A stretch of DNA of 64,000 nucleotides from Saccostrea echinata (taxonomy: Eukaryota): contig NW_026889758.1 in assembly GCF_033153115.1 (NCBI RefSeq), forward strand, positions 44,516,001-44,580,000, given 5' to 3'. Made by a program: the position numbers and the translations under genes. The notes under the pieces are model-generated. The model saw only the letters and a program-made list of their open reading frames with translations. It was not told the origin of the DNA and searched no databases. This document shows, piece after piece, positions 1 through 64,000 of the stretch; the first letter of the stretch is position 1, and each line of letters opens with the position of its first letter.

Positions 1-205
1 GGATGCTGTTTTTAACTTTTTAAAACATTTTTTTTTAACAATTCTGGTAATTGTAATTCAAAAGTTTACACAAAAAATTAAATATTTCCCAAATTTATAA
101 TTGCATACATAATACTGGAATTTTAGTCTCCATATCACGATAAGTATCGTGCAATAAAAAATCATGATATATATACCAGTACACCAATAAAATTATGCAT
201 CCCTA
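1..205. mobile_element. Right end of a hAT-like MITE (…GCATCCCTA)
   Basis: CCCTA terminus and TATC/GATA sub-terminal repeats as in the 24108-24581 element; left end is outside the window. Confidence 0.45.
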
Positions 206-448
206 ACAACTGTACATAAAAACAGTCATAACATATATCAGATGGGAAACCTCCAGATTAACCCACATCAGAATACATGTACTATAATTCTGTTCATGTG
301 AAAACTAAGCTTACATTTTGTAAATACATGTTATAAATCTGCTAATATAAAATCACATAACACTGAATTTGAAGCTCCTACATGTAGATCCTGTAAATCT
401 GTAAGAAAGATAAGCATGTACAAAATTTTCAGCACACTGAATATTTAC

Positions 449-532
449 CTCTGGTATAGTGTACAATCCAGCAAATATAAGGGAAGATAAAAAGTTGTCC
501 CTTCCATCACTTCTGACTTCAAAAATGGGAAT
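449..532 (-). CDS. ASPG: ASPG exon 5 ([28 protein letters not shown])
   Basis: 84-nt phase-0 exon read manually; cttacag / gtaaat boundaries. Confidence 0.9.
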
Positions 533-3500
533 CTGTAAGATATAATACTTGTGTACATATTTGATTACAGTAAAACAAGTTGCTTGAATACTTCAAAAAT
601 GGGAATCTGTAAGATGTAATATTTACATACACATTTACAGTAAAACAAATGAAAGGAAATTCATTTATTTTAGAGTTGTCTCAAAGGGCTTCATTAGTGG
701 TAAGTGAACTAGGGGCTAAATATGTTACGCATGCAGGTCTGGTAAAAGAACCCTGTTCCGATTGAAAATGATTTTTTTTTCCCCCAAATTAGGAGAAATT
801 TTCAAATGACAAGCAGATAAAATTTTTCAGTGCTTTTCATAATCAATCTTGAATTACGAGATCACATAAAGATAAGCCTACAATTTGTCATTATTCCACA
901 GTACTTATAATAAAATGTCAATACTTTCAAATTTTGCCACTTTTTGTAATATAAAATTCCCAACTGAAAGTGTTCAGGGTCCAAAAATGGTCAATTAAGC
1001 ACTGTTATACTTATGTCCATCTCTTTAATTAAAAAGCTCGAACTTTTTGATGTCATATGAGACATGTGTGTACAGTGTACCGGGTATAGGGTAAAAATAA
1101 CTAAAGGTGATAATTACCCTGTGTACAGTATTGGCAAGTGTGTTGAGGTCACTAAAATTGAAAATCACTAACAATTCATTCTGTACTGGATGTAAGACAT
1201 CTTTCAGATAGCATTTTTACTGACAATTTTACTGAGCATAATATCTTCTGATCCTTGGTCAGACAACCTGTTTGTTTGGTCCCAAAGAAACTTATTTGGC
1301 AGCTGGGTAATACTTGTTCAAAACTGCTAAATGACCATCTGATGATATACCTGAGATCCTGTAAGTATGATAGGCTTGCCAAGGTTCTCACACATGAAAG
1401 ACAAAGCTGAGGCTGTGTATGCCATTGTATCAGTCCCATGTAGCACAACAAATCCATCATAACAGTCATAATGTTCCTGAAAAACAGAAAGATCATTCAC
1501 TGACAAATGTAACATATTGTTGAAGACATTCAGGGAGAATCTTGTTAAACAGCAATACATGTCAAATTAAATTAGGTTTTCTAAATTTCTAATCCTTAAC
1601 ATTTACTGTCCAATGTGCTTTGAAAAATAAATTTTTTTTACAGTTCTTTTTTTTTTGGACAAGAATGCTTCCAGTGCCTGACTTGCATATATGTCTGAAA
1701 CAATACTGTTTGTGACATACTCACAAGTATGTCTGAGGCAAAACTGTGATTGAAAAGTATATGCTTTTGTCTCAAATGTACTGGTATGTCTGAGGAAATA
1801 TTGTGCAAATCAACTGTTATGTTTATGGCTATGCTGCTTATAAATGTGAAACTCACATGAAAGTCTTAGAAAATGTTTTCGGTGGGTTCCAAATAGTACA
1901 TTTGAGGCAATGCTCTTTGTGTATGACTTGCATGCACTTGCAATGATTCCTATGTATAACTCACATGAATACTTCCATGGGCCAATGCTGTATGTATATC
2001 TCAGGTAGTGCTGGATGTATGTGACTAACAAACATGCTTCCAATATGGGATTCACATACATGTATATGTCTGAGGCAATGCTGGTTAAGTATGAATTACG
2101 ACTTTGTATGTCTGAGGCAATGCTTCCTGTGTATGACGTGCATTATGTCTGAAGCACATTTTTGTATGGAGGCAATACTGCCTGTGTGCGTCTTACATGT
2201 ATGTCTGAGTCAATGCTGCCTGAGTGTGACTGATATAATCCAAGACAATCCTCCTTCTGTATGACTTGCTACATTACTGAGGCATTGCTCAGTGTGCAAC
2301 TCATATGTGTGCATTACTCACATGTATGTCTGGAGGCAACACTGCTTGTGTTGCAGTCTCTCACATATATAGTAAATTAGCTGCAATAATGTAGCCCTCT
2401 CCGATTTTTTTAATCTGATATTTTCAGGAGAGGGCTACAATTCCACTGCTTCTCCGTAATGGTGCAAATACATTTTTTAGATACGGCCGACTGCAGGCAA
2501 AATAAATTATTTTAACATTCAACTTACTTCCAGTAAGACAGAAATTTCATTCACTGTCAACAACATAGCCCTTTATACTCAAAAACCATGTAAAATAAAT
2601 CTGTGTGTTTACTGATCATTCTCCTCAGCAGCCATGACAGTTCTTGTGTGATGAACTGAGACTTGCGCTTGAAATTTAGAATCACTTAATAAAGTAAATG
2701 TCGGTATTGATAAATTTTTGTGTTGTATGGTATCACTAACCATCGATAAATAAAAGCATTCCATGAACAATGATATTTATGCTTAAAATAAGGAAAATCC
2801 TAAATAGATCCGCTCCCTAGATCCCAAATTCTCATTGGTAGTCCCAAAATAAAATGGATCAAGGTCAGTAAACATGGCGGATAAATTCAAGTTGTGATGT
2901 TGACATACACGAAAAATAACTATATATGGATTGTTCTGTATATTTTTGGATAAATTCAGGTCTTGCATAACTACATTTTATAAGTTCAGGTAACTAAAGA
3001 TACATTAATAAAATTGCCACTTGCTGAAAATTTGAGCCAAAATCAGTGCAGGAGTGAATCACTCCTGCACTTGCACCATTACGGAGATCCTAAGGAGTTG
3101 TAGCCCTCTCCCCCCCCCCCCCCCCCAAAAAAAAAAAAATCGGAGAGGGCTATATTATTGCAGCTAACTGTAAATTACTTATTTTAGCAGTGATGATATT
3201 TTAGCACCTTTTACACTGCTTCATATCTGCTAATTTATGTACATGGTAGCTAATATGCGATTTAAACTACAGGACAATACTTATTTTCAAAATTCAAATA
3301 CTGTCCATCTAATTTATGATTGCACTATCAATGTAAAAGAAGGATTGTACTTAATTTTGAGTGTGTTAATTTATGTACATTTACAGTATGTCTGAGGCAA
3401 TGATATCTAAGTGTGACTCACAGGTATGTCTGAGGCAATGCTGTCTACGTGTGACTCACAGGTATGTCTGAGGCAATGCTGTCTAAGTGTGACTCACAGA

Positions 3501-6500
3501 TATGTATGAGGCAATGCTGTCTAAGTGTGATGCACAGATATGTATGCGGCAATGCTGTCTATGTGTGACTCACAGATATGTATGAGGCAATGCTGTCTAA
3601 GTGTGACTCACAGATATGTCTAAGGCAATGCTGCCTAAGTGTGACTCATAGATATGTGTTAGGCAATGCTGCCTAAGTGTGACTCACAGATATATGTATG
3701 AGGCAATGCTGTCTAAGTGTGACTCACAGGTATGTGTGAGGCAATGCTGCCTAAGTGTGACTCACAGATATGTATGAGGCAATGCTGTCTAAGTGTGACT
3801 CACAGGTATGTCTGAGGTAATGCTGCCTAAGTGTGACTCACATGTATGTCTAAGGCAATGCTGTCTAAGTGTGACTCACAGATATGTATGAGGCAATGCT
3901 GTCTAAGTGTGATTCACAGATATGTCTGAGGCAATGCTGCCTAAGTGTGACTCACAGATATGTCTGAGGCAATGCTGCCTAAGTGTGACTCACAGATATG
4001 TCTGAGGCAATGCTGTCTAAGTGTGATTCACAGATATGTCTGAGGCAATGCTGCCTAAGTGTGACTCACAGATATGTCTGAGGCAATGCTGCCTAAGTGT
4101 GACTCACAGATATGTATGAGGCAATGCTGTCTAAGTGTGACTCACAGATATGTCTGAGGCAATGCTGTCTAAGTGTGACTCACAGATATGTCTGAGGCAA
4201 TGCTGCCTAAGTGTGACTCACAGATATGTATGAGGCAATGCTGCCTAAGTGTGACTCACATGTATGTCTGAGGCAATGCTGTCTAAGTGTGACTCACAGA
4301 TATGTCTGAGGCAATGCTGCCTAAGTGTGACTCACAGATATGTATGAGGCAATGCTGTCTAAGTGTGACTCACAGATATGTCTGAGGCAATGCTGCCTAA
4401 GTGTGACTCACAGATATGTCTGAGGCAATGCTGCCTAAGTGTGACTCACATGTATGTCTGAGGCAATGCTGTCTAAGTGTGACTCACAGATATGTCTGAG
4501 GCAATGCTGCCTAAGTGTGACTCACAGATATGTATGAGGCAATGCTGTCTAAGTGTGACTCACAGATATGTCTGAGGCAATGCTGCCTAAGTGTGACTCA
4601 CAGATATGTCTGAGGCAATGCTGCCTAAGTGTGACTCACAGATATGTATGAGGCAATGCTGTCTAAGTGTGACTCACAGGTATGTCTGAGGCAATGCTGT
4701 CTAAGTGTGACTCACAGATATGTCTGAGGCAATGCTGCCTAAGTGTGACTCACAGATATGTATGAGGCAATGCTGCCTAAGTGTGACTCACATGTATGTC
4801 TGAGGCAATGCTGTCTAAGTGTGACTCACAGATATGTATGAGGCAATGCTGTCTAAGTGTGACTCACAGATATGTATGAGGCAATGCTGCCTAAGTGTGA
4901 CTCACATATATGTATGAGGCAATGCTGTCTAAGTGTGACTCACAGATATGTATGAGGCAATGCTGCCTAAGTGTGACTCACAGATATGTATGAGGCAATG
5001 CTGTCTAAGTGTGACTCACAGATAAGTCTGAGGTAATGCTGCCTTTGTATGACTCACATGAATGTCTGAGGCAATCTTCCCCCAGTCGGTCATCATCATG
5101 TTGCTAGAGTCCAGTAGTGGTTTATATTCCAATATTCTGTACATCACTCTTCTCCCTCTCTGGTGACTACATAATACAGACAACAAAACCAGTAGGACAT
5201 ACTGAAGCTCACACTGGCTTTTCATTTTTCTTATGAAGAAATGCAATGTTATCTAAATTGAGGCTTGACCTTTCCCCTCGATTCTATAGGACAAGCACAT
5301 AATTTTTATATAATTTGATCTCATGAAGTGAAACTTAAAACATTTTTTTCTATATTTCTCTATCACACTTTTATGGCCCCTCTCCAGACTAATAAACAAA
5401 TTCATTGCACAAAAATTATGTGATTCTATATACAGCTTTAATTCATGGTTTCAGGTTTCCTAAGAAATCAATTCTCTTTCTATTTTGAATTTACAATTTC
5501 TATCATTTTTTACTATGTGGATCTATTGTTCAATTCTTACTTCCCTGACTGCAGCAAATATAAAGCTTTAAAACAGTGAAGTACTCAAATGGCAGATAAA
5601 TAAAGATAAAACATTTCTGAATGTTCTATCAACCTGTTATGATATCACATCCTGGCAATTTAACACAAGTAAATAGTTAGAAGACAAAATTCTCTTACTT
5701 TTATAAAAAAATAAAATAAATAAATACTCATTATAGCATGAACCTTTAAACAAATTAACATGCAAGCAAACAATTTGGGATCTTCCAAAACCCTTTAGAA
5801 CTCTCTCATTGGAATAAACTCAAAACACAAAATAAACAATTTCAATTTTGGCAAAGACATAACAATTAAAACTTACCTTGATTTAACACCCATATATTCT
5901 TTGGGTCTGTATTCAAATTAATCATGGTTACACAAGAAGTTCCAATGAACATCATCAAATAAACCATTTACACACACAAAGTAATCATTATTATCTGATA
6001 TCTCAACTTAATGTTGGTTCTGTTTAAATAATATTAAACTTAATATATTTTTCAGGGTTTAATTTTTAGTGCAACATATGTAGAACATTTGAACATTATT
6101 AATATTATAATTACAGGAGACAAGAAAACCTAGAATCATATATATCTATAACTTTAATACCCGTGCAATAGACACAACAGTAAGGGTACCCTTATTAAAA
6201 ATTACTGTCTAGTAAAATAAAGTTATTGTGAATGGCTAATTGGACAATCTCTTAGGAAAAGTATTAAAAATCATTATACCAGATTAGGGCTGTCACGGTT
6301 CCAAAATTTTTTGAGTCGGGTCAGTTCTGTAAATTTTCGGTTCAGTTTCGGGTTTTTCGTTTTGGTTATTTTCATCTATTTTAAACCTTAATTTCATGAA
6401 TTTAACATGAAAAATCTTTATTTGCTACATTAAGTTCACCTTGAAAACAAGTCCTAACCATGTTAACATTTTGATATTGGTGTTTAACACTTCTAGGCTG

Positions 6501-6997
6501 ACTATTAGCTACAACCTGACCATTCTTGCTAATTGATAATAATTAACTAATCCTTTTGTGACAAGTGTTTTGTCACGAAATTAAGCAGATTTTAGTGTCA
6601 TGTTTATTTATCACTGTTATCGTCATCTTTCTTTTGATTTCAATGCCATTTTTTGTTTAAAACATATTCTAATATACAAATACATTGCCAAATACAAATA
6701 TTTATTGGCACAAACACAATTACAATAATTGACATATAAACAAGAGCTGAACCGAAATTCGGAAAATTGGAACCGAAAATGAACCGAACAACTTGGACCA
6801 CGGTTTTTGATTATTTCGGGAAACCATGACAGCCTTATACCAGATAAATACTAAGGAAATTCACCGGTAATCATTTCATCTGATAAATCGATTTGTATTT
6901 TAGTTTTTCAAAATGAATATTTTTTAAATGCATGTTTACTTGTTCTAACTTTTTGAAAAACACAAAATTATATGCCCCAACAAAATCCCCACTGGCC

Positions 6998-7029
<32 letters not shown>

Positions 7030-9661
7030 AGAGACAAAAATTTAAACCCCACAAAGTTTTTGCATGTTCAGTGAAATCTTACACTTTTACTGCAGTTATT
7101 GTATCTATTATAATCAACACTCATTTAGAAGGAATCTCATATAGATCTACAGAACTATATAATATGCATGAAAAATTTTACACTCACACCCATTAATGTC
7201 TTAGTAGATTGTTAAATAATTTGAAAATATATATAATATTAATTTACATGTTTTAACGATCACACCTACTTCAGTTATATTTACTGTAGCAGGCCAGATT
7301 GAAGATTTGTGCTGAGTAAGTTAGGAATAAATGTACACGAGGATTACTACAGTATTACCAATTCTGTGAAATTTTCACTAACATAAATTTGCCCAGTCAT
7401 ATAAGTTTTACATGACCTTTTCTAAATTCTGGCTCTCAGTGTCATTAGAATAAAAAAAATTATTAATATGTACAGGCAAATGAAAATGAAAATTCCTTGA
7501 AAAGTGTTAACCCAACCTGAAAGTCTACATAAAGTACCTGTGACTTGCTGTTTGTAGAGTACAATTACTGCAATTAATTTATCAGTATCTTTATGCTAGC
7601 ATGACATCACATTGACACAAAACACAACATCACTAGGGCAAAACTATTTATAATCACACTTAGAAGCTGGAATATCTGTAAAACACAATGCTTTGGGAGT
7701 TGGCAAATTCCAAGCTGATATTGCTCCCTTCTCATGACCTTGACCCTAAATTGATTTAAAGGTTTGATCATGACCTTCAGTTCAGAGTTCAAGAAACACA
7801 TGTTTGGCCTGCAGGTGATCATGAGCTTTATGTGATCTCATCTCTCTGTTAGAAACACTGACAAATAACTTGAAGACAGATAGCAGACAAGAAACCCTAT
7901 GTCTGCCAGCTGCTCTGCAACTGACACAAAAAAATGCATTTATATACAAATTTGAATTTCATTTAAAAAGTTATAAAAATATGACATAAAATGAATTCTA
8001 TTTTTAGTAACTGTCATTTTATCAAGAATTTCTAAGTATACTGTAATGTAGTTTTCAGTTAAGGACCCCTTATACATTGCACACTCAAGACTTCTAATTC
8101 CATTGTATTTTTTTGCAGTTAGTTGATCTGCCCTTAAATATAAAATGAAATATTTGAAATCTACAACATTTTACTCTATTTGTTATTATTTCAAGCTTAT
8201 TAGGCCACTGAACACTTTACTTGCATGTGTTTTAGGTCTGGTATACATGATAAAACTTGCCTTACAAGTCTAAAACCTGACATTTTTGCAGGTTGTATGC
8301 TCTCATGTGTAACAGGAAAGGAGAAAATATATGGTTGGAACCTGGGACCCCTGCATCACTAATCAGGTGCTCTACCAATTGAGCTTCATGGCCCAAACCA
8401 TTACATTCCTCCCTCCTTAAATTGTCTTCGCCCTCAAAGACACAACCTAAGTTCTTATTTGCCCCTGGCAAAACTTTCACCTGGAAGTCCAGGGGTTGTC
8501 AACAACACTAAATCTGTAACAGGAAAGGAGAAAATGTATGGCTGGACTGGGAATCAAACCCGGGACCCCTGCATCACTAGGTGCTCTACCAATTGTGCTA
8601 CCCAGGCCCATATCCATGGCCCAAGCCATTACACATGTCTACACGCTAAGGCAAAGACTAACAAGATAATAAAAAAACATTTCCATAAATTTTTCAGCCC
8701 TAAACAGTGCATTCAATCATTAAAATAGAAGACAATGTTACTAAGCCATTGTAATTATTTTACTGACCAATGCATTCACACTTCTTAAAAAGAGGGAGAG
8801 CAGAACAGAAACATTTGTGGATACATTCATTATTTCATTTGGAAAAAACAACTTTGTATTCACTTCAATCTACCCACGTGTGTGGTTTGATAAAACATGA
8901 GGCCCATGGGCCACATCGCTCACCTGAGTAACTTTGGACATGCTGTTCTATACCAGATTTCACCCCTTGTAATACCTATTGTGGCCCTGCCCTACCCCCA
9001 GGGGTCATGATTTGAACAATTTAGAATCTACACTACCCCAGGATGCTTCCACATAAGTTTCAGCTTTTCTGATCCAGTTGCTCTTGGATTCCCTATTGTG
9101 GCCCCGCACTATCCCCGGGGGTCCTGATTTCAACAATTTAAAATCTACACTACCTGAGAATGCTTTGCCTTAAGTTTCAGCTTTTTTGGCCCAGTGGTTC
9201 TTGAGAAGAAGATTTTAAAGATTTTCCTTACATATTTCAATGTAAAACTTGGATTCCCTATTGTGGTCCCGCCCTACCCCCAGGGGTCATGATTTGAACA
9301 ATTTAGAATCTACACTACCCAAGGATGCTTCCAGATAAGTTTCAGCTTTTCTGGCCCAGTCAGGTTCTTGAGAAGAAGATTTTTAAAGATTTTTCTTATA
9401 TATTTCAATGTAAAATTTGGATTCCCTATTGTGGCCCCGCCCTACCCTCGGGGGTCATGATTTGAACAATTTAGAATCTACACTACCCCAGGATGCTTCC
9501 ACATAAGTTTCAGCTTTTCTAGCCAAGTGGTTCTTGAGAAGAAGATTTTTTAATGACCCCACCCTATTTTTGTCTTTTCTTGATTATCTTGTTGAAGTTG
9601 AAAATGTGAAAAGTTTACAGAAGGACAGACGGATGGATGGACAGACGATGGACAACGGGTA

Positions 9662-9705
<44 letters not shown>

Positions 9706-10540
9706 TAGATGGACACTTGGGCAAATAGTTTTCACTGGCTAAGAAGAAAATGTCAGCTAAGTCTTGTATTAAGAAATAGGGTAGTGCTTTATTCATAGCT
9801 CAGACTTGTAAGGCTCGAAAAATGTGTATTAGGGGTGTACACACGGTAAGGCTAGAACTTAAATTCCATGACTTATAAGACAAGCTTTATAATGTTTATC
9901 AGCCTTTAATAAGCAACAGTGATTTCTGTTAAACAATACCATGTTGTCTTTGAATTTTTTTTTCCTGAGGGTAAGTGGCAAGTTCCCTACATTGAAAATG
10001 AAAAAGATAGATTCAATAATTACACCTTTATATAATTTTCTTAATGTCCAAAAAACATTTTTCATTAGTGTATAAAGGGTTCTTAACAAGAGTGCAGAAA
10101 AATAAGCTAATATTTATCGTATTCTAGGTTTATACAACATGAAATACGTACTATAAAGTGTCAGTAAAATTAGGAAATTCTATACTTAGAAATATGCAAT
10201 CTAATTAAAATTAGATGTTAGATACTCGCTACACTAATGTTAGTGTAGCTAGTATGCGAGCGGATCTAACATCTAATTTTAATTAGATTGAGAAATATGA
10301 AACATATGAAGAAACAAAGGGAAGGACAGATCACCAAAATGAAAATTTCACAATTTAAAAGTCTTCAATATTAAAAGTCATTTACCGGTAACATTACAAT
10401 AACAATTTTCAAAAATAAACAAGGACACCATGAAGGAAAACACCAATTCCAAATGTAATAGCAAGAATGAACAATTTTCTTTTTTCTTTCTTTTGATTAC
10501 ATTCAGACAACATTCACTACCCTATCTACATTTATGGCAA

Positions 10541-10576
<36 letters not shown>

Positions 10577-13500
10577 CAGCTGTTGTCAACTGGCTGCTTC
10601 TTTATTCTATTTCATACTTTCATTGAAAACAAGACACTATTAATCTCATCATTATGTTTCGTCTTTCTAACCCCAAATCAACATTTTTTTTTCTCTTGTT
10701 TTCTTGAAGCCCTGTAAGTAGACAGACAAAATAACTACATACTTATTACTAGTACTTCTTCTTATACAGTATCCAAAACATTTTGCACTGATAATTGTGA
10801 CCAGTAAAACCTAAAATATATATGCTTTCTCAAATTTCCGTCTATTTCTTTTGCTTAAAATACCACTGTATAAATACCAGGCAATTTTCTGCATTTTCTA
10901 TTGAAATTACCGGTACGTGGATAACTATGAAAAAAAACTAAACTGAGAATATAGACTTTACTACTGACATTTTTTGTTCACAGTAATATAAACATGCTGT
11001 ACTTATTGGCTCATAGAATCAATTAGTACAAGAATAATGCCCTTTATGAAGTCAAATAAATGGCATTTTCTTTAAGATTCCAAGAGCCTGACCTTCAATC
11101 TTTTGGCCTCCATATCAACATCAAATATATGCTAAACTTTTCCTCTTCCAAACTTAACAATGTATATACATTTATCCCAGGGAACAAAGTGACACTCTTT
11201 TAAAATAAATTCACAACATATCTATTGAAGCATAATTGCATGCTTTAAATATATCCTTCTGTGAAGAACAAGCACGGCCAAATGTCTTCATCCTACCATT
11301 TTCGTGCAGAATGCCAAGCCTATTGAAACATCTTATATCAACAACCGTGTGTTCAATACTATAATGAGTGAGAGAATTAATACAGCCAAAATTACCATTA
11401 GATATACTGAAGTTACAAAGGGGCAATACTGAGAACTTGCTAGTAGCCATTCCAAACAGTTGTGAGTGACAAACAAGGTTTACATGTACATACCCACCTA
11501 TTTAGGTCCTCCATTTCTCCATACATCAGTCCATGACTTCAGAAGAAATATAAGTGAAAAGGGTTTTATAAGTCATGGACTTAATGTTCCCTTCAAACTG
11601 ACTGGATGAGCTTTGGAGTTACTTTTTCTAACTACTGTTTAGCAAAATTTTCTAACAACTGTTTAACATTATTTTTTCTAATGTTTTCCTAACAAAGATG
11701 AATTACGGATAGTTATGTAAAATTATTTCGTTGACTCCAATTTCACTAAAAATTTGCTGAAAATATATAAACCTTTGTGCATAAAAGGCAGAAATTCAAA
11801 TTATTAAAGAAAAAAAATTAACACTGAAGGAGATAAAAATCATTGATTGAATACATGTTGTTAAAAACTATGTTCCATGTTCATTTCAAAAAGAATTTTT
11901 TATATACTTTTTAAATATATTTAATTTACTGGAAATCAATGTCAACATAAGCACGTTCAAATAGCCTTGAGATTCTTCAAACTAACATTTTGTTAGGCCT
12001 AATATAAGCTCACTTACTGGAAAGTTCCTTTTTCTTATTGACTTCCATGAATTTATAATTATGTTTACACAAAAAACAACCAGCTTACATGGACTGATGT
12101 CAGAACTTCTTCTTAGCATTTTCTTACAAATGTTAGATTTGCAATAATTTTTTTTTTGAGTTTCAGTAAACGTTTATACAACAATTAAATATGTAATTAA
12201 TAATTCTTACTATTTCTGTTTTTAATGATTATTTTACAAGTAGTGTCCAAACGCCTTATAAAATGTGCCTGCCCAAAGCCTGACTTTTCTGAATTAATAC
12301 CCTGTAATTACTAGACCCAGGCATATGTAGGGGCAGGAAATTCATACACTGATATAAGGTCTATTATTTTTATGTAATAGAGGAAACATGCAGTTAATGT
12401 ATTACAATAATTTTCAAACAAGTCCCATATTTCATAATTCTGAATACTGTAAATATTGCAGAATTGCATACATATACATACGGCATGATGAGAAAATCTC
12501 CTTCATCTTCTCCTAAATTTTCATCAGCATAGGCATTGTCATGGAACATTGGGAGTGTCCTCAGCTTATTGACAAGAAAGTCTTCTTTTGGTTCATACAC
12601 TGGAAGAAATGAATAAATCTATTTCATGATGTCCAAGAATTACTTTTGTGCTTGACAAAATGCAACTTTTTTGAATTTTAAAATCCTGATAAAAGTCAGA
12701 AAGTAATGTTATTTTTTCTTCTTTTTTCAGTAGTAAAATAAAGAACCAATTGTTTTTTGTGAGAGTGCCAATGATCCTATATAAAGTTGTATATACACCA
12801 ACTCCTAATAATTTTCAATGGCCCCCACCCCCAATCCCCACCTGTGTTACGTACAGGTTATCAAAAAAAAGAAGAAGAAAAATTTATTTCTCCATATTAA
12901 ATATTGAATGCACTTTAAATAATATTATATTGAAATTAGGAAAAAAATATGCATTTAAGAAATATCATTGTACCAAATGAAACTTAATCCCTCAGATTTA
13001 TCTTGTTACTGCATTTCCTACAAGGCACTTCCTACCGGAGACAAGGAATAGCAATATATGTGAGTAAAAAAAAAATTACAGTATAACAATACTTTTACTG
13101 TTAGACTACTCATTTTCTAGTTTACTTATTATACTCTAGCTGTCATAACACACCCATATGCTTAAAACATAAAGTTAATCAAATACATGTATAAGCTCAC
13201 TTGTAATGTGCATCTGTAAATACATAACAACATGCATGCAAGTTAGGTCTTGGTACTTGCGAAAAGTCCCGCTTTGAAAATTTTGAACTATTAATTCATC
13301 TGGAAAATGTAGATCTGATGCAGCATCTAATGCAGGTCTAAAGAGTGTGCATCCCTAAATGCATTAACCATGCCAGTTTGGTCACCAGAAGGCTTAAAGT
13401 TACAGTACTGTAGATCACTTTTTATTTTCAAGAACTTGATGTTCACATAAATACGCGAGACTACCTGCTCGCGGAAATTTAATTCTCAGGTATATTTGTA

Positions 13501-16500
13501 GTACAAGAGAATAAATAGAATAATAACCAGAGTTCGTGAAAATTATGTCTCACTTATAAATATCAAATGGCCATCTCGCGAAAATAAAGTGTCATGAAAA
13601 TTTGGTGAACTACAGTACTTCATATTATGATGAACTTGGGAATGACCTTCCTCCAAAAATCAGACAAGTATATCCTGAAGCAAGCAGTGTTCGAAATTAG
13701 CATCAGCCCGTCGGCCCTGCATCGACGTACAAATGGAAGGACTCACGAATAGTATGATTAAATGGGTCCTTGAAATAATTTTGGGCAGACGATGATTTGC
13801 CGGGAAACAAGTTAACGTCAATCACATCTTCCCGGACCTTTCTGTCGAGCTTGGAAAAATACATCGTTGTTTTTCTTTTTTGTTGGAAAGGCTAAGAAGT
13901 TGCGATTGAAGTTAACGTATATAGGTTTATGAATTTACATTAACTTTCATATCTTTCCTGCATTTTAATTGGATATATTAAACAAATTAACTGATGAGCA
14001 TCTTTAAAAGAAATTGGACTTAAGTTGGATAAAACTTGTTATTTTTATCAAGATCATATAAATTCTTCTTTTCATGTACATTTTAAATAAATCCTGAAGA
14101 TTTAATTTTTTTCCTGCATGGATATAAATTTATGCTATATGTATGCATGGCAATCTAAGAAACCTGTGTAATTTTCTACCCGCTGATTTTAAAAACAGAA
14201 ATTGTAATTCTGAGGAAAAGTACCTTTACAGTAATATAAACACATATATATGACCAAGTAAGACTTGTGATGATTAATGTTTTACCGTTTCATATTGTTA
14301 ATACTTGCAAGTTGTAGATCCTTTATTAATTGACATACTAGTATTTCATATGAACCGTTAAACTTACCGAGATCATCAATACGTAAAAGTTTATTTTTCC
14401 CAAATATTTGATGGTACATGTCTTATTTTTGGGCCTACGCTGCCCTGGAAGGGCTCGTGTAGTCCCTTTATCTGTGGGTCCTTTGGACCCATAGAAAATA
14501 ATTCTGAATTTCGAACACTGGAAGCAAGTCTGGTAGTGTGCATCCCTACATGCATCATCCATGCAAATTTGGTCACCACAGCTAGGTTTGAAGTTACTTG
14601 GGAATAGGACTACTTCAAAAACGTTAACCTGATAATTCATAAAGGTCAAACTCAGCTAGATCAACAAGAGGTCCAAGGGCCTTGAATTGATCTTCTGATA
14701 AACTGTACAACCTATCACTTCTATTTGAAGCCTTTAAGTATCCTGTATATTTAGATAAAGCCTTGAAATTCCAAATGTATGTCATCATGACCTACATTTT
14801 AGACGAAACACTCCGAGAACCCAAGATGATTCTAAGCCAATTAGTATCTAAGAGTAGGTCATGGTGACCTACTTATCACATGTCATTCTCTGAGGACCCA
14901 AGATGCTTCAACTAAGTAAGTTTGACGACTCTAAGCCAATTAATACCTAAAATATTCAATTATAACCATAAAATTTCAGAAGTAGGTCACAGTGACCTAC
15001 TTTTCAGATGACATACTTTGAGGACCTAATATGCATCAACTGACAAAGTTTGACGATTCTAAGCCAATTAGTACCTGATATATTTGAATATAGCCATAAA
15101 ATTTCAAAAATAGGTCATAGTGACTTCCTTTTCAGTCGACTAACTCTGCAGACCCAAGATGCATCAAGTGACAAATTTTGGTGATTCTAAGCCAATTAGT
15201 ACCTAAAATTATTTAAATAAAGCAATAAAATTTCAAAAGTAGGTCATGGTGACCTACATTTCAGTCAACTTACTCCGAGGACCCAAGATGCATCAACTGA
15301 CAAAGTTTGATGATTCTAAGCCAATTAGTACTCGAAATATTTAATTATAGTCATATAAATTGAAAAAGTTGGTCACAGTGACCTACTTTTCAGTCGACCT
15401 ACTCCGAGGACCCATGATACATCAACTGACAAATTTTCACGATTCTTAGCCAAATAGAACCCGAAAATATTAAATATAGTCATAAAATTTCAAAAGTAGG
15501 TGACGGTGACCAACTTTTAGTTGACATTTTTTGAGGACCCAAGATGCATCAACTTTAAGTTTTATGATCATAGGCCTTAAAATGTCCAAATTATGCCTCT
15601 AAAATGTTTTGCAATTGAATGCCTGCACAGTTCAAAAAGGTCACTGTGACCTACTTTTTAATAAATATGTTTTATGGCCCCAAGATGCATTATCTTACAA
15701 GATTTAATGATTTTAAGCTTCTCAGTATTAGAATTAATGACCTTAATTGTTTTGAACAAGATTAGCCATAAAATTAAAAAAGTAGGTCAAGGTGACCTAC
15801 TTTTTAGTTGACATACTTTGAGGACCCAAGATACATCAACTGACAAAGTTTGATGATCATAGGCCTTAAATTGTTCAAAATATGCCCCTAAATCATTTTG
15901 AAAAAGAATGGCCGCAAAATTTAAAAAGTAGGTCACCGTGACCTACTTTTGAGTCAACAAGATATGAGGTCCTTAGATGCATCAACTGACAAGATTTGAT
16001 GATCCTAGTCCTTATAGTAAGAAAATTATGAACATTTTAATAAAATGTAATTTTTGGTCAACTTTGAAGTGACCTTGAGACCACGCCCTTTGCCCCAAGA
16101 TGATGCCTTGAACAATTTTTAATCTACAACACATCCTCATCCTTTTGTGTAAGTTTGTTGATAATCTGCCCAGTGGTTCTTGAGAAGATATTTTAGCAAC
16201 CAGTACTTTTGGTTTTATTTACCTAATTATCTCCCCTTGTTTAAGGGTCACAACCCTAGTTTTAGTATTAACAGGAGCCCTTGGGCCAAGGATACCCTGT
16301 GAAAATTTGACAATAATTGGCCAAGGGTTTCTCAAGTTATGGCCCATATTCTCAAAAGTTTACGCACACTCCACAAATGGCCATAGCATTAGCTCTTTGA
16401 GCCTTTGGCTAAGAAGAGCTAAAAATCTGAAGCAACATCCTGAGAAGCATTCATCCATGCAAGTTTCGTCCAGGCAGGGCTTATATTTATTTGTGAATTG

Positions 16501-18027
16501 ACTTACTTAATACATTAAGAGCCAATTTGGGTGGTGAGGCTTAGCTGATGCTGGGGGTACAGCAAAAGCTTATTAAAATATAGTTACATTTATCTCTACT
16601 TCATTGGCAGAGGTGATTTCAGAAGTAAAAATAAGTAAAACTGAAACTGAAAGTACAACCGCTGCATGATAATACTTTCCTGATATAAAACTTCCTTAGT
16701 TTAGTGCACAGTTAAAATTTTATCATTAAATTAAGTAAGTAAGTAATTAGCCCTTTCACAATAACTGTGGTACTACTCTTTTGCAGGGCAAATTCATAAT
16801 TAACGTTTGGTAAAGTTTCTGATGACAGATAATAATTAAAATGAGGTATTTTAAACAATTGCTTTACGTCACATTTCATTAAAATATATCATTTTGCCCT
16901 GCAAAAGAGCAACACCGTAGTTGTTGTGAAACAGTCTATTATTATTACAAAGCCAAGTAATAGAGAGAGCAGCAAGCAGCGCAAAGCCCCGCTCATCACT
17001 GCGAGCTCTTAAAGCAACACCTGGGCAAAGAGAAAATTCAGACTTTGCACATTGATCCAAATGAATTTTTTTCTGCAGTAACTCTGGACCCACAATGCAA
17101 TGCTTGTTTTTCTCGCTGCTAACTTTGTTCTCCCGGTAACGATTTCACATCTAAAAATTCACCCCCCCAAAAAAAAAAATCACCTTAATTTAATGGATAT
17201 TGTATACAGATAGTAGATTAAACATTCTTTGTTAAATTTTGCACTAGGCCTATAAATCAAACTTCGTTTAATGCAGCTAACATACAACGTCATGTGACAT
17301 CACAGTCTAGACGTTCCAAACGTTCCAAATGTCTTGTGCGGTTTGAAGAGGCCGATCTTAAAACTAAGTGAACAACTGCGCTCGCCCCAACGGTCGCACC
17401 ATCAACATATTATCTAAATTTTAATGTTTCCAGGCAAGGGCACATTCATGATGACTGGGTATAATCATAAGAGAACTTTAATCGGATATTGTGGATGGAC
17501 GATTCCACCAGTGAATTTAGCTAATATGCAATCAGACTTAAATTCACACAAATAAATTTGTGTCTGGTGGCTAGAACAGACCCAAATACATCGAAATATA
17601 TTTGAGCAAAAATCACCCCTACATAACTCAGCGTGATTTAAGGGAAGTTGCAAACCACGTGAGTTCGAGACATTATTATTTTTTTAATTCGCGCTTCTTA
17701 AAGACAGTTTGATATTCAAAATGTCTCACAACTTAAATGAACTTTTTATAACATTTGCTTACACGTTACAGATCAATGCATCAACAGTAATATTTCATTT
17801 TGCAAACCTCCGCTGTCATTTGTTTTCATCCCAATAGTTCCACCAGTATAGATAACTAACACCCTCGAAGTTGGTTCTGGTTCAGAGGAATCTATCAGAG
17901 ATTTTGCCAGTAACGGGTGCTTTTGCGAAACATGTTTCTTGTTGACTCCGTCAGTGTCTGCCATAACGGATCTTCTGTTTAGCATAGAATCAACAACCTT
18001 CCACGCCTCTTTTACGGAAGAGCTCAT
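449..18027 (-). CDS. ASPG: L-asparaginase / 60 kDa lysophospholipase (ASPG-like), 5' partial; coding exons 17808-18027, 12482-12599, 5058-5166, 1351-1476, 449-532; continues beyond left edge
   Basis: Spliced translation gives type I asparaginase motifs in order: [48 protein letters not shown]. All junctions are GT-AG with compatible phases (1,2,0,0). Start codon uncertain (ATG 18027, 17985 or 17964). Confidence 0.93.
1351..1476 (-). CDS. ASPG: ASPG exon 4 ([20 protein letters not shown]…LTGSQ)
   Basis: HGTDT catalytic motif; tttttcag / gtatat boundaries. Confidence 0.95.
1670..2365. repeat. Degenerate older part of the same 38-bp minisatellite
   Basis: Recurrent tatgtctgaggcaatgct / gtgact fragments at roughly 38-bp spacing. 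Confidence 0.8.
2378..3166. mobile_element. Non-autonomous TIR element, Academ-like (TAG…CTA)
   Basis: TIR TAGCTGCAATAATRTAGCCCTCTCCGATTTTT extending patchily to ~90 bp; imperfect 9-bp flanks ATAGTAAAT/ACTGTAAAT. Confidence 0.8.
3386..5075. repeat. 38-bp minisatellite, ~44 copies (TGTCTGAGGCAATGCTGYCTAAGTGTGACTCACAGATA)
   Basis: Direct reading; overlaps the 3' end of ASPG exon 3. Confidence 0.97.
5058..5166 (-). CDS. ASPG: ASPG exon 3 (…[28 protein letters not shown])
   Basis: tatgtag acceptor, gtgagt donor, LLDSSNM motif. Confidence 0.92.
6285..6837. mobile_element. hAT-type MITE
   Basis: TIR TAGGGCTGTCACGGTT/AACCATGACAGCCTTA, 8-bp TSD TACCAGAT, sub-terminal TTCGG repeats. Confidence 0.88.
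8308..8633 (-). mobile_element. Miniature LTR retrotransposon (TRIM) with tRNA-like sequence inside the LTRs
   Basis: Two TGT…ACA repeats (8308-8405, 8515-8633), polypurine tract AAGGAGGGAGGAA, 4-bp TSD CATG, A/B-box-like TAGCACAATTGG and GGTTTGATTCC. Confidence 0.8.
8894..9703. mobile_element. Helentron-associated non-autonomous element (HINE-like) with ~165-bp central tandem repeats
   Basis: GAGGCCCATGGGCC palindrome, GCTCACCTGAG subTIRs, GGAC/AGAC microsatellite, GCTCACTTGAGC…GCTCAGGTGAGCT hairpin end. Confidence 0.85.
10197..10290. mobile_element. 94-bp hairpin MITE with 9-bp TSD
   Basis: 27-bp perfect TIR CAATCTAATTAAAATTAGATGTTAGAT; TSD AGAAATATG. Confidence 0.88.
12482..12599 (-). 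CDS. ASPG: ASPG exon 2 ([21 protein letters not shown]…)
   Basis: ttcttccag acceptor, gtatgt donor, LRTLPMFHD motif. Confidence 0.9.
13406..13617. mobile_element. Tc1/mariner-like MITE
   Basis: TACTGTAGATCAC…GTGAACTACAGTA termini, TA flanks. Confidence 0.65.
13685..14520. mobile_element. hAT-type non-autonomous element
   Basis: TIR CAGTGTTCGAAATT, 8-bp TSD GAAGCAAG. Confidence 0.88.
14663..16425. mobile_element. HINE-like element with ~128-145-bp central tandem array (~9-10 units)
   Basis: AACAAGAGGTCCAAGGGCCTT start, repeated GGTCA…GTGACCTAC units, GCTCTTTGAGC…AAGAGCTAAAA end. Confidence 0.82.
16754..16930. mobile_element. Small MITE with ~41-bp TIRs
   Basis: TTTCACAATAACTGTGGTACTACTCTTTTGCAGGGCAAAAT and its imperfect reverse complement. 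Confidence 0.7.
17808..18027 (-). CDS. ASPG: ASPG exon 1 (…[20 protein letters not shown])
   Basis: Catalytic TGGT motif; donor G|GTTTGC at 17807; start position uncertain. Confidence 0.85.
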
Positions 18028-18375
18028 AAAAATGATGCAATGTTGCCGCGGCAATTTCAAATCAATACCAATTCTTGGTTGGAGCATAAATAGTGTATTA
18101 GAAACATGCAATAAATACTTAAACTTGGTTAAAATGAACTGGTAGTTTTCTTTTGACAGATGTTACTCTTTAACATGTTTTTTTTTTTTTTACTAAAGTC
18201 GAGGTTAAACTTATAGGTTAAGGTCAAACACTATCACTATTGACTATCTTGAGTTAGTTTTGTGTGAAGTTTGAAGATAAGAATGTGAACATGTTACCGA
18301 AAAGACAAAACAGCATTGTTGGCGAACATTGAGGAACGGACTGAATTTTGACAATTACAATATGAAAAAAATAAA

Positions 18376-18630
18376 GGACTCCCAGGTTTGACTACCTGTC
18401 CAGTGTCCAGTCATTTTTTAATTTTCTCTCTTCCTGTTACATTTGGTGCAGGTGAGAGCTCCTCTATGAAACAAAAGATTCTGGTTATTATATGTGTGTC
18501 TTCAAGGTGAAGACAATTTAAGGAGGGAGGAGTGTAGTGGTTAAGACTATAATGACTATGGATATTGGCCTAGATAGCTCAGAGGTTAGAGCACCACATT
18601 AGTAATGCTGGGGTCCTGGGTTTGATTTCA
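18376..18630 (+). mobile_element. Truncated copy of the tRNA-LTR TRIM family
   Basis: CCTGTTACA-TTTGGTG (LTR end plus PBS-like), GAAGACAATTTAAGGGAGGGAGGAG-TGTAG (PPT plus LTR), TAGCTCAGAGG…GGTTTGATTTC. Confidence 0.7.
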
Positions 18631-19125
18631 TCAAATCTTAAGATTTTCCAAAGAATTTAAAAAAATTAAAACTTGACTCTATGTTGTTGCCCCATCCAAG
18701 CCCAAGGTTTTAAATTATTTTTTCAACTTAAATTCACACTATAAAGAGATGCTGAATGTCAGACCAACTTTAAAATAATGTTTATTTGCCCTCTCCCGAG
18801 TCAGGATGAAAAAAATACCGGTCAGAAGGTAGGTGAGAATTTTTTTTTCCCCAGAAAATTTCAATTTCAATGCTGAATTTTCAAAATCTTTTTTCCAGAA
18901 TGCATAAAAAAAATAATTGCTTCCTGGGTGTTAAAAAAATTCTGAGTCGGTTAATTTTTAACCAGTTGGACGGGAGAGGACAACCAAGCTATTTTTTAAA
19001 GATTGCCTCAGTATGATCAACTTACATGCTTGCTGAGGCTGGTATGGAAAAGATTTTTCCTATACACATGTAAAATTTGATCCATAATTGATTCTAAATT
19101 TAGACAGCCATACATTCACAACATA

Positions 19126-19300
19126 CAGTCAAACCTCATTATCAGGAAAGCGATGGGACCAAGAAAAAACTTTGATATATCCAAGGATTCCAGATATTAG
19201 GGGTAAAATACTTCAAGATTAAGTGGTTGGGACTTCCAGATCACTTCGACATATCCATGGTATTCGAGATATGAGAGTTCCAGATATCGAAGTTCAACTG
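19126..19300. mobile_element. Tc1/mariner-like MITE
   Basis: TA-CAGTCAAAC…GTTCAACTG-TA, internal GATAT repeats; related fragment at ~49915-50073. Confidence 0.65.
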
Positions 19301-22300
19301 TATTACATGTATTTTTTCTACAATGTTGGATCTCAGCCAATCAGTGAGCTTGGAATAATTCAATCATAGGCTATAATAAAATCCAGCAGTGAATGGTATA
19401 CTATGTAGTATACTATAGTTGTTATACTATACTATGTACTATACAGTGGACAGACACCTTACTATTGCATAAGCTCTTCTGGTGTTTGACCAAGTAGAGC
19501 TAAAAATGCCCACATTACAAGTTATAACTTCTGTGCTTTCCTTTCCTAGTGTGTGAGACATCACTTCTCTAAGAAGTGTTTGGATAATAATCCGGCGATA
19601 GGCTTGCCTAATGTTTTTCCTGCTCAGATACACAGATGGCTCCGGCTGTTGCAACCAAAATATAATTAAAATCAGACTTCTTACATCCCGGGAGTATACA
19701 CTCTGCATAAGAAGTGTATCCGACATGGATCTAAGAAGAAATTGTTGCAACCATGTTTATATCATGAGGTGTCATTTGTAACGTCATTATCGCCAATGCA
19801 GAAATTTAAATTTGAAGGAAGAAAAATCGACATTAACTAATCAGATCATTTTGATACACAATTTCATGACAAGTATTCTTGTTCATCCAACATCATTTAG
19901 TCTGGCTAAACTATTGTTTGTTTAGTGTGGATAACCAAACTTCAGTGATTCAGTGTCACTTTAATTTTACAAATTTCTTCTACTCTGTGTAATGTGTGAG
20001 ATATTCATGAAGTTAAAAAGTTCAAAAATAGTACATGTAATGAACATTCAGTTTATTGTTATAAGAACATCTTGAGTCACAAAAAAGCCAGAGAGATGAC
20101 AAATTTACAGACATTAAGCTTTAACAAGGTAAAACAATTTACATAAGGTGTACAGATGTATTCCATAGACAGCACATTTCAAGTGAAAACAATGTATCCA
20201 AGGCCAATGTTGACTTAATGAAGAGTTGTGATAAAGTTGTTTTCAAGAATATATCTTCATATACCATTTATCAAAATACAAGTGTTATTTTTTCACATAG
20301 GTAAATTTTCTGATCTTTCCACAAAGGAACTGCATTTTGAAGAAATGTAGAAACTTCTCATGTACATCCTCTTTCATTGACTCTTAGAAATCAGTGGTAT
20401 ATAATGAAAGGGCGAATAATACCTGTACAGAACTACTTCACAATCATGATATATATACAGCGAGATCAATATATCTTACACATCCCATTTGCTATTTTAA
20501 GTACATTTTACATATCAAATAATTAACATCTCCTTTTTATTTTTCTTTTTTTACAAGTTCACAGATCTCTGTGTCTATCAATACATGTATTTACAAAATG
20601 AACATTGTTTTCTTATTTTTGTTCTTATTAATACACTTGTAAAACTGTTTTACATGAATATTTCTTGGTTTTGCTCCACAAAAAATAATTAAATTTACCT
20701 TTATCAATTCTATTTCATACAGTTAACAACATTGAAAATATGTATATAGTGATCCAAACACATTATATTTTCAAGTATTATTTTTTTCCCTTACTAATGG
20801 AAAACTGGGGAGAAAACATGTTTGTACTAAAGTCAAATTATCCTTTGACAAACAAGATTGACCTTTCATTGTCTACTAGATAACATACACCACCATAACA
20901 TTCTGGGATCATCAAAAACATGACCCAGGAAATAAGACTAGAATATACACATTACTATATATTCAGTACAAGTTGTTTACATACATACAGTGTCAGTGTT
21001 TATAAATTGTTCAGAAAGATTTTCTGCAAAAGTAGTGTTTTATTTCAGTTAAGAGAGTTTCAAAAGGGAAAATTTAAAATTTTTCCTTTTAATTCTCATC
21101 TTTTATTAATAAATGAAACGAAAACTTCAATACATATAATAACCACAGTTTATGCACTATTCCAAATCCCTGTACCTATCATCAGTATCTTGCTAGTGAC
21201 TAGCAAGTGCAAGGTTTAATTAATATTGAATTTAAAATGGTCACAACAACTGATCTACCTATAGTATAATAATAAAATCAGTATTACTTACGTACAATAA
21301 ATAACGCTTCATTATAAGACTCACAGTCAATACAAAGCTACGACATTACATATTATATGGAATACTCTTATATATGTCTAAGCAAAGGCTGCAAAGAATA
21401 GCACTGAAGTGTAAAAATAAACATGGGATCTTCTTAAAACCAATCAGGTCATTTTTAATTTGGTATCAAAATATTATGCACAGTCTGTCATGCCTGCTCC
21501 AAATGATGAAATTATTTCAGGTCTGTACATTGGTGTAAAACTTAATACCTTGTTTTCATATATATATGTATACTCGTTATCAAGTGTGGTTATTTGAGAT
21601 CAGGAGTCCTATTAATAATGCAAAACTAAGGATTATTTTGGGACTTAGGGTTGTCTTTTCAATGATCATACATGAAAAGAAGAAAACTTTTTAAATGATA
21701 TCTGCAGTAAAAAGATAATTGTAAACACTATCGGATTTTGAGTTATGGGACAAGCTTGGTTTGAGACACTTTGTTTTCGATTTTACTCGGCATCTGTATA
21801 ATACATGAATTTGAATCAAACTTGTTATAAGGCTTAAATCATGGCACATATGTGTATCCATAACAACGACTTACAATGGTGTAACCATACTTTATGATAT
21901 CAACACACAAAAATAACCCCACTTCTCTGGAAATGGAAGCCATCAAGAGAAACATCTGCATTTAGGAAAACAAATAATAGACATAAATCAAACAATTTTA
22001 CCCCTACAACCAGGCAACAAAAGTATAACAAATAACATTATACATTTGAATTCTGAGTAACTTTTAAATGGCATATGAAGGAATTCATATATACAATTGA
22101 AATAGCAAAATCTAGGTGGGGAAAATGAGGGTTTATGGACTTCTAATCTCATTCACACTTCAAAGTATACTTAAACTTCCCCTAAACACACTTTAATCTA
22201 ATAACTAATACTATAAATGTATAACTTGCTTTAATAACAAAACTGTATGCGGCCAGCCTGATATAGTCAGTATAATACAAATAGTATACAAGTCTCTGTT

Positions 22301-22377
22301 GACAACACACATCTATATTAAACTACAGTCCACAAAAAGCCTTATTTATAAATATCTAATCAGTTTTAGAAGACAAT

Positions 22378-22426
22378 CTATTGCTTCTTCTCCTTTTTCT
22401 TCAAAAATGGAACTTTGTCCTGAACT
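22378..22426 (-). CDS. Reticulon last coding exon
   Basis: [15 protein letters not shown]; a long AT-rich 3'UTR probably runs to an AATAAA near 20052-20057. Confidence 0.9.
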
Positions 22427-25400
22427 CTGTTGAGAAAATAAAATATTCAGATATTCAATATGCATAATACAATTGTTTTTTAAAACAAGACCAATCTTAA
22501 ATCAAGCTTTTCTATACAAAAATTGTGCATTGTGCCATTGGAATTGAAATATCTTCAATTTAATATGTAAAGACATGTTTTGCATGTTTAATGCATTTAA
22601 AAATAAATACATGTAAAAGTTTATATTCACTTACTGTTTCCAGAGGTTGTCTTTTTGTGTGCGAGCAAGATCAATGTAATGATCAATCTGGACCTAAAAT
22701 CACAGAAAAATACTTATTTTCAAAAGTATTCACCTGAAAATCGTCAGAGTAAGCATACTTTGCTCTATATTTTAGTCTACAAATAACATTTGGCTGTGTA
22801 ATCTATTTAGCGCCTTTGGCTTAGAGTAACTTCAGCTTAATCAAGTACATCACTTTACTGTAGATACAGATAATAAGATATGCATTTGGAAATACCCTAA
22901 ATTATATCTACACTTATGCCCTGTTCACACGGAGAGTTTAATTTGAATTAAACGTAAGTTACTGCAAATTAAATTTGATATCTGCGTTCACTCGGAGAAT
23001 TTAATTCGAATTACTTTAATTCAAATTAGTGTACTGCGCATTAAACTACTTTGCATTAGCACAGTGTGAACGCTAAGCGAAGCTAATTTGAATTAAATTT
23101 TGACACATGTGTAAGGGCAGAATTAAGTCACAGGCCACATGTTGATGGTCAAATATAGGTACTTGTGCTATTTTTGAGTGGTAAACAAAGGAAAATTATG
23201 TTAATCACTAAAATGTCTACAGACACTATGACATTATGTCAAATCAGTGGTCAAATGTTTACTGCTCTGCACAATATGACATGATTTGTAAATGACGTCA
23301 TAATAGCCTCACTGAATAGCCTTGTTGTAAAAATAAAACTATAATTCGCATTAGTTTACTTCGCATTAGCTGTCGTGTGAAGGCAATTCAATTCGCATCA
23401 TTTTACTTCGCATTAATGTACTGCGAATTAAACTCTCCGTGTGAACAGGGCATTAGTTGCTAAATATTAATTTCTGCCAAATATTGAACATGCTTAATAA
23501 AAAACATTTACAGTATGCTTATAATGAATTCACACTTATAGAGAATTGATTTTCATTTTTGATTGTCTTTTTTCAGATACAAAAGGTCCAAAGGCCACAG
23601 TGCTTAGTGTTCACCTGAGTCAAACTTCCCATTCTGACAAATAAATTCAAATATAAATATCATCTCCAAATCAAAGTGCATGATTTCAACAAATTGCAGT
23701 ATATTTTATTTTAAGCTTGATGTCAACTTTACAACTTGTAACATACTCAGTCTGGTAGATATCTATATATTTCTGTGTATAACTTCCCCCCAATTATGGC
23801 CTCAACCTAGTCTTTAACTCTCTGAACAAACACACAAGGAAACTTCATGTAAATATGACTAAATGTGTCCTTTGTTCTCATGAGATGAAGATTTTCAAAT
23901 ATTTTTTCTTATATATTCCTATGTAGAATGATGAATGTACTTAATACATGTACTTCAAGGCCATGAACAAACATGCATATATACATGCAGAGCTCGTAAG
24001 AGGGGGTCCAGGGACTGCTTAGGTTCCTGGACGCTGATTTTTCCCATTTTGTTTACTTTAAAACGATTTAGATTGCAAGTTAGCTTAAAAACGGACAATG
24101 ACAATACTAGGGCTGTATCAATATATCGATATGTATCGATATTTAAGAATGTATCATAGCGAAAAAATAACTTCCAATATGTATCGGACAGGCAGATTTT
24201 CTTATAACTCTGTGAAAATTTTAGGAATTTCAATCACCAAAGGTTATATTTTCACTGTTATGAATTAAAATTGATCAATAATGATATAATCATTAAAGAG
24301 ATAGCACATCTAAGATAAATATTACAAAATACATACTAGGCAACTTTATTTTTAATATGTTGATTTCACAGTCATTTAAAGTTTGAATTTCAAGTGTAAT
24401 TTGTAATGACAGTGAAACAAGAACTTTGAAATGAGTTATAAAACAATTAGTTTTTATAAAATTCATGCATTAAATGATTTATGAGACTTTTTGTTAGACT
24501 TGTTAAAGAATCCAAAATATCGGATATCGCTTTGTAAAATATTGTATCGTATCGAAATTTTTTGCTCAATACACAGCCCTAGACAATACAAGCATGGGAA
24601 AGGACTGTGACTTTCTCAAAAATTTTCATAGTGAAAACTGAAGGTTGACAGCTTTGAAAATTCCAGTATTTCAAAATTTTGAAGGAAAAAAAAAAGGAAA
24701 TAAAAAGCAGAAACAGAGAAATTGTAACGTATTTTTTAGATGCTCAAACCATAAGTCTTATGCCTAAATCATAAGGGTTGGCAGCTCTGCATATGAATAT
24801 GCTTTACCTATGATCTGACTATAATCATGAGCCTGATTTTGTTTAAAAGGTTTTTTTCTTGACTTTTGTCCTAACCTTTCCCCTCATGCCATGACTTTAG
24901 AAAAAAAAAACACTATTGCAACATGCAATTATTTTGATTGGCCCTGCTGTTCTTTTTTAACAGTTGTATCCAGGGCTCCAGGGGCCATGATTTGAACAAA
25001 CCTGATCTTTATATATTAATATGAATACAATGTAATTTTGCCCAGCAATTAAGAATAGTTTTCTAAGATTTTTTTCCTGAGGATCCTTGCATATCAATAT
25101 GACTGATTACAGTTATGCTGTTCTTGAGAAGATTTTTTTTATGATTTTTCCTATTTATTCTCATGTAAAACTTTGACCCTTTTATGACCCTACCCTACAT
25201 TCGAGAACCATAATTTAAACAAATTTGAATCTACACCCAATATAAACACTTTCACATAACTTGTTTTCTGGCCTAATGATTTTTGAGAATTAAGTTACCC
25301 CACCCAAATTTTCTCTATTTTTCAAATTATCCTCCTTGGCAAGTGGCATGGCTCTTCATTTGAACAAACTTAATTCCTATCAACCACTGATACTTTGTGG

Positions 25401-53300: not shown

Positions 53301-56300
53301 CCAGATGTGTTCGCAACCCTCCCACTCATCCCTCCGGACCCGCCCCCCTTAAATACAATGCGACAAGTGTTTTGAAAAAGTCTTATAATATTGTAAATAG
53401 ACTATAGACAGACGTGTTAACCACTGTCACTATAAGTTAGTTTAATCACAAGTCTTGAATCACTGTTCCGGACTAGTTTTTGTGCACAATATTGGATTGG
53501 CTGTCCTTTCTCCGCATCAATCCCTATGAGCTGGATTTCCTGCTGGTACCTGTTTGTTGTTGAATATCTGAAAAAAGCAAAAGATCTGACAGCAGATTAC
53601 TGCAATTTGGTGACATTTTCATTAGCCAATGATTGCATTGGCTAATGACGGATAACTCTTTCATATTGATGATAGGTTTGGATATTTTGGTAGAATTTTC
53701 TTAAAGTTTTAGGGAATATATGAGATGGCATAAAGGAATGTACGAATCAAATAGTATGAAATTACATGTATATAAAAAAGGGGACGGGTGGGTGGGTAAT
53801 AATTTTGATGTGGATCTCCTGCCTCACCCTGTTGCTGGATGGCGGGAAAAGGAAGTGCCATCAATTAATCAACTCGTACCAATACGAGTCTTTTGCCTTT
53901 TGGATTATAACCAATTCGTTCCACTATTAGTTTTAACAACATTGTAATGTGCTTCCGTCAATTAAATGAGATTAATTTGGTATAAGGGCAAATTAATCTG
54001 CCTTAATTGAACAGTCAGGTAATCACTGCCCCGCAGGACCTGACATGCCTTGTTACTTGATTCTTTTCACACATACGGTCATCATGACCTTTCCTTGTTG
54101 CCAGCTTTACAATAGACAACAGCTGCATAATTTTCATTACATTTATTAAAGACTTGAACAAAAACATATACAATCTTGCATTACTCATAACTGTGATGGA
54201 CATAAGGGAATTGGCATTAAATGGCCGCATTGCATAAATGTACAATCAAAAAATAGGGTCCAGGAGGGATAGCTGGCATACCGACTAATAAGTACCGGGC
54301 AAAACCAGTGGCCCTGTGTTAGTCACAGATGCCCGAGATCCCAAATTTAGGTACTAGACATTAGGGACCGAGAGATTTGCGAGCACATCTGTATACCCTG
54401 CTTCCGGAGATTGCTTCTGGTCAGCAGTACTTTTACACCCAAGTACTCCAGCACTAAGCCTCCCCTCCTGTTACAAGAGGTGGAGGGGGCCCCAGGCCTG
54501 CAGACTTGGCTACGACCCCAATCGAAAACTTTTTACTTGACTTTTTACTTGACTTTTATTACACATTGCCATAGGTTGGATACTTTGTAGACAACCTGTC
54601 TACCCAACAATGTGCCCACCAACTTGTCTGATGGCTGGGCAGGGAAACAACGAGCCAGATGTGTTCGCAACCCTCCCACTCATCCCTCCGGACCCGCCAC
54701 AGACATCGATATGATGTTCCTCCATTACTTTACATTAAGGGATACTTTTCCCTTCCCTTGAATGAGGGACCACAATCCACTTTTTATGTTATTTAAGAAA
54801 GTTCTGTTGCCAAGCTCAGAGAGGTGTGTACCATCAAATCTAAACAATTCCGGATTAGCAACGGATATGTTTGCATGTGAAATTACACCCCCACCCATTT
54901 CTGCGACAAATTTTGAGATATTTTTGTTAATTCTTTTACGTTTCTTGTCTATCTTTTTTCCACTGTTCAATGGAGCTCCATGCCAATAACGGCGTGGTAG
55001 AATGTGTGACCACACCAGTTTAGTATTTGGGAGAAGAGCATTATATCGCAGGAAGCTGCATTGAATCTCTTGTATGAATTTTTTGCTAGTTAAGTTTGGA
55101 GTTACCAAATCGTTGGATCCTAGATGAATTACTAAGTAATTTGGGGGTACTTCATGCTTGATGAGCTGTAGGATTTGTGGGTCTAATTCCTGCCAGTGCA
55201 TCCCCCTGCGTGATCTCCATAGCAGTGTGGCAGGGAGGTTCAGGCTTTGTCCCCCTGGGCAGTGTTTGGCTGCTTCCCCTGCCCAAAAAGGAATGGATGA
55301 TCCTATGATCCATACTTTTAGACCTGCAATGCTTTGGGTTGGTTAGTTTTGGATTTTAAATTGACTACACACATGTCCAAATATCCCCCCCCCCCCCCGG
55401 CATCGATGGGTAGATGTCTGTAGTCCTAGTAGGCATGGGAATGTTGTTGTGAACCAAGTTACATGATCCTTATGTATTTAAGAAAAGCTACTGATTTCCA
55501 TCTACCAAACTTCTGAATTTCAGAATCGGATGTGCCCTGTAATGCAAGGTCTGTTGCCCTCCCAATTCGAAAGCTGTGTGTGCCAAAATGGCCTGGTGTT
55601 GGTATTATGTTTTCAATAGCCTTTTGAAGGACTGCGTTGAATTGATATCTCGTCAATGGTTTTGTATTAAGATGAATTAGAAAACTGTGGTTAACAGGGG
55701 TATGGGGCCTACACTTGATAAAATCCAAGGTAGCTTTAACTGGGCACAGGGTAGCAAGTGGCTGGCTATGGATAATAAAGGTGGTATTCTTACCCACCTG
55801 GTCAGTTTTGGAGTGTGGTATGGTTAACCTTAAATAGGGCTTGTGTGGATGTGCTTGAATGTGTTTGAGTTGTATGCAATGGGATGAATTCGGTGTGTTT
55901 GAGTTGACTAAAGTGAATTCCCCTACGCGAAGTAATGCAAAGTATGCTAATGAAAAAGCACATGTGAACAGTTTGACCTCGTAAGTGGAGCAACACACTG
56001 ACTGTAGTGATATAACAAGCTTTTCCAAAATTGGTAGGGTTATTGGGAGGCGGCTGTCTGGAACAACTCTGTTGTTGCGCTTTAAGCCTTGAAGTGCTTT
56101 GTTAATTTGGAAGGACTTGGTAGGGTCAGGAAGATGGTTTATTTTGTGGAAGTATGACAATGCACTAATGTAAAGGGACACTGAATTGGCTGACATTTTT
56201 TGGATGGATAGGTAGGCTATAAAATATAGTAATATGTTGCTGTGCAGGGGCCAGGTTTGCTGTAAGCCATAAATGTTTAAAAATGATTGGAATTTATTCA

Positions 56301-59300
56301 GTGCAGCCCGGTAAGCTTTGTAGGTGTTTTGTGACAAGGAGCTATGAATAAGGCGTTTGGACTCAGCAATTAGATTTCCCATATCTGCTTGGGGAGCTGT
56401 GTGGGCCACATCTCTGCCTCTGGAGCCAGGTTGCGAAACTTTCCCCACTGTGAACGAGAAATACTGTCAGCTATTTTGTTCATTTTTGTTGGGATGTGTT
56501 GGGCTTTAATTGTAATGTTATGTTGCAAAGTGAGGAGAACAAGTTTTCTGACAGTGTTCATTACCCTTGTTGACTTAGATGTCAATGTGTTAATGACTTG
56601 TACAACTGCCATGTTGTCAATGTGGAAAAGTATGCGTTTGTTTGATAACCATGGGTGCCATAACAGGAGTGAAACATATACTGGAAATAGTTCTAAGAAT
56701 GTCATGTCACGAATAACGTCAGAAAACACCCAGTGGGTAGGCCATTTTGAGTGAGCCCAGCGGCCAGCAAAAAAGATTCCAAACCCCCCATTAAACCCCC
56801 CTGCGCTATCTGTGAATAGCTGTAGACTGTTATCTGATGACCAAATACCGGAGCATATGACTGTGACCCCATTAAAGTGTTTCAAAAATTGCTGCCATAC
56901 TGCAAGGTCTGCTTTCATACCTTGATTAACTCTTATCATGTGATATGATTTTTTGATGCCAATAGTGGCATCAACTAGTCGCCTGCAAAAGGCTCTGCCA
57001 GGTGCTACTGTTTTGCAGGCAAAATTGAGGAAGCCAATCAGTGATTGTAAGGCCTTTAAGGAGACCTTTTTACTTATCATGACTGTTTGAATGCTTTGTC
57101 GGAGAGAAACTAACTTGTCTTGCGGAAGTAGCATTACCATGTGGATTGTGTCAAATTCAATTCCTAGAAAAATTATTGTTGTGCTAGGCTCGGTGGTTTT
57201 GTCAAGAGCTATTGGTATTCCGATATGGCTACAGATATTTTTGAAAAGGTCGAGGGTAGATTGGCACTGATTAGAATTTGGTGGTCCCGCGAAGAGAAAA
57301 TCATCTAAATAGTGTAGAATATGGGGGTTACGTGAGCTAGATTGAATGATCCAATGTAATGCAGTTGCGAACTTCTCCCAGATTGCGCAGCTAATGGATG
57401 CACCGAATGGCATCATTTTGTCAAAAAAGTATTTACCCTGGAATTTAAACCCCAATAGATCAAAATCATTTTTGGCCACAGGAATGAGCCGGAATGCAGA
57501 TTTTATGTCGGATTTAGCCAATAAAGTACCTGCCCCCAGTGTCGAGATGATGGCTGCTGCGTCGTCCACTGATGCGTAGTGTACTGAACATGCAGCTGGA
57601 TCTATAAAGGAATTGATCGATTGATGTTCTGGGAAGGACAGGTGATGGATGAGTCTAAAATCTCCATCTTTTTTGGGGACAAGTCCTAATGGTGAAATTT
57701 GAAGGGATGGGAATGGTGGGTATTCAAATGGTCCCCCTACCCTCTGGAGCAGGAGTTCTTTATGTATTTTGTGTTCCACTATACTGGGGTTTACTATAGC
57801 ACTTTTTAAATTTTTTGATTCCCTGTAAATTCTTGGGCCATTGTACTGGAGTTGAAAACCATGTAGGAAACCGTTTATGAGAAAAGATTTAGCACTGTAA
57901 CCTTGTAGATAAGTAGACAAATTGGAGACATCAATTGGAGTTTTTCCTAAACTGTTGATATCCTCGTTAGAATCATGTATTTCTATTCCTGCATTTGATT
58001 GAGGGGTGTGATCCGCCACATGAATTGCACGAGTGGACAAACCTGCAATTTGGGTAGAATTTGCATCACTTGCCTGAATTAAAATCATAACAGTAACGAT
58101 TGGGTGCTGAATTTACATTTTTCTTAGCTGCTGGTATATTGGGCTGTTTATGTTGGGGGAAAAAATTTTGTGTGGGAGATATGGGCTTTTCTTGGGCCTG
58201 CATGGTGTAATTGTTGGTGACATGGATCAACCAGAGTTCAGAGTTTATGATTCCCCAGGACGAGTGTGGGTCTGACACTTTGCGAAGCCGAAATTGTTCA
58301 TCATATGTGAACCAACCATTCCCCGATCTGTCTGCTGCCATTCTTACATCCCTCATATATTTCAAAAATTCTTGGGCTCTAGATCTATATTTTTCTAACA
58401 TAATACTTGTGAAGATGATGAAGGCTGAAGTCCATTTTTCAATTGACAAAAAGGTGCGGGGTTTATGCTTCACAAGGCACATTGTGCCGTTGCGTATTTG
58501 TATTTGGCCTTGTGTATCTAAGTGATCTGAGATTTCCCGCGCCGATTTTAGAAGTATGGATAGATCGACAAATTTTCCCTCCCAAATTTTTTGTTTAATT
58601 TTTAGTGGAACATGGGCGCTAATGGGATCTAAAGAACTGGGGGTTTGAGCAGGTTGGTAATCCGCAATGCTAAATGGGGGGCCACCGAATTCACTATTGT
58701 TTGTATGGTGTGTTAAGGCATCTACTGTGGGGAGCAAAATGTCACACTCACCCGAGATGTAATAATTTTGATGTGGATCTCCTGCCTCACCCTGTTGCTG
58801 GATGGCGGGAAAAGGAAGTGCCATCAATTAATCAACTCGTACCAATACGAGTCTTTTGCCTTTTGGATTATAACCAATTCGTTCCACTATTAGTTTTAAC
58901 AACATTGTAATGTGCTTCCGTCAATTAAATGAGATTAATTTGGTATAAGGGCAAATTAATCTGCCTTGTAGTGAAACTTTCAATTACTTCCTGGAATATT
59001 TATGATATTTTTTATTTAGATCAGTACCTTGTTATTTCAGGGAAGAAAAGAATAGACACCTTGGCATGGAACACCACCTACTTCAGAACAAGAATGAGAG
59101 AGATGGGATTTATTGTGTATGGAAATGATCACTCACCAGTTGTTCCAACTCTGTTATTTATGCCTGGGAAAATTAGGTAAACATTGTACTGTTTTCTTTT
59201 GCACATGTTAAACTTATCTCTAGCAGTTCAAAAAAAAAAAAAAATTAAAATTAAAATAAAAAAAACAAACAATGTAAACTTTTCTCATGAGAATCAGATT

Positions 59301-61536
59301 AATTTACAAGATGATTCTGAATGATGAGCTAATTTCTAACACCAGGGCAGGAGTAAATGCTTACTGATTTTAATTAAGGAATAACTGTCTAATTTTTTGG
59401 ATTCATGATGTGATCAATCGAGTGGCTTGCGTGATAATTTGCATAAACACCGAAGGCGTTTATGCATAAAATTATCACGCAAGCCAATCGATTGATCATC
59501 GTCATGAATCCAAAAAATCTGACAGTTATTCCTTATATTTACATGCTCCTGATTCTGCAAATTCCCGTGCTAATAGCCCTGCTTCTGTCTCTATTTGTCC
59601 CGCCCCGCACAAGTTTTTTTTTAACCGCGCCTATCGATGAACCAGTAGATTTATGTAGAAATAAAGTATTTTTACAATTTGTAATTTTATCTCGGACAAA
59701 GACATTGGAAATGTAAATATTTACATTTATTCAATTAATTTAAGATACCATGTTTACCCTCAAAATTTTAATTTTGTATATATACAGATAATCCTTCTTT
59801 CACTCTCTTACTTATGTATTTTATTTAAGTTGCCTTAGTAGAGAGTGTTTGCAGAGGGGATTGGGAATCGTGGTGGTAGGGTTTCCAGCAACCCCCATTA
59901 TTGAGTCCAGGGCAAGATTCTGCCTGTCTGCAGCCCACACAAAGGAAATGTTAGACAAGGTATGCCTGCTTAATCATTACTTTTATGATTTTATTAAGGT
60001 CTTCAATTTTTATTTATTTATTTTTTTTTTTTGAAAAGAGAAATATAGTTAATAGTATACTTATTGATGTATGGTACATAGAATTAGTTCCAACTCTTCC
60101 AACTGGCCTTTACTCAGAAATCTTAGGGATGACATAAAATGCTTAGTACATGAGCTTTGTCAAGTCATGCTGTAATATTTCTGCCCTCTGTTTTCATTTG
60201 TTCTTCAGCAACATTGCATGTAACTCTTTCATTGTTTCTACTGAAATGATACAGAATTTTAAAAAATAATACATGTACAGTGTATGTAGAATGTAATGGC
60301 CAAATTACTATAATATTGCCCTGGATAAAAGAAAGAATATTCTTCTATCTTTAAGATTTTGTATGTAATAATGAGCTATGATTACCTGGTATTTGCTTTT
60401 TTTTCTTCCCAAAAAAAACTTATGTACCAGAATTTGTTATGAATTGAATATAAGATATGTGGGCAAAGGGAGTTAAGTTACCTTTGCATTTTTATTGTCC
60501 TAGTTCTTGTTCAGATATGCTGATACGTATTGGTGAGAGTTATTCAACATCAACAAATTAGACCTTGCCTTTCCTTTGACCTTAACCTCACTTTTCTGAA
60601 ATTTGTGTTTAGCTCAGTTCCAAAGAAACTACTCAAGATATTTTTATCAAACTTCATATGCTAATACATAATGATGAGATTTATTCAACTGCATCAATAT
60701 TTTGATTTTGACCTTTCCTTTGACCTTGACCTCAATTTTCTGAAATTTGCATATAGCTCAGTTTCAAAGAAACTACTAGTATTCCTGGCAGATATATTTA
60801 TCAAACTTTGTATGCTGATACATATTGGTTTGGAGCTATGAATTGCATCAATTTTTTTTAACTTGACCTTCTGTATGTTTTTGATGTTATTTTTCTTAAG
60901 TTTGTGTTGGAACTATTCAAAAGATTTTTTTATCTAAACACATATACTGATATATATTGGTGAGATCTTGTCAATTGTGTCCAAATTTTTTTTTACCTCG
61001 ACATTCCCTTTGACCTTACTATTTGTTGTGTATAAAAGTCAGTTTCAAAGAAACTCTTCAAGATATTTTCATCAAACTTCATATATTAAAACAAATTGTG
61101 AGAGCTATTTAACTTTGTCAAATTTTCTGAAACAAACTTCCCTGTGACCTAGACCTCTCTATTTCTCATTTACCCAAATCTTAAACAAAGAGGCAAGGTA
61201 CATTTTTTTTCCATGTTGCATTACTAATAAACCCTGGGAGGTGCATTCATGTCCTATAGACATATTTCTAGTTATTGATACTTAAATATGCTATACAATT
61301 AAAAATTCTGAGTTGTCAGTATAAAACAGTCTGCAAGTAATTTCAAGTGTTATTCCCAAACTGTAATTTACCGTTATCTTTTTCACACTTAATATTTTCA
61401 GGCTTTAAATATTCTGGATGAAGTAGGAGATTTATTAAAGTTGAAATATTCAAGATTAAAACCACAGAAAGCTGTAACAGAAAGTGAAGAGAAAGAGCCC
61501 AAAAATGGTACCAGATCTCACAGGTATAATCCTTGA
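41273..61536 (+). CDS. SPTLC2: Serine palmitoyltransferase long chain base subunit 2 (SPTLC2/3, LCB2), 558 aa; exons 41273-41398, 44082-44258, 44639-44793, 47495-47640, 48292-48416, 48862-48955, 49366-49471, 50609-50828, 51882-52008, 59041-59176, 59830-59959, 61402-61536
   Basis: Motifs [59 protein letters not shown]-lysine [16 protein letters not shown]…[11 protein letters not shown]. All GT-AG; total 1677 nt in frame. Confidence 0.96.
44082..44258 (+). CDS. SPTLC2: SPTLC2 exon 2
   Basis: [16 protein letters not shown]…RDFLR. Confidence 0.92.
44639..44793 (+). CDS. SPTLC2: SPTLC2 exon 3
   Basis: [28 protein letters not shown]. Confidence 0.94.
44995..45414. mobile_element. hAT-type MITE
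   Basis: TAGGGGTGAAACG…CGTTTCACTCCTA, 8-bp TSD ATGCCCAA. Confidence 0.88.
47495..47640 (+). CDS. SPTLC2: SPTLC2 exon 4
   Basis: [10 protein letters not shown]. Confidence 0.94.
48292..48416 (+). CDS. SPTLC2: SPTLC2 exon 5
   Basis: [11 protein letters not shown]. Confidence 0.94.
48862..48955 (+). CDS. SPTLC2: SPTLC2 exon 6
   Basis: [22 protein letters not shown]…FKHN. Confidence 0.94.
49366..49471 (+). CDS. SPTLC2: SPTLC2 exon 7
   Basis: [18 protein letters not shown]. Confidence 0.94.
49511..49898. mobile_element. MITE with CAGGG termini and 5-bp TSD (hAT5-like)
   Basis: CAGGGATTTTTCCACT / AGTGGAAAATCCCTG, flanks TGATC. Confidence 0.75.
50609..50828 (+). CDS. SPTLC2: SPTLC2 exon 8 (PLP-binding lysine)
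   Basis: LDEAHSIGA…[14 protein letters not shown]. Confidence 0.96.
51882..52008 (+). CDS. SPTLC2: SPTLC2 exon 9
   Basis: [15 protein letters not shown]…GKDGTDEG. Confidence 0.93.
52649..53344 (-). repeat. Ngaro repeat B2 (696 bp), copy of 54003-54698
   Basis: Constant 1354-bp offset; no differences noticed by eye. Confidence 0.95.
53796..54004 (-). repeat. Ngaro repeat A2 (209 bp), copy of 58759-58967
   Basis: Constant 4963-bp offset. Confidence 0.95.
54003..54698 (-). repeat. Ngaro repeat B1
   Basis: Direct repeat of 52649-53344. Confidence 0.95.
54725..55323 (-). CDS. SGNH/GDSL hydrolase of the Ngaro element (frame extends 40 codons upstream of the listed ATG)
   Basis: Block I VWIIGSSI (~55315-55292), block III HLGSND, block V DGTH. 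Confidence 0.9.
55459..56448 (-). CDS. Tyrosine recombinase (integrase)
   Basis: Catalytic R (LLRVGE), K (HSKTDQ), HSFR, GRWKS, Y (FLKYIR); overlaps the end of the RT ORF. Confidence 0.96.
   Translation of the reverse strand: MGKVSQPGSRGRDVAHTAPQADMGNLIAESKRLIHSSLSQNTYKAYRAALNKFQSFLNIYGLQQTWPLHSNILLYFIAYLSIQKMSANSVSLYISALSYFHKINHLPDPTKSFQINKALQGLKRNNRVVPDSRLPITLPILEKLVISLQSVCCSTYEVKLFTCAFSLAYFALLRVGEFTLVNSNTPNSSHCIQLKHIQAHPHKPYLRLTIPHSKTDQVGKNTTFIIHSQPLATLCPVKATLDFIKCRPHTPVNHSFLIHLNTKPLTRYQFNAVLQKAIENIIPTPGHFGTHSFRIGRATDLALQGTSDSEIQKFGRWKSVAFLKYIRIM
56370..58088 (-). CDS. Reverse transcriptase / RNase H (DIRS/Ngaro type)
   Basis: [36 protein letters not shown]; RNaseH FTDSAG, LELFPV, HIDN, IADSISR. 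Confidence 0.96.
   Translation of the reverse strand: MILIQASDANSTQIAGLSTRAIHVADHTPQSNAGIEIHDSNEDINSLGKTPIDVSNLSTYLQGYSAKSFLINGFLHGFQLQYNGPRIYRESKNLKSAIVNPSIVEHKIHKELLLQRVGGPFEYPPFPSLQISPLGLVPKKDGDFRLIHHLSFPEHQSINSFIDPAACSVHYASVDDAAAIISTLGAGTLLAKSDIKSAFRLIPVAKNDFDLLGFKFQGKYFFDKMMPFGASISCAIWEKFATALHWIIQSSSRNPHILHYLDDFLFAGPPNSNQCQSTLDLFKNICSHIGIPIALDKTTEPSTTIIFLGIEFDTIHMVMLLPQDKLVSLRQSIQTVMISKKVSLKALQSLIGFLNFACKTVAPGRAFCRRLVDATIGIKKSYHMIRVNQGMKADLAVWQQFLKHFNGVTVICSGIWSSDNSLQLFTDSAGGFNGGFGIFFAGRWAHSKWPTHWVFSDVIRDMTFLELFPVYVSLLLWHPWLSNKRILFHIDNMAVVQVINTLTSKSTRVMNTVRKLVLLTLQHNITIKAQHIPTKMNKIADSISRSQWGKFRNLAPEAEMWPTQLPKQIWEI
57973..58824 (-). CDS. Ngaro gag-like ORF with C-terminal CCCH + CCHC zinc fingers; in-frame TGA at 58066-58068
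   Basis: [40 protein letters not shown] motifs; the same frame continues past TGA as [25 protein letters not shown]. Confidence 0.85.
58759..58967 (-). repeat. Ngaro repeat A1
   Basis: Direct repeat of 53796-54004; contains the gag ATG. Confidence 0.95.
59041..59176 (+). CDS. SPTLC2: SPTLC2 exon 10
   Basis: [15 protein letters not shown]. Confidence 0.94.
59375..59535. repeat. 161-bp palindrome (hairpin), probably transposon-derived
   Basis: ~75-bp arms TAAGGAATAACTGTC…GCATAAAC / GTTTATGC…GACAGTTATTCCTTA around a CCGAAGG loop. Confidence 0.85.
59830..59959 (+). CDS. SPTLC2: SPTLC2 exon 11
   Basis: [24 protein letters not shown]. Confidence 0.94.
60500..61272. repeat. Degenerate ~145-bp tandem array of an old HINE-like element
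   Basis: Repeated TTTGACCTT…GCTCAGTTTCAAAGAAACTACT…ATCAAACTT units. Confidence 0.65.
61402..61536 (+). CDS. SPTLC2: SPTLC2 exon 12 (last coding)
   Basis: [18 protein letters not shown]…RYNP*. Confidence 0.9.
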   Translation, partial: ALNILDEVGDLLKLKYSRLKPQKAVTESEEKEPKNGTRSHRYNP

Positions 61537-64000
61537 TACAGTGTTATATCATTTCCAATTTTTGAGTTATTTTTAAAATTTATATTGCAAGGACTTAACT
61601 TTGCCATTCAGCTTTTTCTTTTTGCTCATCATCATCTTGGTTTTAATACTGTTTTACCTTGCAGAATTCAAGAAAGTTTTATAATAACAGTCCTAATACC
61701 TGTACACTTTTCTTTTCTTCTAGTGAGTAGGTGTAAAGTGTATGGATGATCAGTGGGATTCCTTAAAGCATGATCGCAAAGTCCATCCATTCCTCAACAA
61801 ATGTTGTCTTACATGATAGTGTTATGACATCTGTTCCTTCCAATGACAGCATGCACCAGTGGCTTCACAAGCCACATGACTAGAGAGAGAGAGAGAGAGA
61901 TGCTGGCAATGCATGGCATACATCTATATTTTCTTTATAAACTGAATTCATTTTGTCATTATCCAACACGTTCAAGTCAAAGTTGGCTGAATGTTTGTTT
62001 CATGCTGGAGTTATTAGTGCTGTTCATGTGTATATTTTTATTAAGAGTTTTCTATTGATACTGTATATTTAAAATGGCAGGCTTTGCATAGTTGATGCTG
62101 TTTATATCACAAATCATATATAATTTCTTACTGTGTACAAGGGTTTTGTAGATTTAGATTTAAAGATTGTAAAGCAGGTTATAATTGAATATTGAATGAA
62201 TTCTGTTGAGATACATGTATGTGTTGCTGAAAATTGTTGGAAATTAAACTTAGCATACTAGATGATTCTTACACACAAATTATAAAACATATTTTTGAAT
62301 ACATAAATTGTTATTTATTTTATTAAGAAAGGCTCACAAATATATTCACATTAAATTAGTTGGACAATGCTAATACAAAATCACACTATATATTAATGCT
62401 TTATTTTTCTTGTACATAATTTTCTTTTTTTTTCTATTATTTTAATGACATTATTTATGAGTTTATGACTTTTTTTTTCATTTTATGCCATCTTAAGTGT
62501 ATTTCTTCTATGACATTGCTATCAGTGCATGAACAAATAATATGTTGAAAAAAGCTTGACCCTGTGGTATAAAGCATGACCCCATGGTGTAAAGCATGAC
62601 CCTGGTGTGTAAGGTCTGTTTTATTCAATGGGCGATATCCACTACAAGAATGTATTAATTTAACTATAACACTTGTTGGTTTGTACTTTCACAATGTTAC
62701 TATATTCATGGTTGTGCTATGGTTTATTACTTTTATATGCATGAACAACATTTAGCAATAGACTCATAGATGCAAGTCATTCCATTGTTCATATTTGATG
62801 TTACTTTATTTGATTAACACATATCATAGTTATTATAATCAAAACCTAGGTATGTTTCATTGGAGATCTACAAAGCCCACATGAATAAAAATGAGTGGAT
62901 GTTGCTGCCATTACATTTTAAGTATTTAAGTGGTTATTTTTGGACACATACATGCTATTTATATTTATTTCATACTATGGTTAGAAACCTTTATCACATT
63001 TCACCCTTATTTATTTTCATTGTTCATAAGTCCACAGCTATTAAGGTAGTTCTAACTATCCCTCTATAAGTTCATATTTTTTTTCTCTTTGTTTATTTGA
63101 CCACTGACAACATTAAGGTTATAGGAGTTTGTGGGTTTTTACATATTTTTATACTAATGCATAAACTACCAAAGCAGAATTGCATTTGCTCACCAAGTAC
63201 TATACCTCTCCCAGTTTTCTGTTTTTTTTTTTTTTTTGTTTTTTGTTTTGATTGTTAAAGACAAATAATTTTATTTGTGCTGTTAAATGCATCTCACACT
63301 GTACAAATTTGTATTTTTGCTGCAGTTTTGTTTTTCAGTGTTTTTGCCTCAAGATAAATGAAACTAACCCAGTGACATTAACATACACAGTAAATCAATA
63401 GAAAAACGGACAAGTCAAATGAAAAAAATAAATAAATAAAATGATTTTTTTGGGGGGTATAGAAAAACATGAAAATTAATTACTGTAAGCAAATTTTACG
63501 TTGTAGACAGTATTTATTGTGTATAATATCATATATGCATAATAATTTTCAAAAGTGAAAAAACACCTTTTTTTGTGAAAGTTAGGAGAGACAAATTACT
63601 GCAAAGTTAATTAAACTTTTTTACGATTCTAAGACTTATAAGTGTTTATAAATACATGTACTGAAATTTTTGACCATTGTTGGGTTCAGTAATGCAATTT
63701 AACAAGAGGGAAGTAAGGGGGGATTTGACTTTTCTTTAACTTAGAATGTCTTCAAAATTGATGAAAGGTTACCCAGTGATTTATTTCCAATTGTACATGT
63801 CTGTAGGATATGTCCTGCAACATTCAGTCTTTATTTAGTTTACTTACTAGCATTTTTTTCTCAGTCTCCAAGAGTGCAGATTTTATTCACAGTTTACTTA
63901 TGGTTTACCAGCATATGTGCCATTTTGATATATATGTATTTATCAACTGCTATTTAGTCACTTTTTGCTAATTTGTAACAGTGATACTTTTGTACGTTTA

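Follow-up and report, generated by a model that had tools for sequence, protein, structure and literature searches.

Probable splicing of one gag leader to the enzymes of an Ngaro-type retrotransposon in Saccostrea echinata

The element in the window and its private deletion

The window, a stretch of 64,000 nt of the S. echinata contig NW_026889758.1, contains an Ngaro-type retrotransposon of the DIRS order on the minus strand. Its split direct repeats follow the order A1-ORFs-B1-A2-B2, and A1 and A2 are 100% identical over 209 nt. A gag-like ORF, a reverse transcriptase/RNase H (RT/RH) and a tyrosine recombinase (YR) are present, with Pfam matches to RVT_1, RVT_3, Phage_integrase and SAM-like. 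Gag had no Pfam match and was assigned from its position and its conservation across families. According to the available text of PMC9210276 and PMC7192593, a methyltransferase domain separates DIRS and PAT from Ngaro; no Pfam match to it was obtained at E 0.1 in the 580-aa ORF. An SGNH hydrolase ORF lies downstream of YR, as in some Ngaro members. The features are, from the 5' end of the element (a slash marks a splice site):

58759..58967, minus: A1 split direct repeat (209 nt), identical to A2, containing ATG 58824 and the second donor 58791/58790
58759..58760, minus: position of a deletion (328 nt) seen in the window copy alone, which removed the gag start codon and the greater part of the basic leader
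58746..58754, minus: shared phase-1 splice donor CGG/GTGAGT, exon end 58752, backed by sibling copies and an RNA-run joint
58066..58758, minus: gag remainder, with a premature stop (58068-58066) before the Cys/His-rich end; siblings read through
58040..58054, minus: RT acceptor AATTGCAG/GT, junction 58043/58042, phase 1, within gag
56370..58042, minus: RT/RNase H exon, Pfam RVT_1 E 1e-14, RVT_3 below cut-off
56445..56462, minus: predicted YR acceptor TCTCGTTCACAG/TGG, junction 56448/56447, phase 1 in the YR frame
55459..56447, minus: tyrosine recombinase exon, Pfam Phage_int_SAM_1 and Phage_integrase
55342..55347, minus: branch-point-like ACTAAC, including an in-frame TAA
55321..55330, minus: SGNH acceptor TTGCAG/GT, junction 55324/55323, phase 1
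54725..55323, minus: SGNH hydrolase exon with GSS, GSND and DGTH blocks, Pfam Lipase_GDSL_2 E 3e-5, below cut-off
54003..54698, minus: B1 repeat, about 696 nt
53796..54004, minus: A2 repeat, identical to A1
53345..53795, minus: A2-B2 spacer, ~450 nt, common to other full copies
52649..53344, minus: B2 repeat, 3' end of the element

The first-pass annotation had proposed that a leader starting at ATG 58824 is spliced to the SGNH frame. Its coordinates proved right on the minus strand for the ATG, ACTAAC (55347-55342), TTGCAG/GT (55324/55323) and the donors TCGG/GTGAGT (58752/58751) and CAGG/GTGAGG (58791/58790), both phase 1. The in-frame TAA is at 55345, and the first in-frame ATG, at 55201, lies downstream of GSS. 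The 3428-nt intron and the products of 223 aa (first donor) and 210 aa (second donor) were reproduced. A leader-to-SGNH splice from 58752 to 55324 is likely, given the acceptor conservation, the spliced genomic copies and the signs of donor use described below; the start at MALPF and the size of 223 aa did not hold, being products of the private deletion.

Compared with its siblings, the window copy lacks 328 nt directly after the A1 repeat; this segment occurs at 29 other places and is absent from the window. ATG 58824 belongs to the A repeat and shares the gag frame only through this deletion. In L046, an intact copy, an upstream ORF of 103 codons, out of frame with gag, begins at this ATG, and a basic (Arg-rich) gag leader of 94 codons precedes the same donor, in phase 1. 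For this intact sibling a leader-SGNH protein of 293 aa, not 223 aa, is predicted. No use of the second donor was seen: it is in 0 of 12 junctions in genomic copies and in no RNA-run joint, and a conservation check in the nearest family returned nothing.

Among the 29 aligned loci of the window's family (window included), ACTAAC with its TAA is kept in 27 and TTGCAG/GT in 28. On inspection none of the 29 has an in-frame ATG between this stop and GSS. The stop is common to the siblings, and on this ground a nonsense mutation of the window copy was rejected as the explanation for the absent start. A G-run was likewise rejected as a means of frameshifting or initiation because its length differs widely among copies.

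Splice sites across families and spliced copies

Of 556 SGNH candidates, 150 were scored, 100 non-family matches were taken, and 14 of 103 loci without the block-I motif were left out before clustering. A plain phase-1 YAG is also frequent in coding windows (11-18 of 27); therefore a T at -5 was used as the test. It is present at 27 of 30 candidate SGNH acceptor sites versus 57 of 197 coding sites. A phase-1 TnYAG lies 15-45 nt upstream of GSS in 24 of the 27 families of the host genome. Phase 0 is found in 0 and phase 2 in 1 of 27 families, and coding control windows of equal size have TnYAG in 0-7 of 27. The same acceptor was detected in three of four metagenome contigs; L183 has no readable acceptor. 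The families span down to about 32% protein identity, with YR-to-SGNH distances of 64 to 249 nt. Between the upstream stop and GSS, 22 of the 27 family representatives have no in-frame ATG; five families carry one upstream of GSS.

The shared donor is kept in 21 copies of the window's family, beside one variant and two spliced copies. Of 16 leaders, 14 have their top-scoring donor in phase 1, versus 89 of 196 control windows (scored with approximate weights). The spliced copies, L048 and L063, have an exact 709-nt GT..AG loss that joins the donor to the RT acceptor. They differ at 20 sites in exon 1 and in their flanks; judged from these sequences, they are independent losses of the same 709 nt in two subfamilies. 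RNA run X11 has the same type of joint (1325 to 2035, GT..AG, depth 25), with 26 nt on the short side and 85% likeness, from a related organism. The same donor also serves RT, which the first pass had missed, and probably YR too. The RT acceptor position is variable: a phase-1 TnYAG in the open RT frame is present in 14 of 21 families, an upstream ATG for RT in 12 of 21. A weight matrix performed poorly on RT acceptors, placing the best site in phase 1 in 10 of 20.

The candidate YR acceptor falls inside the SRxQW motif of RNase H. AG, phase 1 and an open frame coincide in all 20 scorable families, that is those with the motif, and 16 of the 20 have no ATG; the window's family has an in-frame YR ATG at 56382. 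The Gln codon at the site is CAG in 19 of 19 cases versus a baseline of 35%. The weight matrix trained on SGNH acceptors gave phase 1 for YR in 8 of 25, which is not favoured, and no donor-to-YR genomic copy was found in any family. The YR splice is a putative one.

Genomic copies of the donor-to-SGNH splice were found in families 14 and 7, sisters of the window's family. Among 17 stretches examined for splicing, two were exact splices; the others were deletions, insertions and fragments. L169 (family 14) has lost 3364 nt, and in it as in L187 (family 7) the predicted donor is joined exactly to the predicted SGNH acceptor. Donors and acceptors had been predicted before these copies were examined. 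Both are decayed, 71-86% identical to the references. Leader matches that end exactly at the predicted donor occurred once in family 14 (of 29) and once in family 7 (of 11), and both continue at the predicted SGNH acceptor. All four exact junctions show 2-3 nt of microhomology (AG, CAG or GGT).

In the window's family, neither the 37 SGNH matches nor the 29 leader matches include a donor-to-SGNH copy; SGNH splicing would extend to it from its sister families. Leader searches in families 12, 4, 18 and 8 gave 23, 12, 30 and 11 matches, none ending at the predicted donor, and in family 15 none of 40 of the 143 candidates did so. Family 12 had no predicted donor from the main prediction, and the donor of family 15 came from a separate analysis. 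A search for longer fused proteins, a weak one, gave 0 of 819 candidates. Donor-to-SGNH or donor-to-YR joints were seen in none of the four RNA runs; their contigs drop rare forms, and the RNA nature of three of the runs is a guess. The SGNH acceptor is crossed without a break by contigs of X1 and X11; X4 has no cover there.

Most other deletions (10 of 12) are not GT..AG. L074 has a 105-nt GT..AG loss within RNase H with no coding gain, and L043 ends exactly at the SGNH acceptor with a non-GT site as its start. A joint between the 5' region and SGNH in L072 was rejected as a splice because it leaves the 5' region before the gag ATG and enters SGNH 5 nt beyond the acceptor.

The SGNH protein

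In an alignment of 26 sequences, drawn from 22 of the 27 families (those with long open frames) and four database proteins, the catalytic Ser, Asp and His never vary. G6, S7, S8, D162 and H165 are invariant, and G39 and N69 are present in at least 90% of the 26. Blocks I (Ser), II (Gly), III (Asn) and V (Asp-x-x-His) of SGNH/GDSL enzymes are thus all represented, with GSS in place of the usual block-I motif GDS. The structural model (pLDDT 95) has the SGNH alpha/beta fold, and the top solved matches in a fold search are SGNH/GDSL enzymes with a TM of about 0.6-0.7. Entry 4c1b, the esterase of ZfL2-1, ranks sixth. No special kinship follows, because identity is 21% and bacterial GDSL enzymes and PAF-AH score equally.

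A role in egress or entry like that of env had been suggested. One property of env, a spliced RNA from a 5' donor to the last ORF, is represented by the exact copies of families 7 and 14. The protein has neither the transmembrane anchor nor the signal peptide that a fusion glycoprotein would carry, and its fold is SGNH. The best 19-residue hydropathy is 0.67 in SGNH and -0.14 in the leader, and no transmembrane or hydrophobic stretch was found in either by this measure. This leaves the env-like role unsupported; the protein is env-like in its expression route only. Rather than an envelope protein, a soluble, basic esterase working on membranes from within the cell is predicted. The Haliotis protein P0022 combines a basic N-terminus with SGNH.

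Expression scheme, alternatives and known systems

We consider it likely that SGNH, RT/RNase H and probably YR are expressed by alternative splicing from one gag donor to three phase-1 acceptors. Gag and the genome would come from unspliced RNA, and one donor in the gag N-terminus would be joined to the RT, YR or SGNH acceptor. In L046, introns of 709, 2304 and 3425 nt would yield leader-RT (651 aa), leader-YR (423 aa) and leader-SGNH (293 aa). The basic leader may tag each enzyme for the element RNA or the particle.

The splicing could be real yet incidental or host-imposed, with cryptic sites or RNA inactivation as its basis and idle spliced products. GT..AG losses elsewhere without coding gain, such as the 105 nt in L074, and the decay of both donor-to-SGNH copies fit this explanation. 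It is very unlikely, however, given acceptors in the frame-fusing phase (24 versus 0 versus 1 of 27) down to about 32% identity, and catalytic residues that are invariant in spite of the lack of another start in 22 of 27 families. Exact deletions could also arise by RT template switching at short homologies, with SGNH made by reinitiation, non-AUG initiation, readthrough or an internal promoter. Both junction sides share AG, CAG or GGT, 10 of 12 other deletions are not GT..AG, L043 stops exactly at the SGNH acceptor from a non-GT start, and five families have an upstream ATG. Template switching has to contend with two of two donor-ending matches that join exactly the predicted acceptor and with the identical 709-nt loss in two subfamilies. 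As for other modes of translation, the stop before SGNH is a TAA within the branch-point motif, the length of the upstream G-run is free and the YR-SGNH distance varies from 64 to 249 nt. This combination is very unlikely.

Most unlikely is the version of the first-pass annotation, with a start at the A-repeat ATG (210 aa from the second donor, 223 aa from the first) and env-like egress or entry. The second donor is in no junction, the 223-aa frame hangs on the private deletion, the spliced copies take the donor inside gag, and SGNH and leader lack a hydrophobic segment (0.67 and -0.14). In its favour, the window copy has an unbroken frame, and the upstream ATG with a phase-1 donor is also present in intact L046. 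The shared gag donor with three acceptors is the preferred reading.

Related arrangements are known. The Xenopus elements DIRS-53_XT and DIRS-54_XT are Ngaro elements with a hydrolase ORF after YR, whose function is called unproven in the available text (PMC9210276). They share the layout A1-gag-RT/RH-YR-SGNH-B1-A2-B2 with the window element, and 'splic' and 'intron' are absent from that text. The window element differs by its 450-nt A2-B2 spacer and by downstream ORFs that are mostly without a start and tied to one donor. Foamy viruses make Pol and Env from spliced subgenomic RNAs without Gag-Pol frameshifting, and a title cited in the same source places the pol acceptor within gag (PMC7828637, available text). 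Their Pol is made apart from Gag, as a protein of its own, and the exons upstream of env are non-coding, whereas the window element would fuse a coding gag N-terminal exon to each enzyme and integrates by a tyrosine recombinase.

SGNH enzymes also occur in other retroelements. In the accessible sections of PMC3905857, ORF1p of the non-LTR element ZfL2-1 carries an SGNH esterase whose triad is intact and which follows basic motifs; it binds negatively charged liposomes (PDB 4c1b). Unlike in the window element, it is a domain of an unspliced ORF1. Bdelloid Vesta LTR retrotransposons carry a GDSL/SGNH ORF3 in env position, for which the authors propose membrane penetration and remark on missing transmembrane domains; a splicing route for ORF3 is not described in the text available (PMC5408684). 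It is about evenly balanced whether, in animal Ngaro retrotransposons, three-acceptor splicing from one donor replaces Gag-Pol frameshifting, with the leader as a packaging or targeting tag and an esterase that travels with the particle and remodels membrane toward integration.

No description of leader-to-SGNH splicing in Ngaro was found in the literature, of which coverage was partial. The parts of it at hand describe DIRS-order elements as having overlapping ORFs, leave the hydrolase function unassigned and do not give the expression route. A splice from a shared leader offers an answer to how element genes mostly without start codons are expressed. The spliced genomic copies show that such RNAs are accessible in trans to reverse transcription and integration. 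If the scheme is true, RT, YR and SGNH of Ngaro as usually annotated miss their true N-terminus, which bears on their biochemistry, and the question of the hydrolase would become testable with the correct protein. Splice choice would set the proportions of Gag, enzymes and genome, and the host could exert control at this step.

Element layout and the leader exon

The Ngaro-type element is a complete split-direct-repeat element on the minus strand, in the order A1, gag, RT/RNase H, YR, SGNH, B1, A2, spacer, B2. It is inserted antisense between exons of the host gene serine palmitoyltransferase 2. Positions in the window are:

51909-52010, plus strand: flanking host exon
55324/55323, minus strand: SGNH acceptor
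58068-58066, minus strand: early stop in gag
58752/58751 and 58791/58790, minus strand: the two leader donors
58967-58759, minus strand: repeat A1
about 59040-59178: likely middle host exon (by eye), beginning about 70 nt from the A1 end
59375-59535: near-perfect palindrome of about 160 nt, MITE-like, in a host intron
59837-59956, plus strand: flanking host exon
60515-61098: degenerate repeats, spaced 140-150 nt

The SGNH region of this family has 37 matches, 24 of them full-length at 91-100%, and the family is evidently young. The majority of copies (L031-L055) stop after B1 and lack A2, spacer and B2; few are complete, and one locus (L062) is a lone A-spacer-B unit. On the intact sibling L046, contigs of the sequencing runs X1 and X2 pass from B via A into gag, the pattern expected of either a circular form or a collapsed assembly. 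Three internal deletions, in the window (58760/58759) and in the copies L037 and L057, begin at the A repeat end or no more than a few bases from it. They hint that strand transfer occurs from the A end in reverse transcription.

The first-pass annotation had proposed a splice from the gag leader to SGNH, with a start at ATG 58824 (MALPF). Recomputed on the window, all its named sites are in place and both donors have phase 1; for this copy, the intron of 3428 nt and the product of 223 aa are arithmetically correct. ACTAAC is kept in 27/29 aligned loci and TTGCAG/GT in 28/29 (slash, splice site); the missing SGNH start is therefore not damage to the window copy. The N-terminus needs correction. 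A 328-nt segment after A1, which includes the gag ATG, is present in siblings and absent from the window (29 matching places, the window not among them). The proposed ATG lies within the A repeat; in L046 it starts an ORF of 103 codons, in a frame different from gag. The window gag also stops early. The MALPF protein is thus peculiar to one damaged copy. In L046, the donor closes a 283-nt coding exon of 94 codons with 16 Arg and a pI of about 11, and the predicted leader-SGNH protein has 293 aa.

Spliced copies and use of the shared donor

Two copies of the window's family, L048 and L063, lack exactly the 709 nt between the shared donor and AATTGCAG/GT inside gag, so that leader and RT frame are fused. 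They differ at 20 positions in exon 1, each resembles unspliced copies more closely than it does the other, and the two have different flanks. Among the 12 internal junctions listed for this family, the remaining 10 are not GT..AG. The same donor-to-RT joint, also GT..AG, occurs in run X11, recorded as RNA from a related organism (depth 25, short side 26 nt); it could stem from a transcribed spliced copy. The shared donor is used. A contig of run X4 exits L046 at the donor (L046:1327); its next 80 nt are unrelated sequence, perhaps because the donor was spliced to a host exon.

For SGNH, donors were predicted first, and seven families were then searched with DNA that spans the leader. Two of the matches stopped exactly at a predicted donor, and both resume at the predicted SGNH acceptor. 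L169 has lost 3364 nt (reference CCAG/GTATGC ... TTGTAG/ATTCAATCTGG), with one substitution and one extra base just downstream. L187 (reference GCAG/GTATAA ... TTTCAG/ATTACATATGG) has equal length and two substitutions, and keeps the frame over the join. Both are decayed copies with element repeats at their bounds. Retrocopying of spliced RNA is the preferred reading for them; short microhomology at the junctions keeps template switching as a formal rival. The proposed leader-to-SGNH splice is supported by exact copies in other families, whereas no donor-to-SGNH spliced genomic copy was found in the window's own family, and none of the four runs examined showed a joint leading to the acceptor of SGNH or of YR. 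Contigs of X1 and X11 are unbroken through the SGNH acceptor. A further copy, L043 (oriented 4425), has a 439-nt deletion that ends exactly at this acceptor and starts at a non-GT site after a pyrimidine-rich CATAG in YR. Overall, the splicing mechanism is supported and is broader than first proposed.

Splice sites across SGNH-bearing families

To three earlier SGNH loci, 100 more distant ones from the same genome were added; 89 of the 103 gave the block-I motif and formed 27 families. In 26/27 families, the 45 nt ahead of the nucleophile block GSS hold a phase-1 YAG (other phases, 4 and 3). Shuffles gave 7.1 +/- 2.3; coding windows reach 11-18, so the phase-1 YAG alone is weak evidence. T at -5 is typical of invertebrate acceptors. 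YAG with this T was found in 24 of the 27 families in phase 1 and in 0 and 1 in the other phases (0-7 in 15 coding windows), and the acceptor is conserved. No in-frame ATG precedes the upstream stop in 22/27 family representatives; five have one. The same acceptor occurs in 3/4 metagenome contigs. A metagenome contig (L184) carries gag, RT/RNase H and SGNH with no YR in between, and keeps the SG/E donor footprint and the SGNH acceptor.

The best leader donor is phase 1 in 14/16 families versus 89/196 control windows. Readable leaders are all basic at the start (14/14; of the first 30 residues, 8-12 are Lys/Arg), and the Haliotis RefSeq protein P0022 has a similar basic N-terminus ahead of SGNH. 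The RT acceptor varies in position between families and lies in the open RT frame in 14/21.

The RNase H motif SRxQW contains an AG whose phase in the YR frame is 1, and that frame is open onward, in all 20 families with the motif; 4 further families gave no motif match. No ATG follows this AG in 16/20. The Gln codon is CAG in 19/19 versus 35% elsewhere, a bias to which overlap with the YR frame may contribute. In one copy (L074), this AG is the 3' end of a GT..AG loss whose donor is inside RNase H. No leader-to-YR spliced copy was seen, and we infer this splice from the conserved site.

Upstream of gag, 316 nt are missing from L121 and L116 relative to L120 (2551-2868, oriented), 344 nt from L142 relative to L165 (2786-3131, oriented) and 358 nt from L102 relative to L098 (2564-2923, oriented). 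The deletion ends in L121, L142 and L102 are exact GT..AG, and in families 12 and 7 they lie immediately ahead of the gag ATG. In some families there seems to be an additional 5' UTR intron, likewise lost in retrocopies.

Proposed expression and role of the SGNH product

Goodwin and Poulter reportedly described in 2004 a fungal DIRS element whose RT contains an intron, an arrangement different from the shared-leader splice. Among the listings and passages covered, a literature search found no account of a YR retrotransposon splicing its own ORFs (cf. PMC9210276, PMC7192593, PMC6681497, PMC4157794, PMC3783388, PMC3266345, PMC5408684, PMC3905857, PMC7828637, PMC9341512). Hydrolase ORFs of Ngaro are already known, with function unproven (PMC9210276). 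Foamy viruses splice pol without a gag-derived leader (PMC7828637); here, a gag leader would be fused.

Gag and the template would come from unspliced RNA. Three 3' splice sites would yield leader-RT, leader-YR and leader-SGNH products, and the weak pyrimidine tracts remarked on in the first-pass annotation would suit partial splicing.

The SGNH domain is modelled with high confidence (pLDDT 95) and its fold matches are SGNH enzymes. The catalytic set is kept, and the domain is basic (27 Lys/Arg versus 11 Asp/Glu). No hydrophobic stretch was found in it; with this and the SGNH fold, the product is not an Env, and the env-like function first suggested finds no support. The model for the favoured role is the ZfL2-1 esterase, which binds negatively charged liposomes (PMC3905857). 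By this likeness, the chances seem roughly balanced that the SGNH product is a membrane-binding esterase associated with the particle or RNP.
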